From Candidatus Saccharimonadota bacterium (GTDB lineage Bacteria; Patescibacteriota; Saccharimonadia; Saccharimonadales; Saccharimonadaceae), in contig JAFUCF010000012.1 of the NCBI GenBank assembly GCA_017459845.1, forward strand, positions 4,120 through 68,119: a stretch of 64,000 nucleotides of DNA, given 5' to 3'. Shown piece by piece: positions 1 to 64,000 of this stretch. How positions within the stretch are numbered: position 1 is the first letter of the stretch; every line of letters starts with the position of its first letter. The notes beneath the pieces were generated by a model, which did no database searches, was not told where the DNA came from, and saw nothing but the letters and a program-made list of their open reading frames with translations. A program made the translations under genes and the position numbers.

Positions 1-2
1 TT

Positions 3-170
3 GTAATTATGCCTTTAATTATTACGAAAATGGTTATAAAAAATGGTAAGAATTTAGTAGCAATTCAAAAATGGCGTATTGAAAATAAAATGTTTTTCAG
101 AGTTTTTACAGGAGTTTGTTATTTAGTAATGGCGGCCTTCCTAGTCGCTTTTAAAATTATGGGAGTATAA
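3..170 (+). CDS. C-terminal fragment of a membrane protein; the gene starts before the window
   Basis: Open frame from nt 3 to TAA 168-170 (VIMPLIITKMVIKNGKNLVAIQKWRIENKMFFRVFTGVCYLVMAAFLVAFKIMGV*), with a hydrophobic C-terminal helix; the next ATG is 2 nt downstream. Confidence 0.55.
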   Translation, partial: VIMPLIITKMVIKNGKNLVAIQKWRIENKMFFRVFTGVCYLVMAAFLVAFKIMGV

Positions 171-172
171 TA

Positions 173-502
173 ATGGCTTTAATTGAAAAAGTAAAAACTA
201 GACGACGATATAGTAAGGCGGTTGCTGAAGAAAAGATAATGACTAGCCGGGCAAGTAAGACTAAAGTGAAGTTTTCTAAAAAGAAACTGGTTGCAGAAAT
301 TCTGTTTGAAGCAAGGGTGTTGAATCGGCATCTTGGAGCGGCAAAAATAATTGCAGAAAGGGTGGCAGACGAGGTAGAAACATGGGCAAGCGAACGCTCT
401 TTTATAACGGAAGATGATATTACACAGGTGGCCAGCAAGAAAATTGCAAAATACGATAAAGATTTAGCTTATATTTTTAAAAATCGTGGTAAAATAATAT
501 AA
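173..502 (+). CDS. Small stand-alone ATP-cone-like domain protein
   Basis: 109 aa; the pattern FSKKKLVAEI...AKIIAERVADEV...ITEDDITQVASKKI...LAYIF resembles an ATP-cone helical bundle; operonic with both neighbours. Confidence 0.5.
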   Translation: MALIEKVKTRRRYSKAVAEEKIMTSRASKTKVKFSKKKLVAEILFEARVLNRHLGAAKIIAERVADEVETWASERSFITEDDITQVASKKIAKYDKDLAYIFKNRGKII

Positions 503-504
503 AG

Positions 505-1923
505 ATGGGAAAAAAGATTGATTACGACGTTATAATAATTGGTGGTGGCGCAGCTGGGGTAACTGCCGCGCGAAATCTTGCTAAGGCAAAAAAGCACGTT
601 GCCATTGTTGAAGAGAGAAAACTCGGTGGGGCGAATCTTAATTATCGTGATATTCCATATGCGGCAGCACTGAACTTTTCACATTTATATACAGAAGCGA
701 TGGCGGGAGTGAAGTTTGGGATTACCTCTACTAACCTACGCTATAATTATCCAACTGCTCTTAAAGCACAATTACGCGCAATAGTCAAATCTGGCGAGAA
801 CTACACAAAGAAATCTCTGGAAGACGAAGGTATTACCTGTATTGCTGGGAGAGCACACTTTGTCTCTGCCCACGAGATTTCAATCCGTAAGCGAACTACT
901 GCTTCCCCGACGATAGAAGAAGTTAAGGCCGGGCTGGCTGGACAGACTTTGACGGCGAACAAGTTTTTAATCGCTACGGGGGCTGTTCCGAAAATATCAG
1001 GTATCACTGGGCTAAATGAGGCAAAGCATTATACTCCGGAGACGATCTTGAAAATTGAAAAACTGCCAAAGAGTATGTTAGTGATTGGCGGTGGTGCAAG
1101 CGGGGTGGAAATTGCCGAATACTTTGCAGGGTTAGGCGTAAAAGTAGTGTTAGTAGAACTAGCAGAGAGATTGTTACCTCGTGAAGATGAAGAAGTCGGG
1201 CAGCTTTTGGCGGCACACCTAGAAAAGAAGTTAGGCGTAAAGATTTTAACTAAAACTCGCGCCGTGGCTGCGCAAAGCGACACGATTTCTACAAAAATTA
1301 CTTTGTCTCATGGTGGACAAGAGAAGACCGTACGCGTAGAGTGCGTTGTAGCAGCGGTTGGTTCAGAGCCAAATACTGATCTTGGGCTGAAGAACGCCGG
1401 TGTAAGGTATGACAAAAAAGGTATTTACGTTGAGAAATCATTACAAACTACTGCGAAAAATATATATGCGGCTGGTGATGTTATCGGTGGAGATAGCGCA
1501 ACTGAGCTAGCAAATTATGAGGCTGGGGTTGCAGCGGCTAATATTGTTGGTAAGAATAGGAATATGGTAAATTACAACGGTTTTACCAGGGTAGTAAATA
1601 CTAACCCGCAGATTGCTACGGTGGGGATGACAGAAGACGATTTAATGAAACGCGACGTAAAATACGGTAAGGCATTGTTACCACTTTCGGCGGTTTCGGC
1701 AGCGGCTACTTCAGAACAGAAGCTTGGGTTTATCAAAATGCTGTCTAATAACCAAGGGAAAATACTTGGTACTACTTTGATGTGTCCAAATGCAGCGGCT
1801 TATCTGCAAGAGGTTGCACTTTGCGTCAGACACGGTCTTTCTGTGGTAGAGATAGCAAGTACGCCACACTTAAATACTGAATGGGGTGAGCTCGTAAGAC
1901 TAGCCGCGAAGAAGCTAGTCTAG
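505..1923 (+). CDS. Class I pyridine nucleotide-disulfide oxidoreductase family flavoprotein (lipoamide dehydrogenase-like) lacking the redox cysteines
   Basis: FAD motif IIIGGGAAG, ATG motif, NAD motif VIGGGASGVE, IYAAGD and a C-terminal dimerisation domain; GGANLNYRDIP replaces GGxCxxxGCIP. Confidence 0.85.
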   Translation: MGKKIDYDVIIIGGGAAGVTAARNLAKAKKHVAIVEERKLGGANLNYRDIPYAAALNFSHLYTEAMAGVKFGITSTNLRYNYPTALKAQLRAIVKSGENYTKKSLEDEGITCIAGRAHFVSAHEISIRKRTTASPTIEEVKAGLAGQTLTANKFLIATGAVPKISGITGLNEAKHYTPETILKIEKLPKSMLVIGGGASGVEIAEYFAGLGVKVVLVELAERLLPREDEEVGQLLAAHLEKKLGVKILTKTRAVAAQSDTISTKITLSHGGQEKTVRVECVVAAVGSEPNTDLGLKNAGVRYDKKGIYVEKSLQTTAKNIYAAGDVIGGDSATELANYEAGVAAANIVGKNRNMVNYNGFTRVVNTNPQIATVGMTEDDLMKRDVKYGKALLPLSAVSAAATSEQKLGFIKMLSNNQGKILGTTLMCPNAAAYLQEVALCVRHGLSVVEIASTPHLNTEWGELVRLAAKKLV

Positions 1924-1928
1924 TAATC

Positions 1929-1957
1929 TTGACGAACAGAGTTTTTTGGTGTATACT
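1929..1957 (+). promoter_or_regulatory. Sigma70-type promoter of tRNA-fMet
   Basis: TTGACG (1929-1934), 17-nt spacer, TG-containing extension, TATACT (1952-1957), ending 11 nt before the tRNA. Confidence 0.7.
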
Positions 1958-1968
1958 CGTAGGTATAT

Positions 1969-2045
1969 CGCGGGGTAGAGCAGCCTGGTAGCTCGTTTGG
2001 CTCATAACCAAAAGGTCGTTGGTTCAAATCCAACCCCCGCCACCA
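1969..2045 (+). tRNA. Initiator tRNA-fMet (CAT)
   Basis: Cloverleaf CGCGGGG...CCCCGCC-A-CCA; anticodon CAT at 2003-2005; C1 unpaired (C1:C72) and A11:U24 are initiator hallmarks; CCA is encoded. Confidence 0.95.
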
Positions 2046-2251
2046 CGATAAGCCTCCAGTGAGGCCTTTTTTACTTGGGAACCAACGTAGCGTCCCAAGG
2101 GGCTAGCGTTGGTTCAAATCCAACCCCCGCCACCACGATAAGCCTCCAGTGAGGTTTTTTAAATTGGGAACCAACGTAGCGTCCCAAGGGGCTAGCGTTG
2201 GTTCAAATCCAACCCCCGCCACCACGATAAGCCTCCAGTGAGGCCTTTTTT
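2017..2251 (+). repeat. Tandem 90/89-bp repeats (about 2.6 units), each with the tRNA-fMet 3' end, a terminator and a 32-nt core
   Basis: CGTTGGTTCAAATCCAACCCCCGCCACCACGATAAGCCTCCAGTGAGG starts at 2017, 2107 and 2196; TTGGGAACCAACGTAGCGTCCCAAGGGGCTAG occurs in units 1 and 2. Confidence 0.95.
2050..2072 (+). terminator. Intrinsic terminator after tRNA-fMet, repeated in each tandem unit
   Basis: GCCTC-CAGT-GAGGC followed by CTTTTTT. Confidence 0.65.
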
Positions 2252-2260
2252 GTGCTATTA

Positions 2261-2692
2261 TCAGGCGCCAAATAGGAACGACATCCACTTCTCAAAATTG
2301 GTGCGTGTATCTTCTTGATCTTGGGTGATAATATTGTTATTCTCGGATTGATGTTTAGTCTTGGCGCGCTCTGTATTCTTAGGGAGGTAGACCATAATTT
2401 CACCATCGTACATTTTATTCTGCTTAGCACGGGCGGCAAGCTCTTGGTATTCTTCTGAGGCATAGTATTGGTTTTCTAGCTCAGCGGACTCTACTTCTAA
2501 TTCTAAAATCCTCAGTTCCTTCTGGCGGGAAGAAACCCGCTGCTCTAGCTCCCAGTTTCTAGCAACGGAAGATATCGTGCCCCAAACACAGGCAGCAAAG
2601 AAAAGCAGCGCTACGACAAAAAGGAATTTGTCCAGCGGGAAATCGTGCTTGATGTTGTATTTTATCTTACGCAATTTATTCTGCATAGACAC
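2261..2692 (-). CDS. Septum formation initiator (FtsB/DivIC-like) protein
   Basis: Single N-terminal TM helix, coiled coil, and EEYQELAARAKQNKMYDGEIMVYL resembling the FtsB E..AR..L...GE motif. Confidence 0.65.
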   Translation of the reverse strand: MSMQNKLRKIKYNIKHDFPLDKFLFVVALLFFAACVWGTISSVARNWELEQRVSSRQKELRILELEVESAELENQYYASEEYQELAARAKQNKMYDGEIMVYLPKNTERAKTKHQSENNNIITQDQEDTRTNFEKWMSFLFGA

Positions 2693-2712
2693 TAATATTA
2701 TAGCACAAGTGT

Positions 2713-2741
2713 TTTACTTTTAGTGTTGGCGGTGATAAAAT
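2713..2741 (+). promoter_or_regulatory. Sigma70-type promoter of tRNA-Ile2
   Basis: TTTACT, 17 nt, then TG-A-TAAAAT (extended -10), ending 10 nt before the tRNA. Confidence 0.55.
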
Positions 2742-2751
2742 ATAAATGGTT

Positions 2752-2827
2752 GGGGGCATAGCTCAGTGGTTAGAGCAGTCGGCTCATAACCGATTGGTCC
2801 CTGGTTCAAGCCCAGGTGCCCCCACCA
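2752..2827 (+). tRNA. tRNA with CAT anticodon, probably tRNA-Ile2 (lysidine type); elongator Met not excluded
   Basis: Cloverleaf GGGGGCA...TGCCCCC-A-CCA; anticodon arm GTCGG-CTCATAA-CCGAT with G27.U43 and C29:G41 as in known Ile2 tRNAs; G1:C72 paired, so not an initiator. Confidence 0.88.
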
Positions 2828-3109
2828 GATTTTATATAAAGCCGATTTTTCGCCATTTCGCCCCTGTAATTCGCTGTTAAGTACCTTGCGAAGTTCAGGG
2901 GCTAATTTTTTTGACGATTTTTCGATAAAATCGAGCCATGGATACGGCTCTACCTCTATATTTTTGGCTGTTAATACCCTTGCCTCTAGTTTGATATCTT
3001 CTTCAAGTTTGACTGACCTGTACTTGCCTTTTTATGGAAATATGATATAGTATTATGCAGAGGCGTTAGTGCCTTGTGTTTTTACAGATAGTAGAAAGGG
3101 TGGTGAAAA

Positions 3110-4084
3110 ATGACTATTGACATAATCGTGCCGGTTTTTAATGGTGGAAGAAGCATCAAGAGGTGTATAATGAGTGTACTTCGCAACAGCGAACAGTGTC
3201 CAAAAGGAGTGTCAACCAATCTAGTGATTGTAGATGACGGATCAACCGACGAGACATCCAGTATTATAGCACGAATTCAGGCCGAGTATGGCTCGGTTCA
3301 ATACCTAAAGCAAGCAAATTCTGGCGTAGCGTCAGCAAGAAACTATGGGATTGATAAAGCTACTGGGGATTACATTGTTTTTCTAGATGCCGACGATTGG
3401 CTTCCTGATCATAGCATCCAGAGACTACTTAAGTGCGCCTTGGAAAACGATACAGATATTGCTATAGGCAAAAGCCGATATTATCTCGGTAAAATACCTG
3501 TTACGAGTACGTCTGAGACTTGGCATGCAATTTCGCCTGGAGTAATTGACATAGCAAAGGACAATTTCTTAGTTGAAATAACCCCAGGGATACGTGCGAA
3601 GATTTTTAGCCGTAGTCTATTTGAGCATTCTCGTTTTCCAAAAGATAGAATAAAATGGGAGGACTTAGCGCTAGTCCCTGCATTAATTGCTAAGTCTGGA
3701 ATAGTTTCATATGTAGATGATGTAGTCTACAATTATACTGTTCACATGAATACTACAGTAAAAGATTTTCTTTTTCAGTGCAACGTCTTAGACATAATTA
3801 AAAGCCTAGACATCCTCAAAGAAAATCTTCAGCAATTTGATGTCTATGATAGACTGACGGCAGAGTACAACTCTATGCTTACTCTCCATACGCTGTTCAG
3901 GGCAGAAAATGTTGTAACATGGATAAATGCTAATAGACATGAAAAGAAAAAGATTACTCGCAAACTTATCCATGAACTTAATCGACGCTATGCAGACTGG
4001 AAAAATGACGCGGTGCTCACTGATCCTGAAAAACGTTACAAAGATTTATTCTTTAATTTCATGTTGAATAAATGCTATCTGTAA
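3110..4084 (+). CDS. Glycosyltransferase family 2
   Basis: IIVPVFN, VDDGSTD, NSGVASARN, VFLDADD and WEDL motifs. Confidence 0.9.
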   Translation: MTIDIIVPVFNGGRSIKRCIMSVLRNSEQCPKGVSTNLVIVDDGSTDETSSIIARIQAEYGSVQYLKQANSGVASARNYGIDKATGDYIVFLDADDWLPDHSIQRLLKCALENDTDIAIGKSRYYLGKIPVTSTSETWHAISPGVIDIAKDNFLVEITPGIRAKIFSRSLFEHSRFPKDRIKWEDLALVPALIAKSGIVSYVDDVVYNYTVHMNTTVKDFLFQCNVLDIIKSLDILKENLQQFDVYDRLTAEYNSMLTLHTLFRAENVVTWINANRHEKKKITRKLIHELNRRYADWKNDAVLTDPEKRYKDLFFNFMLNKCYL

Positions 4085-4094
4085 ACACCTGTGA

Positions 4095-4120
4095 AACCGG
4101 GCCTTAGTGGCCCGGTTCTT
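4095..4120 (+). terminator. Hairpin terminator after GT2
   Basis: Perfect 9-bp stem AACCGGGCC-TTAGT-GGCCCGGTT, then CTT. Confidence 0.6.
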
Positions 4121-4220
4121 AATTATCCTCGCTATTTCTGAACAATTCGCCCCCACCAGAATTAAAGAAGTCCACTAGGACTTATTTTTATTCTTGAGCT
4201 CTAGACAAGGAGGCTATACT

Positions 4221-5096
4221 TTACAACCTCCTGATTACGACAACATTTTGATCTTTATCAAAATAATACTCGAAATGATACTCGTTTTTGTCGTCTCTTA
4301 TATCAAATAAGTATTTACTTGTACCGCTACCACTAATTTTTAGATTATATCCTTCTTCGTTCTGAATTACTTCGGCGCCACCTTTATTACTACCAGACCA
4401 GTACGTAACAATCGGCTCACCAACAAACTCAATGTTATTCTCTTCGAAAATGGTATTATTATATAATTCGTATGGTATGTTAGTATTAAGTATTGAAATA
4501 ATATAGATAATAGCTGCAATTGCTGTAACAATTCCAGTAATGAGGCGTGGTTTTTTACTTTTTAGAATTACAAAAATAAGAACAGGGATCGCTGAGAAAC
4601 AATAAATAACAGAGATGAGGTGATTTGGGAAATGCTCACCAAAACCACTAATATACGCAATACCAGTAATCGCAAGATAGGCGGTCATAACTGAAAGAAT
4701 TAAACCAGAATACCACTTATCTTTTTTGATATACCAGCCAATAAAAGCACCCGGAAAAGTGAGAATAGTAACTTTAAACCAGAAAGGATAGTAGCCGAAG
4801 AGACTCCACCCCATACTGTTAAATGGAACTTGGACGAGATAGACAAGCGGTTGAGAAATGAGGAAAAAGACGAAGGTTTTAAGTGCAGCCTCAAGCGGCT
4901 TTTTACAGTTAACGATAACGAGAATGGCCGGGAGAACCCACCATTCGGGCGTGACGGCAATATCATGGAAAGAGTTACCATCTGGTACAAGCATAGCCAT
5001 AAAAGCAGTGTAAACACCCATGATAATAGCAAAGATAACCAGTCTTGGCCAAGTTAGCGTAATGCCTCCAAACAGCTTTTCGAGAACCTTTTTCAT
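4221..5096 (-). CDS. Multi-pass membrane protein of unknown function with a C-terminal soluble domain
   Basis: 291 aa; about 7 hydrophobic segments, then a polar tail; TATAAT 6 nt upstream of the ATG. Confidence 0.75.
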   Translation of the reverse strand: MKKVLEKLFGGITLTWPRLVIFAIIMGVYTAFMAMLVPDGNSFHDIAVTPEWWVLPAILVIVNCKKPLEAALKTFVFFLISQPLVYLVQVPFNSMGWSLFGYYPFWFKVTILTFPGAFIGWYIKKDKWYSGLILSVMTAYLAITGIAYISGFGEHFPNHLISVIYCFSAIPVLIFVILKSKKPRLITGIVTAIAAIIYIISILNTNIPYELYNNTIFEENNIEFVGEPIVTYWSGSNKGGAEVIQNEEGYNLKISGSGTSKYLFDIRDDKNEYHFEYYFDKDQNVVVIRRL

Positions 5097-5204
5097 ATTA
5101 ACATTATAACATTTTCTTCGACATATTCATCCTGTAAATTGATAATAGGCTTGGCCGTTATTGCCATAATAATCCAAGATGCGGGTATCGGTATCCATGC
5201 TATA

Positions 5205-5239
5205 AAAACACAAATCGGTATTGTATCGATTTGTGTTTT
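5205..5239 (-). terminator. Hairpin terminator downstream of the lipase gene
   Basis: AAAACACAAATCGGTA-TTG-TATCGATTTGTGTTTT inverted repeat, 8 nt after the lipase stop. Confidence 0.6.
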
Positions 5240-5247
5240 AAAGGACC

Positions 5248-7101
5248 TTACTGCCTCGAGAGTTTTCTTTTTAAGACATAGCAGGCGGAGGCTACAATTA
5301 CTATCGTGAATATGGATGTATATGCCACTAGCTGAGCCTCCTGGACCGTGGCGTTATCGCCAGTATTTGGGACGGCCGGTGCCGGTATACTATCTTCGTT
5401 TTCTATGATGACAACTGTTTCAGCGGATTCATCTTCCCTACTTTCTTCTTCCTCCTTCTCTTCTGGTTTATCTTCTTCTGGCTCATCATCAATCACAATT
5501 AAACTCTTTAAAATTGGCATAATGCTCTCTGGGATGTGCCCGTAAACTAAGTTTTTAAAGTTGGAGGCAAGGGAGTAGGTGTAATATAACGAATAGTTAC
5601 TACCAAAGGTATCTTGAGTGTATTTTGCGTCGGCAACGATAAGCGGCGCTAGGGCCTTGACTAGTTTTGGAAGGTTCTCTTTTATAACGGAGTATTCTGC
5701 CATTGTTACCTTTGGTACCTCACCGAAGTTGTTTTCGTAATCTTCATATTCGCCCATGTACCTTGAGAGGTAGGAAATGAAATCGTCGATATCGGCTTCT
5801 ACGGCGGTACCCCTTAGGATTTTAACTAAATCTTGGTAAGGCGGGAAATTGCCTAGTATTTCTGCTAGGGTGCTACCAGGATATGTACCGCTTAGTAAAT
5901 CAGCAAAAGCGTTACCGGCTACCATACCAGCAAGGCCACTATCTGTATTCTTAAGAAAATCTGTAAACTCACTTTGTTTGTCTAAGGTGCGTAGCTGATA
6001 AAGTTGCATGATGGCCGAAAGTGGCGACTTAACTTCCGAATTGAAGTACTCGCGCGTTAGGCCATGCGCAATCATAAATCCAAACCAATCGTCCATAAAT
6101 TCTTTGCCATTTTCTTTGCCGACTTCTTTAGTTAATCCTTCATTAGACGAAAGGAGATTGAGCGCTCTAGAGCTGTCCGTTAAATCGGAGATATCAACTA
6201 CGGAGGTGCCAATTTCTAAGTCGGCGGGGTGTATTTCTTCATAAACGCCCGTATTGTAGAACCCCCAAAGTTCTGGGAATACGTACCCGAGTAGGAGATC
6301 GTTCCCGTCTTTTACGTCGTGAATGTTGGAATACTGAGTTTCTTCTACACTAGCTTTTGGCGCACCAAAAGTGTACGCATACAAGTTTTCTGGAGAGAGC
6401 TTGAAGCTAGCAATATTATCATTAATGTTTTTAGCTGCTAGATCAACAACGGCACCACCGCGAGAATAACCCACAATCCAGAGTTTGTAATTACTGAGAT
6501 TCCGACTAGCAATGTATTGGCTTAGCCTGTCTGTGATGAGACTTGCAGACTCGGCAAAGCCAGCATGATCGCCGCTCGTGCCGACATTGAAATTCGATAG
6601 CCACTCGGTCATATAGTTATAATTGCGTGGGGCAACGACTACTAGTTTTTCCCCGCTCATTAGCGTCTTCTCAGCGATGGTCGTGCCCATGGAATGCCCA
6701 TCAATCTCAGAACTAACATCCCATGACTCATAGTCGTGGAAGCCAAGTTGATTAAGAAGATCCCAGAGCTTAGGGTTTGCAACATCCGATTCTATAGGAT
6801 AGCCATCTGATAAGTTTTCATAGCCAGCCAAAGCCAAAGCATAAGATAGGGCGCGTAGCTCTGGATGCTCCCCTGCTGACGGCTCATCAAAGAATGTATC
6901 GCTATATTCTATGGTGCCTGTTTCGTCTAGGGCATCATAGACCGAGCCCCAAGGGTTATCAGGATCTTCAATGAACCCATAGTACGGGTATGTTACGGTG
7001 AACTTTTCGGCTGCCTGGACGTTTAGGGCTAGTGGGTTTAACAAAGAAACACCAACAACCAAGCCTACGCTGGCGGCGAGTATATTGCGGCGGCTAATCA
7101 T
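5248..7101 (-). CDS. Secreted class-3 lipase-like alpha/beta hydrolase with a C-terminal VPNTG-TM-basic anchor
   Basis: N-terminal signal ending AQA-like (VQAA); nucleophile elbow GYSRG; YTFGAP; candidate Asp (NDLL) and His (GHIPE); acidic linker; VPNTG, a hydrophobic helix and KRKLSRQ. Confidence 0.75.
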   Translation of the reverse strand: MISRRNILAASVGLVVGVSLLNPLALNVQAAEKFTVTYPYYGFIEDPDNPWGSVYDALDETGTIEYSDTFFDEPSAGEHPELRALSYALALAGYENLSDGYPIESDVANPKLWDLLNQLGFHDYESWDVSSEIDGHSMGTTIAEKTLMSGEKLVVVAPRNYNYMTEWLSNFNVGTSGDHAGFAESASLITDRLSQYIASRNLSNYKLWIVGYSRGGAVVDLAAKNINDNIASFKLSPENLYAYTFGAPKASVEETQYSNIHDVKDGNDLLLGYVFPELWGFYNTGVYEEIHPADLEIGTSVVDISDLTDSSRALNLLSSNEGLTKEVGKENGKEFMDDWFGFMIAHGLTREYFNSEVKSPLSAIMQLYQLRTLDKQSEFTDFLKNTDSGLAGMVAGNAFADLLSGTYPGSTLAEILGNFPPYQDLVKILRGTAVEADIDDFISYLSRYMGEYEDYENNFGEVPKVTMAEYSVIKENLPKLVKALAPLIVADAKYTQDTFGSNYSLYYTYSLASNFKNLVYGHIPESIMPILKSLIVIDDEPEEDKPEEKEEEESREDESAETVVIIENEDSIPAPAVPNTGDNATVQEAQLVAYTSIFTIVIVASACYVLKRKLSRQ

Positions 7102-7177
7102 TTATTCTCCTCTTTCATTATTGTTTTTGTATTCATCGAAATATGACCTTTTCTTTATTATAGCATAAGAATAATTT

Positions 7178-7714
7178 TTATGTGTTTTTATTTGCTTTAC
7201 TGCAGTTAATGAGGCCGTCTATATTGTGGTTGGCAAGGATTTTAACCTCGCCTTTATCATTGGTAACCTCGGTGGTTTTGAGGCCAATACTAGTGACCGT
7301 GCCCTTGAAGCCATCGGCTTGGAGAATAACTGTATCGCCAACGCTAAACTGGTCTTCGGCGATAATGGCGATGCCAGCAATGAAATCTTTTATCATATCT
7401 TGGAAAGCTAGGCCGACAATTGCGGTCATAATGCCAAGGCCAGCAAGCAGGGAAGTGACGTTTACCCCAATATCTGCGAGAATTACAAGCAAGACAATAA
7501 TTAGCATTAAGTATCTCAAAACGCTTAAAATCATCTGCGAAACCGTTTTAATCCGTTGCTTCTGAGCGCCAGTGGCCTTCTTGCCACCGGCCCGCTCAAA
7601 AGAAACCTTCAAGATACGGCGCAAAATGAGATAGATAATGAAAACAACAATCAAGTAGATTACTGAGTTAACTATTTTTTTAACGCTAATTTCTGTCCCG
7701 AAAAAGTTTAACAT
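7178..7714 (-). CDS. Short MscS-family mechanosensitive channel
   Basis: GVNVTSLLAGLGIMTAIVGLAFQDMIKDFIAG, FSVGD and GTVTSIGLKTT; lacks the C-terminal alpha/beta domain. Confidence 0.85.
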   Translation of the reverse strand: MLNFFGTEISVKKIVNSVIYLIVVFIIYLILRRILKVSFERAGGKKATGAQKQRIKTVSQMILSVLRYLMLIIVLLVILADIGVNVTSLLAGLGIMTAIVGLAFQDMIKDFIAGIAIIAEDQFSVGDTVILQADGFKGTVTSIGLKTTEVTNDKGEVKILANHNIDGLINCSKANKNT

Positions 7715-7722
7715 ATGTTACC

Positions 7723-8673
7723 CTAAGCTTTCTCAATTAACTCCGTGCTGTTTACATCAAAGTCAGAAAGAGCGGCTTTCTTGATAGCTGGATCCTCATA
7801 AGTATTCCAATAGTAAGTATTAGTAGCGGTAGAATAACCGCCTGTGTAAACTGTCTTTTCAAAATCACCACTAGCCATGGCGGCGGCACCATCAATCATT
7901 GCGACACCAGTAAGAGTGTGGAACAAGCGAGAAACGTTCTCCTCCTCGGTAGATTTGGTTGGATAATGGGTGTTAAGGTATGCTACGCGAACAAAGCGAG
8001 ATGGGGAATAATAGTCACCAGGAATACCGCGCATTAGAGAGCCTGAGCCAAAAGCGGTCATCTCGGCCTTACCCCAAACAACCTTCTCTGGCTGTGGGCT
8101 AGAGAGGTTAAGATAGTTGCGGAGATTTTCTTTGTGCCAGCCATAGCCGGGCTGGTTAGTAAGAACATCTACATCGTTATGGAAAATCTCCAGGCCATTT
8201 TTTGTATATTCTACAACTATACTGCGGTCTTTATCGCCGATAATCCAATGGAGGAGAGAAACCGGATATTTATCATTAATAGGCTTAGCTACGATAGCTA
8301 CATCTTTTAGAGCCCGCTCAACCTCATCTACGGTGGAGAAGTTCATCGCTACCCAAAGAGGGAATTCATAAGCTGCCAAGTTAGTCTTGCCATCAACTGG
8401 GGATTGTTCATATTGTGCATAGCCCGGGAAGTTGAGGCCAGCCACAGCGAGGCCAGAATCATTACCGCAGTCAAAGTATAGCGGTACGTTTTCCTGGACA
8501 ATACCCATGCCAATAACAGCAAATCTTGGGTGAGCCTCGCCCACGAAAGCATAATGATAATTATAGCCCTTTGGGGTAACTACAATTCTCTGCCCGTAGC
8601 CAACTGACCAATCTAGATTACGGCCAAAATACATATGGCCTTTATCGTCACTAAAACGTACTCCTGTACACAT
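7723..8673 (-). CDS. bsh: Choloylglycine hydrolase (bile salt hydrolase, Ntn hydrolase)
   Basis: Starts MCTGVRF with the Cys2 nucleophile; GRNLDW, GLNFPGYA, LTNQP and IPGDYYSPSRFVR; SD AAGGAGG upstream. Confidence 0.9.
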   Translation of the reverse strand: MCTGVRFSDDKGHMYFGRNLDWSVGYGQRIVVTPKGYNYHYAFVGEAHPRFAVIGMGIVQENVPLYFDCGNDSGLAVAGLNFPGYAQYEQSPVDGKTNLAAYEFPLWVAMNFSTVDEVERALKDVAIVAKPINDKYPVSLLHWIIGDKDRSIVVEYTKNGLEIFHNDVDVLTNQPGYGWHKENLRNYLNLSSPQPEKVVWGKAEMTAFGSGSLMRGIPGDYYSPSRFVRVAYLNTHYPTKSTEEENVSRLFHTLTGVAMIDGAAAMASGDFEKTVYTGGYSTATNTYYWNTYEDPAIKKAALSDFDVNSTELIEKA

Positions 8674-8734
8674 AATTCCTCCTTAAAAAGTATTGCATCT
8701 ATTATACCATAGTGTTTATGCTTATACAAACAAA

Positions 8735-8761
8735 AAGGCCGGGATTTGCTCAGCCGGCCTT
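8735..8761 (-). terminator. Intrinsic terminator of the 68-aa gene
   Basis: On the minus strand: AAGGCCGG-loop-CCGGCCTTTTTG. Confidence 0.7.
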
Positions 8762-8776
8762 CGTAATCTATACTGA

Positions 8777-8983
8777 CTATTTCTTCTTGGAAAGAGTCAA
8801 GAAACCATTCCTTGGGTTTTCATTGACAACGCGATCCTCTGGAAGATCACAAGGAGTGCCCTTGCCGCCATCTTCAGTCTTGGTGAAGAAATAGATTGTC
8901 TGTGGCTTGCCACCGCGGAGAGTGACCTCGGACTTTCTTAGATAATAAGTTGTACCTTTGCTGTTGACATGTTTGTAAGCCAT
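8777..8983 (-). CDS. Small basic conserved hypothetical protein
   Basis: 68 aa with SD AAGGAGG upstream and its own terminator; MAYKHVNSKGTTYYL...LRGGKPQTIYFF pattern. Confidence 0.75.
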   Translation of the reverse strand: MAYKHVNSKGTTYYLRKSEVTLRGGKPQTIYFFTKTEDGGKGTPCDLPEDRVVNENPRNGFLTLSKKK

Positions 8984-9077
8984 GTTCCTCCTTAGTTGAT
9001 TGTATTTCTATCTTATATCTCTTTACAATACCTGTCAAGGTTTTTCTAGCTTGATTGTAAATTCTACCTAGCGTCTC

Positions 9078-9210
9078 GCATAATCAGCTCGTAACTTGGG
9101 TATTTTGGGGCCCTGTCTTCAAAAGCAATCCCATAAATTTCTTAAGGAAATTTATGGGCCCCTCTTTTGAAGCCACCCCAAAATAGCCCTAAGTAGGTCA
9201 CTGATTATGC
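9078..9210. repeat. Imperfect palindromic element, copy A (133 bp)
   Basis: Nested inverted repeats GCATAATCAG/CTGATTATGC, TATTTTGGGG/CCCCAAAATA, CTTCAAAAG/CTTTTGAAG and CCCATAAATTTC/GAAATTTATGGG; motifs shared with 13870-14011. Confidence 0.85.
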
Positions 9211-9888
9211 TTGGCTATGTTTTATCCTCAGCGTTATTCTCAAGGTGAGCCAGACGAAGAAACGGATGATAATAACAATGAGGAGGATAAGAGTAAGGAG
9301 GGAAACAATGCCAGACGGGGTGAAGGTGAGAATAGGGGAGATGAAATCATAGCGGTAGAGGGAGGTGGATGGCAAGCTGACTGTTACGTCAGAATCTATC
9401 GTATCCGTGGCAGGATACTTGCTGAGCTCGTTTTGGTAACAAGCGATATACTCTGAAGTGTTCCAATCCCAGCCGTTTTCATGGGCGAGCGGCTGACAAA
9501 CGGACATGGCCTGCGCGTAAATGTTGCCGTTGGGATTGGCATATACGCCTGCCGCCTCTTGGGCTTGGATTTTCATGGCAGTAGCAGTACGTTCGTAGGA
9601 TTTAGCTAAATAGATTTCGCCAGAGCCAAAGTAGAGGACAAAGTTGCCGTTTTTTTCTTCTATATTAACGACATTATGACTTTCTACAAAAGATTTAAGC
9701 TCGTTTAGGGCGGCTTTAGTTTTTTCGGCATCGCCAGTTTCGTCGGCGGCAACGACTGCATTCTTTAAATCGTTCATTTTGAGATGGTCGTAGCGAAGAA
9801 GGGTAGCAGAAATAAAAGCCAGCGGAATGAAAATTAGAACAAGCTGCCAGGTTTTGATTTTAGGGATTTTCTTAAAAGGTTTCTTCAT
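9205..9888 (-). CDS. Membrane-anchored hypothetical protein (N- and C-terminal TM helices)
   Basis: Likely start MKKPFKK at 9888; the longer ORF-track start overlaps murC and runs through a promoter region. Confidence 0.7.
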   Translation of the reverse strand: MKKPFKKIPKIKTWQLVLIFIPLAFISATLLRYDHLKMNDLKNAVVAADETGDAEKTKAALNELKSFVESHNVVNIEEKNGNFVLYFGSGEIYLAKSYERTATAMKIQAQEAAGVYANPNGNIYAQAMSVCQPLAHENGWDWNTSEYIACYQNELSKYPATDTIDSDVTVSLPSTSLYRYDFISPILTFTPSGIVSLLTLILLIVIIIRFFVWLTLRITLRIKHSQA

Positions 9889-9932
9889 GCTTCTCTCTAG
9901 GCCCACTAAGCCAATTATGTTATAATTATAAC

Positions 9933-11189
9933 ATGAATATTTATATTGCGGGAATTTCTGGAACAGGGATGGGGCCATTAGCTTTGATGGCAAAGGCGGC
10001 GGGATTTACCGTTTTTGGCTCAGACCTTAATGAAGGGGCAGTGGCGGCAGAATTACATAGAGAAAACATACCGGTAAAATTTGGGGCGCAGGATGGCGCC
10101 TTTCTTAGAAAATGCTACGAGGAGGAGGGGGTAGACTGGTTTGTCCATACCTCGGCGATGGGGAAAGATGCACCAGAGCTAAAAATGGCTGAAAGGCTGG
10201 GGGTGAGAATCACAAAGCGCGATGAGTTGATTGCATATCTTGTTAATAAGCTAGGGCTCAAAATGGTGGCCGTGGCAGGGACGCACGGCAAAACAACTAC
10301 CACAGCCCTTATTACTTGGGCATCGCTACAGCTAGGTTTGCCGGTAGCTTATCTCGTCGGCTCTACGCTTCCCTTTGCAGAAGCCGGGGCTTACTCACCA
10401 GATTCAAAATTTTTAGTCTATGAGGCGGACGAGTATGACCGCAATTTTTTGAAGTTTTACCCATGGGCAGCAGTGATTACGACGGTTTCTTATGACCACC
10501 CGGATATTTATCCAACAAAAGAGGATTACAAAGCGGCATTTGATAAATTCATTTCTCAGAGCGATCGTCTGATTTCAATCCCAAGCGAGCCGGATGATGA
10601 GTATCTAGCTGCGGTAAAGCAGCTAAACCTGGCCGGGGAAAAGCGGCGATACGATGCCGAGTTGGCATTAAACGCCGTGATGGCAATGTGCGAGGAAGTG
10701 GGAAAAGAAGTAAGCACTTCAGAAATTGTAGAGATACTAAATCAATTCCCGGGCGTAGGGAGAAGGTTTGAGAGAATCTCACCCGGAGTTTACTCTGATT
10801 ATGGGCATCATCCAGAAGAAATTGAAGCCACGGTACAGATTGCGATAGAAGAAGCAACGCGCCTTGGGCTAAAAGGTGTGGTAGTGGTTTACGAGCCGCA
10901 CCAGAACGTCCGCCAACACGAAGTGATTGATGGGTACCACAAAGCGTTTGAAGGGGCGAAACATATTTTTTGGCTACCAACCTATCTCACCCGCGAAAAC
11001 CCAGAGCTCAAGGTATTACAGCCGGCAGATTTTATCGCACGGCTAGACAATTCAGCCGAGGCTGAGCCGGGGGAGGTTAGCAGAGAACTATACGAAAAGC
11101 TCCGACAATATTTAGAAGACGGTTTCTTATTGCTCTTTATGTCGGCCGGCCCGCTTGACGCTTGGGTGAGAGAGCAGGATTGGAAATAG
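9933..11189 (+). CDS. murC: UDP-N-acetylmuramate-L-alanine ligase
   Basis: GISGTGMG, GTHGKTTT, EADEYD, DHPD, GVGRRFE and DYGHHPEEI motifs. Confidence 0.9.
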   Translation: MNIYIAGISGTGMGPLALMAKAAGFTVFGSDLNEGAVAAELHRENIPVKFGAQDGAFLRKCYEEEGVDWFVHTSAMGKDAPELKMAERLGVRITKRDELIAYLVNKLGLKMVAVAGTHGKTTTTALITWASLQLGLPVAYLVGSTLPFAEAGAYSPDSKFLVYEADEYDRNFLKFYPWAAVITTVSYDHPDIYPTKEDYKAAFDKFISQSDRLISIPSEPDDEYLAAVKQLNLAGEKRRYDAELALNAVMAMCEEVGKEVSTSEIVEILNQFPGVGRRFERISPGVYSDYGHHPEEIEATVQIAIEEATRLGLKGVVVVYEPHQNVRQHEVIDGYHKAFEGAKHIFWLPTYLTRENPELKVLQPADFIARLDNSAEAEPGEVSRELYEKLRQYLEDGFLLLFMSAGPLDAWVREQDWK

Positions 11190-12593
11190 ATAGACGTGGA
11201 GCGCGTTTGGCAACCCGCCGAAGAAAAACAGCGTAAAAGCAAATGCAACTAGTACGCTTATAAGAAGCGCGTCTGGTCTAATCCAATAGATAATAAAACC
11301 AACGGTAAGAGCAGCTAACAGAAAGCCGACAAGGCCTAGCTCTAGTAAAATAGACGCATACTGATTTTGGACGATTTCTTTAGAAAAACCTAGCTCTGGG
11401 TGCTTTTCATATAACTTAATCCCTGCTGAGCCGAGGCCGGTGCCAAAGAGAAGATTAGTAGGAGAATCATTCCAAACATCTAGAGCATCACGCGTGAGCT
11501 CGGAGCGGAAAGCGCTGGATTCCTCAACGTAGCCGTCAAAACTAGATTGCGTAGTTTCTGATTGTACTTCTGGAGCTGAACTAGTAGACACGGCTAATGA
11601 TTCAGTTGGGGAAGTTTGACTTGAAGCATCCGTTAGCTCGGCCGGCCGCAAATCTATCTTACCAAGCGAAAGCTGGTGGATGCTCTTGGAAACGCCCGTC
11701 CAAAAAGTATCGCTCGTAGGGGAAAGCTCTGCAAAAATACCCTGAATACAGAGTACGAAAAGAAAACAGCCTAAGGCAATAGGGATGATTAAGAAAGCCC
11801 TGCGATTAAAAGAGCCTTTATTTGACTTTTTCTTAATATATTTTATAACAGGGAATTGCGCGAGGAAAATTAGCCCTAACCCGATAATAAGAGCATAAAT
11901 AGCGCCACGCGAGAAAGTGAGAAAGATAGTGGAGATTAAAAAGATGGTAAAGATAGTCTGCCAGGCTTTCTTGAAAAGAGGATTTTTAGTAACTATCCCG
12001 TACACCGCTAGTAGGGCCGGGGCGAGCAAGAGGTTACCCGCGAATTGCGGCTCTATAGCAAAGCCATTAGGATGCGGATAGCCAAAAGAGAGGTAAGTGC
12101 AGCCGCGGCAAAGCAAAGTGACCGAGCGGCTGAGACCAAGCAAATCAAGAACACATTGTAGCCAACAGAATAGAGAAAACCCAATGCCGGCCAAGATGAG
12201 AATCTTTTGTAAGGTTTTTAACTTGGCTGGGTGCGTTTTAATAAAGTGATAAATGTTTAACCCAACAAAGACGAGGAGGAGAAGAAGGCCGGAAGTTAGG
12301 AGAGCACGGAGGTGGTTGGCGCTCCAGATAGAAGATAGTAGGGCATATACAGGGAATAATGAAAGTAAGAAAAGCTTTTTACCGTAAAACTTAATAAGCG
12401 ACTTTAGGTTTATAAGGCTAACTATGGCAAAGAGTACCAGCCAGATTTCAGCAAGGGAAAACTCAAAGTTGGTAGTATCAGTAGAGCCAATTGAGATGAC
12501 GGGGTGGTAAGAAAAGAATAGAGCAATTGGGCCAGCCAAAAGGAGCGCCCACTGCAAGGTTTGAAGGGAATTAACGAACCCCGATTTTTTCAT
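11127..12593 (-). CDS. O-antigen ligase / Wzy-like membrane protein
   Basis: About 12 TM segments; PNGFAIEP, TFSRGA and GTGLGS...QNQYASILLELGLVG, typical of the Wzy_C/WaaL fold. Confidence 0.75.
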   Translation of the reverse strand: MKKSGFVNSLQTLQWALLLAGPIALFFSYHPVISIGSTDTTNFEFSLAEIWLVLFAIVSLINLKSLIKFYGKKLFLLSLFPVYALLSSIWSANHLRALLTSGLLLLLVFVGLNIYHFIKTHPAKLKTLQKILILAGIGFSLFCWLQCVLDLLGLSRSVTLLCRGCTYLSFGYPHPNGFAIEPQFAGNLLLAPALLAVYGIVTKNPLFKKAWQTIFTIFLISTIFLTFSRGAIYALIIGLGLIFLAQFPVIKYIKKKSNKGSFNRRAFLIIPIALGCFLFVLCIQGIFAELSPTSDTFWTGVSKSIHQLSLGKIDLRPAELTDASSQTSPTESLAVSTSSAPEVQSETTQSSFDGYVEESSAFRSELTRDALDVWNDSPTNLLFGTGLGSAGIKLYEKHPELGFSKEIVQNQYASILLELGLVGFLLAALTVGFIIYWIRPDALLISVLVAFAFTLFFFGGLPNALHVYLFPILLSHPSVKRAGRHKEQ

Positions 12594-14025
12594 CTATGTA
12601 CTCCTTCATTTTAGCTTTAAAAATTTCTGTATCATAGGGAAGAGCGGTGGCGGAGATTTTGGAAGGGGAAAATACCTTAGGGCTAGTTTTTCTTAAATCA
12701 CAAAAGCGGTTAATACAACTAGCAAGAGAATCGGCCGTCTGATGGTCAAAGAATAAACCGTTTTCGCCATCCTTGATGTAATCTAGGGCGCCGCCTTTTT
12801 TGTAAGCCAAGACTGGGCAGCCGGCTGCGAGAGCTTCTACTGGCGCAATCCCAAAAGGCTCTTGGCTAGGGAAAAGATAGCCTTTGGCGTTTTTAAGATA
12901 GGTTTTTAGCTCGTCTTTATCCATTTTAGAGAGAAAAACAATATTGTCATGGCCTTTAGCCATACTTTGAAGTTTCCTGAGCTCTGGGCCATCGCCGATT
13001 AAGACTAAATTTTGGTGGGTTTTAATACAAGCCGCTATGGCAAGATCCAGGCGCTTCCAGTTAACCATACGAGAAGTAGTAATGAAATAACCATCTGAAC
13101 AAAAATCTTGCTCAAGAATTTGACTATTTGACATTTTTATTGTTTTATTATGGTTTTTATTTATTTGACTTTTCCCTACTTTGTTTTGTGATAAGTTTTC
13201 CACAGGGCTTGAATTTTCCCACATAAATGTTTTAGTATCAACTGGCGGGTAAATTACGGTTGCTTCCCTCTTATAAAAGCGCTTGATTTCCTGTTTGGCG
13301 TAGTTGGAAATAGTGATGTAATAATCTGGGAGTTTGGCAGCCGCGTAATCTTTTTTACGCATAGGTTTGACAAAAAGCTTTAGGCCTAGCCGGGCAAGCG
13401 GGTTAAGAAGGCCAAAGCCGGGATCTTTGAGGTACTGATCATATAAACCCCAATAGTACTGGGTAGGGACGTGACAAAAGCATATATGAGTAGTTTTTCC
13501 ACGGCTTGTGGAAATCTCTGTTCGGTTTTTTAAATTTTGTTCGGTTTTAATCTTATCTTTGTGAGTTTTGACATATTTTGCCTCGGCCCCCGTAACAGAA
13601 ATTACTAAGTCGTAATCCGTGAGGTCTAGTTTTTTGAAATAGCGAGCCCGGATTGGGCCAATAAATTTGCGGAGGCAATTGGGAAAATGCTGAAGGTAGC
13701 CGGTGCGGACATCGGCGTCTTTGAACCAGGTAATTCCCTTTGGATCGTATTTGGATGTATAGATAGGGGCAGATGGGAACATCTGGTGAAGCTCTAATAA
13801 AACCTTTTCCGCGCCACCAAAGTTTATAAGCCAGTCGCAGGCTAAGGCGACCTTTAAATCACTAGGCGCGCAAGCTGGCTCGTCCCGCAGGTGTTTTGTG
13901 GTCCTGTCCCGCACATCCCCAATAATCCTCGCCCGAGCTTCGCTCGTGCTCGGCTTTTGGGGGCCCCGTGCGGACCACCCCAAAACAGCCTTGCGAGGGT
14001 TACCAGCTTGCTTGTCGTCACTCAT
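12571..14025 (-). CDS. Glycosyltransferase family 4 carrying three in-frame insertions
   Basis: KVALACDWL..GGAEKV, YPPVD and EPFGIAPVEALAAGCPV; ATG at 14025 overlaps the upstream stop as ATGA. Confidence 0.9.
   Translation of the reverse strand: MSDDKQAGNPRKAVLGWSARGPQKPSTSEARARIIGDVRDRTTKHLRDEPACAPSDLKVALACDWLINFGGAEKVLLELHQMFPSAPIYTSKYDPKGITWFKDADVRTGYLQHFPNCLRKFIGPIRARYFKKLDLTDYDLVISVTGAEAKYVKTHKDKIKTEQNLKNRTEISTSRGKTTHICFCHVPTQYYWGLYDQYLKDPGFGLLNPLARLGLKLFVKPMRKKDYAAAKLPDYYITISNYAKQEIKRFYKREATVIYPPVDTKTFMWENSSPVENLSQNKVGKSQINKNHNKTIKMSNSQILEQDFCSDGYFITTSRMVNWKRLDLAIAACIKTHQNLVLIGDGPELRKLQSMAKGHDNIVFLSKMDKDELKTYLKNAKGYLFPSQEPFGIAPVEALAAGCPVLAYKKGGALDYIKDGENGLFFDHQTADSLASCINRFCDLRKTSPKVFSPSKISATALPYDTEIFKAKMKEYIDEKIGVR
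13870..14011. repeat. Imperfect palindromic element, copy B (142 bp), inside the GT4 reading frame
   Basis: Nested inverted repeats GCAAGCTGG/CCAGCTTGC, TGTTTTG/CAAAACA, TGGTCC/GGACCA, CCGCAC/GTGCGG and CCGAGC/GCTCGG. Confidence 0.85.
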
Positions 14026-15446
14026 TTTGCGCCTCGGCCGGTTATAACCACGGCGATGGTGCGGAGAAGGATTTGGAGGTCTAGCCAGAATGACCAATTC
14101 TGGATGTAGTATAGGTCTAGGGCGCGGCGCTCCTCAAAGGATATGTCGCGGCGGCCGGAGACTTGAGCAAGTCCGGTAAGACCGGATTTGACCGAGAGAA
14201 GCAAGGAGCGGTCGCCATAATCGCGTAGCTCGCCAGGTACTAAGGCGCGCGGGCCAACCAGCGAAATATCGCCCTTTAAGACGTTGATAAGCTGAGGGAG
14301 TTCGTCTAGAGAAGTACGGCGAATAAAATGGCCAATCTTGGTGACGCGCGGATCATCCTTGATGTAATCGCCACCGCTGCGATACTTTTCGATTAACTCT
14401 GGGCGGCCCATTTTAGCAAAGGCCTCCTCAGGGGAAAGCCCAGAATACTCTGGCTTTATAGAGCGGAACTTATAAATCTTCACCTTTTTATTGTAACGGC
14501 TAAGACGATATTCTGCGTAAAAGGCCGAGTGCTTAATGTCTGATAACTTAACAATGAGCCAGATAACACCCATAGGAATAGCGGCGATGATGACTGCGAT
14601 GAGACCAAGTACAATATCCATAATGCGTTTTACGATGCGGGCAGAGCCAACAAGCGGAGTGACCTTGACTAGCATAGCCGGCGTGCCGCCGATAAGCTCT
14701 AGCTCCCCAATATGGGAAGACAACGAAGATTCTGTTGGGACAAAATAATAACGCATGTGATGCTTGATAGACTCCGCATAGACATATTCTGTCCTTTCCT
14801 CATCTGTCTGGAAGATAACATCGGCATCAGTCTCCTCCAATGCGGCGGCAAGGGAGCTAAATTGGTACTTGCGGAGCTCCTCTGGGACAAAGCTATTACC
14901 GGCGACAATCCCCTTCAGCCGGAAGCCATCTTCTGGGAAATCTACAATATGTTCTATTAAGCGCTCGGTATTTTTATTGTTGCCAATAATAATAGTGCCG
15001 ATGCCGCTGGTAAGGCGGGTATTGAGAGCACGGCGCAGGAAACGGGCGATGAACCGAACAAAGAGCAGCATTACGAAACAGAAAATGAGCGCCCAAAGCG
15101 CAACCGCGCGACTTGGGAAAAGACTGGCCTTAGTAAAGAACTGGTAGGAAACAAGTATCATCATGCCTAAAACTGAGGCGGCAAAGGCACGGGCAATTTC
15201 TGGCAAACGAGAGCGGCCGTTGTATACCTTACGACTGTATAACCCAACGAGAGCTAAGATAATCCACCAAATCGGGATGAGCACGAGGACGGACAGAAGA
15301 AATGTCCAGGGATCCTTTTCAAAGTAAAATGGCCGGGAATCAAGATTAGTACGTACGAGATAAGCAAAGAAAAAGGAAGCCACAATCGCCAACGCATCGC
15401 CAAACATTAACCATAGGACGTAAACTAAACCTGGTTCTTTTTTCAT
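14022..15446 (-). CDS. Undecaprenyl-phosphate glycosylphosphotransferase (WbaP/WcaJ-type priming transferase)
   Basis: Four N-terminal TMs; KRIMDI, YKFRSI, DDPRVTKIGHFIRRTSLDELPQLINVLKGDISLVGPR, GLTGLAQV and DLYYIQNWS. Confidence 0.93.
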   Translation of the reverse strand: MKKEPGLVYVLWLMFGDALAIVASFFFAYLVRTNLDSRPFYFEKDPWTFLLSVLVLIPIWWIILALVGLYSRKVYNGRSRLPEIARAFAASVLGMMILVSYQFFTKASLFPSRAVALWALIFCFVMLLFVRFIARFLRRALNTRLTSGIGTIIIGNNKNTERLIEHIVDFPEDGFRLKGIVAGNSFVPEELRKYQFSSLAAALEETDADVIFQTDEERTEYVYAESIKHHMRYYFVPTESSLSSHIGELELIGGTPAMLVKVTPLVGSARIVKRIMDIVLGLIAVIIAAIPMGVIWLIVKLSDIKHSAFYAEYRLSRYNKKVKIYKFRSIKPEYSGLSPEEAFAKMGRPELIEKYRSGGDYIKDDPRVTKIGHFIRRTSLDELPQLINVLKGDISLVGPRALVPGELRDYGDRSLLLSVKSGLTGLAQVSGRRDISFEERRALDLYYIQNWSFWLDLQILLRTIAVVITGRGAK

Positions 15447-15536
15447 ATATGATAATATTATACCACGTATGGGGAGAAAGCCCTAATGATAGGCGCTTGC
15501 CCTGACTTTTGGAAAGTTTTGTGGTAGTATATTACT

Positions 15537-16526
15537 ATGAAAGTGTTAATTACTGGTGGTACTGGCTACATTGGCTCTCACACAGCGGTGGAGTTGATTC
15601 AGGCGGGGTACGAAATAGAAATCTTAGACAACCTCTTTAATTCTAAGGAGACGGTGCTAGATAAAATCAAAGAGATAACTGGCATACGGCCGGTTTTTCA
15701 TGAGGTGGATTTATTGGATTATCAGAAAACTTCTGAGGTGCTAGCACGAGGTTTTGATATGGTAATACACTTTGCTGGGCTGAAGGCCGTGGCGGAGAGC
15801 GTAGAAAAGCCACTCTGGTATTACGAAAATAATATTGAGGGGACGCTAAACTTGCTCAAGGCGATGAAAAAGACTGGCTGTAATTCCCTAATTTTCTCAT
15901 CCTCTGCGACTGTTTATGGCGACCAAGGTGTAACTAGGTTAGATGAGAGTATGGAAACTGGGAAAGGTATCACAAACCCTTATGGTCAAACCAAGTTTAT
16001 GATTGAGCAAATATTACAAGACGCTTGCGTGGCAGACCAAGATTTATCCGTAGTCTTATTACGTTATTTTAACCCAGTAGGGGCGCACCCGTCTGGGTTA
16101 ATTGGCGAGGAGCCAAAAGGTATACCAAACAACCTAATGCCAATTGTGATGAAGGTGGCTACTGGGGAGATACCTGCGCTATCAGTATACGGAGACGATT
16201 ACCCAACGCCGGATGGTACTTGTATTAGAGACTACATTCATGTAGTAGATTTAGCGCGGGGGCATTTGGCGGCGATGGAACATATGCAAAAAGGTTGTAC
16301 GGTTTACAATCTAGGTACTGGCAAAGGTACTTCTGTACTGGAGATGATTAAGGCCTTTGAAGATGCAAGCGGAAAAACCTTACCTTATCAAATCGCACCA
16401 AGGAGAGCAGGTGATTTACCAGAACTGATTGCGGTGCCAGATAAGGCAGAAAAAGAGTTGGGCTGGAAAGCCACACTGACAATTGATGATGCGATGAGAG
16501 ATACGCTTAAGTTTTTAGGTAGATAA
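15537..16526 (+). CDS. galE: UDP-glucose 4-epimerase
   Basis: GGTGYIGSH, HFAGLKAV, FSSSATVYG, YGQTK, LRYFNP and GTCIRDYIHV. Confidence 0.95.
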   Translation: MKVLITGGTGYIGSHTAVELIQAGYEIEILDNLFNSKETVLDKIKEITGIRPVFHEVDLLDYQKTSEVLARGFDMVIHFAGLKAVAESVEKPLWYYENNIEGTLNLLKAMKKTGCNSLIFSSSATVYGDQGVTRLDESMETGKGITNPYGQTKFMIEQILQDACVADQDLSVVLLRYFNPVGAHPSGLIGEEPKGIPNNLMPIVMKVATGEIPALSVYGDDYPTPDGTCIRDYIHVVDLARGHLAAMEHMQKGCTVYNLGTGKGTSVLEMIKAFEDASGKTLPYQIAPRRAGDLPELIAVPDKAEKELGWKATLTIDDAMRDTLKFLGR

Positions 16527-16934
16527 CTATTTGAAAACGATGAGTTTGCTTAGGACATAGTTTAAGATAATTACTACTACTTGGGCTGCGGTTTTAGAGA
16601 CAAGCTCATTGGTGTGCATAACCTCGATTGTGAGGTTTAGGAGTACAATTTCAATGCCAAGCGTGGCGAGACGAGCGAGCACAAACATGATGAACTCGCG
16701 GGTGGATTCTTTTTTACCCTTACCGCCCGTCTTAAACACGAAGAATTTGTTAGAGATGTAAACGAAAATAATAGTAATCACCCAGGCAATGACGTTGCTG
16801 ATCGTGATATCTAGGCCAAGCATACGGCAAAGAGTGAATGTGCCAATATTAACAACGGTGCCGAAGCCACCAGCAATAATATAATTGATTATTTCTTCGT
16901 ACTGTTTGTAGAGCGCTAGCAGCTTCTTAAACAT
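16527..16934 (-). CDS. GtrA-family flippase-like protein
   Basis: Four TMs; YIIAGGFGTVVN, SNKFFVF and LNYVLSKLIVF; likely start MFKK at 16934. Confidence 0.88.
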   Translation of the reverse strand: MFKKLLALYKQYEEIINYIIAGGFGTVVNIGTFTLCRMLGLDITISNVIAWVITIIFVYISNKFFVFKTGGKGKKESTREFIMFVLARLATLGIEIVLLNLTIEVMHTNELVSKTAAQVVVIILNYVLSKLIVFK

Positions 16935-16957
16935 AATACTATTATTATACCACAACA

Positions 16958-16990
16958 AAGATTGCTCGGATGGGGGTTCCGGGCAATCTT
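16958..16990. terminator. Hairpin, probable terminator of the AAA ATPase gene
   Basis: AAGATTGCTCGGA-TGGGGGT-TCCGGGCAATCTT. Confidence 0.55.
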
Positions 16991-17041
16991 AGTATATGTT
17001 TTTGTTTATGCTTATATTATAGCCTAGGAGGCGGCAAAAGT

Positions 17042-18379
17042 CTAGAGCTTTTCTGACAAAAATCGTTTTAATAAGAATGTTAAGAAATATGGAAAAGTAT
17101 AGAATTTACCGTTAAACCCTATGTTTTTGTATCCTAGCTTGATACCATATTTGATATCCTTGTATTTCTCTTCATCAATAAGGTGGTTCAGAGACGGCGT
17201 CGGGCCATCATTTGCCTTTACTTCTACCGGAACAAGCGTATTTGCGTCGCGCAAGAAAAAGTCCATTTCTATAGTGCTCTTTTCGTTTTTATAGAAGAAC
17301 AGTGGCTCACCAGATTTCCTAAGTTCGTCGGCAACAATATTTTCATAGATTGCACCCTTATAGGTATTAAAATTCTGGTTGTTTCGCAAATCTTCTTGTG
17401 CCTCATCATCTAGAGAGCCTATTAGAAGACCAGAATCTCTGAAATAAAGCCTATAATTGTCTGGGTTATAATTTCCTTTGAGTGGTAGACTGGCACTTTC
17501 AAGGCAATAGCAAACATTGACAATTCCGGCGCGATCTAGCCAGTCGACTACCCCAATATACTCTCTGTTTCTTGCATTGTTGCTAATTTTAGAAATTTGG
17601 AACTTTTTATTTTCATTCCCAAGGAATACTGGTATCTTTCGATAGACATTGAGAATTTTAGTCTGTTCTAGGCCAGAGGCGTATTTTGTAATATCTTCTT
17701 CGTAATCTGTAATGATTTGCCGTTGCAAGGCAAGTGTCCCCTCGTAATTCTTTTGCTTCATAAAAGTAAAAACAATCTCAGGCATACCACCGACTATCAT
17801 ATATTCTTTGAAATTATCAAACATGACTTCAATTTCTGTACTTGAAAGCGGCTCAATAGACTTCATATGTTTGAAAAGATTTTCAATCTGTTCCCCGCTA
17901 TATCCTTTGGCCCAAAGAAACTCTTCAAAATCTAGCGAATTCATTTCGTAATCTTCCTTGTTGCCGACACTGTTTGATTCGATTTCATTGTAATTTAGCC
18001 CCATCATGGAACCAGAACATATCACATCGTAACGCCCATCTTCATTAAAAGATTTGAGGGAGGTCGCGCAACTTGGGCAGTCTTGCAATTCATCGAAAAA
18101 GAGCAGCGTGCCCCCTGGCTCGAATGATAAATTTGGGTTAATAAGAGAGATATTTTTAATGATTGTATCAACTTCAAAGCCATCATCGAAGATTTTTTTG
18201 TACTGACTTTGGAGTGCGAAATTAATTGTTATAATATTATGGTAATGGTTTTTGGCAAAATGAGTAACAGCTTCCGTTTTGCCGATTTGCCTTGCACCCC
18301 TAATGATAAGAGGTTTATGTTCTGGATTGTTTTTCCAATCAATAAGGAATTGATCAATTTTTCTAGTTAATCTTTCCAT
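17042..18379 (-). CDS. AAA+ ATPase (AAA_14 + DUF4143 family)
   Basis: GARQIGKT Walker A, FFDELQ Walker B, GGMPE, LYFRDSGLL, GAIYEN and EMDF..PVEVK nuclease-like tail. Confidence 0.88.
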   Translation of the reverse strand: MERLTRKIDQFLIDWKNNPEHKPLIIRGARQIGKTEAVTHFAKNHYHNIITINFALQSQYKKIFDDGFEVDTIIKNISLINPNLSFEPGGTLLFFDELQDCPSCATSLKSFNEDGRYDVICSGSMMGLNYNEIESNSVGNKEDYEMNSLDFEEFLWAKGYSGEQIENLFKHMKSIEPLSSTEIEVMFDNFKEYMIVGGMPEIVFTFMKQKNYEGTLALQRQIITDYEEDITKYASGLEQTKILNVYRKIPVFLGNENKKFQISKISNNARNREYIGVVDWLDRAGIVNVCYCLESASLPLKGNYNPDNYRLYFRDSGLLIGSLDDEAQEDLRNNQNFNTYKGAIYENIVADELRKSGEPLFFYKNEKSTIEMDFFLRDANTLVPVEVKANDGPTPSLNHLIDEEKYKDIKYGIKLGYKNIGFNGKFYTFPYFLTFLLKRFLSEKL

Positions 18380-18430
18380 TTCTTCTCCTTTTCCCCTATT
18401 ATATCACAAAATTCCTGCGAATTTAGACCA

Positions 18431-18481
18431 ATTTTACACATTTTTCCAGCTATTTTTTGGGTATTTTACACACTTTTCCAG
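18431..18481. repeat. 19-bp direct repeat pair in the divergent promoter region
   Basis: ATTTTACACATTTTTCCAG (18431-18449) and ATTTTACACACTTTTCCAG (18463-18481); 18 of 19 identical, period 32. Confidence 0.75.
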
Positions 18482-18526
18482 GTGGTTGAGATTTTCCTTG
18501 ACTTTTTTTGTTTTTTGTGTTAAAAT

Positions 18527-19087
18527 ATGCCCATTGTGGGAAATACGGTAAATACGCGAGATAAACGTTGCGAAAGAACAAGAGCGGCGGTGGAAAAGTC
18601 GCTCTTTTATTATTATATGGAGCACCCATTTTTTGAACAGCCACCGGTCATATATCTGTGTAGGATGGCTAATATCTCCACGCCCACCTTTTACCGGCAT
18701 TTTAAGGGGGTGTACGAGGTTGTAGAGACTAGCCATGAGGCGATGAGAAACGAGCTAGTTGGATTGGTAAAATCTAGTAATTCACTGAAAACTAGTCTTT
18801 TTAAGCTATTCCACTTCATACGGAAACACGAGATATATTACCGGATGAATATATATCAGATGAGTTTTCGGCCGTTTAAGCAAATTGTAGAGGTTTTTGA
18901 ACCAAAAATAACAGCGAGCCTGTCAAAAGATATACAACAGAAAAGCTATTATGAAATCGAAAGCTACCTCATTGTTGAGCTTTCATGGTGGATAGTCAAA
19001 GATGGCTTCGACGACAGTTTAGTAGAAATGCATATAAAGGCTATTTTAGACTTTATGGAGCGAAAAGCTAAAGAATACCGGGGTTAA
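18527..19087 (+). CDS. TetR/AcrR-like transcriptional regulator (degenerate HTH)
   Basis: DKRCERTRAAVEKSL...LCRMANISTPTFYRHF N-terminal HTH pattern. Confidence 0.7.
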   Translation: MPIVGNTVNTRDKRCERTRAAVEKSLFYYYMEHPFFEQPPVIYLCRMANISTPTFYRHFKGVYEVVETSHEAMRNELVGLVKSSNSLKTSLFKLFHFIRKHEIYYRMNIYQMSFRPFKQIVEVFEPKITASLSKDIQQKSYYEIESYLIVELSWWIVKDGFDDSLVEMHIKAILDFMERKAKEYRG

Positions 19088-19854
19088 TTCCCTAGTTTAT
19101 AGAGCAGGTAAATGTTACCGCTAGCATCTTGGGCATAAGACATACTGCCGCCGCCTGCCCCGCTGGTGGTGGCCACGGTGCCGTGATAGAATTTTACAAT
19201 ATTTACTAAGCCTTCTTTTTGGCCAAATGATTTGAATTCGCCGCTTTCTGCAGCCTCTTTGACTGGGATATACTCTACCGTGCCATCTTCCATCAAGAAA
19301 AGAATTTCTTCACTCCCTAGCGTTTGGCCCGCGCTGGCAATAAAGACATCTGAAATATTTTTAGTGAACTCTAGTTCATAAACTGCATTGTTATCTGCAC
19401 GATTTTCAGAAACGAGGGTATGAGTGGAGCCATAGTACGTATTTAAATCCTGCCAGTTAACTGTGACCGAAGCAGTATTGACGCCGGCTGCAGAGGCAAC
19501 AACTTGTACCATATTACTATTAGAATTTGGTGCGCTGATTGAATCCGAGTAAAGTGCGCCGTAAACCTCGCCCTCTGTGCCATTGACAATCTTTTCTTGG
19601 CTAAAATAGAGGTGGTTGAGCTCAGCGGCAATCTGCCCTGACGCATTATTGGTAAAATCTTGGCTGGTAGCAGTATTAGAAGTAGGCGTATTATTGGATG
19701 ATGCTGGAGATTTACTTCGCTCTGCTGCCCAGAGAACACCAAAAGTGATGGCGGCGGCGAGCATCAAAACCATTAGGCAAGCCATGAGAATATTGGCCTT
19801 ATTTAGTTTCTTTTTCTTGGTTGGCTCAAGGCCAGCACCTAAAGTTTGTTCCAT
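19084..19854 (-). CDS. Membrane-anchored extracellular hypothetical protein
   Basis: Single TM at residues about 22-43, S/T/N-rich linker, then a globular domain. Confidence 0.7.
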   Translation of the reverse strand: MEQTLGAGLEPTKKKKLNKANILMACLMVLMLAAAITFGVLWAAERSKSPASSNNTPTSNTATSQDFTNNASGQIAAELNHLYFSQEKIVNGTEGEVYGALYSDSISAPNSNSNMVQVVASAAGVNTASVTVNWQDLNTYYGSTHTLVSENRADNNAVYELEFTKNISDVFIASAGQTLGSEEILFLMEDGTVEYIPVKEAAESGEFKSFGQKEGLVNIVKFYHGTVATTSGAGGGSMSYAQDASGNIYLLYKLGN

Positions 19855-19900
19855 AAAATAATACCCTTATTACTTATGGTTATATTATAGCACGGAATGA

Positions 19901-20824
19901 TTATTTGCGGAATTTTACGATGATTTCAGCCGGGAGTAACTTGAAGATATTTGTATATTTTAATTTGGCGGTGAATTTTTGGTTGCTTCTAGCAACGGCG
20001 AAGGCATGGGAGATATGGAAGCGGCACTTTAAAAGAAAAAGCAGCCGCCTTTCACGAAACTTATACGGGCCAATTTCTTGGGCAAAGTGTTGAAAATCTT
20101 TGAAGCTGTTTAACCAATTTTTCCAAACAAGAGAAGACTCACGGACGGTACTAGTCTCTGTGCCATAGTGATAAAGATAAGTAGCCTCTAGAACATAGCT
20201 AATTTTTAGTTCGTGGTTTTTAATAAGCGTGGCAAGATAATCCAAAACGAATTTAGTATCCTCTGCAAACTTTTTGTTAGTATCAAACCGAATGTTTCCC
20301 TTTTTAATGATATCATTCCTAAAGGCTTTGTTAGTGGCGGCATATAGACGGCCGTCTCTTACATCTTGGCGTAGAACAAAAGATAAATCAGTATCGTTTG
20401 GCTTTCTTTTGACGGGCGGGTTTACATACGTATCGTGAGATTTATCGTTATAAATACGGTGATAACGGTAGCCGCAAGAAACAAGCCCGGCGCCTTTTTC
20501 GTATTCATTGGTGAGCTTGGTGAAATGAGACGGCAAGACGTCGTCATCCGAATCAATGAAAAAAACATACTTACCGGTGGCATTTTTAAGGGCGAGGTTA
20601 CGAGCGCTAGAAGCGCCCTGATTTTTCTGGGAAAAAACGCGGAGGCGCTTATCTTTTGCGGCGATGGCTCTTAGAATTTTGAGCGAATCGTCGGTAGAGC
20701 CATCGTCTACGACGAGGATTTCTAGGTTTTTATACTTATCTTTTTGAATGGATTCGTAAAGCGCAAGAAAAGCCTCGCCGGTGTTGTAGACTGGGATGAT
20801 GAGGGAGAGTAGTGGCTTATCCAT
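19901..20824 (-). CDS. Glycosyltransferase family 2
   Basis: SLIIPVYN, VDDGSTD, NQGASSARN, FIDSDD and FAED. Confidence 0.9.
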   Translation of the reverse strand: MDKPLLSLIIPVYNTGEAFLALYESIQKDKYKNLEILVVDDGSTDDSLKILRAIAAKDKRLRVFSQKNQGASSARNLALKNATGKYVFFIDSDDDVLPSHFTKLTNEYEKGAGLVSCGYRYHRIYNDKSHDTYVNPPVKRKPNDTDLSFVLRQDVRDGRLYAATNKAFRNDIIKKGNIRFDTNKKFAEDTKFVLDYLATLIKNHELKISYVLEATYLYHYGTETSTVRESSLVWKNWLNSFKDFQHFAQEIGPYKFRERRLLFLLKCRFHISHAFAVARSNQKFTAKLKYTNIFKLLPAEIIVKFRK

Positions 20825-20882
20825 ATGGATATTATAGCACGCACGGCGCTAGAAAAGAACTTTCTTAAGAGAAAAGACCAGA

Positions 20883-22928
20883 TTAGAGGCTGAGCCAGTA
20901 TTGTCTACCACCTAGAATATCATAATTTACTAACTTGTAGGCATCGGTCGCTTTGCCAGAAGGCTCTTTATTATCTAAGTAATATGGAGTGAGAATTGGG
21001 TTCTCGCTGCAAGTTTTTTCTAATAGTGTTTGCCAGGCGTTGCGGCGCAAATTCAAAGTGCCATACAAGGCATTTGGCAGGCAGTTTGGAGTAGTAGTCG
21101 GGAGAGTAACATTCTCAGAGCGTATTTCTAAGGTATCTTGCTCGCCCGTGGCAAGTTCTTCTTTGGCTGGCTCGCCAAATTCTTTGAGAAAATCTTTGCC
21201 AAATTGACTATTGGCGTAATCACCTGGCATGGCAAAATTCGACCAAATAAAATACGGTGTAAGCTGGGTAAGCTGGGCCGCGTTCTCGTCTTCTCCCTGG
21301 TGAGTAATAGAGAAAATACCTGGGGCATGATCGCCGTAGAATAATACTACGGTTTTTTCGTCTAGATTATTTAAGTTCTCTAAGAACTCTCCTAAGTAGC
21401 CATCAGCACGATAAGCCGATTCCAGATAGGCCAAAATGGTATCACAGAAATTCTGATCCCAGCCTGGCACAGAAAAGGTAAAATGGTAATCAGAATCATC
21501 ATAATTTGATTTGTAGTACGGGGCATGATTTTGCATTGTGATGACGCTGACAAATTGCTTTTCTTTGGAGCCTCTAAGGACGTCGAGCGTTTCATTGTAA
21601 ACTGACTGATCATTAATATAAAGGGAGTTACCATCATGCGTTTGATGTTTCATTTCTAAATCAGTAATGAACGTGTCAAAGCCCTCCTTCTTCAATGCGA
21701 TGTCCCGTTTATACATACCGCCCGTGAAGGAGTGAATAGCTGTAGTATTATATCCAGCCGCCTTGGCGTCTTTTGCGTAGGAAATGATGCTATTCATTTT
21801 TGGTAGCAAATCGGTAAACGGAACAGTTTTGGCCCAAAAATTAGATAAACCTGTATCAACCTCGAATTCAATATTCGCGGTACCGCCACCGTAGTCAGGA
21901 GAATACATATAGCCAGCTGGGTATTTTGTCATCAGCTCATGGAAAATTGGCAGAGGATCTTCACCCTCAAATGGGTAGTCATCTTGAATCAATGAAGTAT
22001 CATAGTATGATTCGTTTAATACGACGACGATATTATAGTCAGCGTCTTTTAACGATTTCTTGCTAGCGTTTGGCTCGGAACCGGCTTCTTTTGAATATTC
22101 GGTTTTAATCTTTGAAATAGTGTCTTTACTGTAGTTAGCTGGCTGCTCTAAAGTAGTTTTATTGATGTTATAAAGAAATCCTAGTACAAACCCATTATTA
22201 TTATAATTTACTGATTGGTTCCAAGCGACGAACTTGGTATTATCTAACCAATCAACTTCTTGATAGGCGCTCCCGCCAAGGTGAGTAACGAAATTACTAG
22301 CAGAATGGAGGCCCCATATAGAGAGTGGGATTATTAGAATGCGTGGAATTAAAAAGACGGCTAAGTGTTTTTCTATGAGTTTTTTGTGATTAGCTCTAGC
22401 TTTCTTGGTTTTGAACTTCTTTTTTAGCGAGACCTTGGGGAGAGCTGGAATAATCTCTAACCTTGCTTTTGTGAGATAATCCAAGATGAACCCTAGTGCG
22501 ACTGCCAGTACAGAGGCAAGAATTACCCGCACTAACTCACCAAAATCAATAAACTTCGTTAGCGTGCCAGCTTGATCGGTTAGCTGGAAATCTTCTGGCA
22601 GAAGCGGCGTGCCACGAAATGAAACTTTAGTGTTATTGATATATGTAATGATGGTAATAATGGCAAAAGCAATACCTATCGTACGGAATGGCCGGTGGAA
22701 AACCCCATAAATTAACGCAACTAGGCAAAAGATTATCAGCGTGGAGTACCAAAAAATGTGGGGCTTTTCTTCCCAAAAATCCCAGGCAGCCTCGGCGTTA
22801 TTGCCAAGTACCCGGTACTCCATATACCACATGAGAAAAACTGTAGCTAAAGCGAGAATTCCCCACCTGATGAATATTATATATATTATTCTTCCTAAAT
22901 ATTGAAATAACTTCTTGGAGTTACCCAT
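20883..22928 (-). CDS. LtaS-family (sulfatase-fold) membrane phosphoglycerol/phosphodiester transferase
   Basis: Five N-terminal TMs; VLNES, GGGTANIEF (catalytic Thr), AIHS, TMQNHAPY and FYGDHAP. Confidence 0.85.
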   Translation of the reverse strand: MGNSKKLFQYLGRIIYIIFIRWGILALATVFLMWYMEYRVLGNNAEAAWDFWEEKPHIFWYSTLIIFCLVALIYGVFHRPFRTIGIAFAIITIITYINNTKVSFRGTPLLPEDFQLTDQAGTLTKFIDFGELVRVILASVLAVALGFILDYLTKARLEIIPALPKVSLKKKFKTKKARANHKKLIEKHLAVFLIPRILIIPLSIWGLHSASNFVTHLGGSAYQEVDWLDNTKFVAWNQSVNYNNNGFVLGFLYNINKTTLEQPANYSKDTISKIKTEYSKEAGSEPNASKKSLKDADYNIVVVLNESYYDTSLIQDDYPFEGEDPLPIFHELMTKYPAGYMYSPDYGGGTANIEFEVDTGLSNFWAKTVPFTDLLPKMNSIISYAKDAKAAGYNTTAIHSFTGGMYKRDIALKKEGFDTFITDLEMKHQTHDGNSLYINDQSVYNETLDVLRGSKEKQFVSVITMQNHAPYYKSNYDDSDYHFTFSVPGWDQNFCDTILAYLESAYRADGYLGEFLENLNNLDEKTVVLFYGDHAPGIFSITHQGEDENAAQLTQLTPYFIWSNFAMPGDYANSQFGKDFLKEFGEPAKEELATGEQDTLEIRSENVTLPTTTPNCLPNALYGTLNLRRNAWQTLLEKTCSENPILTPYYLDNKEPSGKATDAYKLVNYDILGGRQYWLSL

Positions 22929-22985
22929 GTATATATTATAACACGTTGTTTGACTAGGAGCGGTTAAAAGTGTATAATAAAGCCA

Positions 22986-23915
22986 ATGAGTAAAGATGTT
23001 GCCATCCTAATACCTTGTTACAATGAAAGCAAGACAATTGAGAAAGTCGTGAAAGATTTTAAAGAAGCTTTGAAAGATGCAAAAGTATATGTTTTTGATA
23101 ATAATTCTTCAGATGGTTCCGCAGAAATAGCAAAAAAAGCGGGCGCAATCGTCTATAAAGAAACAAGGCAAGGTAAAGGCAATGTAGTCCGGACAATGTT
23201 TAGAGAGATTGAGGCGGACTGCTACATTATGGTGGATGGAGATGACACTTACCCCGCTGATGCAGCAAAAGAAATGTGTAAATTAGTCTTGGAAGATGAT
23301 GTCGATATGGTAGTAGGCGATAGGTTGTCGTCTACTTATTTTGTAGAAAATAAGCGGATGTTTCATAACTTTGGGAACAAGCTCGTGCGTGGGCTAATAA
23401 ACCTGATATTTCATAGCAACATCCGAGACATCATGACTGGGTATCGAGCCTTTTCGCGTGATTTCGTAAAGACTTTTCCGGTTTTATCAGAAGGCTTTGA
23501 AATTGAAACAGAAATGACCATTCACGCTCTAGATAAGCGAATGGTGGTTAGTGAAATTCCAATCCAATACCGGGATCGCAAGGCGGGAAGTGAATCTAAG
23601 CTTAATACTGTTAGCGATGGAATGAAGGTTCTACTAACTATAATGCATCTTTTTGAAGAATATCGGCCGCTATTGTTTTTTGGATTGATTAGCCTAGTGT
23701 TTTTCATACTTGCGCTGATATTTGGAATTCCAGTTTTTATAGAATTCTTGCAGACACGCCTAGTGCCGAGATTCCCTACCCTGATTTTGGCAGGAGTATT
23801 ATTTACACTTTCAGTTTTAACTTTACTTTGCGGGATAATTTTGGACGTAGTTGTGCGGAAGCATCGCCAGGTGTTTGAGCTTTTCTTGCTTTCTTCTCGG
23901 AATAAAGATAAGTAA
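22986..23915 (+). CDS. GT2 polyprenol-phosphate glycosyltransferase (GtrB/DPM-like)
   Basis: LIPCYNE, QGKGN, MVDGDDTY, DIMTGYRAF and FEIETEMT; two C-terminal TMs. Confidence 0.88.
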   Translation: MSKDVAILIPCYNESKTIEKVVKDFKEALKDAKVYVFDNNSSDGSAEIAKKAGAIVYKETRQGKGNVVRTMFREIEADCYIMVDGDDTYPADAAKEMCKLVLEDDVDMVVGDRLSSTYFVENKRMFHNFGNKLVRGLINLIFHSNIRDIMTGYRAFSRDFVKTFPVLSEGFEIETEMTIHALDKRMVVSEIPIQYRDRKAGSESKLNTVSDGMKVLLTIMHLFEEYRPLLFFGLISLVFFILALIFGIPVFIEFLQTRLVPRFPTLILAGVLFTLSVLTLLCGIILDVVVRKHRQVFELFLLSSRNKDK

Positions 23916-25320
23916 TGAGCATCAGCATAGCTGGTGTGGTATAGGTGATTGGATAAAGATACCTCACCCCCTCTGGGTTGGTGGAGACCGGTGCTAGGTA
24001 ACAGCCAATGATGAGTGATAACAAAACTGGCACAGAGAGAAGATAATATTTTTTGTCTGTAGCCTTGCGACAAACAAAGAGGCTGACAATAATAAAATAA
24101 GGTAGAACCGTCGCTAGGAAGCAGAAAGTTAGGAGAAAACCAATCACAGGGATATTATAGATAAACTGGTAAACATTATCAAAGATAGAGGAAGTAGCTT
24201 TAAAAAATGCACTCCGCTCCGTGGCGGACTCTGGGATATAATAATCATTCTGTTGAGTATGCCAATCCATATTAGTTAGTGGCATATAAAGTGAAAATGA
24301 AAACCACCCCGCTAGTTGATCAACGGTGGCAGCAAGATAAGTGCCTGGGAATCTTAGGCCTTGAGATAGCCAGACTTTAAGATAGTTAGCATAATCAGAT
24401 TTTTCACCCCGCGCTTCATAACCTTTTACTGGATCAGCATTTGAGGGGTTGTAATCTTCGGCCAGAGTATCGTATTCTAAAACCTTTGAGATAACTGCTT
24501 TTTCCTCTGCGGTGACGCTATCCGGATGATCTTTAACAAGCCTGGCAGTCTGTTGGAAGGGCAATGACAGCATCTCTTGCGTCCCACTTTCTTCTATGTG
24601 AAAAGTGTAGCGGAATACTGGCAGAAGAATAAAATTTAAGCCAAAAACAGCTAAGATGGGGACAAGCAGTTTTTTACGATTCTCTTTTTGGAAGATTAGC
24701 ACCATGATAAGCGAACCTAGCATTACGTAAGCACCGGCTTTTTTAGATAAAATGCAGAAAAAGCATACTGTAAGAAAAATCACCATGAATTTTTGGCGCT
24801 TCAAACAGGCGCCTTTAGTACGCAATATTTCAATAAAGCCGATAATGAACAGAAGATAAATCCAGGCAAAGAGCGCATCCTTTGAAATTGTCTGGACGCT
24901 TGAAACAAAAATCGGGAAAAAGCAGTAGACCAAGAGAAAGATAAGTGAAACTTTGGTATTCTGGCCGAAGTTCTTCCTGAAGTAAGTGATGGAATATGCA
25001 AAAGCTAAACTTGTAAAGATAGCTTGGAGTAATACGTAAATAAAAAATGCAACGTGCCAATTACCAAATAGCCGCGCGGCGGGCAAAATGATAATGCTCA
25101 TGTAGGCCGAATCAAAGACGGGGTGATGAGCGCTAATAGTCCAAGAATTATCCCGGAGATTCATTACTTGGTTGAGCTGGCCCCAAGAATCGTTCACCAT
25201 AGTACCAGGATAAAGCATAATCAAAGCTGGTAACCAACATAAGAAAATAATCATGGCTAAAATAATGGTGCTATGCTTTGACTTAAAGATAAAAGCCGAT
25301 AATTTGGGAACCATCTTCAT
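23803..25320 (-). CDS. Polytopic membrane protein, probable GT-C glycosyltransferase (DUF6020-like)
   Basis: YPGTMVNDSWGQL, HHPVF, SKDALFA, LSLPFQQTAR and RYLYP; many TMs; 113-bp 3' overlap with the convergent GT2. Confidence 0.65.
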   Translation of the reverse strand: MKMVPKLSAFIFKSKHSTIILAMIIFLCWLPALIMLYPGTMVNDSWGQLNQVMNLRDNSWTISAHHPVFDSAYMSIIILPAARLFGNWHVAFFIYVLLQAIFTSLAFAYSITYFRKNFGQNTKVSLIFLLVYCFFPIFVSSVQTISKDALFAWIYLLFIIGFIEILRTKGACLKRQKFMVIFLTVCFFCILSKKAGAYVMLGSLIMVLIFQKENRKKLLVPILAVFGLNFILLPVFRYTFHIEESGTQEMLSLPFQQTARLVKDHPDSVTAEEKAVISKVLEYDTLAEDYNPSNADPVKGYEARGEKSDYANYLKVWLSQGLRFPGTYLAATVDQLAGWFSFSLYMPLTNMDWHTQQNDYYIPESATERSAFFKATSSIFDNVYQFIYNIPVIGFLLTFCFLATVLPYFIIVSLFVCRKATDKKYYLLSVPVLLSLIIGCYLAPVSTNPEGVRYLYPITYTTPAMLMLITYLYSEKKARKAQTPGDASAQLRPKLSRKVKLKLKV

Positions 25321-25369
25321 GTAGCTTTATTTTAGCATATTTTAGATAAATATGGTACAATTGTAGTAT

Positions 25370-26173
25370 ATGGAAGGTCTGAGAAATCGCAGAAATAGAA
25401 TCCTGTTACGAGAGCTAATTAAAACTGATTTTAAACTGAGATACCAGGGCTCTACGCTTGGTTACCTTTGGGCTGTTTTGAAGCCGCTTTTGATGTTTGC
25501 AATTCTTTATGTGGTGTTTTCTAAAATCCTCCGTTTTGGTGGTGAAATACCGCATTATCCAGTATATCTATTGACCGGTACGGTTTTTTGGAACTTTTTT
25601 ACAGAATGTACTTTCCAAGGTATTCACGCCATTGAGGATAGAGGCGATTTAATTAGAAAAATCAGCTTCCCTAAATATATTGTTGTACTTTCTGCTACGT
25701 CCACTGCGGTAATTAACTTGTTGATTAACGTCGGCGTGATTTTCGTGTTTGCGCTAATTAACGGTTGCACTCCTTCCCTTTCTTGGCTTTTAGTAATTCC
25801 ATCAATTATAGAGCTTTACGCGCTGGCGCTGGGTATTTCACTTTGGCTGGGAGCAGTCAATGTTAGACTTAGGGATATAGGCTCTATTTGGGAAGTTTTA
25901 ACTCAGGCGCTCTTTTATGCCGTACCTATTATTTATCCGATTTCAATGGTGACGGCCGTATCTTCAACGGCGGCGAATATTATCTTAGTAAACCCGATTG
26001 CACAGGTGATTCAGGATGTTCGCTATAACGTTGTGACTGACCAAACAGTAACGACTTGGGGGTTTACTGGCGTAGTATGGGGGCTGGTATCCGTCTTAAT
26101 TGTGATTGTGATACTGATTTTTGGCGCGTTGTATTTTAGGAAGCGTTCTAAGCGTTTTGCGGAGGAAGTTTAA
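25370..26173 (+). CDS. wzm: ABC-2 polysaccharide exporter permease (Wzm)
   Basis: KLRYQGSTLGYLWAVLKPLL, FPKYI, RDIGSIW, FYAVPIIYP and NPIAQVI. Confidence 0.92.
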   Translation: MEGLRNRRNRILLRELIKTDFKLRYQGSTLGYLWAVLKPLLMFAILYVVFSKILRFGGEIPHYPVYLLTGTVFWNFFTECTFQGIHAIEDRGDLIRKISFPKYIVVLSATSTAVINLLINVGVIFVFALINGCTPSLSWLLVIPSIIELYALALGISLWLGAVNVRLRDIGSIWEVLTQALFYAVPIIYPISMVTAVSSTAANIILVNPIAQVIQDVRYNVVTDQTVTTWGFTGVVWGLVSVLIVIVILIFGALYFRKRSKRFAEEV

Positions 26174-26174
26174 A

Positions 26175-26972
26175 GTGAAGCGAGTGGACGAATACCTAAA
26201 AAAGATGAGCAAAGAAGCCCGGGAGGAGCTAGAGCAAGATGATTATGCGTTGAAAGTCACTAATCTGCACAAGGATTTTCGTTTGCCAACCGAGAGGGCT
26301 TGGGGGCTAAAACAGGCCATCTTTAACCGCATAAAAGGAATTAAAGGATTTCGGACGCAGCATGTACTGAGAGGTATTGACTTTACCGTAGCAAAGGGCG
26401 AGTTTCTAGGTATCGTGGGGCGGAATGGTAGCGGAAAGTCTACTTTATTAAAAGTACTCGCTGGGATTTATGTACCAGAAAAGGGCTCAGTAAGAGTGAA
26501 TGGGAACTTAGTGCCGTTTATTGAGCTGGGCGTAGGGTTTAACCCAGAACTAACCGGGCGCGAGAATGTCTATTTAAACGGTGCTTTACTTGGTTTTTCA
26601 AATGCAGATATGGATAAGATGTACGACGATATCGTAGACTTTGCGGAGCTACGCGATTTTATGGATCAAAAGTTGAAGAACTATTCTTCTGGTATGCAGG
26701 TAAGATTGGCGTTTTCTATTGCTATCCGGGCGCGAGGTGATATTCTGATTTTAGACGAAGTGTTGGCCGTGGGAGATGCGGCCTTCCAGGAAAAATGCAA
26801 TGAGTACTTCAAGAGTTTACATGGCCAACAAACGGTTATTCTAGTGACGCATGATATGGCTAACGTAGAAAAGTTCTGCGATAGAGCGATTTTGATTGAA
26901 GAAGGCGTAATTGCCTGTGAAGGCAAGCCGGAAAAAGTCACTAAAGCGTATATGAAGCTTTGGGAAGATTAG
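26175..26972 (+). CDS. wzt: ABC polysaccharide exporter ATPase (Wzt, no C-terminal CBM)
   Basis: GRNGSGKST, YSSGMQVRLAF, LILDEVLAVGD and VTHD; likely GTG start at 26175 after GGAGGA. Confidence 0.92.
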   Translation: MKRVDEYLKKMSKEAREELEQDDYALKVTNLHKDFRLPTERAWGLKQAIFNRIKGIKGFRTQHVLRGIDFTVAKGEFLGIVGRNGSGKSTLLKVLAGIYVPEKGSVRVNGNLVPFIELGVGFNPELTGRENVYLNGALLGFSNADMDKMYDDIVDFAELRDFMDQKLKNYSSGMQVRLAFSIAIRARGDILILDEVLAVGDAAFQEKCNEYFKSLHGQQTVILVTHDMANVEKFCDRAILIEEGVIACEGKPEKVTKAYMKLWED

Positions 26973-27010
26973 TACTAGAGTTTGTACAACAGACTAAGAC
27001 CGTTGATGTG

Positions 27011-27976
27011 TTAATTCTTAATTTTACGAAAGATACGATAGAGGGATGGTACTTTTACGAGTTTTAGGTACAACTTTAATTTGCGTGTCAGAAATGGATT
27101 GTGGCGATATGTTTTAGAAAGCTTTTGGATTCTTAAAACAGTTTCTTTCCAAAGGCCTTTATTTTCTATCCGCCCGGCCGCAATGTTATCTAGATAGCCA
27201 AAAAGTGAAAGCAGATATGAAACTTCGGCTGCTTGTTTCAGCGCTATATCATCTTTAAAATAAGCAATCGATTCTTTTGCAGCACGTTCTTTCTGTTTGA
27301 GACGCGCTAAAACATCTTGTTTAGCAGTAATAGAACTAGACCTTTGACGATAGTAATATAAAGACACATCTACTACTACAATTTGTTTTGCGGCAGCATA
27401 AAGCTTATAGGTAGTCAGATTATCTTCATGAAGCTCGCCAACTGGAAAAGTGATGTTTTTAAAAACTGCTTTTTTGTAAAGTTTATTACAGGCTATGATA
27501 TCGATATTTTCTTGCCCAACAAGTAGTTTTGAAGTTGCCGTCACTCTGTCATAAGTGACCATTTTTGTTGCAGTTTTGGTAGTTTTTGGTAGATTGTCTT
27601 TATCAAACTCGTGAAAGCCGCATACAGCAATATCAGAATTAGTTTTCTCTAATGCTTCATATAATGTACTTAAGAATCTCTTTGCAACAAGATCATCTCC
27701 ATCTATAAAGGCAAGATACTCGCCCCTTGCACGCTTTATTCCGTTGTTACGAGCTGCGGATAAGCCGGCGTTTTTTTGGTGAAGAACTTTAATTATATTT
27801 GGATGAGCCTTTTCTAATTGGTCGCATATTTTTGGAGTGTTATCGGTGGAACCATCGTTTACGAGTATTATTTCATAATTCTGATATTCTTGGCTTAAAA
27901 CAGAATTTACGCAATCTTTGACATAAGAATCTATGTTGTACGCTGGTATAATGACTGAGATTAATGGAGAATCCAT
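27011..27976 (-). CDS. Glycosyltransferase family 2
   Basis: SVIIPAYN, VNDGSTD, NAGLSAARN, FIDGDD and HED. Confidence 0.9.
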   Translation of the reverse strand: MDSPLISVIIPAYNIDSYVKDCVNSVLSQEYQNYEIILVNDGSTDNTPKICDQLEKAHPNIIKVLHQKNAGLSAARNNGIKRARGEYLAFIDGDDLVAKRFLSTLYEALEKTNSDIAVCGFHEFDKDNLPKTTKTATKMVTYDRVTATSKLLVGQENIDIIACNKLYKKAVFKNITFPVGELHEDNLTTYKLYAAAKQIVVVDVSLYYYRQRSSSITAKQDVLARLKQKERAAKESIAYFKDDIALKQAAEVSYLLSLFGYLDNIAAGRIENKGLWKETVLRIQKLSKTYRHNPFLTRKLKLYLKLVKVPSLYRIFRKIKN

Positions 27977-27979
27977 AAT

Positions 27980-30502
27980 TTACTTTATAGCCGTTTTAAA
28001 TTTACTTTTCAAGGATGTAAACATTTCACGCAAGGTGCGGCGGGCGCCACTCATTTTTATGTAGTTGTTAATTGATGTGGGGGAAGACTTAACCGTAATC
28101 TCGATCAACTTAGGAGCGCAAATGTCTGATAAATATTTTTTAATATATTTATTGTCGTGATTAAACTGCAATGCTCTAAGTTTTTCGCTGAAAATAGCAA
28201 TATATTTTAGCCGGTCTTTACGACTTTCAATGTCTGCAATCGTATAAATTAAGATAACCAAAAGCTGGTGCGGAATTAATGCTCCTTCTAGTTTTTCTAG
28301 AAGCTTTGTGTTACCATCTACGCCGTCAAAACACATTTTAACTGTGTCAAATACGGCTAGGCGGTTTTCATTGAATACCCCACCATTACCCTGAATTGAC
28401 GACTCGCGCTGAATGTAATTATAGTAAGGCGCACTGATGTGTGTGATTTTAGTAGCTCGTGCCGCAACGAGTGGGATAACTGCAATGTCTTCGTTATTGA
28501 GGCCTTCTGGGAATGTAATACCATCAAAGAGACTACGCTTAAATATTTTGTTACAAGCTGAGGCGGCAAGATCTGTGCCCAGGAGCTTCAACAAGGGATC
28601 TTTATAAGAATCATTAGCAGTGGAATTCCAAATTTTGCGAGGCTCTACGGCAAGTGGATCATGATGATTGGGAGCTGGCGGGTAGACAACCATGATGTCG
28701 CAATAAACTAAATCCGACTCGGTAGTAATAGCCTTTTTTAACATTGTGGAATATGCATTGCGTGAAACGTAATCATCTGGATCTAGAAAAGTGACAAACT
28801 CGCCTGAGGCTATCTTGAGCCCGGCATTTCTAGCAGCAGAAAGACCAGAATTATTTGCAAGCTTTTGGTATTTTATTTCTGGATGAATTTTCATGTACTC
28901 GCGGATGATTTCCTCGCTACCATCTGGAGAATCATCATCGATGACAATGACTTCTGTCTTCTTAGGGAGATTCGTAAAGACAGAGTCAAAACAGATTTTG
29001 AGATATTCCTCTACGTTATACACAGGAATAATAATTGATAGTAAAACAGGAGTTTTAGTATAGCGGTGCAAAACAACATCTTTATAGTGTAGCTCGTCTG
29101 CTAGGCCCCAATTACGCAATAGCTCTTCACGGCGCTTTTTTATTAGCTGTTTGGATCTAGGCGGGAGGTGTACCATACTGGCGATTTCGTCTTGGACGGC
29201 GATAATTTCGTTGTAGTGGGTAAAATTATCTGTGGTTTTTGAAACAGAGCCATTATGGGAACGATATGTATTTAAAGACTCGGCATGATATGCAATGCTG
29301 CCGTGGTTTAAAATCTTTGCATAGAAATACCAATCCCCTGCCAACCGATACGTACTGGCAGTTTTAAGGTATTTGGAATATGGCAAAATCAACTTGCCGC
29401 CATCTTGATTTCGTAATTTAAATACTACCCCTGAAACATTAACAATAGTATTGTTGGTAGCCAAAACGTCAGCCATTTCTGCTTTGCCATCGTTGATGTA
29501 GCTTTTCCGCCAGTGGCCAGTTTCATCATAGTCAACCCAGGGACGAAAATTAGACATTAAGGTATAGCCCTCGTCGTCTATCATCTTGGATTCCGCGTAT
29601 GACATAACCACTTTTTGGTCTTTTTCAAAACCTTGCATGACGGCGTTTAGGAAGTGCTTATTACATAAATCGTCTGCCTCACAAATCCATAAATAATCAC
29701 CAGTGGCATTTTCAAATGCTTTGGCCCATTGCTTAAAAACTTTACCACTATTTTCCTCATTAGGGATGCACCTGGTTTTAATCCCGGGGTGAGTTTGTTT
29801 TAGTTCTGAAAAAATTTTTTTGATAACAGCCAGACTGTCATCAGTTGAAGCATCATCTAAAATAATCAACTCATAGATTGGATAGGTTTGGCCAATAATT
29901 GACTTTACCCTCTCTGGGAGATACCTTGCATAATTGTAATTTGGGATGACAGCGGTAACTTTGGCGGGAGACTTGGTGACAAAGTATTTCCGGAAAGAAA
30001 AATGAAAATAGCGAACAGAAAAGGCAAAGACTGCTAAAATTGGCGGTACAAGCGGGACGAAGGTTAGCAAGAAAAACATGATGGTAAAATTATGAGCAAG
30101 AATTACACCATAAAGAACAGCAGCGATTGCTACAATACTTACCCTAATAATGTTACGCGTACGAAAAGGATTTTGCCGATCAAAATAATGCAAAACGTAG
30201 ACAACAAAGACTGGCACAACAAAGGCAAAGAAGCCAATACTTGTGCGATAAGCTAGGTAAAGTGGCGGCGTCATGATTGCCGCTAGGCCTAGCGCAATGA
30301 TAGCAGCATAGTCCCCCTTTTTAAATGCGGCTAGCGCCATGAGCGTGATAATCATAACTAGGTATAAAAAGATGTTCAGTATTACTACTGGATTAATTGG
30401 CCCAATGATAAGGCCAACAACTAGGACAACGGCTGCTACAAGAAGCGCAACGAGTGCTAGCCTGTCTGCAAAAAAGCCTATAAAATCCTTCACTCTTTTC
30501 AT
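27980..30502 (-). CDS. Membrane protein with two tandem GT2 domains
   Basis: About 5 N-terminal TMs; GT2 domain 1 (VIPNYNY, LDDASTD, ICEADD) and GT2 domain 2 (IIPVYN, IDDDSPD, FLDPDD, NED). Confidence 0.85.
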   Translation of the reverse strand: MKRVKDFIGFFADRLALVALLVAAVVLVVGLIIGPINPVVILNIFLYLVMIITLMALAAFKKGDYAAIIALGLAAIMTPPLYLAYRTSIGFFAFVVPVFVVYVLHYFDRQNPFRTRNIIRVSIVAIAAVLYGVILAHNFTIMFFLLTFVPLVPPILAVFAFSVRYFHFSFRKYFVTKSPAKVTAVIPNYNYARYLPERVKSIIGQTYPIYELIILDDASTDDSLAVIKKIFSELKQTHPGIKTRCIPNEENSGKVFKQWAKAFENATGDYLWICEADDLCNKHFLNAVMQGFEKDQKVVMSYAESKMIDDEGYTLMSNFRPWVDYDETGHWRKSYINDGKAEMADVLATNNTIVNVSGVVFKLRNQDGGKLILPYSKYLKTASTYRLAGDWYFYAKILNHGSIAYHAESLNTYRSHNGSVSKTTDNFTHYNEIIAVQDEIASMVHLPPRSKQLIKKRREELLRNWGLADELHYKDVVLHRYTKTPVLLSIIIPVYNVEEYLKICFDSVFTNLPKKTEVIVIDDDSPDGSEEIIREYMKIHPEIKYQKLANNSGLSAARNAGLKIASGEFVTFLDPDDYVSRNAYSTMLKKAITTESDLVYCDIMVVYPPAPNHHDPLAVEPRKIWNSTANDSYKDPLLKLLGTDLAASACNKIFKRSLFDGITFPEGLNNEDIAVIPLVAARATKITHISAPYYNYIQRESSIQGNGGVFNENRLAVFDTVKMCFDGVDGNTKLLEKLEGALIPHQLLVILIYTIADIESRKDRLKYIAIFSEKLRALQFNHDNKYIKKYLSDICAPKLIEITVKSSPTSINNYIKMSGARRTLREMFTSLKSKFKTAIK

Positions 30503-30523
30503 GGTACCAATTATACCATAGAA

Positions 30524-31963
30524 TTATTTTTTGATGAACGACTTATTACTACTCTGTTTAACGTTTTCTGGAGGAGTGCCACCCTTCTTAACTACGAAGA
30601 TTTGAATTGCTTCTAACCGCTTGGCTAAACCCTCTGAGCCTGCCGCCTCCCCGTTTTTAGACCATGCAAGCCAACCATAATCTTGAACATGAGCACGATA
30701 ATAGATATCGTATGATTTAGCGGTATTATTATCAAGCTTAATCTTGATGGCTTCTAAGCGCTTTGACTTACCTGTAGTGCCGGTAGTATCAGCATCACCC
30801 TTCCATTCTTTTTCCCATCCTAGGTCTTGAACGTGGGACATATAGTAAACGTGAGCTCCTTCCGGTAAATTAGCTAGTTTAATATGCATGGCCTCCAAGC
30901 GCTTTGACTCGCCAACCGTACCGGATACCGTACCGTTTGCCACTGGCAACCAGCCACCCTCCCATCCGTAGTCCTCAAGATGTGACTGGTAAAGAACGCC
31001 TGGCATTGATTGTTCTGTAATGCCAATATAGGTTTCATCTGGCTCGCGCGTCTTACCAGAAACATTTTGTGTACTACCAAACCAATTGGTGTAAAGCGTA
31101 TAGAAGTTGTAATTGCCGTAGGCACTGCAACCGTCTGAGCGGCCGGCGAGGACGGCGGCGTTTGGCTGATATGGAGTATAGCGATAGAGGGAGGAAGTAG
31201 CAAGATTTTCTATATTTACGATACTGCCGCCACAAGAGGCGTCTTTATGATATTGAATATAGTTTCTACCTACCGGGTAGTTAGTCCAACCGCCGTTTAA
31301 GACAGAATGGAATAAGTAAGCGGCATTGGCAAGCTGAGCTTCTAGGCCGTAATACTTAGTATCGCACTCTGCAGTATCTGGGCAGCCAAAGCCCGTGGCG
31401 GCGCGATACTGAACCTCGTATGGCCACTTGTCAGTAATGAGGCTTTGCTCCTTTTCTAGAAGTACGATAAGAACCTTCGGATTGACATTATAGGACACGG
31501 CGGCATCCCAAATATGGTAGGCGGCAGATTTACCATTGATTGTCTCTTGGGCTAGACATACGAAATGGCCATCTTTGACATGGTAATAACCGCCGGTTAC
31601 ACCCTGCGGAGAATTAAAGTAGTAACGGCGATTATAGTTGATGCCATTCTTGGTAACATTGACATCTTCATACCAAAGTGCACCAACGGCAGAAGGCTCA
31701 GCAGATTGGTTACAAGTATTTTTAGAATTTAAGAACGACTGGATATCAGACACGGACATAGAATTATAATCAGCCATCACAGCATCAGAGATAATATTGC
31801 CCGCGTTAAAGCCTGCGGCCTCGGTCTTATCCTGACGAGAGGTAGCAAGAAAAGCAAGAGTAGCCGTGAAGACAAAAGCAAAAATACAGAAAATGACAAG
31901 ACGTGCTTTGTTTAAACGGCGAGATGTACGCGGTGAGGCCGCTGGGAATTCTATGTCTATCAT
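30524..31963 (-). CDS. Secreted cell-wall protein: lysozyme-like N-terminal domain plus three ChW repeats
   Basis: TM/signal; VNPKVLIVLLEKEQ...ATGFGCPD...LYRYTP domain; repeats YQSHLEDYGW, YMSHVQDLGW and YRAHVQDYGW with KRLEAI spacers. Confidence 0.7.
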   Translation of the reverse strand: MIDIEFPAASPRTSRRLNKARLVIFCIFAFVFTATLAFLATSRQDKTEAAGFNAGNIISDAVMADYNSMSVSDIQSFLNSKNTCNQSAEPSAVGALWYEDVNVTKNGINYNRRYYFNSPQGVTGGYYHVKDGHFVCLAQETINGKSAAYHIWDAAVSYNVNPKVLIVLLEKEQSLITDKWPYEVQYRAATGFGCPDTAECDTKYYGLEAQLANAAYLFHSVLNGGWTNYPVGRNYIQYHKDASCGGSIVNIENLATSSLYRYTPYQPNAAVLAGRSDGCSAYGNYNFYTLYTNWFGSTQNVSGKTREPDETYIGITEQSMPGVLYQSHLEDYGWEGGWLPVANGTVSGTVGESKRLEAMHIKLANLPEGAHVYYMSHVQDLGWEKEWKGDADTTGTTGKSKRLEAIKIKLDNNTAKSYDIYYRAHVQDYGWLAWSKNGEAAGSEGLAKRLEAIQIFVVKKGGTPPENVKQSSNKSFIKK

Positions 31964-32595
31964 ACGTTTACTTCCCCTTTAATTATGCCCTCTTTGCCGT
32001 CGCTTGACAAAGTTACCTCAATGTCATATTTGCCGTTAATAAGCAACTTGGTGGCGATGTCATAGCTGCAAGTACTGGTGGAGACGGCCGGAGTTATTTC
32101 ATCGGTTAGGCTAAAGGTATCGCCAGTAGTAGGCGATTTAAGCTCTAAGTAACAGGTACCACCATTTAAATACTGGTCGATGGAGACACGGATGCTAACC
32201 GTTTCGCCGTCTGACTCGGCGTAATTGATAACGCCAGTAAGCCCATTACTCTCTACTGAATTATTTTCCATGCTGGCTGGCGTTTTACCCTCTATAATCT
32301 CTGGCTCCTTTGGAGTAGATTTTTCCGGCGATACTTCTTCTGTCTTTTCAGTACTTTTTGGTTCCTCTGCTGGCGCCTTTTTCTCCGTATCTGCAGTTGC
32401 CGTAGTTGCCTCATTATTATTGTCAGGCTGCGGAGTATTCTTGTTGCGATTTAGCATCGCGAAACCAAATGCTGCGGCGCCGGCAATAAGTAAAAGCACC
32501 ACAACCGCAATAACCAAACGATAGCTGCGACGACGAATGCCTGGCCGCTCTGGATGCGACTCGGTTACTTCTGCGGATTTGGCGCTATTTTCCAT
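31960..32595 (-). CDS. Membrane-anchored protein with a low-complexity linker and a C-terminal Ig-like domain
   Basis: Single TM, E/K/P/T linker and a beta-rich C-terminus; start MENSAK at 32595. Confidence 0.7.
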   Translation of the reverse strand: MENSAKSAEVTESHPERPGIRRRSYRLVIAVVVLLLIAGAAAFGFAMLNRNKNTPQPDNNNEATTATADTEKKAPAEEPKSTEKTEEVSPEKSTPKEPEIIEGKTPASMENNSVESNGLTGVINYAESDGETVSIRVSIDQYLNGGTCYLELKSPTTGDTFSLTDEITPAVSTSTCSYDIATKLLINGKYDIEVTLSSDGKEGIIKGEVNV

Positions 32596-32656
32596 ACTAT
32601 AATAATAACACAAAGTAGCTTTTTGTGCTAGCGGAATGCATTTTAATATAATGCCG

Positions 32657-33724
32657 TTATTTATACAACCCTAGATGCTTGTTTCCGTCGTAAATCATGG
32701 TTGGGATGCCTTTAGGCTTGATTTGATTTTCTACCACCTCGCGAATTTTCTTGATGTGGTCTGAGACCTCGGAGGATTTGGCTTTCTCCGTAATGGTTTT
32801 AATCTGGGCGTCGCTCAAACCCCATTCTTTAAACCAAGATTTAATAGTTTTTTCAGCGGTTTCTTCATCGTACTCATTATCAAAGAGATACTGATAGTTC
32901 TGGCCGCTCGTATTTTGGCCAGTATATATTTGATTAATTAATTTGAGGCTGAGATTCTTATACGCCGTGCCGTCTTGGCTTGCCGACGTTAATAAGAGCG
33001 CATAATAGTAATTAGTAATGAGCGGTGAATTCTTAAACTTTGGAGTGCCACCATCCGCCTCAATCACATAAAGCATAATATAGACTTTGTGGTTTTTGAG
33101 GAATTCTTCATCTTTCATCTGATTGCGGAAAGATGAAAGACAAACTGTACAGCCTGGATCCATAATGTCTAGCGCGGACGGGATGTTATCTTCACCATTA
33201 TTTTGGCCAGATAGTTCATTGATGGTCTCAATAGGCGTAACAAGATAATCAGAGGCATTCCAATTCTTTAAACGATCTGGAATGGCAGCAAAAATCTCGC
33301 CCCATTCTGAAAACCAGTTTAGATTCTCCTCGTCTATAGAGCAAGATTCTGCGCCGAGGGCACAAGAGGCGGGATGAGAAACATTACAAGTGCCAAGCGC
33401 CCAAAGGGCGAGGCCGGCCTTTACGCCTTCTACGAGCGACCAAACCGTAATAACCACGATGAGCACACTGGCGATTTCTATAACTCTGCTAAGGGGTTTA
33501 ACTGCCTTTGGCTTTTTTAGGGCAACTTTTTTAAGTAATACCGCCTTTACGTCATCCTGAAAACTAGTGTCGCATTTTCTAAAGGTAATGTGGCGAGTAA
33601 AACAATGCCAAGATTTTTTTAAGACCTTTAAATACTTTTTGCCTAAATCGCGTTTAAAAATGCTAATGAACGCGACAAAGATACCTATAACAATTAAAAT
33701 AATAAATGCTGCAATGCAAACCAT
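32657..33724 (-). CDS. Membrane protein with a C-terminal DsbA/thioredoxin-like domain
   Basis: CTVC (CxxC) in DPGCTVC and a cis-Pro-like GIPT; N-terminal TMs with extra Cys. Confidence 0.6.
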   Translation of the reverse strand: MVCIAAFIILIVIGIFVAFISIFKRDLGKKYLKVLKKSWHCFTRHITFRKCDTSFQDDVKAVLLKKVALKKPKAVKPLSRVIEIASVLIVVITVWSLVEGVKAGLALWALGTCNVSHPASCALGAESCSIDEENLNWFSEWGEIFAAIPDRLKNWNASDYLVTPIETINELSGQNNGEDNIPSALDIMDPGCTVCLSSFRNQMKDEEFLKNHKVYIMLYVIEADGGTPKFKNSPLITNYYYALLLTSASQDGTAYKNLSLKLINQIYTGQNTSGQNYQYLFDNEYDEETAEKTIKSWFKEWGLSDAQIKTITEKAKSSEVSDHIKKIREVVENQIKPKGIPTMIYDGNKHLGLYK

Positions 33725-33759
33725 ATATTTATTATATCATAGTAATTTTTACATCAGAA

Positions 33760-33930
33760 TTACCACTATCTAGCCTTTGCTAGACGCTACTCGCCGCCCG
33801 CTACCGCCGAAAAAGCACAACAAATAGCCTATCTTCAGAGCGCTTATATTTGGCGCTCTTCAGATAGGTATTAGTTGTACTTTTTGCGGGGCGAGTAACG
33901 CATTGTCTAGCAAAGGCTAGGTGGTGGTAA
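33760..33930. other. 171-bp rod-like imperfect hairpin (candidate ncRNA or MITE-like element)
   Basis: 26-bp terminal inverted repeat with 2 mismatches, plus inner stems TACTCGCC/GGCGAGTA, AAAAAGCACAAC/GTTGTACTTTTT, CCTATCT/AGATAGG and AGAGCGC/GCGCTCT. Confidence 0.8.
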
Positions 33931-33943
33931 CAGACTGGCGTAG

Positions 33944-35119
33944 TTACAAGTTAGTTAGGGCTTGTTTTACTTTTTCAATGTCGGATGGGCGGGTGTGGTA
34001 GCCAAGGGAGAAGCGAAGGAGCGGCGGATAATGTTTGACGTGATCTAGATAGTAGTGGACGCAGAAGTAACCGGTGCGAACCATAATCCCCTGCTCAGCC
34101 AAGGCGGAGCCTAAAAAGTGAGAGTCAAAGCCTAGCTCGCTCCGGTCTACATAAAGCGAAATAGTAGGGTTAGGCAGTTCGTTAACGACGTGCAGGCTAG
34201 ACTTACTCTTGAGGAACTCATAAAGCTCAGTATAGTTTTGCTCTAAATTACGATGGTCGTCTTTGCCTAAACCTTCTAACCAATCTATTGCCGCGCCGAG
34301 CGCAATTATCTCACCCCACGCCTGAAGGCCGGACTCAAACTTAGTGTAGGCGTGTTCTGGATCTTCAGATAGGAGGCTATAGGCCTCTTTATCTACATCG
34401 CTAACCATACCGCCACCAACAAAACCCGTTTCTATAAATGGCAAGAAATCCCGCCGCATAATGATGCCACCAAGAGAAGGGGCATACATTTTGTGGGCGG
34501 AAAAACAAATAGCATCGGCTGAGGTCTTCTCTAGGATATCCTTAGAGTGAGCCATAGCCTGAGCGGCGTCAATGATAAGGAAGCCACCGTTCTTATGAAT
34601 ATGCTTTTCTAGAGCTGTGATATTTTCTAGCCGACGGCCGTCAATATTGGAGGCGGCATTCACAACGACTAAGGCATGACTAAAATCGGTGGCATCAAGC
34701 GAGATGCTGCCATCATTATTTCTTGTGACAACCTCCCGCGAGATACCCGTACGCTTAGAGAAAGCCATGGTAGAGAGGAATGGAGAGTTATGCTCTATGT
34801 CGCTCGTAACAATTTTCTTAATGCCGGCCTTTTCTGGATTAAACTGGGACAAAACTAGGTTTAAACCGTAAGTAGTGTTAAGAGTAAATGACACGAAATA
34901 TTCTTTTTTCTTAAGCTTTAGATATCTTAAGACCTTTTCGCGGGCGGCGTTGACTTTTTGGTCGGTGGTAACACCCCAAGGGTACTTTACCCGCTCGCCG
35001 CAAGAATTAAATTGCTTATAATATTCTGTCAAAGCTCTAATTACCGGCTCTGGGCGCAAGCTCTGGCAGGCAGAATCTAGATAAATATCATTTTCTTTGA
35101 GATAGTTAAAATCGTTCAT
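33944..35119 (-). CDS. Class V PLP-dependent aminotransferase, cysteine desulfurase (SufS-like)
   Basis: YLDSAC, EHNS, DAAQ, FSAHKM (PLP Lys) and RTGYFC (persulfide Cys). Confidence 0.85.
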   Translation of the reverse strand: MNDFNYLKENDIYLDSACQSLRPEPVIRALTEYYKQFNSCGERVKYPWGVTTDQKVNAAREKVLRYLKLKKKEYFVSFTLNTTYGLNLVLSQFNPEKAGIKKIVTSDIEHNSPFLSTMAFSKRTGISREVVTRNNDGSISLDATDFSHALVVVNAASNIDGRRLENITALEKHIHKNGGFLIIDAAQAMAHSKDILEKTSADAICFSAHKMYAPSLGGIIMRRDFLPFIETGFVGGGMVSDVDKEAYSLLSEDPEHAYTKFESGLQAWGEIIALGAAIDWLEGLGKDDHRNLEQNYTELYEFLKSKSSLHVVNELPNPTISLYVDRSELGFDSHFLGSALAEQGIMVRTGYFCVHYYLDHVKHYPPLLRFSLGYHTRPSDIEKVKQALTNL

Positions 35120-36072
35120 AAGTTCCTCGATTTCTTTTTATTAATAATATAAAGCGGGCGACCGAGAGACTCGGCGTGGATACTAGAGATATAGAGCGCG
35201 GTGACGGCCTGAGAGATAAGAACAAGACCAACAAGAAAAGTAATGAGAATAGCCATCTGGAGGGTGCCTGGCCAGTAGAAATGAAGCGGATCGCCTAAGA
35301 TATATTGATTAATTAGGCAAAAGAGGCCAAGTGCACCAGATAAAATTGTAATTATAATACCAATGTAGCCAAAGATAACAAGCGGAGTGGTAGACATAGA
35401 AACGAAGCTATCTATAGCAAGATGAAATAGTTTACCTAAATTATACGATGGTTTGCCGGCAAGCCGGACACCATAAGCATACTTAACGTATTTTTTATCA
35501 TAGCCAAGCCAATCTATGAGGCCACGCGTGATGCGTTTATGTTCTGGGAGCTTGTTAAACTCGTCTATGACGGGGCGAGAAATGAGGCGGAAATCGGTGG
35601 AGCCAGCGACGGTATCATGGTTGCCCATTTTGCGGAGAAGCCAATAAAAGAGCCGACTACCAGTCTTGGCGATAAAACCATGTTTAGTATAATGATCGCG
35701 TACGCCGATAATAACATCATGGCCCTTCTCCCACTCTTTAATAAACTCTGGGATAAGCTTAGGTGGCTGTTGACCATCCGCATCTATGGTGATGGCGGCA
35801 TCGCCCTTGGCATAAGCCAAACCGGCAGACAAAGCAATCTCTTTGCCAAAGTTACGCGAAAATGAAACAACCCGGAAATTTTTGGACCGATTGGCGTATT
35901 CATAAAGCAAATCTAATGTGCCGTCGGTAGAGCCATCATCTACGAAAACAAGCTCAAAATCATAGTTCTCTATTTTTTCTAACACTGGGAAAAGCTGATT
36001 TTCTAAAAAGCTAGAGAGACCAGCCACCTCATTGTGGGCAGGAATAACAATACTAATTAGTTCCTTACGCAT
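35116..36072 (-). CDS. GtrB-like GT2 (bactoprenol glycosyltransferase)
   Basis: FVDDGSTD, FSRNFGKE, IDADGQQPP, DFRL and RITRGL; two C-terminal TMs. Confidence 0.9.
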   Translation of the reverse strand: MRKELISIVIPAHNEVAGLSSFLENQLFPVLEKIENYDFELVFVDDGSTDGTLDLLYEYANRSKNFRVVSFSRNFGKEIALSAGLAYAKGDAAITIDADGQQPPKLIPEFIKEWEKGHDVIIGVRDHYTKHGFIAKTGSRLFYWLLRKMGNHDTVAGSTDFRLISRPVIDEFNKLPEHKRITRGLIDWLGYDKKYVKYAYGVRLAGKPSYNLGKLFHLAIDSFVSMSTTPLVIFGYIGIIITILSGALGLFCLINQYILGDPLHFYWPGTLQMAILITFLVGLVLISQAVTALYISSIHAESLGRPLYIINKKKSRNL

Positions 36073-36400
36073 CTTCCTCCAAATCTAGGCCGAGAATTAC
36101 GGCGGCCTGTTTTAACACGGCTTTCTCGCTGTCTGACGCAAGCGATATTCTAAATTTAAAGAGCGCAGTAGTCTCTGGATAAGAAATATCAACGACCTCT
36201 AGAGAACGGGCCTCACCAGAACTCTTACGGAGCGCCCCGAGGTTTACAAGATTATCAACGTGTTCTGCCACAGAAGAAACAGATGAAAGGCCTAGGCCCG
36301 CCATGATGTCACGATATGAGGGCGCATAACCATTCTCCTCAATAAACTCTTTTATGAAGTCATAGACCGCAGTCTGCTTCTTAGTTAGTTTTACGCTCAT
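36065..36400 (-). CDS. LexA-type DNA-binding domain protein lacking the S24 peptidase domain
   Basis: LTKKQTAVYDFIKEFIEENGYAPSYRDI..GLGLSSVSSVAEHV..L...G.L.....ARSL; only 111 aa. Confidence 0.8.
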   Translation of the reverse strand: MSVKLTKKQTAVYDFIKEFIEENGYAPSYRDIMAGLGLSSVSSVAEHVDNLVNLGALRKSSGEARSLEVVDISYPETTALFKFRISLASDSEKAVLKQAAVILGLDLEEDA

Positions 36401-36507
36401 ATTATTATTATAACACCCCCCCCCGATTTACAATGTGAAAAAAATAGCAGGTTTTAAGTATATGGCGGGTTTTTATGATATAATAGAAAAAGTATAAGTG
36501 GAATTTT

Positions 36508-38199
36508 ATGGCAAATAGAACGATTGATGGAATGAGAAGAAAGCCCGCTAAGCCAACTGCTGTTGGCGTGGAGGGGGTGCGCAATGTGCGAAAAAGGGTG
36601 GTAAGCCAGAACGGGCGCCCAGTAGCAGTAAGACGTGTACAGAGAGAGCCAGAAATACCCCCAGTTGTAAAAGCGACAACAAGAATTGAAGAGCCAGAAG
36701 TAAATTCGGCGAATAATATAGAGTTAACGGAGGAAGATGAATTGTTAGATAAAGCTTTTAGGGAAGAACCAAAGCGCACTAGCCGCAAACAGACTAGAGC
36801 CGATTTTGTGAAGCCGGTGAACGGGTTTGATATGGATTTATCTGAAGACGAAATCAAGAAGGACGCGCCAAAGAAGCGGCATATTTTAAGGACGGTTCTA
36901 ATTATCATTTTGGTTTTGTTACTTGCGGGCGGCGCGGTGGCTTATTTCTGGGGTGATGATATTATTAGAAAGCTGACTGGCGGTAGGTCTGGCATGGGGG
37001 ATTTGATTGGCGCCGTTGTGACAGATACCTATGTAGATTTGAAAAAGGACGAAAACGGACGTATTAATATCTTAGCCTTTGGCACTAGTGGCTGGACTAT
37101 GGAAGACGAAACACATGATGGCGCAATGCTGACGGATTCTATCATGGCAATATCGATTGATCCTGAGGCAGGGGATGTGGCGATGGTCAATCTCCCAAGA
37201 GATTTGTATCTTGGGACAACCTGTACCTCTACTGGTAAAATCAATGAGGTTTATTGGTGCAACAATATCGATGATAAAGATGAAGATGGTGGGGCCAAAG
37301 CACTTGAAGAAGAAGTATCAAAGGTACTTGGAATTGACTTTCAATATTATATCCACCTAAACTGGGGGGCGCTAGTACAGATTGTAGATATTCTTGGCGG
37401 TATTACTGTAACACTTGATGAAGATATTAACGATGCTGGGTGGACAGAGGTAGTGATTAGCGCTGGGGTGCCAACTACTTTAAATGGCGAGCAGGCACTA
37501 GGCCTAGCAAGAGCAAGGCATGGCACCGTGTCTGGCGATTTTAGCCGGGCAGCTAGCCAACAAAAAATCTTAATCGCAATTAAAGACCGTATTCTAGAGA
37601 AGGGGTTGAGCATTACTGATATCATCGGTATTATGAACACAGTTGGCGACAACGTAAGGACGAATTTCTCGTTAGAAGAAATCAAGAGCGCCTTCCATAC
37701 CGTAACTACAATTGACTTTAATAATATGCGCTCTATTTCCCTGTTAGACCAAGGTGATGGTACTAGCCTCGTTACTACTTCTTCCTTTGATCCAAGCGGG
37801 CTGGGGTATGAGGTATCATTCGTAGTGCCGGTAGCTGGCCGCTATAATTATACGGATATTCAGGATTTCGTGAAGAATCAACTTTCTAGCGATCCAATCG
37901 TACGAGAAGCGCCAAACGTCTTAGTACTTAATGGTACGGGCGAAAGCGGAGTGGCATCGGCTGAGAAGAGCAAACTTACCGCAGATGGTTTTGTGAAGAT
38001 TGACGTGGATGATGCGCCAGAAGGATACTGGGAGGGCGTAAAGGTCTATGACGCTTCTGGCCGGACGCCGGGTAGCTTAGCAAAAATTGCAGCCAAGTTT
38101 AGCGTTGAACCGTCCACAAAGGTGCCAGCAGAAATAAATGCTACTGGTTATGATATCGTAATTATAATTGGTGTGACAAAAACTTCTGAAGAAGAATAG
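36508..38199 (+). CDS. LCP (LytR-CpsA-Psr) glycopolymer-peptidoglycan ligase with a C-terminal LytR_C domain
   Basis: NILAFG..TDSIM..LPRD, KIN, ARARH...DFSRAASQQ; C-terminal VLVLNGTG..GVA...YDIVIIIG. Confidence 0.9.
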   Translation: MANRTIDGMRRKPAKPTAVGVEGVRNVRKRVVSQNGRPVAVRRVQREPEIPPVVKATTRIEEPEVNSANNIELTEEDELLDKAFREEPKRTSRKQTRADFVKPVNGFDMDLSEDEIKKDAPKKRHILRTVLIIILVLLLAGGAVAYFWGDDIIRKLTGGRSGMGDLIGAVVTDTYVDLKKDENGRINILAFGTSGWTMEDETHDGAMLTDSIMAISIDPEAGDVAMVNLPRDLYLGTTCTSTGKINEVYWCNNIDDKDEDGGAKALEEEVSKVLGIDFQYYIHLNWGALVQIVDILGGITVTLDEDINDAGWTEVVISAGVPTTLNGEQALGLARARHGTVSGDFSRAASQQKILIAIKDRILEKGLSITDIIGIMNTVGDNVRTNFSLEEIKSAFHTVTTIDFNNMRSISLLDQGDGTSLVTTSSFDPSGLGYEVSFVVPVAGRYNYTDIQDFVKNQLSSDPIVREAPNVLVLNGTGESGVASAEKSKLTADGFVKIDVDDAPEGYWEGVKVYDASGRTPGSLAKIAAKFSVEPSTKVPAEINATGYDIVIIIGVTKTSEEE

Positions 38200-38587
38200 A
38201 TTCTTCTTCGCCAAGCTCGGGGCTGACAACCTTAATGCGGTAAGAGCTGGCAGGGCGTTCTGGAGTGCCGAGCGATTCTAGCTTCTTTAGGGCGGCCTCA
38301 AAATACCACTCTACCGTATCTATGAGAATAGTTGGCTCGCCATCATCTTCGTACTGATAGCCAATGGTGTAAATAGCATTTTTAATAGGGAGGTAGGATA
38401 GGATGGGGTATTCTTGGCGTTCTTTATCCCCCTGCTCTATACTTATATTGCTCGCCTCGCCCTCGGCATCTCTTTCAGAGGCGGGCTTATCCATATTCAA
38501 GAAACCAATCAAAAGGAAGGCTGCTAGTGAGCCAAGTACAACAATTATCGCAACAATAATAATAGGGTTAAAATTCTTTGATTTCAC
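38162..38587 (-). CDS. Hypothetical protein with an N-terminal TM
   Basis: 141-aa ORF, co-oriented downstream of jag. Confidence 0.65.
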   Translation of the reverse strand: MKSKNFNPIIIVAIIVVLGSLAAFLLIGFLNMDKPASERDAEGEASNISIEQGDKERQEYPILSYLPIKNAIYTIGYQYEDDGEPTILIDTVEWYFEAALKKLESLGTPERPASSYRIKVVSPELGEEESILLQKFLSHQL

Positions 38588-38605
38588 TCTTTGATTATAC
38601 TAATA

Positions 38606-39064
38606 CTAATCTTTTTTGGCAATGATTAGATGGCGCTCGCGGCCCTCACCCTCGGAGTAAGTAGTGATATCGGAATAATCTTCTGCGAGTTTGTGAACGA
38701 CGCGACGATCGGCCGGGCTGAGCTCGATAGTCATAGGCTCGCCTGTGCGGCGAACTTTAGCAATCCAATTCTCGGCTTTTTCTGCGATGCGCTCAGCACG
38801 AGCACGCTTGTAATCTGCGACATCTACGTTGACGCGGGTGATTTCAGCACCGCGAGCAACTAGGGCTTGGGATACGATATATTGTAGAGAGCGCAGGTTG
38901 TCAGCATTGCGGCCGATAAGTAAAGAGTTGAGACTTGTGGACGGGACTTCGAGCTGAATAACCTCATCATCACAGGTGCTATCAACGGCAACATTAATAC
39001 CAAAAAAGCTCAGTAAATCCTCTAGGAACTTGGTGGCATAGCGGATGGCTTCATCTTTATTCAT
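38606..39064 (-). CDS. jag: Jag/KhpB (EloR) KH-R3H RNA-binding protein, lacking Jag_N
   Basis: LLIGRNADNLRSLQY KH motif and RRVVH R3H motif; adjacent to yidC. Confidence 0.88.
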   Translation of the reverse strand: MNKDEAIRYATKFLEDLLSFFGINVAVDSTCDDEVIQLEVPSTSLNSLLIGRNADNLRSLQYIVSQALVARGAEITRVNVDVADYKRARAERIAEKAENWIAKVRRTGEPMTIELSPADRRVVHKLAEDYSDITTYSEGEGRERHLIIAKKD

Positions 39065-39069
39065 TATAA

Positions 39070-40107
39070 TTATCTCCTTTTCTTTTTACTATCCTTTGCG
39101 GAGATGCGAGTGATTTTGGTGCCAGTCTTTTTGTTTTCTATGACCTCGGCCTCTTTGACCTTTTTAAGCTCTTTTAAGATTGCTTTGTCGGCAGATGCTT
39201 CCATTTTGTCTTCAGCTTTGTTTAAAACAATCTTCTGTTGGATGACGGTAATGATGTTAGTTAGGAGATAGTAGAATGAGAGAGAGCCTGGGAGGTTAAA
39301 CATAATTAAGAACATCATCAGCGGCATCATAAAGCCCATTTGGCGCGACATCATCGCGTTCATATCGGCTTGGTCTGGCTCTTTGCCGGCTTTGGCCTCG
39401 GCCATGATTTGCTTGAAAGTCTTTTTATCCTTCTTGTTGTTACCAGTTGGGAGCTGCTGGCGGGAGACAAAGTATTGCATAAGGGCGGCAGAAATCGCAA
39501 AGAGCAGAACAACAATTTCGGAAATAGTAACTGGGCCAGAGAATACACCAGAAGCGGTAGCGCTTAAGTCTACAAGGTTAAATAGCTTAGGAGAGAAATC
39601 ATAGGTAGCGTCATTATTGCCGTCTAGGCGAGCAGAAAGGTAGGAATCTTGCTTTTCAGCTAAATCGTGGATACGTTCTAGGCCCTGTACTGGCTCGTAG
39701 GCGCAATGAGAAATATTGGTATAACCACACATGCCACCGTTAGACGGGCGAGGATTGGCCACAACAGAGATAGCAGTATACAAAGCGATAAAGATTGGAA
39801 GCTGGATAAATAACATCAGGACAGAACGGAATGGCTTAATGTTGTTTCTCTTGTAGAGATCCATCATCTGCAAAGATTCCATCTGGCGGTTACCATTGCA
39901 GCGTTTCTTAATTTCAGCGAGCTCTGGCTGAATCTTACGCATTAACCTAGTCTGATGAAGCTGCTTTTTTACGAGCGGCCACATACAGAGTTTTACAAGC
40001 ACGGTAAAGATGATAATCGCGAGACCAAAATCGCCGACAAAATTATAGATAACAAAAAGAACGTTGACGAGCGGCCTTACAATCAGAAAGTCAATTAACT
40101 CAAACAT
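39070..40107 (-). CDS. yidC: Membrane protein insertase YidC
   Basis: DFGLAIIIFTVLVKL, QPELAEIKK, QLPIFIALY and LPGSLSFYYLLTN. Confidence 0.93.
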   Translation of the reverse strand: MFELIDFLIVRPLVNVLFVIYNFVGDFGLAIIIFTVLVKLCMWPLVKKQLHQTRLMRKIQPELAEIKKRCNGNRQMESLQMMDLYKRNNIKPFRSVLMLFIQLPIFIALYTAISVVANPRPSNGGMCGYTNISHCAYEPVQGLERIHDLAEKQDSYLSARLDGNNDATYDFSPKLFNLVDLSATASGVFSGPVTISEIVVLLFAISAALMQYFVSRQQLPTGNNKKDKKTFKQIMAEAKAGKEPDQADMNAMMSRQMGFMMPLMMFLIMFNLPGSLSFYYLLTNIITVIQQKIVLNKAEDKMEASADKAILKELKKVKEAEVIENKKTGTKITRISAKDSKKKRR

Positions 40108-40114
40108 ATTACGA

Positions 40115-40459
40115 TTATATCATACTTTCCTTTAGAAGGCTAGAAACTAGGGATTTTAGCTCTGTAAACGGCATCGTTTCTAAGGCCTTTGAATACACCA
40201 CGAAGATATTATCTTTTTTAAGAGACAAGTTTTGCTCGGCGCGAACCAGACGGATAGCCTCGTATACCCGGCGACGGATGCGATTCCTCTTAATAGCGGA
40301 TTTAGCTACCTTTTTGGAGACAACTACGGCATAGCGCTCGCGGCCACGGGAATTAACTGCGTGTACAAGCGTGATATTAGGGCGGCGAATACTTTTGCCG
40401 TGCTGGTAGGTGTATCTTACGCCACCACGAGAGTGGAAGCGAAGTCTTTTGTTTAACAT
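40115..40459 (-). CDS. rnpA: RNase P protein component
   Basis: AVVVSKKVAKSAIKRNRIRRRVYE RNR motif. Confidence 0.93.
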   Translation of the reverse strand: MLNKRLRFHSRGGVRYTYQHGKSIRRPNITLVHAVNSRGRERYAVVVSKKVAKSAIKRNRIRRRVYEAIRLVRAEQNLSLKKDNIFVVYSKALETMPFTELKSLVSSLLKESMI

Positions 40460-40481
40460 ATTGTATATTATACCATAAAAT

Positions 40482-42254
40482 CTATTTTTGTAGAGAGCGG
40501 AAGATGGCGCTCCTTTTTAACAAGGCCTTTGGGCTACCTTCGGCAACGAGGCGGCCATTATCTATCACTAAAACTTTGTCGGCGAGGTTCATAAGCTCTG
40601 GCTTATGAGTAATCATAATAATAGTATGATTTTTCTTGAGCTCTTTTAAGACTTTGATAATGCGCGCCGTGCTAGATGTATCAAGAGAAGACGTTACCTC
40701 ATCAAACAACAAAACTTCTGAGCGCGAAAGCAAGGTGCGAGCAAGAGAAAGAAGTTGCTTTTCCCCGGCGGAGAGATTAGAACCATCGGCGATAAGCTTG
40801 GTGTCATAACCCTTTTCTAATTTCATGATGTCTTCGTGAATACCGGCCAATTTACAAGCTTTTATTTGGTTTGATTTATTGCTGTCTACAAGGCTAAGGT
40901 TTTCCCGGATGGTCATATCAAAGACGAATGGTTTTTGAGTGACAATACTAACATTGGTAGAATAGACATTTTTGGTAAAATCATAAATATTCGTATCATC
41001 TAATAATATTTCGCCGCGCTTAGTTTTATAAAGACGAAGGAGAAGGCGGAAGATAGTGGACTTGCCAGAACCAGATTTACCAACAATAGCTGTAATTTTG
41101 CCGGGTTTAGCCGTGAAGGAAATATTCTTGAGGCTTGGAGCCTTTTTTAGAGGATGGGTAAGCCTGGTGCCATCAGGGGCAAATTTTGGCGGTTCTTCGT
41201 ATTTAAACGAGACGTTCTTAAACTCTACTAGACCGGTAATATCGTCCGTTTGGTTGCTACCAAACTCTAACATATGCGGAGTCTTGTAGTTTAGTAGCCG
41301 ACGGAGACGCTCAATGGCGACGGAAGTACGCGAAATATTATCAATAGTCTCTGACATTTCATCAAAGCTACCGATAATATCTTCGTAGTAACCCAGTATC
41401 AACACTAAGAGAGAGACATTGTATTCGCCATTGAGGATGAGGCCGGCGGCAATGAGGTAGAGCAGGATGCGCCCAGAGCCCAGAATAATCGGAGTGAAGC
41501 CAACGGCGAAATCACGATGGAAACGCTGCTTTTTGTGATACTTGCGCCACAGGATTTTCTCCTGTTCAAGCTCGGTTTTTAATTTATCTTTGAGATTTAG
41601 AGTTTGAACCTCTTTGTAGCCATCTATAATCTGAGTATACAGGCCAGTTATTTCATCGACATGCTCATGTTGCGTAGTTAAGTAATGGTCGCGAAGCTTG
41701 GTGTGGCGGATAAATGATATAAGAGAGATTAATAAAAGCCCAGCCGCTATTAAGCCAATACGCCAGTCCACGAAGCATAAGATGGCCGCACTTAGGATAG
41801 TGCTGATAATGTTGGCAAAATAATCTATTAGAAAATCTGGGAACTGGCGAGCCTTGTCTACGTCGTTAAACGCGGTAGCAATAAGCTCTGAGCGAGAGAT
41901 AGTAGTGGTAAAGCTCGGATCAAAAGTGACTAACTTTTCTAAGATGCGGCACTGCAAGCGATTGTGAATATCGTTAGCCGTTTTGTAATAGGCCCAGTAA
42001 TTATAGTGACGACACAGTAAATATAATATAGACGAAAGGAAGAAGAGAGCTAAACTCCAGTAGGCCCTGGCGTAATTCTCGTTGGCTAAATTATCAACAA
42101 TCAGCGAGGCGGTAAATGGAATGAGTAAGAAAGCAGAGATGCGCATGGTGGCAGAGACAAACAGATGGATTAGCCATTTTGGGCTGGTACATTTTAGGGA
42201 GAAGAAATGCTTGATGATACGATAATAATAGGTAAACATATAGTAGCTAAGCAT
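40482..42254 (-). CDS. ABC exporter half-transporter (TMD+NBD) with consensus Walker B and H-loop
   Basis: GKSGSGKS, LSAGE, LLFDE and ITHK. Confidence 0.9.
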   Translation of the reverse strand: MLSYYMFTYYYRIIKHFFSLKCTSPKWLIHLFVSATMRISAFLLIPFTASLIVDNLANENYARAYWSLALFFLSSILYLLCRHYNYWAYYKTANDIHNRLQCRILEKLVTFDPSFTTTISRSELIATAFNDVDKARQFPDFLIDYFANIISTILSAAILCFVDWRIGLIAAGLLLISLISFIRHTKLRDHYLTTQHEHVDEITGLYTQIIDGYKEVQTLNLKDKLKTELEQEKILWRKYHKKQRFHRDFAVGFTPIILGSGRILLYLIAAGLILNGEYNVSLLVLILGYYEDIIGSFDEMSETIDNISRTSVAIERLRRLLNYKTPHMLEFGSNQTDDITGLVEFKNVSFKYEEPPKFAPDGTRLTHPLKKAPSLKNISFTAKPGKITAIVGKSGSGKSTIFRLLLRLYKTKRGEILLDDTNIYDFTKNVYSTNVSIVTQKPFVFDMTIRENLSLVDSNKSNQIKACKLAGIHEDIMKLEKGYDTKLIADGSNLSAGEKQLLSLARTLLSRSEVLLFDEVTSSLDTSSTARIIKVLKELKKNHTIIMITHKPELMNLADKVLVIDNGRLVAEGSPKALLKRSAIFRSLQK

Positions 42255-43983
42255 TTACCACCTCCTTGCTAATAGACCTAAGCTGGAGAGCGCGATAGGT
42301 TTTGCTGGATTTCATTAGTTTAGAATGCGTACCGATAGCCTCTATTTCACCTTTGTTTAGAACAACGATGCGGTCGGCAAGGCGCATTAGCTCAGGCTTT
42401 TTAGTAATCATCAAGACGGTACGATCTTTTTCTAGACGCTTTAAAAGTGCTGGGACAAGCTTGGCGGTGTCTGGATCAAGGGAAGTAGTAATATCGTCTA
42501 GCAAAATAATTTCAGCGTCGGTGAGAATAGTCCTAGCGATAGATATCATCTGCTTCTGGCCGCCAGAGACGTTGGAGGCATTTTCTCTAAGAATAGTGTT
42601 GTAGCCCATTGGCAGGGTTTCAATAAAATTATGGATGCCAGCGATTTTACAAGCTTCAATTTGCTTTTTAATATTAGTGTCAACGAAGTCGAGATTATTG
42701 CGAATGCTAGTATTAAAAATAAACGGCGTTTGGTTAGCAACGGCTACACTCGATGTATATATCTCTTTGGAGAAATCTTTAATATTAATGTCGTCTAAAT
42801 AGACCTTGCCCTTGGTCGGCTGGCGGAGGCGAAGTAGCACATTGAAAAGCATAGTTTTCCCTGCCCCTGGGAAACCAACAATGGCTACGGTTTCGTGAGG
42901 CTTAATGTTTAAGTTGATATTTTTTAGGATGCTCTTACGATTTATTACGAGCGAGACATTTTTAAACTCAATGTGGCCAGAGAGATTATCTTTTACGACG
43001 TTGCCAAACTGATACTCCTTTTCTGGATGATATTCTAAAATCGTACGTACGCGGTGGACAGAGGCGTTAGTAAGACGGATGTCTATGCAGGCATCAATAA
43101 AATCGTTGAGACAGGTAGTGACGGACTCATGATAACTAATAATCAAGACTAGTACATCAATAGCGATATTACCATTTACAAAGCCGATAATCAGTAAAAG
43201 ATAGAGGATTGCTTGAAAGGCATAGAAAATATGCTTGCTATCATTATCGCGAATAGTTCTTTCAGCACGTTGCTTTTTGTATAATTTATCATAGCGTAGC
43301 TGAATTAAAGCTAATCTCCTTTTTAGCTTTGGCAACATATTGAAAGTCTTCACTTCTTGTAGGCCGCTTGCGGCTTGACCTAAGAAATTAGAGTAACGAT
43401 CGTCTTCGCGGCGGGTTTTTTGCCAATAGAAATTATAGTTTTTATCGGCTTGATTGCGGACGTAGAAATAGATAACATTTGAGATGAAGAAGATAGCTGG
43501 GTAAATAAGCCCATACTCGCCGACGATAATAAAGATTGCGATAGTCTGAAATGGAGTGGTGAAAAACTCGGCCAGCTCATCCGCCATCTCGCTGATAGAG
43601 ATGAGGTCTGAATTGATGGTGTTCATGAAAAAGCCTTTACTAATCTTGCGGGTAAAGTTTTGATCTACAGTGATTAGTTTGTTAAAGATTTGGTCGTGCA
43701 AGTGACAATAGCTATAATTGACATTCCATGAATAAGCCCGCCAATTAAGGTATAGTGCTAGGCGAAAGCCAAAATAAACGACTATGAATATAATAATATT
43801 ACGATATGTTTCCTCGGCATTTTGGTCGGAAAGAGATTTGATAATCATGGCGCCAACAAAAGGCTGGGCGATTTCTAGCGCTTTGTAAGCGGCGGCAGTA
43901 AGAAGGCTAACTAGAAAAAGCAAAGGCTTTAGCTCGGCAATAGCCCAATACTCACGAATAAACCTCCAGTATTCTTTAAGCAT
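42247..43983 (-). CDS. ABC exporter half-transporter (TMD+NBD) with degenerate Walker B and H-loop
   Basis: GFPGAGKT, VSGGQ, ILLDD and ITKK. Confidence 0.9.
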   Translation of the reverse strand: MLKEYWRFIREYWAIAELKPLLFLVSLLTAAAYKALEIAQPFVGAMIIKSLSDQNAEETYRNIIIFIVVYFGFRLALYLNWRAYSWNVNYSYCHLHDQIFNKLITVDQNFTRKISKGFFMNTINSDLISISEMADELAEFFTTPFQTIAIFIIVGEYGLIYPAIFFISNVIYFYVRNQADKNYNFYWQKTRREDDRYSNFLGQAASGLQEVKTFNMLPKLKRRLALIQLRYDKLYKKQRAERTIRDNDSKHIFYAFQAILYLLLIIGFVNGNIAIDVLVLIISYHESVTTCLNDFIDACIDIRLTNASVHRVRTILEYHPEKEYQFGNVVKDNLSGHIEFKNVSLVINRKSILKNINLNIKPHETVAIVGFPGAGKTMLFNVLLRLRQPTKGKVYLDDINIKDFSKEIYTSSVAVANQTPFIFNTSIRNNLDFVDTNIKKQIEACKIAGIHNFIETLPMGYNTILRENASNVSGGQKQMISIARTILTDAEIILLDDITTSLDPDTAKLVPALLKRLEKDRTVLMITKKPELMRLADRIVVLNKGEIEAIGTHSKLMKSSKTYRALQLRSISKEVVNA

Positions 43984-44000
43984 TACTTTTATTATAGCAC

Positions 44001-44032
44001 AAAAAGCCCGCTCTTTTTTGGGCGGGCTTTTT
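44001..44032. terminator. Bidirectional-type intrinsic terminator after the FISUMP gene
   Basis: AAAAAGCCCGC-loop-GCGGGCTTTTT. Confidence 0.75.
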
Positions 44033-44034
44033 AT

Positions 44035-46242
44035 TTATTTCTCGGACGCGTCGCCAGTGCTTACGCCAGGAGCATTGCGGGTGGTCATCTGGGTGGCGGT
44101 CCTTAAGAGACAGCGGACTGCGCTACCTTCTGTAGCATCGGTGCTGTTAATATCCCAGGTATCGCTATCGACGCCAGAACGGTGCGGGTTAAAGGCAGCC
44201 GGGCCGGTACCGCTGTTGTGAGTAGTAATGGTGTTCATAAAGTATGAGCCATACGAGCCAGCAGCTGCGGAAGTCGTACCCTTAGTGACATATTTATTAT
44301 TGGCAAAGTCCCAAGCCCCGTTAAAGGTAAAGTGTGGGCCGTGATACGTAGCATCATCGTTAGCGGCAAAGGTAAAGGCAGTTTTCCAAGAATCGCTCTT
44401 ACCGTCCCCACCGCCATTTGCGGTGCCAATGTTGTACTTTGCTAAATCCCATAGCTCGCCAGAAACGTTGCTAAATTGGTTGCTTAGTCTGCTGTAGGCA
44501 TCTGGCATTTTATAGTGCGCAGGACAGATAGAATCTGGAAGAAGCGTGTTAGCAGACTGGTTGCTCCAGGTGCCGGCCGTGGCGGCCTTGTAGTTGTAAA
44601 GCGTGCTGTAACCAGATTGCGTATGATATCTTGCGCCAGACGTACCGCTCGTAGCGATTGTTAAGCTGGTGCTGCTTGTGACATCCGAGGTGGATGGATC
44701 TAGCGTAACTGTACCGGTTGGGGTATAGTTCATGTCTTCCAGCATCCAGCAGCGGCCATCAGCATATTTTCTAACGTGGTAGTCCTTGTTGTCGCGCTTA
44801 TCTTTAAGGGCAAGCGTGTCTAGTACGTTCATGATGTCACACATTGCCGGAGTTAAATCTTGAAGATATGTAATATTCGGTGTCCAGATAGCATACAAAG
44901 TAATCGTTGGAATGTCTTTAGAAGTGTCTAGGCCACACTTACTTACGATATCAGAGACGCTGACGTTTGCTTGGCCACTAGTGTAATCCTTTGCGGTAGC
45001 GGTTTTCTTACAAGCCCAACCAACGAAGGAATAGTTGCTAATGGAGTAGCCGTTAGTGCTGAGGGTAACCGTGGTGTCATTTGCGCCGATATTCGTATTT
45101 GGGGTAGTGCCAGTGGCGGTAGTGCCAGTAGGGGCGTTAGCATCATAGACAATCTGCATCGGATTTTCTTCTTCATCGCCGTAGCAAAGCGCAGTTAATT
45201 CAACGTCTTTAGCTGGCATAACAAATTGGTAAATACCATTACTATTTGGGCCAGTGATGATAGAAACATTAATATCTTTACTGGACCATCCTAGGAACTG
45301 GCTGGTGGATGGGCAGTTTTGGCGGATGCTAACAGTAACGCCATCATTAAACCTACTCGTGGTTTCTGTGCCAGTGGTACCTACATACCCATTAAATGTG
45401 GTAACTTTGTAATTCGTTACTTCGTCTGTGTAAGCCGTGTAAATTACGCGACCATAATAAGTGCCATCTGGAAGGCTGTCGCCAACATTAACGCCATAGA
45501 ACACTTTTGTAACATCAGTGTCGGCACTAGTAGAGGTCTTGTTTACGATGGTCTTAGGAGTAGTTGGGACGGCCCCCCAGATTTTGCCAGTAGTATCGGA
45601 ACCAATCAAGCTCATTCCCCATTCATTGGTACTAAGGCTTGATAGGTTACTTGGATTAGTGCTGGTAATATCGCCGCTAGTAGAGCTAAGACAATCGCTC
45701 GTGCTGCCGCTTAGACAGAATTTGCTATTATCGGTCGAAACCTGGAGAGTATAACCTTTACCACCTGCACTAACCGAGACGTTGTCCGTAAGAGAGGCGG
45801 ATTTTCCGCGCTCGGCATCGAAGGTCATTTCGGACGTGACGGATACACCAAGCTCAGTGCTAGCAGCATCGGCACTCCTTTCGTTCTGGCTAAACCCACG
45901 AGCGAGAATGGAGCTGCCTAAGAATGCTACGGCTAAAACTAAACTAGCGGTAACAAAAACTCTTGGGCGCATAGAAATATGGAAGGAGCCTCTGTCTGCA
46001 AAGGACATATGGCGATTCTTTTTGAGATATTTTGCTAGAAATACGCCTAAAGCTACGAGCCCAATGAGGATAAATAAGGTAGAAAAAACAGTCCCACTAA
46101 CATTGTCGCCGCTCGTAGTATTTTCACCAGTATTTGGAGAACCAACGATGGTCGTTGTATTCCCTGGTGTTGGAGTTGGGGTAGGGGTTGGAGTAGGGCT
46201 ACCCAAAGTAAATTTTAGTGTTGTTGTTGCGCTCATAAGCAA
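44035..46242 (-). CDS. Surface protein with a bacterial repeat domain and a C-terminal FISUMP (Fibrobacter succinogenes major paralogous) domain
   Basis: DKRDNKDYHVRKYADGRCWMLEDMNY, LYNYKAATAG, SICPAHYKMP and AVRCL; YDANAP..GTT...F.GW repeat. The ATG at 46236 may be the true start. Confidence 0.75.
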   Translation of the reverse strand: MLMSATTTLKFTLGSPTPTPTPTPTPGNTTTIVGSPNTGENTTSGDNVSGTVFSTLFILIGLVALGVFLAKYLKKNRHMSFADRGSFHISMRPRVFVTASLVLAVAFLGSSILARGFSQNERSADAASTELGVSVTSEMTFDAERGKSASLTDNVSVSAGGKGYTLQVSTDNSKFCLSGSTSDCLSSTSGDITSTNPSNLSSLSTNEWGMSLIGSDTTGKIWGAVPTTPKTIVNKTSTSADTDVTKVFYGVNVGDSLPDGTYYGRVIYTAYTDEVTNYKVTTFNGYVGTTGTETTSRFNDGVTVSIRQNCPSTSQFLGWSSKDINVSIITGPNSNGIYQFVMPAKDVELTALCYGDEEENPMQIVYDANAPTGTTATGTTPNTNIGANDTTVTLSTNGYSISNYSFVGWACKKTATAKDYTSGQANVSVSDIVSKCGLDTSKDIPTITLYAIWTPNITYLQDLTPAMCDIMNVLDTLALKDKRDNKDYHVRKYADGRCWMLEDMNYTPTGTVTLDPSTSDVTSSTSLTIATSGTSGARYHTQSGYSTLYNYKAATAGTWSNQSANTLLPDSICPAHYKMPDAYSRLSNQFSNVSGELWDLAKYNIGTANGGGDGKSDSWKTAFTFAANDDATYHGPHFTFNGAWDFANNKYVTKGTTSAAAGSYGSYFMNTITTHNSGTGPAAFNPHRSGVDSDTWDINSTDATEGSAVRCLLRTATQMTTRNAPGVSTGDASEK

Positions 46243-46369
46243 AAATCCTTTTGTTTTAATATGACCTGTTTTGTTTTATTCTAGCACAACCATTATAAGG
46301 ACGTCAAGTATTTTTTAAATTTTGCTTAAGCGGCTTGAATTGCCCGGCATTTTATGTATAATATATTAT

Positions 46370-47455
46370 ATGAGAAAGGTAAGGGATGGATTTACGATAC
46401 TTGAGATAATTTTGGTGTTAGCGATTTCCACGTTACTTTTTATGAGCATTTCAATTGGCCTTGGCCAGCGTATTTCTACTAGCCGTTATGAGACTGCGGT
46501 TAATGAGGCGGCAGAATACTTCCGGGGCGTATACTCGGCAGTGCTAAATACGGAAAATACTAGATTTGGGACAGAGGGTATACGAAACTATTGCACACTT
46601 GCTAGCGCGGCATTTTCTACAAGAAATGAAGATTTTTTTGCGACGCCGAATACTACTCTTTCAAACATAGCAGATAACCGTGAGGCGGGAGCTCCTGGTC
46701 GGAGCGACTGTGCAATTTATGGCAAACTACTGCTCTTCGGAGCAGAAGATAATACATCTTCAGATAATACGGCTGGGCGGGTTTTTGTATTTGATGTTGT
46801 TGGAGAAGTAATAAGCCCCAAAAAGGACGCTGATGGAACATCGCAGCTAGATAAGATGCAGGATTATACCACTATTGAGGCTTTATCTGCCTTACATGCT
46901 GATTATTTGGCGGCAGTGCCAGAAAACCCAGATTCGGCTAGCCCAACTTGTTACGTAGCGCCAGCTGGCAGCTATACAACTTACCAACCGAGTTGGGGGA
47001 CGAAGTTCACAACTGCAGACTATGGAGATACTTCTAGTAGTACCAAGGATACTCCATTTGTTGGCATGGTAATGATTGTTCGTTCCCCGATTACGGGTAA
47101 TGTTTCTACTTTCTTTGCAGAGCAAGATAGCGTCTTTTATAAAACAGCTACTGGCGGTTCGTCTTATACGCTAAACGATTTGGTCTCGCAGAATATGTCT
47201 ATTTCGTGCTCGGGGTTAGAAAAAACCAGTATTGAGCCATTTTCGCTTTCTTCTTTTATGAGCGCCTTTTCTGAGGAGCAGAGAGTTGATGGTTTTTGTA
47301 TGAGCTCTGATGATTTTTATGTTGCAGTCTCTAATAGGCGGAAGTTTATTAGATTTATACCTAATGGCCAAAATGCTTCCGCAGTAAAGTTGATAGAGTC
47401 TGACGTAGTAGATGATACACAGGAGGATTATAATCCATGCGCAAGAAGAGGCTAA
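46370..47455 (+). CDS. Type IV pilin-like protein (minor pilin, FimT/FimU-like position)
   Basis: Class III signal MRKVRDG|FTILE plus a hydrophobic helix; ATG at 46370 is 7 nt after TATAAT. Confidence 0.85.
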   Translation: MRKVRDGFTILEIILVLAISTLLFMSISIGLGQRISTSRYETAVNEAAEYFRGVYSAVLNTENTRFGTEGIRNYCTLASAAFSTRNEDFFATPNTTLSNIADNREAGAPGRSDCAIYGKLLLFGAEDNTSSDNTAGRVFVFDVVGEVISPKKDADGTSQLDKMQDYTTIEALSALHADYLAAVPENPDSASPTCYVAPAGSYTTYQPSWGTKFTTADYGDTSSSTKDTPFVGMVMIVRSPITGNVSTFFAEQDSVFYKTATGGSSYTLNDLVSQNMSISCSGLEKTSIEPFSLSSFMSAFSEEQRVDGFCMSSDDFYVAVSNRRKFIRFIPNGQNASAVKLIESDVVDDTQEDYNPCARRG

Positions 47456-48216
47456 ACGCCAAACGCGGCGATACTTTACTTGAAGTAGTCTTTGCTTTTG
47501 TAATCTTTAGCCTAGTGTCCGTATTGTCTATAACTACAATGAACTCTGGCATAAAGGGCGCTGAAGCAGCATTAGAACTTAGTCTAGCGCGGACAGAAAT
47601 TGATGCTCAGGCTGAAACATTGCGCTTTATTCAATCAGTATATGCATATGATAAGGGCTATAGAACACTTTGGAAAGCGCTTACTCTTGACGATTCTACT
47701 AAGGCTAGAAGCGTAGTGCTCGACAAGACAGAAGAAATTCCTACCCTTAATACCGCAGATTGTGCTCCGCTTTATTCCCAAACGGATTCAGGCATATACT
47801 CTGCACATGCTTTTATCCTGAATAGCCGTGCAGTTATTTCCGATACTGATACTTCTCCCGATAGTAGTTATAGTAAAACCTTGGTACTTTCTGCGGATGA
47901 TATTGGCAAAACCGAATCGGAGCGCGTTTTTAGAAATGCCACGCTTAATCCTCGCGTTGTCTATACATCGAGCGAAACTAGTGAGTCTAGCACGGACGAT
48001 GCTTTAAAGGAGGATAGTGATGGGGACTCACCAGTATTTGATACAATAATGTTCGCCGAGGGGATATATGATCTAGTAGTGAAGGATACGGAACATAGTA
48101 TACCAAATTACTACGACTTTTATATTCAGACTTGTTGGACGGCGCCAGGCGCATTACGAGCTACGACGATCGGAACCGTAATCCGCCTATATAACCCGGA
48201 GTTTTTAGATGCGTAA
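47437..48216 (+). CDS. Type IV pilin-like protein (PilV-like)
   Basis: KRG|DTLLEVVFAFVIFSLV: Asp at +1, Glu at +5. Confidence 0.8.
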   Translation: MRKKRLNAKRGDTLLEVVFAFVIFSLVSVLSITTMNSGIKGAEAALELSLARTEIDAQAETLRFIQSVYAYDKGYRTLWKALTLDDSTKARSVVLDKTEEIPTLNTADCAPLYSQTDSGIYSAHAFILNSRAVISDTDTSPDSSYSKTLVLSADDIGKTESERVFRNATLNPRVVYTSSETSESSTDDALKEDSDGDSPVFDTIMFAEGIYDLVVKDTEHSIPNYYDFYIQTCWTAPGALRATTIGTVIRLYNPEFLDA

Positions 48217-49018
48217 GATAGTAAATAAATCTGGATTTACGATATTAGAGCTGGCGCTTGCGATGGCATTTATTTCCTTTTTATTGCTATCAATTGGGTT
48301 TGTATCAGTGCAAATTGCCCATGTGTACCAAAAAGGCGTTACTGTTAAATTAGTCAATAGCAATGGGCGAGAGTTAGTCGAGGAATTCTCAAGAGCTATA
48401 ACAGCCAGTCGCTATAGCCCATCAGTTGATGAAGGGTTTGAGTATACTTTTTCGGTAGCCGAGATGCCGGTCGAAACTGTATCTTCACCAAGCGGTAAAG
48501 CCCAAGCGCATGGCGCATTTTGCACCGGAAAGTATTCTTATATATGGAATAGTGGCTATGTGTTTAATCCAGATACGGCCCCTGAAATTGCTAAAGCTAA
48601 TATGGCGTCCTTTAAACTGGGCGATAATAGCCCAATTGAAAAATTCCGTTTGTTAAGAGTAAATGATCCCGGAAGAGAGATTTGTATTAATTATGCTAAA
48701 GATTTGGAGAGCGGCGTGAGCGTTACTGAATATCACGCTTCCGATAAGGCTTCAAACCCTACAGAGCTGTTTCCGCCTTCTGAGTCAGAATTGGCATTAT
48801 ACGACTTAGTTTTTTACAAGCCATCATACGATAGTGACTCTGGAGCTGCCCTTTTCTCTGGTTCATTCATTATTGGGACGATAAATAGCAGTGTGGATAT
48901 TTTGGCCTCGGGAAATTTCTGTACTAACCCGCCTGACAGGTTTAGGACAGATTTTGTCTATTGTTCAATTAACAAATTTAATTTTGCCGCTCGGGCGACT
49001 GGAGGAATATCATCATGA
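48209..49018 (+). CDS. Type IV pilin-like protein (PilW-like)
   Basis: KSG|FTILELALAMAFIS. Confidence 0.85.
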   Translation: MRKIVNKSGFTILELALAMAFISFLLLSIGFVSVQIAHVYQKGVTVKLVNSNGRELVEEFSRAITASRYSPSVDEGFEYTFSVAEMPVETVSSPSGKAQAHGAFCTGKYSYIWNSGYVFNPDTAPEIAKANMASFKLGDNSPIEKFRLLRVNDPGREICINYAKDLESGVSVTEYHASDKASNPTELFPPSESELALYDLVFYKPSYDSDSGAALFSGSFIIGTINSSVDILASGNFCTNPPDRFRTDFVYCSINKFNFAARATGGISS

Positions 49019-50346
49019 AAAGTATGACTAAGAAAGGCATGGCTTCATTATATCTTGCAGCCTTTACAACACTACTGTTTGGTATTATTACGCTAAGTTT
49101 TACAAGTGTGATGATAGGTGAGTCAAAAGAGGCGCAGAATAGTGATTTGTCCCAATCGGCATATGATTCGGCGCTAGCTGGAATAGAAGATGCTAAAACG
49201 GCCTTAGTAATTTATAAGCGTTGTCTATTAAATCCCGAAAGTGGGCCATACAACGGACTAACCTGTACAAATATAATACAGCGCATGGAAGAAGGTTGGG
49301 AAAGTGGCAGTTGCGACGTAGTGTCTAGAGTACTAAATAGAACGCCAGATGAAGGCGAACAAAGAGTTGGGGTGGACTCTTCGGAGCAGGCTTATACATG
49401 CGTAACAATTGCGAATGACACCCTAGACTATAAATCTACGCTCAGCGAGGGTAGCCGTGTGGCGATTATACCTATTCTTACTTCTGGCACAGAGTTCCAA
49501 AGAGTTACGGGCATAGAGCTAAAATGGCATTCTCTCGACGCAGATGATAACTATGAAGATGATAAGTTCTTTGTTGATAAAACTAACCCAAGCAAACAGC
49601 TTGCGGTATCTAGTAATGTTTATACAGATTTATATACTAAAGGCGTTTTGCCGTTTGGGACAAAGGCGGATGCCACAGAAACTATCCCTATTTTGTCTTT
49701 CGAGCTTTTCCAGACAGATGGTAACTTTAGAATGGGGGATTTAGACTTGGTAAATGATAGTGGTACCGGGACCGACCATGCGATGATGATGCTTTATCCT
49801 GCCGACAATACCAATCGTGAAAGCGGTAAATATATCAATTCTACAAGTTTAATCAGTACTTCTAATAAAACCAGCACTACGGCAAGAACCTCAAATGCTG
49901 AAGGTCTTACCCCAACAGCAGTAACCTGTGGGTATACCGAGGGGTACAGGTGCCGTACGGTAATTGGATTTCCTGGAACATACGGCGGAGGGCCAAGAGC
50001 GAAAAACACTTTCTTCTTAAAACTTAGCTTGCCGTATGGCGTTCCGAGTACGGATTTTTCAGTTCGGCTATGTACAGAGATTGTAGACGGCAGCTGTGCC
50101 TCGCATACGGACTTTGTGGGGGCCCAGGCTATCGTAGACTCGACTGGCCGTGCAAGCACGCTTTATCGCAGAGTAGTGGCAAGAGTAAATACGGCAAATT
50201 CTAATGCTCTATTTCCAGAATTTGCAATTGCATCCAGCGACCAAATTGAGAAGCAGTTTTACGTAACAAACAACTGCTGGTTGACAGACGGAGAAGGAAA
50301 TTCTTCTCTTTGTGCAAATAATGGCGATGCGCCGGTCGATCTGTAA
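49015..50346 (+). CDS. PilX-like minor pilin (no Glu5)
   Basis: KKG|MASLYLAAF followed by SQSAYDSALAGIEDA, a PilX N-terminal pattern. Confidence 0.75.
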   Translation: MKSMTKKGMASLYLAAFTTLLFGIITLSFTSVMIGESKEAQNSDLSQSAYDSALAGIEDAKTALVIYKRCLLNPESGPYNGLTCTNIIQRMEEGWESGSCDVVSRVLNRTPDEGEQRVGVDSSEQAYTCVTIANDTLDYKSTLSEGSRVAIIPILTSGTEFQRVTGIELKWHSLDADDNYEDDKFFVDKTNPSKQLAVSSNVYTDLYTKGVLPFGTKADATETIPILSFELFQTDGNFRMGDLDLVNDSGTGTDHAMMMLYPADNTNRESGKYINSTSLISTSNKTSTTARTSNAEGLTPTAVTCGYTEGYRCRTVIGFPGTYGGGPRAKNTFFLKLSLPYGVPSTDFSVRLCTEIVDGSCASHTDFVGAQAIVDSTGRASTLYRRVVARVNTANSNALFPEFAIASSDQIEKQFYVTNNCWLTDGEGNSSLCANNGDAPVDL

Positions 50347-53300
50347 TTAATACCTTGGTGACAACTCTTGAGAAGAAGAAGTGACTGGGATATTCTTCTG
50401 AGACTGGCCGTAGGCCCAAAGGTTAACTAACGGATGGAGATCAAAGATCTCTGCTGGAGTAATAGAGCCATCGCAGCTAAGGTCGCGGCTGCTGGATGCT
50501 TCTGCGGAAACGGTCTTACTATTGGCAGAATAGTTCTCAGCATATTCGTAAGCTTTGCGTGCACTTTGGCCATACATACTCTCAGTTTCTTGTAGGAAAG
50601 ATTGCTTTACTAGGAAGGTTATTCTATTTTCCACACAGTTAACACTACTAACGCGCGCTTGGCAATACTGCCGGGCCTCTGGCTCTGCTGCAGCGCGCCT
50701 TGCTGGATCAGAAATAGCTTCTTCTAGTTTTTGGCGCAATGAATCATATGCTGGGTTGCCTACATCGCCGGCAAAGCCAGGCCATGCCCCGCCAGTACGG
50801 TTGAGCATTAGGGCGGCAGTAATGACTGGGCCATTTATTTTGAGTGTTTTATAGCATGTATTTGAGCCAGTAGTGCCATCCTTAAACTCTTGGCAGGTAT
50901 TAATATAGCCACCATCATAGAAGGAGCTTGGAGAATCCGTGATTAACCAAGCGTCAATCTGCGACACTTCTGAGGATATACTGATGCTTTCTGCGATAAT
51001 GATAATTTGCGGAATATTTGTAATATCATCAGCATTATAACTAATGCTATTACGACTAGTTAGAGATAAATTGTTAGAGTTTTGTTGATAATTCTCTGAC
51101 CAGAGCCCTGTATAGGCGGCTTCTTCACTGCAAATACCAGAGCCATCATCCAGACAGATATTAGCTTTAATATCTAGATGCCCTAAAATTTGGAGAACTC
51201 TTGTACCAGAGCTCTGAATAATTGGCTTATCTATCGTAAAGTTGTTACCAATTTTTACATAGTCTGCTCCAGATATTTGAGACCAATCGCTTGAGCCTTC
51301 TATTTGGCTATATTCCGTCTTGTTTATACTAGAAGTATCATTGGCATAGTATTCAGTTATCTTGCGTTTGTAGTTATCGATTAGGGCATCTTCTGTGGTC
51401 TTGGTCGTATATGAACCTACTGCACCCCCGGTAAGGCACGATGCCCCGCTTATAGAGTTGGCATTCGCAATGGTAAGACGTGAGAAATCACAGAAACCTT
51501 GGGTAGGAGCAAGCAAATCTTTTTCTATGGTTGCGCTACTAAAACCATCAGAAGTTAGCGCCCCCATATTCCAGCTATAGCCAAGTGCGGAGGCCGAGGC
51601 GAGCCCTGTAACTTCGCCTTTTGCCAAAATGTAATATTCTGCCCAAGAGCCAAAATAAGACGGGTTAGTAGCAATATGCTTAACATTTGGGCTGTCTTGG
51701 GTGCGGTTGGTGGTAAGCTTGGTGTTAACCGTGCGCTTCACGATTGAGGTAGCAATATCGCCACCGTACACGCCACCGTTCCAAGTTTGGAAGTTTGGAG
51801 CTTTTGCTACGGTGCGACATGAAGCTTGAGACAGGCGCCAACTGTTTGTCACAATATTACGAATGTCGCCATTAACACTGTAGCCGTTGGCAGCATAGTT
51901 AGGGTTGTCGGCATTGCGAATGCGATTGCCCGCCGCGTCGGTTTCATCGCGATATTCTGCGGTAGTTAGTTTATTATTCTGATCAATATATGGGTATTTG
52001 CTCAGCTCCTCGCCTGGTACTCCATGTGAATCTCCGTGATTTATGCCAACCATTATACAGTATTTATACCCAGCTTCTATGTCTGGTACGACGCGCTTAA
52101 TGGTGTTATGATAATAGTCCATTTCGCCCTCTGGGTTACTATCTTGGTTCCCTATTTTCGCCGCATTATCATCATTTTGGTAGACTTTACTAGCGCCCCT
52201 TCCCTTAACAGTTTCAGTAGTGCATTGCCTGTAATCTGAGGCTAAGTACCCTCTAAAATAGGTACAAATGCTGGTGCCATGGAAAGTAAGCCCTTTGCCA
52301 TTTAGGATTTCCAAGAGAGAGGCGTCTGACGAAGCTTCATCACCGTAAGTATATCGGTCTTCAAGTGAGATGTCTTCTGGCAAAAGAAGCTCAATGACGT
52401 CTACGCGTGTATTGCTCGGAGTAGTCGTAGCATATGGAGTACCACCGCTGCTCTCGACAAGCGGGTTAACCCGCGGGAGAATATCTACATCTGCTTCGAG
52501 CTCGATCGTATCGCCCGGATAAACTGTGCCACTATCATGATTAACAATCTTCGAGGAGATGTTTGTGTCAAAATTATATGGAGTCACTACGCTTGCGCTT
52601 TTAATTACTTGTGGAGCCGTAGTGCTGCTCACGCCGCTTGGTATAGTATATCCAGAGCGGTATGCCTCTAGAGCGCTCGTGTAATCTGCATTCTCGGCAA
52701 AGCTCCAGTTACCCCCTTGTGTTACCGCATCGAAAAATGGGCCACGTGTTTGGGAACCATTACTTAGATACCTTGGCATGCTAGTGACGGCATTGTATAC
52801 TAGCGATTGGCTAAGTGTGGTGCCAACCATATTACTCATGTATGTACCGGGGTTCCCCTCTTCGTCAGTTTTTTGTAGGGTGGCGCTGTTACAGTCCTTG
52901 TCTTCGTGGTTTTGGAAGCCTGGAATTTGGTAACCTCCGGTGGTAATGGCAATGTTAGTGTTTAAATTGTAGTTAGCGTAAAAGGCGCAATCGTACCAAA
53001 TCCCCCCATCTTCGTTGCTGGTCTCTGTCTCTTCTTTGGGCTTATTATCCGGGGAGGCAAATAGTAATTCCTTCTTCCCCGCCGAGAATGTAGCGAATCC
53101 AGTCTCCTTCACCCGATGAGACGGAGAGTAATTTATAAAGAGCGATTTGCCGCTGAATTTATTATTGCGAGCGTCAACGTTGTTAATATATACCGTTTGA
53201 CCAAGGATGTCATCGTTACGACCGAAAAGAAACTCGGTATTATCGTCGCCGTCAGCAGTGCTGCCAATTACTACTTTGAATTCATTAACGACGGGATTGT

Positions 53301-54657
53301 TTTCGCCGATTTTCTTAGTAACATATTTCCCATCTCTACCTGTAACATTATGCGCGCCAAAACACATCCCATACGAAAACTGAATAACGTCCCCAGGACG
53401 GGTAAATACTTTAATTTTATCATTATAGGCAGTCGAGGTGGTAACCTGGGCGAGTTTACCATTAAGGGACAAACCTACAACGGCAGCAGTGTTACCTATC
53501 GTGCTATTACTGACGAATGTAGAAGGATCGTTCCAGGCCGTACAGCTATCAACGGTCTCTCCCGTACTAGCAACAGGGATGATGGTAACGCACGCCTTGG
53601 ATGAAACCGGCGTGCCACCACCCGTCATTTGATAGTCAGTCAAGCTGTAACGAAGCCTAGAGCCCGCATTGAACACTACGGTTTCACAATAAGTAGCCTT
53701 GCTATTTATTTGGACGTTTTCAAGCTTAAAAGTAATAGTACCATTAGCATAATAATTACTACCACCAATATGGATTCGTTCTGTTAGATTTGTAGTTGGA
53801 ACTACACCAGTGCTACTACCATTTATGCCATCGCCACTTACGGAATAATCTATATTGGCGGCTGCTAATTGGTTTTCAATACTTTTGGCTAAATAGTGGC
53901 GAAAAGTAATCGACACGGTAGAGCCGGTTGGGACAATAATTGGATTAGCTAGATAGCTATTACCATTAACAACGGGCGCGCTAGTATAACTATCGTTTAG
54001 AGAAACAGTAGAAAACGAACTAAACTCGGCCGGAGCCGGGCGGCTATCACCTGCACAAAAGTAGCTAATTTTACCAGTGGACCAATCGGCATTAGTAGGG
54101 ATAGCAGTGGTATTTTTAAGGGATTCGTAAATTGCTTTGACATTTTCAAGCGTATCGTAATTCTTGGCAGCAACACCAGCGCTGTTTTTATCGTCTGGGG
54201 GGAGGTTTGGGATAATATATTTTATGGCGTTAGTGGCCGGCCAAGTATCGCTAGCCCCATCGCTTATAACATCGCTCAGTGTAATAGCCGAGGCTGGGCG
54301 GCCGGTAAGCTCGCCGGTGGTCTCGGAGGTCATTTTGTATTCGTTACGAAGAAGTACCCAAAACCCACCATAGCCTTGGCAGGTCTTGGCTGGGATAGCA
54401 GTTTTTGTAGCATAGTTGTTCCCAAAAGGAACATATAGCTTGTCATCATCGGTGTAAGTAATATTACTTGGAATAGTATAGTAGTACCAACTAGCACCAG
54501 AAAGGGTGCGGTGGTAACCTAGTTTTTCTTCTCCGTCTGAATAATAACTGACGTCTCGCGCCCCCCAAGCCGTACGAGAGGCTGCGTTAGTATTATTGGA
54601 GGATAAACCTAGAATGGCTAGTATAGATATTATTAGGACGAGATAAAGCTTTTTCAT
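50347..54657 (-). CDS. Large secreted protein (1436 aa), candidate pilus-associated adhesin
   Basis: Signal peptide (NTNA); Cys pairs; beta-rich C-terminus (IDAWLIT, LKINGPVIT, PAEIFDL); abuts the pilin operon tail to tail. Confidence 0.7.
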   Translation of the reverse strand: MKKLYLVLIISILAILGLSSNNTNAASRTAWGARDVSYYSDGEEKLGYHRTLSGASWYYYTIPSNITYTDDDKLYVPFGNNYATKTAIPAKTCQGYGGFWVLLRNEYKMTSETTGELTGRPASAITLSDVISDGASDTWPATNAIKYIIPNLPPDDKNSAGVAAKNYDTLENVKAIYESLKNTTAIPTNADWSTGKISYFCAGDSRPAPAEFSSFSTVSLNDSYTSAPVVNGNSYLANPIIVPTGSTVSITFRHYLAKSIENQLAAANIDYSVSGDGINGSSTGVVPTTNLTERIHIGGSNYYANGTITFKLENVQINSKATYCETVVFNAGSRLRYSLTDYQMTGGGTPVSSKACVTIIPVASTGETVDSCTAWNDPSTFVSNSTIGNTAAVVGLSLNGKLAQVTTSTAYNDKIKVFTRPGDVIQFSYGMCFGAHNVTGRDGKYVTKKIGENNPVVNEFKVVIGSTADGDDNTEFLFGRNDDILGQTVYINNVDARNNKFSGKSLFINYSPSHRVKETGFATFSAGKKELLFASPDNKPKEETETSNEDGGIWYDCAFYANYNLNTNIAITTGGYQIPGFQNHEDKDCNSATLQKTDEEGNPGTYMSNMVGTTLSQSLVYNAVTSMPRYLSNGSQTRGPFFDAVTQGGNWSFAENADYTSALEAYRSGYTIPSGVSSTTAPQVIKSASVVTPYNFDTNISSKIVNHDSGTVYPGDTIELEADVDILPRVNPLVESSGGTPYATTTPSNTRVDVIELLLPEDISLEDRYTYGDEASSDASLLEILNGKGLTFHGTSICTYFRGYLASDYRQCTTETVKGRGASKVYQNDDNAAKIGNQDSNPEGEMDYYHNTIKRVVPDIEAGYKYCIMVGINHGDSHGVPGEELSKYPYIDQNNKLTTAEYRDETDAAGNRIRNADNPNYAANGYSVNGDIRNIVTNSWRLSQASCRTVAKAPNFQTWNGGVYGGDIATSIVKRTVNTKLTTNRTQDSPNVKHIATNPSYFGSWAEYYILAKGEVTGLASASALGYSWNMGALTSDGFSSATIEKDLLAPTQGFCDFSRLTIANANSISGASCLTGGAVGSYTTKTTEDALIDNYKRKITEYYANDTSSINKTEYSQIEGSSDWSQISGADYVKIGNNFTIDKPIIQSSGTRVLQILGHLDIKANICLDDGSGICSEEAAYTGLWSENYQQNSNNLSLTSRNSISYNADDITNIPQIIIIAESISISSEVSQIDAWLITDSPSSFYDGGYINTCQEFKDGTTGSNTCYKTLKINGPVITAALMLNRTGGAWPGFAGDVGNPAYDSLRQKLEEAISDPARRAAAEPEARQYCQARVSSVNCVENRITFLVKQSFLQETESMYGQSARKAYEYAENYSANSKTVSAEASSSRDLSCDGSITPAEIFDLHPLVNLWAYGQSQKNIPVTSSSQELSPRY

Positions 54658-56534
54658 TTTTCAAATTCCTTAGTACTGGTATTATCGCTGTAGCAGGTAT
54701 TTGGGAAATCGACCTCCATAACTTCGCTAAGGCTTGTATAATAAATGCGGTAGCCATCCATAAAATCGTTGTAGACGGAATTTTCGGAAACCGATTCAAA
54801 ATTACTTCTGTCATGATAATAGTATGTTCGCCCGTCTACGCTAACCGTGTCACCATCTCCCCCTACGCTAGGGATTTCACAATATTCTTCTAGCTCCATA
54901 CAGGTATACCATTTTAATTTGCTAATACCGATATCACCAAGTAAATCATTAATCGTATAAGGATCGTAATCCGTATACTTACTGATTTGGATTTTACGGA
55001 GGATTTGGTCGGAGTAATTAGGGAGGTTTTCCATAACAAAATCATCTTCTGATAAAGGCTTGCCGTTTATTTCTTCATACTCACTTCTAAATGTTTCCAT
55101 CGATTCTCTTAACTCATCTGGTATACTGGACGGATCGTCTAAAATAACATATGCAACTGGGACCGATTCTGAGCTTGCATAAGATCCCCAGCCAAAGCCT
55201 GATTGATAAACAACGGTGAATGGCTCCTCATGCGAGGATGTAAAAGAAAACCAAACCGAGGTATTACGATTTTCAGGTGAGGAGGAAACCGTGCCGTGCC
55301 AGTTATAGTCACATGGTAAATCACCAGCGCTGCTGCGATCCTTCTTTAGAGGACATATTGCTTTATACCATGCTGGTGGGTTTTCAGGGCTACCACATGA
55401 GCCGACTCTCCCGTTATAACAAAGCCAAGCTAGCCCATTCCCCCAACTAAAACCGCCAGTTAAGGCCTGCGTGGTTAGAATGTTGCTAGTAGCGGTAGAA
55501 TAGACGTTCTTTACTCCTCTCGCTGGTAGATAGCCTTCTTCAGGGGCGTCCATGTCCTGGTAACGCACGTAACCCTTAAAGACGCCTGTCTGCTCTTGTC
55601 CAAGAAGACGGATGGAATTCTCTAACTCTACCAACCGCGCTTCATAATCTATGGCTGTAAGGACCTCCCCGGTGTCTGGATTGGTATATGTACCGGTGTA
55701 GATAATATTGCCATCCCCGTCGCGATAGGCATAAGTGTCATAATAATAGGTAGTAGTCTCTTCTTTAGTAACCTTATCTTTAACTGTAACCTTGTAGTCC
55801 CACTTATCTGTCTCCTTAACCTCGATATCATTGCCGTCTGAACTATAAACATATTTGCTTAGCTCTTTAAGCGAGCCACCAGGATAGAAGTGGTACTCTT
55901 TAACGTGGCCTTTCCAGCACATATCATGAGTGCTAGCGCCAGTGTGCTTCTTAGCACTATTCCATCCATAGCACGCTATCCAATCTTCAGCTATCATAGT
56001 ATTGTATGGGAGCCAAACATACTCGCGCATATCATAGAGATCGCCGGCGTAAGCCGCGGCCTTGTAGTGGTCTACATAGACGCGCGGATCTTTTTGGTTT
56101 ATAGCGGTAACGCAAGAACCTTGCGAAGGCCAGACACGGTGCATAGTTCTATACTTTCTTGTCTTCACATTCCAGACCTTTTGGTTAGAGCCATATATTT
56201 TACTGCTACATAATCGTTCAATATTCTTCGCATTACTAAGATACCCTAGCCCATAATCTTGGTCGATTGGCTGATAATATTTGATGCAGTTAAGCGTACG
56301 GTTTGCTGCGGCCGGCCCCCGCTCTAGCCATATAGTTTCCTTGCCGCATTTATACCACGCATTATCTTTACCGCCCGCACCGTAGGTAGTGCGGTCAACA
56401 GTAGTTAGCTGAGTACCCCTTCTACGGGCCGCAATTGCGCTTTGCCCTAAAAGAGTACCTAAAAACCCAGCTAAGATGACAACAATAAATGCACCCCATA
56501 TATACAACGTTATGTTTTTAGATCGTATCTTCAC
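54654..56534 (-). CDS. Secreted or anchored Tyr/Trp/Cys-rich hypothetical protein (626 aa)
   Basis: N-terminal hydrophobic signal; 4-bp overlap with the downstream gene. Confidence 0.7.
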   Translation of the reverse strand: MKIRSKNITLYIWGAFIVVILAGFLGTLLGQSAIAARRRGTQLTTVDRTTYGAGGKDNAWYKCGKETIWLERGPAAANRTLNCIKYYQPIDQDYGLGYLSNAKNIERLCSSKIYGSNQKVWNVKTRKYRTMHRVWPSQGSCVTAINQKDPRVYVDHYKAAAYAGDLYDMREYVWLPYNTMIAEDWIACYGWNSAKKHTGASTHDMCWKGHVKEYHFYPGGSLKELSKYVYSSDGNDIEVKETDKWDYKVTVKDKVTKEETTTYYYDTYAYRDGDGNIIYTGTYTNPDTGEVLTAIDYEARLVELENSIRLLGQEQTGVFKGYVRYQDMDAPEEGYLPARGVKNVYSTATSNILTTQALTGGFSWGNGLAWLCYNGRVGSCGSPENPPAWYKAICPLKKDRSSAGDLPCDYNWHGTVSSSPENRNTSVWFSFTSSHEEPFTVVYQSGFGWGSYASSESVPVAYVILDDPSSIPDELRESMETFRSEYEEINGKPLSEDDFVMENLPNYSDQILRKIQISKYTDYDPYTINDLLGDIGISKLKWYTCMELEEYCEIPSVGGDGDTVSVDGRTYYYHDRSNFESVSENSVYNDFMDGYRIYYTSLSEVMEVDFPNTCYSDNTSTKEFEK

Positions 56535-57123
56535 TGAAAGGCTCCTGTTCTACTTGAGAATCTAGTTCTTCTACGTCTTCCTCAACCTCTGATTCTTCCT
56601 GGTTTACAGTCTGCCCGTCATCAATACCCGCAATATAATCCAGGATGCCCTCATCGGAGATTTTTTGTTGGTATTCAGCTACAGCATCTTCATCCCCTTG
56701 TTGATTAAATAGATAAATATAAGTACTGTAGAGATAATACCTTGCGTCAAGCGGGAGCAGAGCGCCTTCAATTGTATCTAGAAGCTGGAGGCCACTAGCC
56801 GGATCGCCCGTGTTACCATAGAATATGCTAAAATCAAGCTGGAGATTAAACTTTTGCTCTCTATCTGTAGCCGCAGCTATCTGGGAGTTATAATACGCAA
56901 GAGCCTCGTCGTACCCAAAAGTAGGGGCAGAATCTTTTTCTAGATCTAAGAGATGGTAAGCATACTGCTCTACTTCTGTTGTGGTAGCACCATTTTTAAT
57001 GGTAGGGTATTTATTTTGGAAATTTAGCGAAACTCCTAAAAAAATGATAACTAGTAGTATAGCAAACAGAAAAAGCGATGGAATAATAAAATCCCGGTTT
57101 TTTATACTACCTTCTTTCTCCAT
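56518..57123 (-). CDS. Membrane-anchored helical hypothetical protein
   Basis: Start MEKEGS at 57123, 6 nt after TATAAT; single TM; acidic tail. Confidence 0.7.
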   Translation of the reverse strand: MEKEGSIKNRDFIIPSLFLFAILLVIIFLGVSLNFQNKYPTIKNGATTTEVEQYAYHLLDLEKDSAPTFGYDEALAYYNSQIAAATDREQKFNLQLDFSIFYGNTGDPASGLQLLDTIEGALLPLDARYYLYSTYIYLFNQQGDEDAVAEYQQKISDEGILDYIAGIDDGQTVNQEESEVEEDVEELDSQVEQEPFSEDTI

Positions 57124-57177
57124 ACTTATATTATAACACAAGCGGCATCATAATATCTATTTTTATTTTTTATTTAA

Positions 57178-57198
57178 AAATAGCCCCAGGGGCTATTT
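57178..57198 (-). terminator. Terminator of rpmH
   Basis: On the minus strand: AAATAGCCCC-T-GGGGCTATTTTT, immediately after the rpmH stop. Confidence 0.7.
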
Positions 57199-57201
57199 CT
57201 A

Positions 57202-57339
57202 TTAGGCGGTGAGGCGGGCGCGGCCTTTAATGCGGCGACGGGCTAAGACTTTGCGACCGTTTTTAGTACTGTTTCTCTTCATGAAGCCATGCTCAACTTT
57301 GCGCTGACGCTTGTGTGGCTGATATGTACGCTTTGGCAT
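57202..57339 (-). CDS. rpmH: 50S ribosomal protein L34 (missed by the ORF track)
   Basis: Manual translation: [45 protein letters not shown]; divergent from dnaA. Confidence 0.95.
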
Positions 57340-57403
57340 AATTTTATATTCCTATGTTATAATATTTTATTATTTAACGAAATTTTGGTATATTATAGCA
57401 CAG

Positions 57404-57531
57404 TTTTCCACTAAATCCAAGGGGTTTTCCACATGATTATTAGGTTAAAGCTCCTTCTTGTGGAAAAGTCCCCCCTGTTACTCAAAATATTATTATACAA
57501 TAAAAATTTGGGTGGGGTGTCTTGTGGAAAA
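57404..57531. promoter_or_regulatory. DnaA-box cluster in the rpmH-dnaA intergenic region
   Basis: TTTTCCACT 57404, TTTTCCACA 57425, TGTGGAAAA 57459 and 57523; another TGTGGAAAA at 57606 lies within dnaA. Confidence 0.8.
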
Positions 57532-57595
57532 GTTTGAGTTTGTTTGCTATAATAGAAGCATTAGAAATCAATAAAGAAGGTAAAGGAGGACACCT

Positions 57596-58984
57596 GTGTT
57601 TGATGTGTGGAAAAATGTCTTAGCAGATATAGAACAGTCTGTACCCCATACTATTTATATCACCTTCTTTACCCCTACTAAGCTTATTTCTATTGAAAAC
57701 CAGGTAGTAAAAATTGGTACGCCAAATGTGTTTGTTGTAAGGCAACTCCGGGGCAAGTATAATAAAAATGTTATAGCAGCGCTACAGAAAAACGGTGTAG
57801 ACTTTAAGGAAGTAGAATATATAGTGGAGTCTTCCACAAAAATTAAAAAGAAAAGCTCTGGCCGCGAGGTTTTAGAAAAAGATGTAAAAACCGCTAGCTC
57901 TGTAGTAAAAAGCCTACCAAGCAAGCTACCGGAAAAGCACGCGAAAATACTCGGCACCGGGCTAAACCCAAATTATACTCTAGATTCGTTTGTGGTGGGC
58001 TCTAATAATGACCTAGCCGTATCTATCGCTAAGAATGTTATTAAAAACCCTGGCTCTAAATATAACCCCTTCTTCTTATACGGTGGTCCTGGGCTTGGAA
58101 AAACCCACTTGGTGCAGGCAATCGGGAATGAAATTATTAAGCTTCACCCAGAAATAAAGGTGCTTTATACTCCAACTAATCATTTCTTTTCTGAATTTAT
58201 TGAGTTGATTAAGAAGAATAGAGGCGATGAGTTTGCCCAGAAATATCGGAAACTCGACGTTTTAATTATTGATGATTTTCAGCAGATTATCAATAAGGAT
58301 AGAAGCCAGGAGGAATTCTTTAATATCTTTAATGATTTACATCAGGCTAATAAACAGATTATCGTTACCTCTGATAGGTTGCCAGAACAGATTGAGAAAT
58401 TAGACGTAAGGCTATCCTCTAGACTAACCTGGGGTTCTGGGGCGATTGATTTACAAATGCCAACCTTTGAAGATAAATGCGCAATTTTACGCTCGATGGC
58501 AGAGATTGGTGGATATGAGATTGAGGATGAAGCAATAGCCTATCTTGCAGAAAATGTTAAAACTAATATCCGTGATTTAGAAGGCCAACTACACAGATTA
58601 ATTGCAATTGCAGAACTTCGTAATAAAACACCGCTTGAAATTATCAATGATAGCTCCATAGGCGAGGTAGTAGTACTAAGCAGAGCTAAAGGTGGGGCTA
58701 TCCAGCCAAGGAAAATAGTTGAAAAGGTGGCTAAGGCTTATGGGTTAACCGTGGAAGAAATGACTAGCAAAAGCAGAGTCTCGCATATCAAGAACGCACG
58801 GCAAGTCGCAATGTATTTACTACAGGAGGAGGCAAATCTTTCTACTAATAAGATTGCTTCAGAGGTGGGTGTGAAAGACCACTCTACGGTGATGCATGGG
58901 ATTAGGAAGATTAAGAAGGATTTAAAACTAGATTTTGGCTTGAGAGAACAAATATCTTCTATTCGTGGGAGCCTATATGACTAA
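57596..58984 (+). CDS. dnaA: Chromosomal replication initiator DnaA
   Basis: GGPGLGKTHL, LIIDDFQ, SRLTWG, IRDLEG and KDHSTVMHG; GTG start after AAGGAGG. Confidence 0.97.
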   Translation: MFDVWKNVLADIEQSVPHTIYITFFTPTKLISIENQVVKIGTPNVFVVRQLRGKYNKNVIAALQKNGVDFKEVEYIVESSTKIKKKSSGREVLEKDVKTASSVVKSLPSKLPEKHAKILGTGLNPNYTLDSFVVGSNNDLAVSIAKNVIKNPGSKYNPFFLYGGPGLGKTHLVQAIGNEIIKLHPEIKVLYTPTNHFFSEFIELIKKNRGDEFAQKYRKLDVLIIDDFQQIINKDRSQEEFFNIFNDLHQANKQIIVTSDRLPEQIEKLDVRLSSRLTWGSGAIDLQMPTFEDKCAILRSMAEIGGYEIEDEAIAYLAENVKTNIRDLEGQLHRLIAIAELRNKTPLEIINDSSIGEVVVLSRAKGGAIQPRKIVEKVAKAYGLTVEEMTSKSRVSHIKNARQVAMYLLQEEANLSTNKIASEVGVKDHSTVMHGIRKIKKDLKLDFGLREQISSIRGSLYD

Positions 58985-58987
58985 TTT

Positions 58988-59225
58988 AGTGGAAAAATTG
59001 CGAAAAAATTCGTGGAAAAATAGGTGGGAAAGTAGTGGGAAAGTTTCCACTTTTTTGACAGAATATATGTTTTATGATGATAAGCTGTGGAATATGTTCG
59101 GTTTTTCACAGGGTTTTTGGCAGCTTTCCACAATATTTTCCACCGAACTTTTGTTCGGTTTTACAGAGGTTAGGGAGGTAGATTTCCACTTTTACACATA
59201 GCCTATTACTACTATTATTAAATAT
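58988..59225. other. Replication origin oriC: DnaA boxes plus DnaA-trio unwinding element
   Basis: About 11 NTTTCCACN-like boxes in both orientations; last boxes at 59182-59198, then GCC, TATTACTACTATTATTA (59204-59220) and an AT run; gene orientation switches from mostly minus to plus around here. Confidence 0.85.
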
Positions 59226-59242
59226 TTAAGAAAGGAAGAATT

Positions 59243-60349
59243 ATGGAAATTGAAGTAACACAAGAAAAATTATCAAAAGCTCTAGCCGTAGTAAGTAGAG
59301 TGGCAGCAAGTGCTAGAACTACTCTACCAATCCTTTCTAATGTTTTAATTAGGGCTGAAGGAAATAAGGTAAGCCTAACGGCTACTAATTTAGATATGGC
59401 CGTAGTAGAATATGTTCCAGTAATTTCGGCTAAGGATGGGGTAATAACTGTACCAGCTAGATTATTATCAGAGTTTGTTGGCAACTTACCAAAGGGAGAG
59501 AAAATCTCGATTAAGACCGATGGTATAAAAGTAAAGATATCGGCTGATAACTATCGTTCTACTATTAATGGTGTAGTGGCAGATGATTTTCCGGAATTGC
59601 CAGAGATTGATGAAAAAGAAGCAGTAAAATATGAGATAGGTGTAGATGAATTTAAAGTAAGACTATCTGAAGTAATTGTGGCAGTAAGTAATGATACGAC
59701 TAGACCAGCTCTTACAGGCGTGTATTTTAATACGGATGGAGGAAATTTATATGTTGCAGCGACAGATGGATATAGACTGGCAGAAAATAAGATAATATCT
59801 GGGGTATCCTCAGAGGTTAAGGCGATTGTACCAGCGAATTCCTTACAGGAGGTACTTCGTTCCCTTTCGGACGATATGGAAAAAATCGAAATTTTATTTG
59901 ACGAAGCTCAAGTAAGATTTAGAATGGGGGAAATCGAAATTACTTCAAAATTAATTGATGGAACTTTCCCAGATTACAGAGCTTTAATACCAAAAGAGAC
60001 AGAGATAGAGCTCGTTCTAGATAAAAGCGAATTGATTAGAATTACGAAAATGGCGGCAGTTTTCTCGCGAGAGGTAAATCAATCTATTGTTTGTGAGATA
60101 GATGCTGAAAAAAGTGTATTTATAGTGTCATCTATTTTGAATGAAGTTGGGGAAAACCGCTCGGAAATCAGTGTAAAAGCAGAAAAGAGTGGGAAGGTAA
60201 AAGTAGATTCAAGATATTTAATGACAGCATTCAACGCGCTAGAGGAGCCGATGGTGCGATTTGGGATGTCTGCTAAAATTGGACCAGTTTTAATACGAAA
60301 CGAAAAGAGTAATGACTATCGCCATCTAGTGATGCCACTTGATATATGA
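59243..60349 (+). CDS. dnaN: DNA polymerase III beta clamp
   Basis: LPILSNVLI, ATNLD, RPALTGV, VAATDGYRLA, LIDGTFPDYR and LVMPL. Confidence 0.97.
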   Translation: MEIEVTQEKLSKALAVVSRVAASARTTLPILSNVLIRAEGNKVSLTATNLDMAVVEYVPVISAKDGVITVPARLLSEFVGNLPKGEKISIKTDGIKVKISADNYRSTINGVVADDFPELPEIDEKEAVKYEIGVDEFKVRLSEVIVAVSNDTTRPALTGVYFNTDGGNLYVAATDGYRLAENKIISGVSSEVKAIVPANSLQEVLRSLSDDMEKIEILFDEAQVRFRMGEIEITSKLIDGTFPDYRALIPKETEIELVLDKSELIRITKMAAVFSREVNQSIVCEIDAEKSVFIVSSILNEVGENRSEISVKAEKSGKVKVDSRYLMTAFNALEEPMVRFGMSAKIGPVLIRNEKSNDYRHLVMPLDI

Positions 60350-61341
60350 TAATTAAAGATATTAAATTAAGTAATTTTCGTTGCCATAAAGAATATGGGC
60401 TAGATTTTGATACACACACTACGCAGATTTTAGGCGAAAATGGTTGGGGAAAGACATCTGTGCTCGAGGCGATATATCTGGCGGTGCAAGGTAAGAGCTT
60501 TAAGGCGGTAGATAGAGAAATCTTAAGGCGAGGTGCGGAATTTTATAGAGTAGAATTATCATTCTTAAATGGTGAAAAAACTACGGTAGTATATGATGAA
60601 GGGATAGCAAAAAAGTCTTTTTTAATTACAGATAAAAAATGGGCGAGATTACCTAAGAAAAACCGTTATCCAGTAGTATTATTTGAGCCGGCGGATTTAT
60701 CTTTAATTACTTCTAGTCCGACAAGGCGGCGGGATTATTTTGACCGTTTTTTGGCTCAGCTTTTTGACGAATATAACCATTCCCTATCGCAGTATAATAA
60801 GGCATTAAAGCAAAGGAATGAGCTATTAAAAAAAGAATATGTAAGACAAGAAAATTTATTCCCTTGGAATATTTTACTTGCTAGATACGGTGTAAAGATA
60901 CGAATGATGCGAGCTAGATTAGTGGCAAACCTGAACGATAGTCTAACTGGAGTATATCGCGGAATTGCGGAAAATCGAGATGAAGTGGCTTTAAAATATG
61001 ATTCTTATACGGGCGAGGCTTTAGAAAGTGAATATCTTAGATTACTTGAGATGGATTACAACCGAGACGTTTTGACTGGACATACAAACTTTGGTATACA
61101 TAAAGATGATTATATTTTTCTATTTAATGGAGTACCGGCGGATGGGACGGCATCACGGGGAGAGATGCGCTCGGTGATATTAGCTTTAAAATTTGTTGAG
61201 GCAGAAATGTTATTTGAGGATTTAAGGCGGCGACCACTAGTTTTATTAGATGATGTGTTTTCAGAGCTGGACGATACTAGGCAGAAGGCATTAGTGAAAA
61301 ATTTTCAAGAAAACCAAGTAATACTGACAAGTGTTAAATAA
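60346..61341 (+). CDS. recF: DNA repair protein RecF
   Basis: NFRCH, GENGWGKTS, RRDYFD, ASRGEMRS and LLDDVFSELD. Confidence 0.93.
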   Translation: MIIKDIKLSNFRCHKEYGLDFDTHTTQILGENGWGKTSVLEAIYLAVQGKSFKAVDREILRRGAEFYRVELSFLNGEKTTVVYDEGIAKKSFLITDKKWARLPKKNRYPVVLFEPADLSLITSSPTRRRDYFDRFLAQLFDEYNHSLSQYNKALKQRNELLKKEYVRQENLFPWNILLARYGVKIRMMRARLVANLNDSLTGVYRGIAENRDEVALKYDSYTGEALESEYLRLLEMDYNRDVLTGHTNFGIHKDDYIFLFNGVPADGTASRGEMRSVILALKFVEAEMLFEDLRRRPLVLLDDVFSELDDTRQKALVKNFQENQVILTSVK

Positions 61342-61367
61342 AAAACATTAGTGATATAATATAGGTA

Positions 61368-62648
61368 ATGAAAAAGGTTATATTTATTGCATTACTGGTC
61401 TGTATTGGAATACTACTACCTGGGCGTACTTTTGCTGATACTAATGAAGGCGAATGTAAGATTGTAAATGACTATGATAAGTTGGAAAAGACGGGGGAAA
61501 TTAGACGATATGCAGAGGATAATATTTTATATTACAGCCCATACTATAATAGTAAGAACGCGTGTGATAATAGCGAAGATTGGGAATTACCTGGTTTTGA
61601 AGGGAGTATAGATTGCTCGGCGGATGGGATAAAAAATTACGCCGGGGAGGATATTTTAACAAAAGCCTTTTTAAATGCGATTAAAGAAAATTACCCGTAT
61701 TATAAAAAATCGGCGGAAAAATATGGTATCCCCTGGCAAGCATTGGCGGCAATACATTACAGGGAGACTAGATTTGCAAGGACGGATAATTCCTACCAGG
61801 TAAGTGGTGGAGGAGGAGGTGATTTTGCTAGTCAGACAGATGAGGCGGCAAGTATTTTAAAGGCAAAAGGCTCTTTTGGTAGTGATGACGCGGCAAAAAG
61901 TGCTTTCTTTGGCTATAACGGTAGGGCGGCGGCATATAAAGAGCAGGCTAAAAGATTGGGGTTTTCTGATGCGGAAGCTAATAATGGCGAGGGCTCACCA
62001 TATGTGATGAATAAGTATGATGAGAAGAGAGATCCGAATAAGAATGGTTCGTCTTGGGGGCAAATTAAAAGAGATGGCGGGGGGTTATCATATCCAGCTA
62101 ATCAAGACTTTGGTGCCTTTGTGGTATATAAGGCGCTTCTAAGTTGTAACGTGGGGGATAATGGTGGGCTAATTGGCTCTTATGCGGAAGCAATTAACCA
62201 GTTTGCTATTAATTTAGCCTGGCCAGATAGGACGCATGATATTAACGATCCAAAGCCCGCTTATCGCGAAGCCTTACAACAGTATGGATATACGTCTAGT
62301 GGCGATATAAATGTTAGAAGGGGTTCTAGCTGTGGTGTTTTTGTGGCGTCTGTGCTAAGAAAGGCCGGTGCGATTAGTAGTATTAGCCTTGGTGCAGCAA
62401 ATCAGCGGGCCTACTTAGAGCGTTCGCCTGATTGGGTTGAAGTACCAGTTGGGAGCGCGCAACCGGGGGATGTAAGGACAATTAGTAGAATTTGTAGTGG
62501 GAAGCATTGTAATCATATAGAAATTGTAGTTTCGATAAATGGATCATTAAAGATAGCGTCGGCATCATATGGAGATAGAACTGCAGGGATAGGTAATTAT
62601 TATTCCCCATCGGCTGGCACTGATATGAGAGTATTCAGGAGAAAATGA
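61368..62648 (+). CDS. Secreted two-domain murein hydrolase: lysozyme/SLT-like plus NlpC/P60-CHAP-like
   Basis: Signal peptide; YGIPWQALAAIHYRET; C-terminal SSCGVFV...QPGDV...NHIEIV (Cys/His). Confidence 0.7.
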   Translation: MKKVIFIALLVCIGILLPGRTFADTNEGECKIVNDYDKLEKTGEIRRYAEDNILYYSPYYNSKNACDNSEDWELPGFEGSIDCSADGIKNYAGEDILTKAFLNAIKENYPYYKKSAEKYGIPWQALAAIHYRETRFARTDNSYQVSGGGGGDFASQTDEAASILKAKGSFGSDDAAKSAFFGYNGRAAAYKEQAKRLGFSDAEANNGEGSPYVMNKYDEKRDPNKNGSSWGQIKRDGGGLSYPANQDFGAFVVYKALLSCNVGDNGGLIGSYAEAINQFAINLAWPDRTHDINDPKPAYREALQQYGYTSSGDINVRRGSSCGVFVASVLRKAGAISSISLGAANQRAYLERSPDWVEVPVGSAQPGDVRTISRICSGKHCNHIEIVVSINGSLKIASASYGDRTAGIGNYYSPSAGTDMRVFRRK

Positions 62649-63091
62649 TGAAGAATAATAATAAATTTTGGTTGATTGGTGGAATAATAACATTTGTAAT
62701 ATTAATAGGGTTAATCGTGGTGGGTGTCATAGTGAAAATAAATGAAAATAGCGCCGTAAATCTTACGTCGGAAGAGCAGGAATCAATGTATCTTGGCGAT
62801 AAAGAAGCGGATAAAATGGCGGCTGAAGAATTAGCACGGTTCCCTATTTTGAGGTATATTCCTTTTGTTGTGGATGAGTACGGAGAAAAGATGACTAAAT
62901 ACACTCATTTTGAAATTCGCCCAGAAATTAATAATGAAAAAATGACAGTGCTTATAAAAGATTATACTGGCGGAAATGAGCAGACTGCAAGGGAGATAAT
63001 GGCAAGCTGGGATGTGGATCTAGGACAATATGAAATTAAATATACCGATTTATCATCTGAATATGGTTCAGTAAAAGTCCCAGACGATTAA
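62645..63091 (+). CDS. Membrane-anchored hypothetical protein
   Basis: Single N-terminal TM; ATGA overlap with the upstream gene. Confidence 0.7.
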   Translation: MMKNNNKFWLIGGIITFVILIGLIVVGVIVKINENSAVNLTSEEQESMYLGDKEADKMAAEELARFPILRYIPFVVDEYGEKMTKYTHFEIRPEINNEKMTVLIKDYTGGNEQTAREIMASWDVDLGQYEIKYTDLSSEYGSVKVPDD

Positions 63092-63999
63092 GGTTTTCGG
63101 TACCAGCGGACGGTAGTACCATTGCCAAAAGTAAGTGATTCGTGGCCAGCCATTGGGGCCCGAGCAGAGTTATCGCCATATGAAGCAGAGGCGATTTTTG
63201 AATTAAAGCCTGGTATATCACCAACGTAAATAAAGGTGTGGCCGGTAGTAAAAGCAACGTCTCCGGGTTGAAGAATGCTAGTATCTATGGTGCCATTAGG
63301 ATTTAGCATAGTCCAGCCATTGGCCTTTACCCATGCTTCTTGAGCGGCAGTATTACCTCTGGCAGAATTGTAATTTGGCGCGAAGCCAGATTCTTGCATT
63401 AAGGTAGTAACAAAACCGCCACAATCTATGCCAGCAGCGCCATTTACTGTGCCACCAACATATTTACCTTGGGCAATACGGTGGGCGATAGCTTCGGCAT
63501 AGGCGGATTTTCGTTCAATATATGGCGGCGAGTGGTATTCTGGCCAAGCGTATTTTAAGACAAGCGACTGTAATGCACCGGCATCGCCAGATGAGGTGAG
63601 GTTGGACGAATTAGTACAGAGCGGATCACCAGATGAGCTACTAGAAGGTTTAATGCCAGAGGAACCAGTTTTGCCGGCGTATTGATTATAAATAGCTTGA
63701 GCCTGAGTAAGCCGTTCTGGGTGGGCGGAAAGAGTGGGGTTTTTAGGGGCTTCTACGTGTTCTAAGAAATAGGCCGTTGCTTCCTCTACTGTGCTAGTAC
63801 TATAAAAACCAGAATATGCATTGCTAAGTTCATCACGTAGGTATTCTATTTCTATAGATATTAATTGGTCTGTGATAGAACTGCCAGCTTTTTCTAAAAA
63901 TACATTACCAGTTAGATGGCCATAAGTTTGATAATCATCTAGATAGGTTAAAAGATCTGGGGCGCGGTCTTTGATGAAACCATATAGGCGAATACGGCG
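63088..63999 (-). CDS. Phage-tail-lysozyme-like plus NlpC/P60 murein hydrolase (5' part outside the window)
   Basis: The frame stays open from 63999: ...QLISIEIEYLRDEL...STVEEATAYFLEHVEAP...RLTQAQAIYNQY, then GIDCGGFV...QPGDVAFTTGHTFIYVG; the ORF track shows only the last 103 aa. Confidence 0.75.
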   Translation of the reverse strand, partial: RRIRLYGFIKDRAPDLLTYLDDYQTYGHLTGNVFLEKAGSSITDQLISIEIEYLRDELSNAYSGFYSTSTVEEATAYFLEHVEAPKNPTLSAHPERLTQAQAIYNQYAGKTGSSGIKPSSSSSGDPLCTNSSNLTSSGDAGALQSLVLKYAWPEYHSPPYIERKSAYAEAIAHRIAQGKYVGGTVNGAAGIDCGGFVTTLMQESGFAPNYNSARGNTAAQEAWVKANGWTMLNPNGTIDTSILQPGDVAFTTGHTFIYVGDIPGFNSKIASASYGDNSARAPMAGHESLTFGNGTTVRWYRKP

Positions 64000-64000
64000 A

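What the first reader, a model, noticed from the sequence alone, without database searches (positions are those of the whole stretch)
505..1923. Lipoamide-dehydrogenase-like flavoprotein that has lost both redox cysteines and the catalytic His
Seen: where class I disulfide reductases have GGxCxxxGCIP, this protein reads GGANLNYRDIP. The C-terminal HAHPTLSE-type motif aligns as HLNTEWGE, so the acid-base His is Asn. FAD and NAD binding motifs are intact. Established: these residues are required for dithiol chemistry, and soluble transhydrogenase SthA and some NAD(P)H:quinone reductases in the family lack them. Inference: this is a repurposed flavoenzyme (transhydrogenase, quinone or oxygen reductase) or a pseudoenzyme, co-transcribed with a stand-alone ATP-cone protein that might regulate it.
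Basis: partly seen in the sequence, partly recalled or inferred. Interest (0 to 1): 0.55.

Follow-up and report, generated by a model that had tools for sequence, protein, structure and literature searches.

The report
Cysteine-stripped flavoprotein of relic redox module
This Saccharibacteria gene encodes a lipoamide-dehydrogenase-like flavoprotein that keeps its FAD and NADH sites but has lost every catalytic cysteine, as has its CcdA-like membrane partner, so an old thiol-based electron relay survives as a conserved three-gene module doing an unknown thiol-free job.

Summary
ORF 505-1923 is a 472-aa class I flavoprotein disulfide reductase (FDR) homologue. Both redox cysteines are replaced (N44, D49) and the acid-base His is Asn (N457). 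The FAD and NADH fingerprints are intact. This is not a sequencing error: about 160 relatives share the loss. The gene is in 159 of 168 sampled genomes of its GTDB family.

The genome has no lipoyl protein, so the protein is not Lpd. It is also not SthA, LpdA or MerA.

The new point is context. The gene ends a tightly packed operon: a CcdA/DsbD-derived membrane protein, a degenerate ATP-cone protein, then the FDR. Sister Saccharimonadia keep the thiol version:
- CcdA with both cysteines;
- a canonical ATP-cone;
- an FDR with CxxxxC plus a C-terminal cysteine;
- a fourth, exported His/Cys-rich protein.

Intermediates suggest the membrane thiols were lost first, then FDR Cys1, then Cys2 (to Asp), then the ATP-cone hairpin.

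The module is still under purifying selection. It is non-essential in published Southlakia Tn-seq.

The present function is unknown. My best guess is an NADH-dependent, thiol-free oxidoreductase.

This scan reached the same reading earlier on other Saccharibacteria genomes.

The parts
1..170 (+). 3' end of the first operon gene. The full gene is G000:C38:3594-4289 and encodes a 231-aa, six-helix membrane protein derived from CcdA/DsbD_TM, with both relay cysteines replaced (TM1 Cys by L22, TM4 Cys by F146). The stop TAA is at 168-170, 2 nt before the next start.
   Evidence: ORF and junctions. AF2 model pLDDT 93.6. Atlas fold matches are LysE/MarC/DsbD-type. hhalign against CcdA-type orthologues: prob 98.75%, E 1.4e-16 over 219 columns. 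The Cys-bearing orthologues hit Pfam DsbD_TM/SfLAP.
173..502 (+). 109-aa small protein: a degenerate stand-alone ATP-cone. The four-helix core is kept, and the N-terminal VxKRxG hairpin is lost.
   Evidence: No Pfam hit. Orthologues L039/L040, L041, L047 and L049 hit PF03477. AF2 model pLDDT 84.8. The top Foldseek PDB hits are all ATP-cones (5olk, 9fxk, 9d3x; prob 0.9-0.99, E 0.1-0.5). N-terminal motif table.
505..1923 (+). 472-aa Cys-less, His-less class I FDR homologue. This is the finding.
   Evidence: Pfam Pyr_redox_2 (8e-54), Pyr_redox and Pyr_redox_dim. All NCBIfam equivalogs are below cut-off. PDB alignments.
541..558 (+). FAD-binding GxGxxG (G13-G18).
   Evidence: G13 and G15 are 100% and G18 is 98% conserved in 162 Cys-less relatives.
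625..657 (+). Former redox-disulfide motif, GGANLNYRDIP (residues 41-51): Cys1 is N44 and Cys2 is D49.
   Evidence: Position 49 is Asp in 74% of Cys-less relatives, and position 44 is variable.
1087..1158 (+). NAD(H)-binding GxGxxG (G195-G200), E202, and the acidic residue E218 at the end of the second strand (an NADH-type fingerprint).
   Evidence: G195 100%, G197 93%, G200 93%, E202 96%, E218 85% plus D 9%. The NADH preference is an inference from the known Lpd versus glutathione reductase fingerprint.
1858..1908 (+). Remodelled C-terminal active-site loop and tail, STPHLNTEWGELVRLAA. His base is N457. P458 (invariant in Cys-bearing relatives) is replaced. Family-specific P454 and W460 are present. 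The C-terminal relay Cys is Ala.

Best explanation
The gene encodes the cytoplasmic flavoprotein of a three-gene module: a CcdA-derived membrane protein, an ATP-cone-derived small protein, and the FDR. The module descends from a four-gene NAD(P)H-driven thiol relay: FDR CxxxxC, then an FDR C-terminal Cys, then the two CcdA transmembrane Cys, then an exported His/Cys-rich protein. In this lineage the exported target gene is gone. Every relay cysteine has been replaced: N44, D49 and the tail Ala in the FDR, and L22 and F146 in the membrane protein. The ATP-cone has also lost its nucleotide-binding hairpin. The flavoprotein still binds FAD and NADH. It cannot do dithiol-disulfide chemistry. Most likely it works as an NADH-reduced, thiol-free oxidoreductase of the diaphorase type. 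Hydride would pass from NADH to FAD, and the reduced flavin would be reoxidised by a small non-disulfide acceptor (O2, a quinone-like compound or a metal chelate), probably while docked on the membrane partner through the small protein. Shown here: the residue losses, cofactor-motif conservation, operon conservation, ancestry, order of losses and purifying selection. Inferred: cofactor occupancy, NADH preference, the physical complex and the acceptor.
For: - Residue losses and intact cofactor motifs.
- No lipoyl/biotinyl domain in the 97%-complete genome. A separate TrxA-TrxB pair is present.
- The operon is packed with 2-nt spacers. A promoter-like site lies 50 bp upstream of the first gene, and there is no internal terminator.
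- The membrane-small-FDR order is kept in 27 of 29 species loci, and in 35-46% identical relatives.
- The Cys-less FDRs form one clade. Its sister clade keeps CxxxxC, with the His already Phe or Tyr.
- Thiol-bearing modules occur in 15 loci. They have CcdA motifs INPC and ELPC, Pfam DsbD_TM, a canonical ATP-cone, an FDR with GGECPNxxC, and a fourth overlapping gene.
- hhalign between the Cys-less and the CcdA-type membrane proteins gives prob 98.75%.
- Graded intermediates exist.
- All 24 FDRs that keep a redox Cys also keep a C-terminal-tail Cys. That Cys is lost with the others.
- Constraint shifted. In the thiol set, mean pairwise identity is 77/58/58% for membrane protein/small protein/FDR. 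In the Cys-less set it is 35/38/49%. The FDR is now the most constrained part.
- pN is far below pS for all three genes.
- The gene is in 159/168 genomes of the family.
- Southlakia genes SEML1_0736-0738 have the same gene order, similar sizes and a flanking tRNA-Met. All are scored 'core family' and non-essential. Their Tn-seq reads fall 3-5 fold from T0 to T2 while neighbours stay flat (PMC10633639 Tables S1/S2). Orthology there rests on synteny; I did not compare sequences.
- Precedent: yeast Irc15p, a Cys-less Lpd paralogue, is reduced by NAD(P)H. It reduces ferricyanide, DCPIP, MTT and menadione but no disulfide (PMC6296175).
Against: - No acceptor is identified, and nothing here shows catalysis.
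- The former disulfide pocket is poorly conserved. Position 44 and positions 456-459 vary, and K53, which is 98% Lys in thiol-bearing relatives, is variable. This fits a lost si-face site, and perhaps only cofactor sensing.
- One congener (G340) keeps the FDR without the membrane or small proteins. One (G260) lacks the small protein. The complex is therefore not obligatory.
- Genus g27 lacks both the FDR (0/9 genomes) and the membrane protein (0/4).
- The module is dispensable in co-culture.
- PDB fold searches did not recover CcdA structures for the membrane protein.
Confidence: 0.5

Rival explanations
1. It is a regulatory subunit rather than an enzyme. The flavoprotein, with the ATP-cone relic, senses the NADH/NAD+ ratio or flavin redox state. 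It then gates or tunes transport through the CcdA-derived membrane protein, which has become a LysE-superfamily-type transporter. This would be analogous to TrkA/KTN, KefF or Kv-beta subunits.
For: The cofactor motifs are strongly conserved, while the former substrate pocket (positions 44, 53, 456-459) is variable. The three-gene order is conserved over deep divergence. The membrane protein has new near-invariant polar residues (H32, E143, Y100, R201) and a LysE/MarC-like fold. All three Southlakia genes show a shared mild Tn-seq depletion.
Against: The membrane protein is now the least conserved member of the module (35% mean identity, against 49% for the FDR). G340 keeps the FDR alone. The analogy rests on recalled knowledge and was not tested.
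Confidence: 0.2
2. It is a soluble pyridine nucleotide transhydrogenase, or an NAD(P)H:quinone reductase, of the kind the first reader proposed (STH/LpdA-like).
For: It is a class I FDR fold without a working dithiol. Ping-pong chemistry at the nicotinamide site needs no cysteine. SthA (9n4y) and LpdA (1xdi) are detectable homologues.
Against: The NCBIfam SthA model scores 212, against a cut-off of 465. The LpdA-type model scores 210, against 479. SthA keeps Cys1 (GGGCTHWGTIP) and has a different C-terminal motif. The family branches inside an Lpd/MerA-like clade, not with SthA. E218 is an NADH-type fingerprint with no sign of dual specificity. A soluble transhydrogenase would not explain the conserved membrane partner.
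Confidence: 0.1
3. It is a hard-metal analogue of the mer system. The FDR would reduce a metal ion (for example Fe(III) or Cu(II)) bound by D49, H455' and E462'. The CcdA-derived protein would act as the metal transporter.
For: The MerA model is the second-best NCBIfam hit for this protein and the best for several basal Cys-less members. The clade had already replaced the His base by Phe or Tyr, as MerA has. D49, H455 and E462 are the best-conserved residues of the old pocket. In the published structure-based annotation, the best structural neighbours of the Southlakia membrane protein include UreH-like (Ni/Co transporter) TM domains. The lost fourth gene is rich in invariant His.
Against: E462 is only 59% conserved, and positions 44 and 457 are variable. 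No metal-related gene is in the neighbourhood. There is no direct evidence.
Confidence: 0.1
4. It is a decaying, functionless relic (a pseudoenzyme on its way out), or the residue changes are an assembly or sequencing artefact.
For: All catalytic residues are gone. The module is non-essential in Southlakia. It was not found in genus g27.
Against: Intact full-length ORFs occur in 159/168 genomes of the family. pN is 0.13-0.23 against pS of about 0.75. Cofactor motifs are 85-100% conserved. The same substitutions occur in about 160 independent sequences.
Confidence: 0.05

Closest known systems
Irc15p of Saccharomyces cerevisiae (Lpd1 paralogue; PMC6296175)
   Same: It is a class I FDR fold and binds FAD. 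Both redox cysteines are replaced. It is reduced by NAD(P)H and shows only diaphorase-type activity, with no disulfide reduction. It is the best functional analogy.
   Different: Irc15p keeps the His-Glu dyad, and this protein does not. Irc15p is a recent eukaryotic Lpd duplicate with no membrane or ATP-cone partner. The loss is independent.
Soluble transhydrogenase SthA/UdhA (E. coli b3962; PDB 9n4y) and M. tuberculosis LpdA Rv3303c (PDB 1xdi)
   Same: They are class I FDR homologues with an incomplete dithiol and no His base. Their chemistry occurs at the nicotinamide site.
   Different: SthA keeps Cys1. This protein scores far below both NCBIfam models. It branches elsewhere and belongs to a membrane-linked operon. 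From memory, not tested here: LpdA keeps one Cys.
MerA-like / 'PRK06370 FAD-containing oxidoreductase' group of class I FDRs
   Same: These are the nearest sequence neighbours. The sister clade has CxxxxC with Phe or Tyr in place of the His base, plus a C-terminal-tail cysteine.
   Different: This protein has none of those cysteines. All model scores are below cut-off.
CcdA / DsbD / ScsB transmembrane reductant transporters (Pfam DsbD_TM; PMC3322552)
   Same: The operon's membrane protein is homologous over its full length to CcdA-type proteins that carry the TM1 and TM4 cysteines.
   Different: Both essential cysteines are replaced here (L22, F146). Known CcdA/DsbD proteins take electrons from thioredoxin. 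In the ancestral module a dedicated FDR with an ATP-cone appears to take that role. I found no paper describing this arrangement.
ATP-cone domains of NrdR, NrdA, NrdD and NrdB
   Same: The small protein's four-helix core matches ATP-cones structurally. Its orthologues hit PF03477.
   Different: It is stand-alone and linked to a flavoprotein, not to ribonucleotide reductase. In this genome the nucleotide-binding N-terminal hairpin is missing.

Membership tests
Dihydrolipoyl dehydrogenase (Lpd, TIGR01350) | Redox-active CxxxxC next to the flavin | tested here: not met
   N44 and D49 align with the two Cys.
Dihydrolipoyl dehydrogenase (Lpd, TIGR01350) | C-terminal His-Glu acid-base dyad (HAHPT..E) | tested here: not met
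   The His is N457. E462 is kept here but is only 59% conserved in the family.
Dihydrolipoyl dehydrogenase (Lpd, TIGR01350) | Score at or above the curated equivalog cut-off | tested here: not met
   300.8 bits against a cut-off of 408.8.
Dihydrolipoyl dehydrogenase (Lpd, TIGR01350) | Lipoylated partner (E2 or H protein) in the genome | tested here: not met
   PF00364 was not found in the 97%-complete genome. The controls were positive in 14/14 genomes.
Soluble transhydrogenase SthA (NF003585) | Model score above cut-off and the SthA motif GGxCxxxGTIP | tested here: not met
   212 bits against 465. The motif differs from E. coli SthA.
LpdA-type NAD(P)H-quinone dehydrogenase (NF005883) | Model score above cut-off | tested here: not met
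   210 bits against 479.
Mercuric reductase MerA (TIGR02053) | Active-site and C-terminal cysteine pairs; model score above cut-off | tested here: not met
   290 bits against 454. There is no Cys at either site.
Class I flavoprotein disulfide reductase superfamily (Pyr_redox_2 + Pyr_redox_dim) | FAD and NAD(P) Rossmann domains plus the dimerisation domain | tested here: met
   PF07992 183 bits, PF00070 70 bits, PF02852 61 bits, all above cut-off. Fingerprints are conserved.
ATP-cone (PF03477), for the 173-502 protein | Pfam model match including the N-terminal VxKRxG nucleotide-binding hairpin | tested here: not met
   There is no hit at E<=10, and the hairpin motif is absent. Orthologues in L039, L040, L041, L047 and L049 do match.
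ATP-cone (PF03477), for the 173-502 protein | Four-helix ATP-cone fold | tested here: inconclusive
   The top Foldseek hits are all ATP-cones (prob 0.9-0.99), but E is 0.1-0.5 and TM is about 0.5.
CcdA/DsbD_TM (PF02683), for the upstream membrane protein | Homology to DsbD_TM proteins | tested here: met
   hhalign gives prob 98.75% and E 1.4e-16 against orthologues that pass the DsbD_TM or SfLAP cut-offs. The window's own copy gives no direct Pfam hit.
CcdA/DsbD_TM (PF02683), for the upstream membrane protein | The two essential transmembrane cysteines (TM1 and TM4) | tested here: not met
   They are replaced by L22 and F146.

The most novel reading that the evidence does not exclude
The cysteine-stripped trio (CcdA-derived channel, ATP-cone relic, FAD/NADH flavoprotein) is a new kind of thiol-free membrane device. 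Either NADH oxidation by the flavoprotein drives or gates movement of a small molecule or ion through the former electron conduit, or electrons leave the flavin for a non-protein carrier handled by the membrane protein. Its thiol-bearing ancestor would be a previously undescribed thioredoxin-independent route: a dedicated ATP-cone-controlled FDR feeding CcdA and an exported His/Cys-rich protein.
Probability: 0.25. Interest if true: 0.75.

Novelty: new variant of a known kind. Interest (0 to 1): 0.6.

Why it matters
Most Saccharibacteria carry an 'orphan dihydrolipoyl dehydrogenase' whose role has been called unclear (PMC6031116). The gene is scored as a core family in the only Tn-seq study of the group (PMC10633639). 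This analysis explains the anomaly. The protein is not a stray pyruvate dehydrogenase subunit. It is the cytoplasmic end of a membrane redox module.

The module's thiol-bearing and thiol-free forms both still exist in related lineages. That gives a rare natural series, with intermediates, of an entire multi-protein catalytic relay being stripped of its chemistry yet kept under selection.

It also points to an undescribed way of feeding CcdA: a dedicated FDR plus ATP-cone instead of thioredoxin. Both forms can be tested directly in genetically tractable Saccharibacteria.

Tried and rejected
- Pfam and NCBIfam on the small protein and on the window's membrane protein gave no usable hits, even at E<=10.
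- A profile of the small-protein family searched against PDB sequences gave only noise.
- Foldseek and VIA-align PDB searches with the high-confidence membrane-protein model returned only generic transporters (TM about 0.2; Z at most 8). They neither support nor exclude CcdA.
- dN/dS could not be computed because synonymous sites are saturated. Only pN far below pS is reported.
- The fourth, exported protein of the thiol-bearing modules has no Pfam, PDB or named Atlas relative.
- Literature searches for Saccharibacteria or CPR combined with CcdA, ATP-cone, lipoamide dehydrogenase or NADH oxidase found only the passing remark in PMC6031116 and the Southlakia tables. No paper in the library links an ATP-cone to CcdA/DsbD.
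- Lpd, SthA, LpdA and MerA membership were considered and rejected (see the membership tests).
- The sequencing-error explanation was rejected.
- The unpublished genome G341 (locus L094) was left out of all sequence analyses. It enters only as one genome in the tallies.
Full report
**Observation**

Window 505-1923 (+) is an intact 472-aa ORF. Pfam finds the three domains of a class I flavoprotein disulfide reductase (FDR): Pyr_redox_2, Pyr_redox and Pyr_redox_dim. phmmer against solved structures gives Lpd of Geobacillus (1ebd) at E 1.6e-50. It aligns N44 and D49 with the redox cysteines, N457 with the catalytic His, and E462 with the Glu. A direct alignment with E. coli Lpd and SthA gives the same register.

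The codons are AAT, GAT and AAT. Two base changes would be needed at each former Cys. All NCBIfam equivalog models score below their cut-offs: Lpd 300.8 against 408.8, MerA 290 against 454, SthA 212 against 465, and LpdA-type 210 against 479.

**It is a family trait**

More than 100 orthologues at 45-79% identity lack both cysteines. All named ones come from Saccharibacteria, and NCBI calls them only 'NAD(P)/FAD-dependent oxidoreductase'. In an exhaustive search of 50%-identity representatives, the Cys-less proteins form a single clade of about 55 clusters.

Among 162 Cys-less sequences the cofactor fingerprints are as conserved as in thiol-bearing relatives:
- G13 and G15 100%, G18 98%, E36 97%;
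- G195 100%, G197 93%, G200 93%, E202 96%;
- E218 85% (plus D 9%), which I infer to be an NADH-type acidic residue;
- G324 100%, D325 88%.

By contrast, position 44 is variable and position 49 is Asp in 74%. K53 is 98% Lys in thiol-bearing relatives but variable here, as is P458 (100% Pro in those relatives). P454 and W460 are new family-specific residues.

The gene is found in 159 of 168 sampled genomes of its GTDB family. It is patchy elsewhere in the class.

**It is not Lpd**

The 737-kb genome is 97% complete and has no lipoyl/biotinyl domain. The only other Pyr_redox_2 protein is a 303-aa TrxB next to TrxA. A published genome paper had already remarked that the 'dihydrolipoyl dehydrogenase' of most Saccharibacteria has an unclear function (PMC6031116).

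**Operon**

Its stop lies 2 nt before the 109-aa ORF (window 173-502). That ORF's stop lies 2 nt before the FDR start. A promoter-like site lies 50 bp upstream of the first gene. There is no plus-strand terminator inside the operon.

The same three-gene order is seen in:
- 27 of 29 other species loci;
- metagenomic contigs of 46-79% identical orthologues;
- members only 35-46% identical.

**The small protein**

The window's copy has no Pfam hit even at E<=10. It is nevertheless homologous to orthologues that do hit the ATP-cone model PF03477.

Its AF2 model (pLDDT 84.8) has a four-helix core. The best PDB matches to that core are all ATP-cones of NrdB, NrdR and NrdD. The canonical N-terminal VxKRxG...E.F hairpin is present in the thiol-bearing and basal Cys-less lineages. 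It is absent in the derived clade that includes this genome.

The genome's two canonical ATP-cones are elsewhere, in an RNR and in NrdR.

**The membrane protein**

The Atlas places its fold with LysE, MarC and DsbD-type proteins. Published structure-based annotation of the Southlakia counterpart (matched by gene order, see Genetics) says 'DsbD_2 / UreH-like / cytochrome c biogenesis TM domain'.

The decisive evidence comes from sister lineages of Saccharimonadia. In 15 loci from several GTDB families, the protein at this position carries the two canonical CcdA cysteines (TM1 'DSINPCAIGV', TM4 'VELPCTGA'). Examples tested passed the Pfam DsbD_TM or SfLAP cut-offs. Profile-profile comparison of the Cys-less set with this set gives 98.75% probability (E 1.4e-16, 219 columns). 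The TM4 Cys aligns with the near-invariant F146, and the TM1 Cys with L22.

PDB fold searches were uninformative.

**The thiol-bearing module**

In those same loci:
- The small protein, found in 13 of the 15, is a canonical ATP-cone.
- The FDR reads GGECPNxxC(V/I)PTKA ... IHAFPTWSE, so the CxxxxC is kept and the His base is already Phe.
- A fourth gene overlaps the start of the CcdA gene. It encodes an N-terminally anchored, exported protein with invariant His and Cys motifs (GGPVHWHADFExWACG, HEHxDxRIHLEG).

That fourth gene is present in all 15 loci whose CcdA keeps its cysteines, plus one intermediate. It is absent from the other loci held and from this genome.

Every one of 24 FDRs that keep a redox Cys also keeps a cysteine in the C-terminal tail ('RVACxK', or the second-last residue). 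The S...D proteins have lost it, with one exception. The window's protein has Ala there. This recalls the C-terminal redox centres of high-Mr TrxR and MerA; that comparison is from established knowledge and was not tested here.

**Order of events**

Intermediates exist at each step:
1. FDR CxxxxC with a Cys-less membrane protein (L050, L095, L097-L099, L101, L102, L105).
2. FDR A....C (L103, L104).
3. FDR S....D with an intact ATP-cone hairpin (L039, L040, L056-L064, L106-L111).
4. FDR N/S/A....D with a remodelled C-terminal loop and a degenerate ATP-cone. This is the window.

I infer that the membrane thiols and the exported target went first, then the FDR interchange Cys, then the flavin-proximal Cys (to Asp), then the nucleotide site of the ATP-cone. 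This polarity rests on a midpoint-rooted FastTree and on parsimony, not on a formal reconciliation.

**Selection**

In the thiol-bearing set (12 genomes, at least seven families), mean pairwise identity is 77% for the membrane protein, 58% for the small protein and 58% for the FDR. In the Cys-less set (33 loci, one family) the values are 35%, 38% and 49%. The membrane protein went from most to least constrained, and the FDR is now the best-conserved part.

Against the closest orthologue, pN is 0.23, 0.23 and 0.13, while pS is about 0.75 and saturated. All three genes are therefore under purifying selection.

Exceptions:
- G340, in the same genus, keeps the FDR alone.
- G260 lacks the small protein.
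- Genus g27 lacks the FDR (0/9 genomes) and the membrane protein (0/4) with these queries.

**Genetics from the literature**

In Southlakia epibionticum the genes SEML1_0736, 0737 and 0738 are 744, 288 and 1377 bp long and are flanked by a tRNA-Met, as here. I take them as the orthologous operon on this synteny; their sequences were not compared.

All three are scored 'core family' and non-essential at all three time points. Their normalised Tn-seq reads fall from 2084 to 698, from 303 to 90, and from 3653 to 756 between T0 and T2. Flanking genes stay flat, and TrxB is essential (PMC10633639 Tables S1/S2). Reading this as a shared mild fitness cost is my interpretation of their numbers.

**Mechanism**

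Shown here:
- the protein cannot perform dithiol chemistry;
- it retains conserved FAD and NADH fingerprints;
- it belongs to a module descended from a thiol relay.

Inferred: it is reduced by NADH and reoxidised by a non-disulfide acceptor, as shown for yeast Irc15p (PMC6296175). It possibly does this docked at the membrane.

My estimates for the present role:
- thiol-free NADH oxidoreductase, about 0.45-0.5;
- redox- or energy-sensing regulator of the membrane protein, about 0.2;
- transhydrogenase or quinone reductase of the STH/LpdA kind, about 0.1;
- hard-metal reductase working with a transporter, about 0.1;
- functionless relic, about 0.05.

**Comparison and novelty**

Cys-depleted FDRs are known (Irc15p, SthA, LpdA). 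The loss of the cysteines alone would therefore make this just a new member of a known kind. What seems undescribed in the searched literature is:
- the FDR, ATP-cone and CcdA module;
- its exported fourth protein;
- the concerted, graded stripping of all relay thiols with retention of the module.

I rate it a new variant of a known kind.

After finishing my own analysis I found that this scan had reached the same reading on other Saccharibacteria genomes. Those notes agree with mine but were not used as evidence.

Noticed in passing
L082:504-1508, L084:749-1504, L089:365-1504 (other genomes); absent from the window's genome: This is the fourth gene of the thiol-bearing modules. It encodes an N-terminally anchored, exported protein with invariant motifs GGPVHWHADFExWACG and HEHxDxRIHLEG and three further invariant Cys. 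It has no Pfam, PDB or named Atlas relative. Atlas look-alikes come from Saccharimonadota and DPANN archaea. It is possibly a metal-binding target of the ancestral relay.
   Followed up: partly
L001:1-336 (-), continuing upstream to G000:C38:2377 (outside the window): A 366-aa secreted or anchored protein is transcribed divergently from the operon. It is made of repeats of C.EGYEYV.S.GKCYK.C..G.ERNPETNRC(R/K)K, with four Cys per repeat. Orthologous loci have a 490-606-aa protein with weak LTD or furin-like hits at the same place.
   Followed up: no
window 1969-2045 and 2752-2827: Two tRNA-Met (CAU) genes follow the operon. A promoter-like site lies just after the FDR stop (L001 2907-2935). The Southlakia operon is also flanked by tRNA-Met genes.
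   Followed up: no
window 916-966 (residues 138-154 of the flavoprotein): A 17-residue insertion (KRTTASPTIEEVKAGLAGQ) in the FAD domain is seen here but not in the four sequences aligned with it. It matches the length gap between the 472-aa orthologues (73-79% identical) and the 454-462-aa orthologues. Whether the other 472-aa orthologues carry it was not checked.
   Followed up: no
L012 (G340:C2:102457-106818) and L017 (G260:C27:3194-7564): Two congeners break the operon pattern. G340 keeps the flavoprotein (55% identical) with no membrane or small protein found anywhere in its genome. G260 has the membrane gene directly upstream of the flavoprotein, with no small ORF between them.
   Followed up: partly

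Follow-up and report, generated by a model that had tools for sequence, protein, structure and literature searches.

A polymorphic tandem repeat of the initiator tRNA 3' end and its conserved quasi-palindromic core in Candidatus Saccharibacteria

Tandem repeats that recreate the 3' end of a tRNA gene have a precedent in the tyrT-tyrV region of Escherichia coli. The analysis of this region in E. coli K-12 showed a unit of 178 bp repeated 3.1 times, which overlaps the 3' end of tyrV, and both rttR and tpr are annotated there; the tyrT precedent, cited in an earlier note on the DNA considered here, holds. In addition, copies of tRNA 3' ends are produced by site-specific integration. Such fragments are what integration normally leaves behind (PMC9897764), and the T-stem is one of the known crossover subsites in tRNA-gene integration (PMC4383910). 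Decayed att-flanked elements and tandem accretions have been described as CIMEs (PMC5704250).

The array described below was found in a window of 64,000 nucleotides (64 kb, the whole stretch of DNA that was analyzed) from a member of Candidatus Saccharibacteria. These bacteria have tiny genomes with one initiator tRNA gene, and their mobile DNA and small RNAs are little known. The repeat of the tRNA 3' end that makes up this array is genuine and polymorphic, its quasi-palindromic core is conserved, and the array is kin either to the tyrT-type repeats or to a mini-CIME-like att relic. A cassette located at the initiator tRNA marks either a recombination system that targets this gene or a conserved trailer RNA.

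The initiator tRNA gene and its 3' array

The tRNA-Met(CAU) gene of the locus (Table 1) was assigned to the initiator type according to its sequence, namely, the 5' CGCGGGG acceptor strand and the C1xC72 mismatch. The acceptor stem of the second tRNA-Met, encoded at 2752-2827, is fully paired. Two G-C pairs adjoin the anticodon loop of the initiator tRNA, the canonical number being three, and relatives such as L016 have C1xA72 instead of C1xC72. A promoter homologous to that of the window is kept in the corresponding locus of a sister species (L001), and no promoter-like sites were predicted inside the array units.

The array sits between two convergent genes, that of the tRNA (plus strand) and that of a 141-aa protein (minus strand). 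The product of the flanking oxidoreductase gene (505-1923) has its best homologues in ruminant-gut Candidatus Saccharibacteria MAGs, the nearest other species showing 79% amino acid identity. The gene content of the window is that of an ordinary chromosome and includes glycosyltransferases, an epimerase, an ABC transporter and YidC. The dnaA-dnaN-recF cluster located at 57596-61341 indicates that the window adjoins a probable replication origin, and the cumulative GC skew climbs along the window. A gene encoding an AAA_14/DUF4143 ATPase (17042-18379) was observed amid the genes of cell-envelope glycosyltransferases.

Directly 3' of the initiator tRNA gene, cassettes of 89-90 bp form a tandem array with the layout A-X-B-A-X-B-A-X, where A is the tRNA's 3' end (29 nt), X is a terminator hairpin (27-29 nt), and B is the core (32 nt). 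According to the analysis in the Tandem Repeats Finder program, the repeat at 2017-2250 has a period of 89 and 2.6 copies with 95% matches and a score of 440. In the 64-kb window, the 25-mer GGTTCAAATCCAACCCCCGCCACCA is present in three exact copies (at 2021, 2111, and 2200) and the core B in two exact, identical copies (at 2075 and 2164). Neither was detected elsewhere in the 64 kb with up to three mismatches, and 100 shuffles gave 0 matches. These results bear out the earlier description of tandem repeats composed of the tRNA 3' half, a terminator and a core, as well as the observation that the sole difference between units 1 and 2 lies around the T-tract (GAGGCCTTTTTTAC vs. GAGGTTTTTTAAA). 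As for the core at other tRNA genes, which the earlier note had considered, neither the window nor ~200 kb of related loci contained a further copy when up to nine mismatches were allowed.

Three terminator-like hairpins are predicted, one per unit, with stems of 5-7 bp followed by a T-tract and energies from -7.1 to -7.4 kcal/mol. The last of them, X3, is the native terminator of the locus; in L020 and L022, the empty alleles, it follows the tRNA directly.

Several other classes of repeats were considered and rejected. In a CRISPR-like array, the conserved part would be as long as 61 nt, and the "spacers" X are near-identical. The RNA repeats of type III toxin-antitoxin systems are not consistent with the downstream gene, which is convergent and is not a same-strand toxin gene. 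As for a protein-coding repeat (tpr-like), the ORFs that overlap the array are all short, with 20-86 aa, and the 61-aa ORF that crosses it (2106-2288, minus strand) has no words in common with 5.8 billion proteins. A dispersed REP- or MITE-like element was rejected since, besides the lack of further copies in the sequences noted above, the unitig depth matches the local copies only.

Table 1. Features of the initiator tRNA locus in the window
Feature	Position	Strand	Remarks
Promoter-like site TTGACG-17-TATACT, 10/12 matches	1929..1957	+	sigma-70-like; the sole such site serving the tRNA and the array
tRNA-Met(CAU) gene with encoded CCA	1969..2045	+	ARAGORN; Rfam RF00005, 64.2 bits
A1, 29-nt 3' terminus of the tRNA, starting one base 5' of the T-stem and running through CCA	2017..2045	+	
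X1, weak intrinsic-terminator hairpin GCCTC-CAGT-GAGGC (2052-2065) with T-tract	2046..2074	+	-7.4 kcal/mol
B1, 32-nt core TTGGGAACCAACGTAGCGTCCCAAGGGGCTAG	2075..2106	+	30/32 identical in the sister species
42-nt quasi-palindrome, core with the first 10 nt of the A copy; arms GAACCAACG / CGTTGGTTC	2076..2117	.	MFE hairpin
A2, second copy of the tRNA 3' 29 nt	2107..2135	+	
X2, variant terminator hairpin (2140-2157) with T-tract	2136..2163	+	sole part differing between units
B2, second, identical copy of the core	2164..2195	+	quasi-palindrome 2165-2206
A3, third copy of the tRNA 3' 29 nt	2196..2224	+	
X3, terminator hairpin (2231-2244) with T-tract	2225..2251	+	
Gene of a 141-aa protein, family not assigned	2261..2686	-	right boundary of the array; no Pfam or PHROG match

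The left arm of the core, GAACCAACG, exactly matches, in reverse complement, the T-stem 5' strand CGTTGGTTC that opens segment A; an inverted 9-mer match to the T-arm was reached by 13 of 2000 shuffles. The inner pairs TAGC/GCTA and CCC/GGG complete the quasi-palindrome. The core contains no recognisable copy of the 5' two-thirds of the tRNA, and its interpretation as a degenerate copy of the D-arm or the anticodon arm was rejected as not significant (593 of 2000 shuffles score equally). The earlier note had correctly described the core as structured and had missed the inversion of the T-stem 5' strand, the 42-nt quasi-palindrome and the conservation between species.

The MFE fold of the B-A RNA is the pairing of CCAACGTAGC with GCTAGCGTTGG (-22.6 kcal/mol, z = -2.2, 99% of the ensemble). 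All three pairings that had been proposed for the core exist, but they are not equal: the TTGGGA/TCCCAA hairpin alone has -5.9 kcal/mol, and the minihelix arrangement (H1 + T-arm + GGGG:CCCC) has -17.3 kcal/mol with a T-arm pair probability of 0.011. According to one explanation of the array, each B-A unit yields a CCA-ended RNA of ~45-60 nt that imitates the acceptor/T-arm domain of tRNA-fMet. The GGGG/CCCC pairing together with the T-arm can indeed be drawn, and the 3' end of such a molecule is the authentic acceptor strand with CCA. However, this structure is 5.3 kcal/mol worse than the hairpin sequestering the T-stem, and its helix is broken by a 5-nt bulge. In the Rfam tRNA clan (CL00001), the best match of the units is tRNA-Sec with 14.8 bits and E = 4, the threshold being 29-47. 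In addition, the T-loop and the T-stem 3' strand of A have decayed in a divergent lineage that retains the palindrome. The suggestion of the earlier note that the units are a source of small tRNA-mimic RNAs is disfavoured by the folding and Rfam analyses and seems very improbable.

Variation between strains and the cassette of a sister species

In four gut-metagenome runs, the X-B-A and B-A junctions are present in Logan unitigs. In run X1, the unit-2 variant has a depth of 5, the flanks have 4.7-5.8, and the B-A junction has 10, which corresponds to a three-copy allele as in the window. In run X3, the depths are 0 for the unit-2 variant, 73 for X-B-A and 54-63 for the flanks, which indicates a two-copy allele. 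Alleles of the same species were retrieved using the identical 141-aa protein; their flanks are identical and their unit counts differ. There are no extra units in L020 and in L022 (a distinct strain, with SNPs), one in L019, and two in the window, while L018 contains a 100-N scaffold gap inside the array and its unit count is not readable. Other runs contain 119-nt unitigs in which the first and last 30 nt coincide, i.e., circular unitigs with a period of 89 that originate from the arrays of further lineages. The 89-90-nt period is kept in at least four lineages.

An assembly artefact, in which the repeat would be mis-joined or inflated, was a concern of the earlier note. The short-read scaffolds of the species do break or hold an N-gap at the tRNA/array (L011, L018). 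However, all junctions of the three-copy allele are present in independent unitigs at the expected, consistent depths, the alleles with zero units and one unit were assembled independently, and the cassette was also found in NCBI MAGs of another species, so that this explanation is extremely unlikely. Short-read contigs or unitigs of several lineages (L011, L006, L032, L033, and L036) stop inside the tRNA-fMet gene, and the locus thus systematically breaks the assemblies of these genomes. The array itself breaks short-read assemblies at the initiator tRNA locus, and it could serve as a strain-typing marker for ruminant-gut Saccharibacteria.

Units are gained and lost between strains. Since the strains differ in unit number, the working mechanism was taken to be slippage, or else unequal crossing-over, between the A+X repeats of 58 nt.

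In the sister species (oxidoreductase P0003), L001, L002, and L004 carry one extra cassette of 90 nt with the structure X'-B'-A, where X' is TGAATACGTTTCCAGAGAAGCCATACGGT, B' is CTGGGAACCAACGTAGCGTCCCAAGGGGCTAT, and A is the same 29 nt. In L003 and L005, whose protein is identical to that of the cassette strains, the cassette is absent, and a different, native terminator is located directly after the tRNA. The comparison of related genomes proposed earlier thus revealed a cassette present in some strains and absent in others, but no larger integrated element. X' is homologous to the X of the window, its hairpin GTTTC/GAAGC corresponding to GCCTC/GAGGC; the U-tract is missing, and the energy is -2.9 kcal/mol. 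X' is not derived from the sequence located 3' of the tRNA in the sister species itself. Judging by these sequence comparisons, the cassette is inherited as a unit of its own.

In L001, the cassette lies 5' of the native terminator, between the tRNA and the real terminator. Since the cassette of the sister species precedes the native terminator and its X' has no U-tract, it is predicted to lie within the transcription unit and to be co-transcribed. In the cassette strains, an 8-nt tandem duplication, TATTGATA, was observed directly after the last copy of the tRNA end (L001 5655-5675 vs. L003 3690-3700).

Between the window and the sister species, the oxidoreductase gene shows 71.5% identity at all positions and 43% identity at third codon positions. 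The tRNA is identical at 76 of 77 positions (L001), segment A at 29 of 29, and core B at 30 of 32, while spacer X matches at 18 of 29-33. The difference in conservation between B and X is significant in the Fisher test (p = 5e-4), and the differences between the core variants of the two species are confined to the two terminal bases of the core. Since B retains 30 of 32 bases while the third positions retain 43% and X has diverged, the core is constrained and not neutral. The conservation of B at the level of the tRNA next to a spacer that has drifted speaks both against neutrality and against the unit having been transferred recently as a whole.

In the most divergent array lineage (runs X3 and X6), the contigs align only over 2076-2117 with 4-5 differences. 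The spacer is different in this lineage, and A has decayed in its T-loop and T-stem 3' strand, with the palindrome kept. Retrieval of the lineage anchored on proteins gave plain tRNA loci or contigs that stop inside the tRNA.

Possible origins of the cassette

The reading favoured here, tentatively and with a little under an even chance of being correct, combines unequal crossing-over, which expands and contracts the array, with a founding cassette that is a decayed relic of att-type recombination. The copy number would change, in the simplest case, through unequal homologous crossing-over at the 58-nt A+X direct repeats or through slippage of replication between them. The founding cassette would be a decayed relic of site-specific recombination at the tRNA T-arm, i.e., a miniature att-flanked element with no genes left (CIME-like). 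The palindrome may be a putative recombinase-binding site, conserved through recognition in trans or through exchange between lineages, and gene conversion would keep the A copies identical to the tRNA. The effect on the host is probably small, with weak terminators stacked between two convergent genes.

A conserved core together with dispensability and with presence or absence among strains is typical of self-propagating or recombinase-recognised DNA. The geometry fits an attR-type tRNA fragment: the 3' piece lies downstream of the gene with its orientation unchanged, extends to the end of the tRNA and has its left boundary at the T-stem. An analogous layout in two Clostridia MAGs adjoins conjugation genes. 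As for the att scars of repeated integration and excision suggested in the earlier note, the locus is indeed a recombination hot spot, but repeated cycles are not needed since unequal crossing-over explains the copy series.

Searches for a parent element argue against the att-type origin. No integrase or other mobility gene was detected among the 26 ORFs of the window scanned with Pfam (no match to PF00589), no distal att copy was found in 62 kb downstream, and no larger element with the core was seen. The 61-nt interval between the tRNA 3' copies contains no credible ORF. The core 29-mer gave 0 matches in IMG/VR, and the core 21-mer gave 0 matches in 185,579 GTDB species genomes and 0 matches in JGI metagenomes. 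BLAST analysis of the core against phage and plasmid records revealed nothing but chance matches in phages and no matches in plasmids. In viral contigs, a search for the palindrome arm with the T-arm next to it on the 3' side yielded a single chance match, located inside a coding region. Candidate attP sites in viral contigs with the tRNA 3' 25-mer were rejected since they proved to be complete phage tRNA-Met genes. Such complete genes were observed in the IMG/VR phage contigs L029, L030, and L031, where the last 25 nt are those of the Saccharibacteria initiator tRNA and the 5' parts differ.

In addition, the X inside the window units is identical to the chromosomal terminator, as local duplication predicts, and the 14-10-14 palindrome is unlike the canonical core of tyrosine recombinases (about 11-13 / 6-8 / 11-13). 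An interval of 90 bp is at or below the size excised efficiently by known recombinases. The position of the sister-species cassette between the tRNA and the real terminator equally suits a functional trailer RNA.

Such an RNA, similar to rtT, is the main rival to the att-type origin, possible though doubtful. The cassette would be part of the 3' external transcribed spacer of the tRNA, and terminator read-through, or obligatory co-transcription in the sister species, would lead to a processed small RNA. Its functional part would be the conserved 14-bp hairpin composed of B and the T-stem 5' strand, acting, e.g., as a protein-binding or stabilising element or as a sponge. The conservation of the palindrome at the level of the tRNA, not shared by the spacer, is consistent with this, as is the dominance of the hairpin in the predicted fold (-22.6 kcal/mol, 99% of the ensemble). 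The L001 cassette is predicted to lie inside the transcription unit, the terminators of the window are weak (5-bp stems, -7.4 kcal/mol), and E. coli tyrT yields RttR from an analogous repeat. However, no transcript of the array, another subject of the earlier note, was found: the core occurs in no indexed RNA run, and the one matching metatranscriptome (run X12) holds the tRNA alone. The array is dispensable since empty alleles exist in both species, its copy number is unconstrained, and the units have no internal promoter. Moreover, the core variants, whose differences are restricted to the base at either end, leave no room for covariation, and no Rfam family matches the cassette units.

Neutral local duplication is unlikely as the origin of the cassette. 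A single error of replication at the T-arm, either a fold-back or a template switch, would create the inverted 9-mer and a short direct repeat, which slippage would then expand. The likeness between species would result from occasional DNA exchange by natural transformation together with self-templated repair of the palindrome, and neither a recombinase nor a function would be involved. The X copies of the window equal the native terminator, the T-stem 5' strand recurs exactly, in inverted form, as the left arm of B, and nothing mobile is located nearby; the core is confined to the locus, and the B-A depth in run X1 corresponds to two local copies. All these data agree with a local event. On the other hand, B is 94% identical between species in which synonymous sites are saturated (43%) and the X of the same cassette retains ~60%. 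The cassette of the sister species was not made from the flanking sequence of that species, and at least four lineages share the 89-90-nt period.

A bolder proposal, which is quite improbable, is that the palindrome and the tRNA end form a self-propagating cassette of ~90 bp at Saccharibacteria initiator-tRNA loci, served in trans by a T-arm-specific recombinase, or else encode a hairpin RNA that modulates the maturation of tRNA-fMet. In the former case, the cassette would be the smallest att-flanked mobile unit described. In the latter, the hairpin RNA, pairing with the T-stem strand of tRNA-fMet, could modulate the maturation of the sole initiator tRNA. If the array is only a relic combined with slippage, it represents a tidy but ordinary case of tRNA-flank plasticity.

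Related tRNA-fMet loci and known systems

Within the Saccharibacteria clade, the tRNA-fMet locus shows great plasticity. In other species of this clade, a partial 5' copy of tRNA-fMet, comprising the acceptor 5' strand and the D-arm (~27 nt), was observed in L012/L013 (4455-4630), L014 (4365-4545), and L007 (5570-5830). It is followed by the conserved CCTCGTTGTGACGGCTCATGAGCCAACTAGTGGC, whose similarity to the tRNA stops in the anticodon loop. Between L012 and L014, which have an identical oxidoreductase, the whole tRNA cassette is inverted, and the promoter and terminator flanks differ. In L007 (5580-5660), a degenerate pseudo-tRNA-fMet adjoins the real gene; it has no 5' acceptor strand, and a GGGCC/GGCCC hairpin replaces the T-arm.

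Analogues in unrelated bacteria were obtained by scanning, with a gap allowed, for a tRNA-fMet 3' end present twice. In the Clostridia MAGs L023 (4233-4597) and L024 (5098-5461), tRNA-fMet is followed by ~70 nt and a copy of the last 35 nt with its own terminator. The next ORF encodes 216 aa, after which a T4SS coupling protein and a T4SS pilin are encoded, all within ~1 kb; a conjugative element has probably integrated at tRNA-fMet here. In the sediment metagenomes, namely, L025 (48-406), L026 (13939-14297), L027, and L028 (567-926), tandem units are located 3' of a tRNA-fMet without an encoded CCA. The units resemble the tRNA from the D-loop onward, and CCCGC-loop-GCGGG replaces the anticodon arm. 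There are three copies in L025 and two in L026 and L027, and in the diverged L028, the pseudo-tRNA part is conserved and the spacer is not.

Like the array of the window, the Clostridia (L023/L024) and sediment (L025-L028) loci consist of tRNA-fMet, ~60-70 nt with a short hairpin and a copy of the 3' part. They differ from it in their unrelated spacers, none of which has an inverted T-stem arm. The left boundary of the copy lies in the variable loop in Clostridia and in the D-loop, with the anticodon arm replaced, in the sediment contigs, whereas here it lies at the T-stem.

The Islander signature of tyrosine-integrase islands and prophages, an intact tDNA and a downstream 3' fragment in the same orientation that reaches the gene end (PMC4383910; PMC9897764), is also seen in the array, where the fragment begins one base 5' of the T-stem. 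However, Islander islands have a length of 2-200 kb and an integrase gene, whereas the interval between the copies in the array is 61 nt with no ORF, and the window has no integrase. Direct repeats of the target 3' end around gene-less DNA form a structure that would be compatible with a CIME. The known CIMEs measure kilobases, and their parent ICEs or IMEs can be identified, whereas the "element" found here is 61 nt long and has no parent in the collections scanned.

By analogy of layout, the closest functional analogue is the tyrT array of E. coli, which shares no common sequence with the saccharibacterial one; blastn-short analysis revealed only 7-8-mers (E > 2) and no homology to the tyrT unit. 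The unit has a length of 89-90 bp here and 178 bp in tyrT-tyrV, and the tRNA part of each unit is 29 nt (the whole T-arm to CCA) vs. ~19 nt. Unlike the E. coli units, each array unit has a terminator hairpin of its own and a quasi-palindrome that involves the T-stem. The copy number was shown to vary between strains in Saccharibacteria, whereas a processed RNA (rttR/rtT) is known for E. coli. In both systems, tandem direct repeats start in the tRNA 3' end, with each unit recreating the terminal segment, and are located 3' of the last tRNA in the same direction of transcription.

Follow-up and report, generated by a model that had tools for sequence, protein, structure and literature searches.

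We showed that two imperfect palindromes from a ruminant-gut Candidatus Saccharibacteria host (Nanosyncoccus-like), designated copies A and B, belong to a real, dispersed, low-copy and mosaic family of rod-forming repeats (family 1), the copies of which lie exactly at gene boundaries, in the sense orientation. They are probably non-autonomous repeats of low copy number, i.e. selfish foldback DNA of the MITE/REPIN/RPE/ERIC kind, which spreads at the DNA level, can be accommodated in this very compact genome at gene boundaries alone, and becomes part of mRNAs. The genomes of the Candidate Phyla Radiation are tiny, densely packed and generally thought to be repeat-poor. In this Saccharibacteria genome at least two to three families of rod-forming palindromes turn over quickly at gene junctions, and they alter protein termini by providing a new stop codon, a predicted 56-residue N-terminal extension and a C-terminal extension.

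The window (the whole 64-kb stretch of DNA that was analysed) is part of scaffold_395, an 84-kb ruminant-gut metagenome scaffold whose closest relatives are Candidatus Saccharibacteria/Nanosyncoccus MAGs from goat, sheep and deer gut. The minus strand holds nearly all of the genes near A and B, the exception being a Mur-ligase-like gene (9933-11189, plus strand). Copy A is placed between a gene for a 227-aa protein and a conserved 68-aa gene, and copy B between the genes of a Bac_transf sugar transferase and a GT4 glycosyltransferase. The genes flanking the rods have housekeeping or cell-envelope roles and are syntenic in all of the relatives compared. The G+C content of B is 64%, against 42-44% for the genome.

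Two rods with a common scaffold

The following features describe copies A and B:
9078-9210, minus strand (taken as the sense and folding strand): copy A of family 1, an imperfect palindrome of 133 nt
13870-14011, minus strand: copy B of family 1, 142 nt, with the scaffold and loops of A
9112-9116, minus strand: ACAGG, the 3' side of a conserved asymmetric internal loop, with its partner (U)GG at 9173-9175
9130-9158, both strands: apical hairpin of A, terminator-like
9060-9077, minus strand: 3' tail of A on the sense strand, GAGACGCTAGGTAGAATT

The original prediction described A and B as rods, and folding agreed with it (z about -9 and -6, respectively). Copy A forms a single rod of four or five nested helices, with a dG of -60.3 kcal/mol on the plus strand and -66.4 kcal/mol on the minus strand (z -9.2 and -9.6), and the corresponding values for B are -70.1 and -74.9 kcal/mol (z -6.4 and -6.0). 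None of 200 shuffles was as stable in either case, and the minus-strand folds of both copies are better by 4-6 kcal/mol. The motifs claimed to be common to the two copies are indeed present, and each of the 18-nt motifs GTRTTTTGKGGYCCTGTC and CCACCCCAAAA was found at A and B only within the 64 kb, while GCTCGT and RGGTYA proved to be the two sides of a conserved 5x5 internal loop. The stems had also been said to differ in sequence and still pair; this was borne out by an RNAalifold consensus of A and B, in which 13 of the 38 pairs are changed on both sides with pairing kept.

The similarity of the copies was compared with hairpin-preserving shuffles, in which base pairs were permuted as pairs, a control that had been suggested together with the prediction. 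The local score of A against B was 27, compared with 14.3 +/- 2.0 in the shuffles, and was reached by 1 of 2000 of them; pure chance was rejected as its source on this ground. For A against a further copy, I, the score was 41, compared with 14.0 +/- 2.2 (0 of 1000). The family had been presented as undescribed, and Rfam provided no match at A or B: at the gathering threshold the whole window contained two tRNAs only, and in the region 8700-14400 a search at E<=10 returned chance lncRNA/sRNA matches elsewhere and none on either copy.

On the sense strand the 5' half of family 1 has the order P1, (U)GACC, P2a, A, GG(G), C, P2c, UGG, P3 and apex, which is followed in the 3' half by P3', ACAGG, P2c', CC(C), P2a', ACGAG and P1'. 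In A (minus strand) P1 is GCATAATCAGT/GCTGATTATGC, followed by the 5x5 loop (U)GACC/ACGAG, P2a (ACTT/AAGT), a bulged A, the pairs GGG/CCC, a bulged C, P2c (TATTTTGGGGT/GCCCCAAAATA), the 3x5 loop UGG/ACAGG, P3 (CTTCAAAAG/CTTTTGAAG) and the apex CCCATAAATTTC-CTTAA-GAAATTTATGGG. The apex of A, with a stem of 12-13 bp followed by a T-rich tail (also the P3 arm), is terminator-like on both strands; its stem is A+T-rich and has four G-C pairs, although it passes a simple terminator scan on both strands. Copy B has no U tract and is located in coding sequence. CTAG-containing tails like that of A are present also in copies B, F, G and I, and the allele-specific segment at A ends at 9069/9070.

Two known structures were considered and rejected. 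The 3x5 loop, by inspection, is not a K-turn, as it contains G.G where G.A pairs are required. A single-strand origin of the ssoA type is not indicated either, since TAGCGT adjoins A only and the context is chromosomal.

Distribution and mosaic structure of family 1

The predicted dispersal of the family was confirmed by further copies. A single genome or sample accounts for at least five in all: scaffold_395 carries A, B and I, and D and F are on other contigs of equal depth. Altogether, three full copies (A, B and I) and six partial ones (C-H) are known. Copy I, which lies ~400 bases outside the end of the window (L208, 13036-13126, minus strand), was detected by the covariance model and by a loop descriptor. 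It has the same scaffold, with the sequence ACACGGG-TGG-CACTCGC-[apex]-GCGAGTG-ACAGG-CCCCGTGT and an apex clearly homologous to that of A, and it lies inside the 3' end of a 927-aa ORF, which reads through it. Its neighbours are a gene with a Phage_lysozyme2 match and a cluster resembling type IV secretion genes (TraG/VirB4-like, TraC-like, PrgI).

The partial copies D and F were found on other contigs of the same sample with equal depth (~60x), the sample being inferred from an identical 12,346-nt contig. Copy D, with ~90% identity to A, is cut off by the end of its contig; F matches B exactly in the outer part and differs in the centre. The other four are from related gut metagenomes: C, in which the outer stem resembles that of B and the apex that of A; G, with ends like those of B; the truncated E; and H, an A-like 5' arm.

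The helix pairs of A, D, I and B were tabulated by hand. P2c (TATTTTGGGGT in A, ACACGGG in I), P3 (CTTCAAAAG in A, TCCAAAAC in D, TCCGCACG in B, CACTCGC in I) and P4 all vary among these four copies; 99 standard pairs were counted among the 102 in the list. A, B and I do not differ in the unpaired UGG/ACAGG loop, in which D has GCAGG. There are eight G.U wobbles on the sense strand versus one C.A, and all three full copies are sense to their genes.

The rod apex of A, D and I (alike, with compensatory changes in which T/A pairs are swapped) differs from those of B and F. The apex of B holds a nested GC-rich module, AGCCGAGCAC GAGCGAAGCTC GGGCGAGG, with a GCGAAGC hairpin. The module occurs alone at the B-site of L009 and the A-site of L010, i.e. 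at other sites in relatives, and B is therefore a nested composite. The copies are thus mosaics of an outer stem, a scaffold with two conserved internal loops and two bulges, and a variable apex, and one module can sit nested in the apex of another. The GC-rich module consists of a cGAAg-loop hairpin of the GCGAAGC type, a DNA mini-hairpin known for its high stability, followed by GCGAGG (window 13925-13960; L009, ~13900-13960; L010, 3873-4160).

The ends differ as well: GCAAGCTGG/CCAGCTTGC are common to B, C, F and G, and (AA)TCAG/CTGA(TT) to A, D, E and H, while copy I has neither type. Since the A and B subfamilies differ in their outer stems, no single terminal inverted repeat defines family 1. 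The 5-nt sequence AGTGA flanks B and is a candidate direct repeat, as deletion of one AGTGA together with the 154 nt between the repeats (159 nt in total) would restore MSDLKVAL. No comparable direct repeat flanks A or I.

Family 1 was seen within one species cluster only. The covariance-model search that had been proposed recovered copy I on the scaffold, and 1.53 Mb in 80 loci of other Saccharibacteria species added nothing to A and B. The pattern TTTTGNGGNCCTGTC N{40,70} CCACCCCAAAA had no match among GTDB species representatives, and none of the six matches of a looser pattern in JGI metagenomes was a rod. A 17-base pattern had 98 matches in IMG/VR; none of the 80 loci listed folded as a strong rod, so these look like chance matches. 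The descriptor of the loop motifs with free stems was not enriched over permuted motifs and gave A, B, I and the doubtful L048 only. The latter (L048, 5942-6145; descriptor match 6010-6080) is a rod upstream of a ruvC-like gene with a similar internal loop (GGG-TCCTGCC-stem ... stem-GTCA-CCC), and it may be a distant relative of family 1. Multi-frame translations of A and B matched, among proteins, only the GT4 of the window itself.

Turnover at gene junctions

The two sites occupied by A and B are defined by the following features:
9205-9207, minus strand: TAA stop of the 227-aa gene (9205-9888, minus strand), inside the 5' arm of the outer stem of A
8777-8983, minus strand: conserved 68-aa gene downstream of A; on the right-hand side it is the fixed border of the variable A-site
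13855-14022, minus strand: B with linkers, a 168-nt stop-free in-frame insertion between the ATG of GT4 and its conserved KVALACDW start
12571-14025, minus strand: GT4 glycosyltransferase gene as called (484 aa), reading through B

The TAA of the 227-aa gene was found, as anticipated, within the outer stem of A, in the arm GCATAATCAG. In the empty alleles of L009 and L012 this gene ends ...RK*, and A adds HSQA and TAA after the last shared codon; the native stop codon has given way to one that comes with copy A. In near-identical strains the borders of the A-site (9069/9070 and the stop codon) are fixed and its contents differ, comprising a family-2 rod (L204, L203), a palindromic stub of 40 nt, apparently what is left of a rod (L196, L202), and other sequences.

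The 68-aa gene has a promoter-like site, TTGACA-17-TAAGAT, at 9038-9010. Its product has no Pfam match and shows 86-99% identity across species that are otherwise 50-80% identical (window 8777-9060, L007-L014). Upstream of the gene there is a conserved GTRAAATTTACAA box; L008 and L010 have it as the apex of a ~20-bp perfect palindrome, within which the -35 region also lies.

At the B-site the ATG of GT4 overlaps the stop codon of the upstream Bac_transf gene. L007, L008 and L206 have no insertion here: their two genes share an ATGA overlap, and GT4 begins with MKVAL or MRVAL; orthologues without the insertion have 426 aa (L206). Empty alleles, which had been proposed as something to look for, thus exist at both sites. 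The insertion of B and its linkers is predicted to add 56 N-terminal residues to GT4. There is no in-frame start between the end of B and KVALACDW, and the TTG and GTG candidates lie inside B, so translation of GT4 would have to begin in B or upstream of it. Two linker variants, MSDDKQAG... and MTTNDSAQAG..., both preserve the frame. The X5 strain has B with one mismatch and a different linker, still in frame, the X6 and X10 runs have B with variant linkers, and the X7 and X9 strains carry a different rod at the site. The presence of B and I within reading frames is tolerated because neither contains a stop or shifts the frame.

The presence of empty, occupied and replaced alleles at fixed borders identifies the A-site and the B-site as hot spots of gain, loss and replacement. 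It could be that this fast in-place turnover is due partly to recombination between strains, and not to transposition.

In L009, a relative of 75% identity, the same gene junction holds a different in-frame insertion of ~100 nt (13860-14000). A diverged second copy of the gene start (MKVALACD ... KVALVCD) flanks the insertion, whose last hairpin is an exact inverted copy of the first codons of the gene.

A second family of rods, unrelated to the first, is also present in the window:
33760-33930, minus strand: family-2 rod, with its core at 33784-33906

Further copies of family 2 occur in L007 (3100-3270, its A-site), L010 (6030-6220) and L204 (about 270-530). In the window's own sample the depth rises from 57x to 470-1045x over the core, which indicates roughly 8-18 copies. 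Every copy examined is enclosed by an outer inverted repeat of ~20-30 bp that is particular to it, and in the window this copy-specific stem pairs 33760-33783 with 33907-33930. In L007 and L010 the 3' end of the upstream CDS doubles as the 5' arm of the outer stem, and an inverted copy of it makes up the 3' arm; in L009 this flank is present and the inverted copy is missing. This tendency is visible more weakly in family 1, where the outermost GCATAA/TTATGC of A is copy-specific, F has ATCTGT/ACAGAT outside P1, and in the X5 variant of B the outer stem is lengthened by GCGC. We infer that the arrangement "flank - core - inverted flank", which lacks a direct target duplication, is the trace expected of hairpin-primed or template-switch copying. 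Several family-2 apices resemble canonical bidirectional terminators.

Origin and maintenance of the rods

The original prediction likened the rods to REP, RPE or PATE elements, and these likenesses are analogies only. A, B and I lack a GTAG head (no GTAG stands at a conserved position), and no family-wide terminal repeats or target duplications were found. With RPE, family 1 shares palindromic rods of 100-150 bp that are intergenic, or in-frame and stop-free in genes, in a small host-dependent genome. Here the parallels are B in the GT4 gene, where it is in frame, stop-free and absent from orthologues, and I in the tail of the 927-aa gene, where it is read through. In contrast to RPE, to which no sequence relationship is known, the host belongs to another phylum, the copy number is much lower and the copies are at gene start/stop junctions, not inside domains.

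The likeness to REPINs and REP-BIMEs includes inverted arms forming a long hairpin that is kept across copies, a variable apex, non-autonomy, and co-transcribed positions at gene 3' ends. Like the inverted doublet of a REPIN, the family forms one long hairpin (z -6 to -9) with a variable apex; however, its arms are not small palindromes themselves, it has only a handful of copies and no RAYT (Y1/HUH) appears in the gene tables of the scaffold. The search for a linked HUH/RAYT or TnpA gene, which had been proposed in advance, was carried out in gene tables covering ~74 kb of the 84-kb scaffold (Pfam), and no transposase, RAYT, reverse transcriptase or integrase domain was found there.

ERIC/IRU and Correia (NEMIS) elements are likewise imperfect palindromes of ~130 nt in transcribed regions; as RNA rods they affect mRNA processing and stability, and internal insertions give rise to size variants. 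They have conserved terminal inverted repeats and a TA target duplication, whereas family 1 has neither, and its outer stems differ between subfamilies and are partly copy-specific. Terminal inverted repeats conserved in all copies, as in a MITE, are not found in family 1. The general kind of element is known, and what is new is the lack of shared terminal repeats, the apparent lack of target duplications, the copy-specific outer stems, the nesting and the rapid allelic replacement. A full-text search of a paper library returned no description of palindromic repeats or MITEs of this sort in Saccharibacteria/Patescibacteria.

The position and structure of the rods could also be read in functional terms, as cis-acting RNA in polycistronic mRNAs (a site of RNase III-type processing, a stabiliser, an insulator or a terminator), with a selected structure and incidental duplication. 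Such a role would fit the location of all three full copies, sense and exactly between cistrons, the conserved internal loops and bulges beside covarying helices, the wobble count and the better fold of the minus strand, as well as the terminator-like apex of A. We nevertheless regard it as unlikely, because orthologous junctions in relatives work without any rod, near-identical strains hold unrelated rods or a stub at the same site, no Rfam family matches, and a rod of -75 kcal/mol in coding sequence, where B and I are located, should hinder translation. Somewhat less likely still is that there is no dedicated mobility, i.e. that palindromes arise and grow in place, at permissive gene junctions, by replication fold-back or template switching, and that loci come to resemble each other when hairpins occasionally undergo ectopic gene conversion or template switching. 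Against this, identical asymmetric loops recur at unrelated loci in cores 90-120 nt long, the copy number of family 2 is roughly 8-18 in a genome, and arm-to-arm copying should erase asymmetric loops, yet they are kept. In-place growth would, on the other hand, explain the outer stems that are inverted upstream flank (L007 and L010, including the 3' CDS end), the inverted gene start in the last hairpin of L009, the separate outer inverted repeat of at least 24 bp of every family-2 copy, the GCGC lengthening in X5, the mosaic copies C and F, and the fact that neither a transposase nor a target duplication was found.

The rods have features of the attC sites of integrons too: structure conserved over sequence in imperfect hairpins of ~90-142 nt, conserved unpaired bases, variable terminal structure, a preference of one strand for folding, a position at gene 3' ends, and alternative sequences at the same site across strains. 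That they are recombination sites of an integron-type cassette system is nonetheless extremely improbable, and we rejected this candidate. The ends of A and B (sense CAAGCA ... TGCG; right end of the plus strand TGCTTG) lack RYYYAAC/GTTRRRY core sites, i.e. R'/R'', the gene tables, over ~74 kb of the scaffold, show no integrase, neither genes nor cassettes are present in the variable segments, and the flanking genes are syntenic housekeeping and cell-envelope genes in all relatives.

The reading as selfish foldback repeats, which we prefer, has evidence against it as well: the low copy number (three full and six partial copies), the lack of a transposase-type gene in the ~74 kb of scaffold gene tables, the lack of a target duplication except for the candidate AGTGA at B, the different outer stems of the two subfamilies, the restriction of the matches to one species cluster, and a turnover that may be due partly to recombination between strains. 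In this reading, a family-1 element would spread as DNA, and the conserved unpaired UGACC/ACGAG and UGG/ACAGG might form the recognition surface for the copying machinery. The arms may be kept complementary partly by palindrome-specific copying (fold-back, template switching or recombination between copies) and partly by constraint on the folded sense strand. Given their position at gene boundaries and their sense orientation, the copies would be part of mRNA, and the rod RNA probably acts incidentally, as an intercistronic stabiliser, a processing site or a weak terminator.

Selection for structure was claimed at the outset. The stems do covary, but selection itself is not established, since palindrome-specific mutation can maintain complementary arms and palindromic copying gives the same pairing; some outer stems are plainly inverted copies of the local flank, so complementary arms are possible without selection. 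A constraint on the folded sense strand, as RNA or single-stranded DNA, is suggested by three features taken together, namely asymmetric loops that persist, an excess of wobble pairs on that strand and a single orientation throughout, and with three to four copies this is suggestive only.

More tentatively, and with a rather low probability in our opinion, the rods may represent a distinct foldback element that does without classical transposition. At a gene boundary, a nick or a nascent strand would take up a copy of a hairpin-forming core; the hairpin so formed would serve as the primer for synthesis on the flank upstream of it, and the outcome would be the order flank, core and inverted flank with no direct duplication. 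The UGG/ACAGG and UGACC/ACGAG loops would be candidate binding surfaces for a protein, and later cores might land in the apices of earlier ones, resulting in nested rods in mRNAs and even in proteins. If the inverted-flank signature does reflect insertion, small palindromes may spread in a manner outside the MITE, REP and IS200/IS605 models.

A region with dnaA, dnaN, rpmH, rnpA and yidC, at window 57596-58984 and next to it, is likely to be the replication-origin region; the cumulative GC skew, with no clear switch there, climbs over almost the whole window.

The repeats of both families disturb the annotation and assembly of MAGs: gene callers extend GT4 through B (window 12571-14097, 484 aa), and the Logan contigs of several runs end inside copies of family 1 and family 2. 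The rods, through which gene callers read, should be masked in pipelines that annotate such genomes.

Follow-up and report, generated by a model that had tools for sequence, protein, structure and literature searches.

Palindromic repeat family of gut Saccharibacteria with one copy probably translated as the N-terminal tail of a glycosyltransferase

The window, by which we mean the whole 64-kb stretch of DNA analysed here, contains two copies, A and B, of a palindromic element in the same orientation (Table 1). Copy B is located at the junction of the genes for a WbaP-like initiating sugar-phosphate transferase and a GT4 glycosyltransferase. The plus-strand sequence TCAT at 14022-14025 reads ATGA on the minus strand, so that the ATG of the GT4 gene (14025-14023) shares bases with the TGA of the WbaP-like gene (14024-14022), as the initial annotation had stated. 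The Shine-Dalgarno sequence (GAGG or GGGG) followed by ATGA or GTGA is common to relatives with empty and with filled sites, and the order of the two genes is conserved in loci L002, L004, L006, and L008. The plus strand has a positive GC skew throughout, and the minus strand carries most genes of the window, among them those with copies A and B.

Table 1. Positions of the element copies and of the genes and signals around copy B in the window.
Feature	Position	Strand	Remarks
WbaP-like initiating sugar-phosphate transferase (Bac_transf + CoA_binding_3)	14022..15446	-	474 aa
Shine-Dalgarno sequence GAGG, 6 nt 5' of ATG 14025	14032..14035	-	within the 3' end of the WbaP-like gene
GT4 ATG and short leader MSDDK, 5' of the element	14012..14025	-	ATG overlaps the TGA of the WbaP-like gene
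Copy B, 142-nt imperfect palindrome	13870..14011	-	terminal stems GCAAGCTGG / CCAGCTTGC
Linker APSDL, from the element to the ancestral second codon	13855..13869	-	
GT4 glycosyltransferase CDS, 484 aa	12571..14025	-	includes the 56-residue element-derived N-terminal extension
Copy A, 133 nt, 44% G+C	9078..9210	-	stems GCATAATCAG / CTGATTATGC

The reading frame that begins with ATG 14025 translates as MSDDKQAGNPRKAVLGWSARGPQKPSTSEARARIIGDVRDRTTKHLRDEPACAPSDLKVALACDW and was confirmed to be stop-free across the whole palindrome, which contributes the peptide QAGNPRKAVLGWSARGPQKPSTSEARARIIGDVRDRTTKHLRDEPAC. The only in-frame ATG, GTG, or TTG codons ahead of the conserved KVALACDW strand are ATG 14025, TTG 13983, and GTG 13914. 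The latter two belong to the element, and the codon listing bears out the earlier claim that no start codon separates the element from the KVALACDW motif. Codon 57 of the GT4 gene is TTA in the window, at the position where relatives with an empty site have an ATG or GTG start, and the V of KVAL is encoded by GTC. In a sister strain, the codon of the ancestral methionine is CTA, likewise not a start codon, and the GT4 leader contains two separate 3-nt insertions that keep the frame. Four of the six frames of copy B are open by composition alone, and the open frame is therefore not remarkable in itself; its significance derives from the comparative data.

Copy B has a G+C content of 63%, compared to approximately 42% for the window. 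The segment 13850-14030 folds as one long irregular hairpin with a minimum free energy of -80.5 kcal/mol (z = -4.8), and none of 200 shuffled sequences folds as well. The covariance model of the element matches copy B with 113.6 bits (E = 2.7e-28) and copy A with 110.2 bits (E = 2.1e-27), confirming the proposed homology of the two, and gives no other significant match in the window. None of the six frames of copy A is free of stops, and the copy is positioned upstream of the promoter of a gene encoding 68 aa (8777..8983). Its description as intergenic is mostly correct but not entirely, because the first stem provides the TAA (9205-9207) of the open reading frame 9205..9993. The site corresponding to copy A is empty in L004.

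Alignment of the GT4 orthologues, which had been proposed as a check, reveals the presence or absence of the element at exactly the position of copy B. Loci L003 and L008 are empty: ...AAATGA is followed by AGGTAGCC, and the protein starts with MKVAL (ATGAAGGT). The complete empty sites read ATGAAGGTA in L003 and GTGAAGGTA in L008. The filled sites carry an additional 168 nt in the window, 162 nt in L001, and 228 nt in L002, and shortened versions have 93 nt in L004 and 42 nt in L006. All five inserts are multiples of three nucleotides in length, contain no stops, and are open from the coupled ATGA or GTGA. The downstream methionine codon is gone in every one of them (TTA, TTA, CTA, CCG). The L002 insert, which has a net gain of 66 nt relative to that of L001, contains two 1-nt deletions at the apex and nested hairpin insertions; its frame shifts inside the element and is then restored. 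The V of KVAL is encoded by GTG in L001, L002, and L004, which provides a potential start downstream of the element. The filled and empty states are scattered patchily over the neighbor-joining tree of GT4, and repeated gain, loss, or recombination is therefore needed.

A search with the element peptide identified the further in-frame copies that the initial annotation had called for, in MnmA, GatA, BipA, ArgRS, PheT, and two sites of Der, and a DNA scan added a copy in TatD. One of the Der copies, C, is in frame within der/engA of the window's own genome, and the others are from related gut Saccharibacteria. The sequencing depth of the copy C contig follows that of the window contig in four samples, with values of 10.4 and 10.3, 58.5 and 60.9, 7.9 and 8.2, and 3.2-3.9 and 4.6. 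This genome thus has at least three copies, B and C, recognized by similarity to the ends of B, and the diverged copy A. The family comprises at least 12 loci, which represent 11 distinct sites, and its members are 133-149 nt long. The covariance model, which scores 88-185 bits at related loci and 110-114 bits for the window copies, confirms both the repeat family and its structure, with one long hairpin as the consensus. The genic copies are present in one orientation (sense) and are open in the frame of the host gene, which continues on both sides of the element, even though one frame is open in the antisense orientation as well. The codon phase of entry is identical in all seven copies checked at the DNA level. 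The element is polymorphic among BipA alleles with 97% identity, being present or absent, and for each of the two Der sites, one genome has the element and the other lacks it. In the host proteins, the element is located in the N-terminal tail of GT4, the inter-domain linker of Der, and the loop after G4 of Der GD2. It has shrunk or decayed in some lineages, as in L004, L006, and a 40-nt mini-element of PheT, which is a candidate excision footprint.

No clean target-site duplication or exact boundary could be recognized at Der site 2, BipA, or GT4, where the divergence of the alleles limits the comparison, and the filled and empty alleles diverge as well over the 6-20 nt that border the core on either side. 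The sequence AGTGA that flanks copy B was considered as a target-site duplication and rejected, since it is absent in L001, L002, and the Der and BipA sites. We saw no related autonomous insertion sequence or transposase among the genes tabulated for the retrieved loci. Repeats of the family disturb assemblies: X3 and X4 have contigs that terminate at the element, and P0124 resembles a chimera of a UvrD-like protein and ArgRS joined at an element copy.

The element has no counterpart in the databases searched. Rfam 15 contains nothing that matches 9078-9210 or 13870-14011, either at the gathering threshold or at E <= 10, and its only matches above threshold in the window are two tRNAs. The element peptide, in both the consensus and the window version, matches no family in NCBIfam (E <= 10), in which we presume TIGR01045, the model of the RPE1 domain, to be included, and none in Pfam (E <= 1). 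No description of the element for this phylum was found in these three databases or in the literature searched, in agreement with the earlier proposal that it is undescribed. A scan of 185,579 GTDB representative genomes with the pattern TTTTGGGGTGG-N(48-78)-GACAGGNCC returned 86 stretches, all of which are chance matches according to nhmmer; the sole match in Saccharibacteria, L009, was rejected as an ordinary coding sequence without a palindrome. Scans of the JGI metagenomes and IMG/VR with GGTGACCCTCGCNGGGCTNTT returned 27 and 0 stretches, respectively, none of them real. When the window peptide of 57 residues was compared exhaustively by HMMER to 1.84 billion cluster representatives, just an unrelated tandem-repeat protein (P0130) was found; representatives at 50% identity hide inserts. 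The family is visible solely in ENA and Logan gut assemblies.

The GT4 protein contains the domains PF00534 (5e-27), PF13692 (6e-22), and PF13439 (above cut-off). In the AlphaFold2 prediction (pTM 0.79), the pLDDT is 32-45 for residues 1-53 and exceeds 90 from approximately residue 60. Strand beta-1 begins at residue 59, and the Rossmann-type alternation of strands and helices of the GT-B fold extends from there. According to this model, the 56-residue tail is probably disordered and positioned outside the GT-B fold.

Judged from its sequences, the element is a new repeat family of gut (ruminant-type) Saccharibacteria that resembles the palindromic elements of Rickettsia (RPE) in behavior. The repeat family, the filled and empty sites, and the in-frame copies in essential genes support the idea, put forward in the initial annotation, of a protein-coding palindromic element in this group. 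Copy B is one member of this dispersed family of imperfect palindromes and is very likely translated as the N-terminal tail of GT4. An element of this kind would land in the sense direction in DNA that is transcribed, and a genic copy would survive only in its one stop-free frame, adding approximately 48 hydrophilic residues rich in Gly, Pro, and Arg. In the GT4 gene, it lies between the former codon 2 and a start codon that was already coupled to the stop of the wbaP-like gene. The old second-position context has since drifted, with TTA in place of the ATG of the relatives, so that translation would have to start at ATG 14025 and proceed through the hairpin. The result would be a GT4 enzyme with a 56-residue tail ahead of strand beta-1. 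Because a hairpin of -76 kcal/mol begins at +15, ribosomes presumably reach the GT4 start mainly via coupling from wbaP. The peptide itself is probably not a functional module but a passenger that the host tolerates.

The aligned copies indicate what has been kept in the element. In the stem alignment, 95.8% of the cells are paired, and 17 of the 53 pairs covary with double changes, compared to 4.4 +/- 1.5 in shuffled controls (0/500 reach 17) and 2-5 in slid controls. The compensatory changes occur in all four helices. The terminal stem of 9-10 bp is always complementary, and its sequence varies (AGCT, AACT/AGTT, AAGT/ACTT, AGCC/GGCT, AATT). Two internal loops, UGACC/ACGAG and UGG/ACAGGA, are conserved. 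The sense strand folds into the more stable structure in 9/9 copies, by 4.8-11 kcal/mol, and the tally over the stem alignment is approximately 38 G.U cells versus 4 A.C cells. Variable columns are distributed over codon positions 1, 2, and 3 as 13, 7, and 9. The lack of a third-position excess argues that it is apparently the nucleic-acid hairpin that is constrained and not the peptide.

It is possible, although we consider it rather unlikely, that the hairpin is a functional RNA module selected by the host, in which the sense-strand structure serves the cell or the element, for example in mRNA stabilization or processing, ribosome pausing, the coupling of wbaP and GT4, or as an RNA or single-stranded DNA intermediate of transposition. 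Such a role is compatible with translation and differs from a tolerated, translated repeat only in a function beyond selfish persistence. The compensatory changes in all four helices, the greater stability of the sense strand, the excess of G.U over A.C cells, and the exclusive sense orientation of the genic copies and copy A all agree with it. In addition, copy B has no substitution relative to the sister strain, where approximately 7 are expected from the 4.7% difference of the flanking coding sequences (P ~9e-4). However, the covariation could predate the insertions and stem from master copies, or reflect conversion between the arms of the palindrome, and the nine stability comparisons are not nine independent trials because the copies share ancestry. 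Moreover, close relatives are empty at the same sites with no visible consequence, the element shrinks or decays in the lineages named above, and no Rfam family matches it. A more far-reaching reading, which we likewise consider rather unlikely, is that of a strand-specific mobile module that needs no terminal repeats, target duplication, or classical transposase. It would spread and persist via the sense hairpin, as RNA or single-stranded DNA, and its structure would be kept by selection after insertion. The selected effect could then be, for example, on mRNA fate or on translational coupling in the operons entered.

Translation of copy B would be limited or missing if the palindrome were a non-coding leader, that is, an intercistronic RNA such as an attenuator, an RNase III site, or a stabilizer, with GT4 starting at TTG 13983, GTG 13914, or a non-canonical codon near TTA 13857. 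Two in-frame start codons are indeed present in the element, the very stable hairpin 15 nt past ATG 14025 should impede initiation by free 30S subunits, and copy A is placed like a terminator, between the end of a gene and a promoter. This arrangement is nevertheless improbable. TTG 13983 and GTG 13914 are part of stems and lack well-spaced Shine-Dalgarno sequences, and even initiation at GTG 13914 would include the 3' arm, which makes the element coding in any scenario with an intact strand beta-1. The empty-site relatives use the conserved Shine-Dalgarno sequence and ATGA or GTGA start, and the five insert versions have remained stop-free multiples of three nucleotides, including the one with compensated frameshifts. 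The 3-nt indels in the leader of the sister strain lie upstream of TTG 13983, and L001 has no in-frame start between a TTG at codon 14 and codon 57. Within Der, MnmA, ArgRS, and the other hosts, translation of the element is unavoidable. From these comparisons, we infer that the element peptide is actually made.

GC-rich palindromes in yeast mitochondria are bypassed in translation. It is highly improbable that copy B is similarly an intervening sequence, excised from the mRNA or bypassed by the ribosome without adding a peptide: the very stable hairpin would juxtapose both flanks, but excision or bypass is disfavored because the genic copies stay stop-free and 3n in length and the intergenic copy A does not. 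Furthermore, no ribozyme or intron model matches the element, and no element-free joints occur among the assembled contigs over the locus, for which the library type is unstated. An assembly chimera at a repeat of a family that breaks and mis-joins assemblies, or a GT4 pseudogene inactivated by the insertion, is barely credible, since the copy B junction was assembled identically and independently in four samples with even depth and is present on 6 contigs, on which gene callers gave the same 484-aa product, and since the gene, with an intact open reading frame, every family-invariant residue, and 14 synonymous versus 5 non-synonymous differences from the sister strain, is by these signs alive.

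To our knowledge, protein-coding palindromic repeats have so far been regarded as a near-unique oddity of Rickettsia. Both Rickettsia and Saccharibacteria are ultra-small and host-dependent, and their DNA is almost wholly coding. An unrelated family that behaves likewise in Saccharibacteria suggests convergence, and in nearly all-coding genomes hairpin repeats may survive only when they can be read through. For annotation, the inserts of approximately 50 residues in Der, aminoacyl-tRNA synthetases, MnmA, GatA, BipA, and GT4 should be regarded as derived from the repeat and not as lineage-specific domains. Essential genes in which filled and empty alleles occur naturally offer a system for studying how ribosomes and proteins tolerate a hairpin of -80 kcal/mol and a floppy insert. 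The alleles may also be used to ask whether the elements tune the surface-glycan operon, which is relevant to the episymbiotic lifestyle; the control of downstream glycan genes via mRNA structure that the initial annotation suggested is speculative. If the reading as a mobile module were true, the reduced genomes of the candidate phyla radiation would harbor a new class of RNA structure that is both mobile and translated.

Several known systems share properties with the element. The attC sites, which have RYYYAAC/GTTRRRY cores, flank cassettes, and the hairpins of REP and attC are recognized by HUH or tyrosine recombinases. REP elements are 20-40 nt long and carry GTAG/CGTC tags (PMC3733652). 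Like REP and attC, the Saccharibacteria element forms a strand-specific hairpin that varies in sequence and keeps its pairing and a few unpaired bases. In contrast, it is 133-149 nt long, starts with GCAAGCTGG, has neither tag nor core motifs, and has copies inside genes. Inspection by eye showed no kink-turn, attC core, IS608-type TTAC target, or REP GTAG tag.

Long inverted repeats that are embedded in essential genes and translated with them are described for Nematomorpha mitochondria in the relevant passages of PMC6649704. According to these passages, their hairpins are maintained at the nucleic-acid level, in which the Saccharibacteria element resembles them; the inverted repeats of these organelle genes are perfect and specific to their loci, whereas the element is a dispersed family. 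MITEs that overlap open reading frames include QMITE1/2 of Coxiella (PMC5896051), and intragenic ERIC and Neisseria Correia elements belong to the same category (PMC10969869). Similar to them, the element is a short, non-autonomous inverted-repeat unit that can extend or fuse open reading frames, provide stops (copy A), and form RNA hairpins once co-transcribed. However, a typical MITE possesses terminal inverted repeats that are conserved, is flanked by a target-site duplication, and has a recognizable parent insertion sequence, whereas the terminal stems of the element vary with compensation, two comparisons of filled and empty sites gave no duplication, and no parent was seen.

The closest parallel is provided by RPE-1 and its relatives (Ogata et al. 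2000 Science 290:347; Ogata et al. 2002 Genome Res 12:808, as recounted in passages of PMC10969869), which are imperfect palindromes of approximately 150 bp scattered over the small genome of a host-dependent bacterium. In that account, many copies are in frame in unrelated housekeeping genes, to which they add a conserved peptide of approximately 45-50 residues, other copies are intergenic, and an associated transposase is not known. The peptide of the Saccharibacteria element has no sequence relation to that of RPE, as judged by NCBIfam and Pfam, and the element belongs to a different phylum from the ruminant gut and is low-copy in its genome, with at least three copies. Its strict sense orientation and the sense-strand asymmetry of G.U pairs are documented here as properties of the element itself. 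As in the RPE described in those passages, an in-frame palindrome is inserted in unrelated conserved genes at positions compatible with the protein fold, and it encodes a peptide of approximately 48 residues.

The genes at the GT4 locus are encoded on the minus strand. The domains of the 474-residue ORF identify it as WbaP-like, and those of the 484-residue product identify the downstream gene as a GT4 glycosyltransferase. As the initial annotation had it, the GT4 start and the WbaP-like stop overlap as ATGA (TCAT on the plus strand, 14022-14025); a Shine-Dalgarno sequence, GAGG, is positioned 6 nt before the ATG. The limits proposed for the palindromic element, copy B, are exact, and the frame is open across it, reading MSDDKQ-AGNPRKAVLGWSARGPQKPSTSEARARIIGDVRDRTTKHLRDEPAC-APSDL-KVALACDW from ATG 14025. 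The only in-frame ATG, GTG or TTG codons ahead of the conserved first strand are ATG 14025, TTG 13983, and GTG 13914. The last two are within the palindrome, and none separates copy B from KVALACDW, which agrees with the earlier reading. The codon matching the methionine of relatives is TTA, and the valine of KVAL is encoded by GTC. Starting at GTG 13914, the least favourable case, translation would still include the 3′ arm of copy B. The G+C content of copy B is 63%, compared with 42% in the window, and the element folds as a single hairpin, long and irregular (z = -4.8; -80.5 kcal/mol when short flanks are included). The open frame over copy B is unremarkable on its own, given that four of the six frames are open.

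Positions of features, terminal stems (5′ / 3′ strands) of element copies, and states of the GT4 junction
Feature	Position	Strand	Sequence or state
tRNA gene	1969-2042		
Two tandem ~89-nt units	2067-2155, 2156-2244		
68-aa gene	8777..8983		product MAYKHVNSKGTTYYLRKSEVTLRGGKPQTIYFFTK...
Promoter and AGGAGG of 68-aa gene	8984-9077		TTGACA, 17 nt, TATAAGAT
Copy A	9078-9210		GCATAATCAG / CTGATTATGC
ORF ending in copy A	9205..9993		
Copy B	13870-14011		GCAAGCTGG / CCAGCTTGC
GT4, 484-aa product	ATG at 14025	-	Glycos_transf_1, Glyco_trans_1_4, Glyco_transf_4
WbaP-like ORF, 474 aa	14022..15446	-	Bac_transf, CoA_binding_3
Second palindrome	33760-33930		
ORFs flanking second palindrome	32657..33724, 33944..35119	-	
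Copy C, contig L128	2986-3131		GCAAGCTGG / CCAGCTTGC
MnmA and PheT copies			GCAAGCTGG / CCAGCTTGC
TatD copy			GCAAACTGG / CCAGTTTGC
ArgRS copy			GCGAAGTGG / CCACTTCGC
L001 copy			GCGAGCTGG / CCAGCTCGC
Der site 1 copy			CAAGCCGG / CCGGCTTG
BipA copy			GCAAATTGG / CCAATTTGC
L002 nested hairpins	3007-3220		GTCCAAAGCCAGTGGCTTTGGAC and CTCGTGCGCGAATGCGCACGAG
L004 (also L005) GT4 insertion	10001-10110		MSRVCDDPRSRGNDKRSLSLRGDAGASRLEPP
L006 palindrome	about 14713-14887		
L096 pheT mini-element	2437-2486		VVRAGDPRGTSQLAV
L096 pheT full copy	3014-3160		
GT4 junction, L003			empty, ...GCTAAATGA|AGGTAGCC, extra 0 nt
GT4 junction, L008			empty, GTGAAGGTA, extra 0 nt
GT4 junction, window			filled, +168 nt
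GT4 junction, L001			filled, +162 nt
GT4 junction, L002			filled, +228 nt
GT4 junction, L004/L005			shorter, partly similar sequence, +93 nt
GT4 junction, L006/L007			shorter, partly similar sequence, +42 nt

A search with the 484-residue GT4 listed 120 relatives, and the N-termini of the first 60 were read. Most start with MKVALVCDW or have short extensions, covering 88% of the query; in two proteins (P0002 and P0009) coverage reaches 99% and a homologous extension, AGDPRRA.LGW...RDEPAR, is present. It is common for more distant family members to have a variable N-terminal extension of 5-30 residues, indicating that the GT4 N-terminus tolerates additions. The compared loci share the gene order wbaP, GT4, wzy-like, reversed mur-ligase gene and onwards, and the alignment of orthologues revealed the anticipated presence or absence of the insertion at the junction. 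The coupled ATGA or GTGA start and the Shine-Dalgarno sequence are kept in every version of the junction. Every insertion is stop-free and 3n in length, and in each of them the downstream methionine codon is gone (TTA, TTA, CTA, CCG). Translation from the upstream start across the insert would be expected to leave such a pattern. Compared with L001, locus L002 has two 1-nt deletions at the apex as well as hairpin insertions nested in the 3′ arm, which together shift and then restore the frame, with a net gain of 66 nt. Two extra perfect hairpins are distinguished in that arm; hairpins seem to accrete inside the element with the host frame kept. A sister strain, represented by two sequencing runs, carries 3-nt insertions at two separate places in its leader, resulting in MTTNDSAQAGN. 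In the neighbour-joining tree of GT4, filled, shortened, and empty states are intermingled, which requires repeated gain, loss or allele exchange. The 93-nt insertion of L004 and L005 has faint similarity to the element (DDPRSR versus GDPRRA). Its end, AGATTAGAGCCACC, is reverse-complementary to the codons that open the conserved domain (GGTGGCTCTAATCT), so that a hairpin covers the old start region in L004.

The suggestion that the peptide could be used to find other in-frame copies proved productive. All open frames of copies A, B and the L001 copy were used as the query, and a match of 48-49 residues was found inside ordinary Saccharibacteria proteins from gut metagenomes. The peptide is QAGDPRRAILGWPENGVPPEEAFSEGKSSLGVNFRDRTPKYPRDEPAC, or a variant ending ...PKHPCGTSQLA that results from a 2-nt indel. 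Its hosts are MnmA (two clusters), Der/EngA (two sites), a GatA-type amidase, BipA/TypA, ArgRS, and PheT; nhmmer on the fetched DNA identified a further copy inside tatD. The consensus has two open frames, of which only that in the sense orientation was ever matched, and the first base of the element is at the same codon position in all seven copies examined as DNA. Two BipA genes are 97% identical, yet the element is present in one and absent from the other; of the two Der sites, each is occupied in one genome but not in the other. The pheT gene of L096 contains, besides a full copy, an in-frame mini-element of 40-50 nt that retains the family's basal stem and loops (GCGAGCTGG TGACCCGCGCGGGACGAG CCAGCTTGC) but lacks the entire interior (covariance model E = 4e-6). 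It is possible that it is a product of internal deletion or an excision footprint. The N-terminal part of a predicted 555-residue protein, P0124, resembles a UvrD-type helicase, and its 90 C-terminal residues are nearly identical to the ArgRS P0127, with the joint exactly at the element copy. P0124 represents either a chimera assembled at the repeat or the result of real recombination between copies.

Contigs from four gut-metagenome runs, each containing 94-100% of the sampled words of the window, were compared with the window. A second contig matches only the ends of copy B, and translation of its loose ends gives ILILTKTDLL and TDKILDELE, which correspond to Der site 2. This copy C is positioned right after the G4 motif TKTD in the second GTPase domain of Der (alignment to B. 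subtilis EngA 2hjg). The depths of the copy C contig and the window's contig track each other in all four samples (10.4/10.3, 58.5/60.9, 7.9/8.2, and 3.2-3.9/4.6), indicating that the organism has at least three copies: the diverged copy A at a gene end, B, and C. No further contig in the four runs matches the ends of copy B at 80% or more.

Eight copies were aligned with MAFFT, and the RNAalifold consensus is one hairpin whose four helices alternate with conserved internal loops. The structure withstood the covariance check: 95.8% of cells are paired, and both sides have changed in 17 of 53 pairs, compared with 4.4 +/- 1.5 in column shuffles (0/500) and 2-5 when partners were slid. The terminal 9-bp stem varies among copies and is always complementary. 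The sense strand is more stable than its complement by 4.8-11 kcal/mol in nine of nine copies, and a tally on the consensus structure gives about 38 G.U cells versus 4 A.C cells. Variable columns in the seven consensus-type copies are distributed 13/7/9 over codon positions 1/2/3, so the peptide bears no sign of selection. Between the window and the sister strain, the GT4 core differs at 19 of 408 nt (14 synonymous and 5 non-synonymous substitutions), whereas the element has no substitution in 151 nt, where about 7 are expected (Poisson P about 9e-4). The pairing, strand asymmetry, codon-position, and sister-strain data argue for a constraint on the sense-strand nucleic-acid hairpin, in copies that share ancestry. 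The constraint may act either after insertion, at the host level or by arm conversion, or before it, on master copies.

A covariance model built from the eight copies, run with filters off, has only two matches in the 64 kb, copy B at 113.6 bits and copy A at 110.2 bits. Copy A has the orientation of copy B, and the two share the motifs GTRACC, TTTTGGGGTGG, GACAGGRCC, and ACGAGC; most stem positions differ, with compensating changes. All six frames of copy A contain stops. The initial annotation called it homologous and intergenic; the homology holds, but copy A is not strictly intergenic, as its first stem, GCATAATCAG, provides the TAA stop of the upstream ORF. A conserved promoter, TTGACA...TATAAGAT, of a 68-residue gene follows copy A, and the orthologous site in L004 is empty. 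The promoter is of sigma-70 type and is accompanied by a strong AGGAGG; the gene directly downstream is highly conserved, and no Pfam hit is recorded for it in relatives. Promoter, Shine-Dalgarno sequence, and gene are nearly identical across L004 and L006. At this site, the end of the 226/262-residue gene, L004 has a small hairpin, AGGAAG-TAAGTAAT-CTTCCT, and L006 a different palindrome of roughly 175 nt. The L006 palindrome resembles copy A only in the outermost stem, (A)ATAATCAG...CTGATTAT(T), which in both forms the TAA stop of the upstream gene. This shared stem may be host-derived, the elements having landed in a terminator hairpin, or one interior may have replaced the other.

The window contains a second, unrelated, intergenic palindrome of about 170 nt with 26-nt terminal arms that are 92% complementary. 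Visual comparison indicates that its interior is homologous to the L006 palindrome; the orientation with respect to the flanking genes is also shared, and the two seem to represent a second family of hairpin repeats in these genomes. Elsewhere in the window, a tRNA gene is followed by two tandem units, 97% alike, each composed of the tRNA 3′ half and 24 nt of downstream sequence. An arrangement of this type is typical of a tRNA attachment site at which integration and excision have recurred. Plus-strand GC skew is positive in nearly all 4-kb bins of the window (1-64000), yet the minus strand encodes about two thirds of the long ORFs; either the lagging strand carries most genes here or coding strands are C-rich. 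Five places in one genome of Corynebacterium urinipleomorphum (L014, L020, L021, L061) match the loose search pattern, suggesting that this genome contains an unrelated repeat; nhmmer shows no resemblance of any of them to the element.

The AlphaFold2 model of GT4, based on a 50-sequence alignment, has a pTM of 0.79 and pLDDT of at least 90 for 269 residues. Confidence is low for residues 1-53 (pLDDT 32-45), ahead of strand beta-1, which starts at residue 59. This hydrophilic, basic tail has no match among Pfam or NCBIfam families. The element would have inserted beside the coupled GT4 start, where only a stop-free, 3n version could persist; the old start context would then have been lost, making read-through obligatory. 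Since empty sites also have the ATGA coupling, it is ancestral rather than made by the element. Because the hairpin begins at +15, GT4 initiation probably relies on ribosomes terminating at the wbaP TGA. Target duplication was sought in two filled/empty comparisons and at the GT4 site, and none was found; filled and empty alleles also differ over 6-20 nt adjoining the element core. No transposase was seen in the fetched loci.

The absence of conserved terminal repeats, target duplication, and a parent IS distinguishes the element from a typical MITE, and identity as REP or attC was rejected based on the copy alignment and family descriptions. The claim that such a protein-coding palindromic element is undescribed in Saccharibacteria stands: it has no NCBIfam, Pfam or Rfam match, and the literature search on Saccharibacteria, Patescibacteria, and the candidate phyla radiation returned no report. 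A 2024 MITE review does not mention these groups (PMC10969869). Rickettsia palindromic elements (RPEs), which measure about 150 bp, are palindromic repeats coding for a conserved peptide and often lie in frame within unrelated metabolic genes (PMC10969869). The Saccharibacteria element is a dispersed hairpin repeat that is in frame in essential genes, at polymorphic sites, with the frame conserved. RPE is its closest analogue, and the family has the testable functional features of RPEs; however, without database matches and in another phylum, it does not qualify as an RPE by homology. The comparison supports a new family of the known RPE-like kind, whose regulatory role would be hypothetical and whose translation and mobility are putative.
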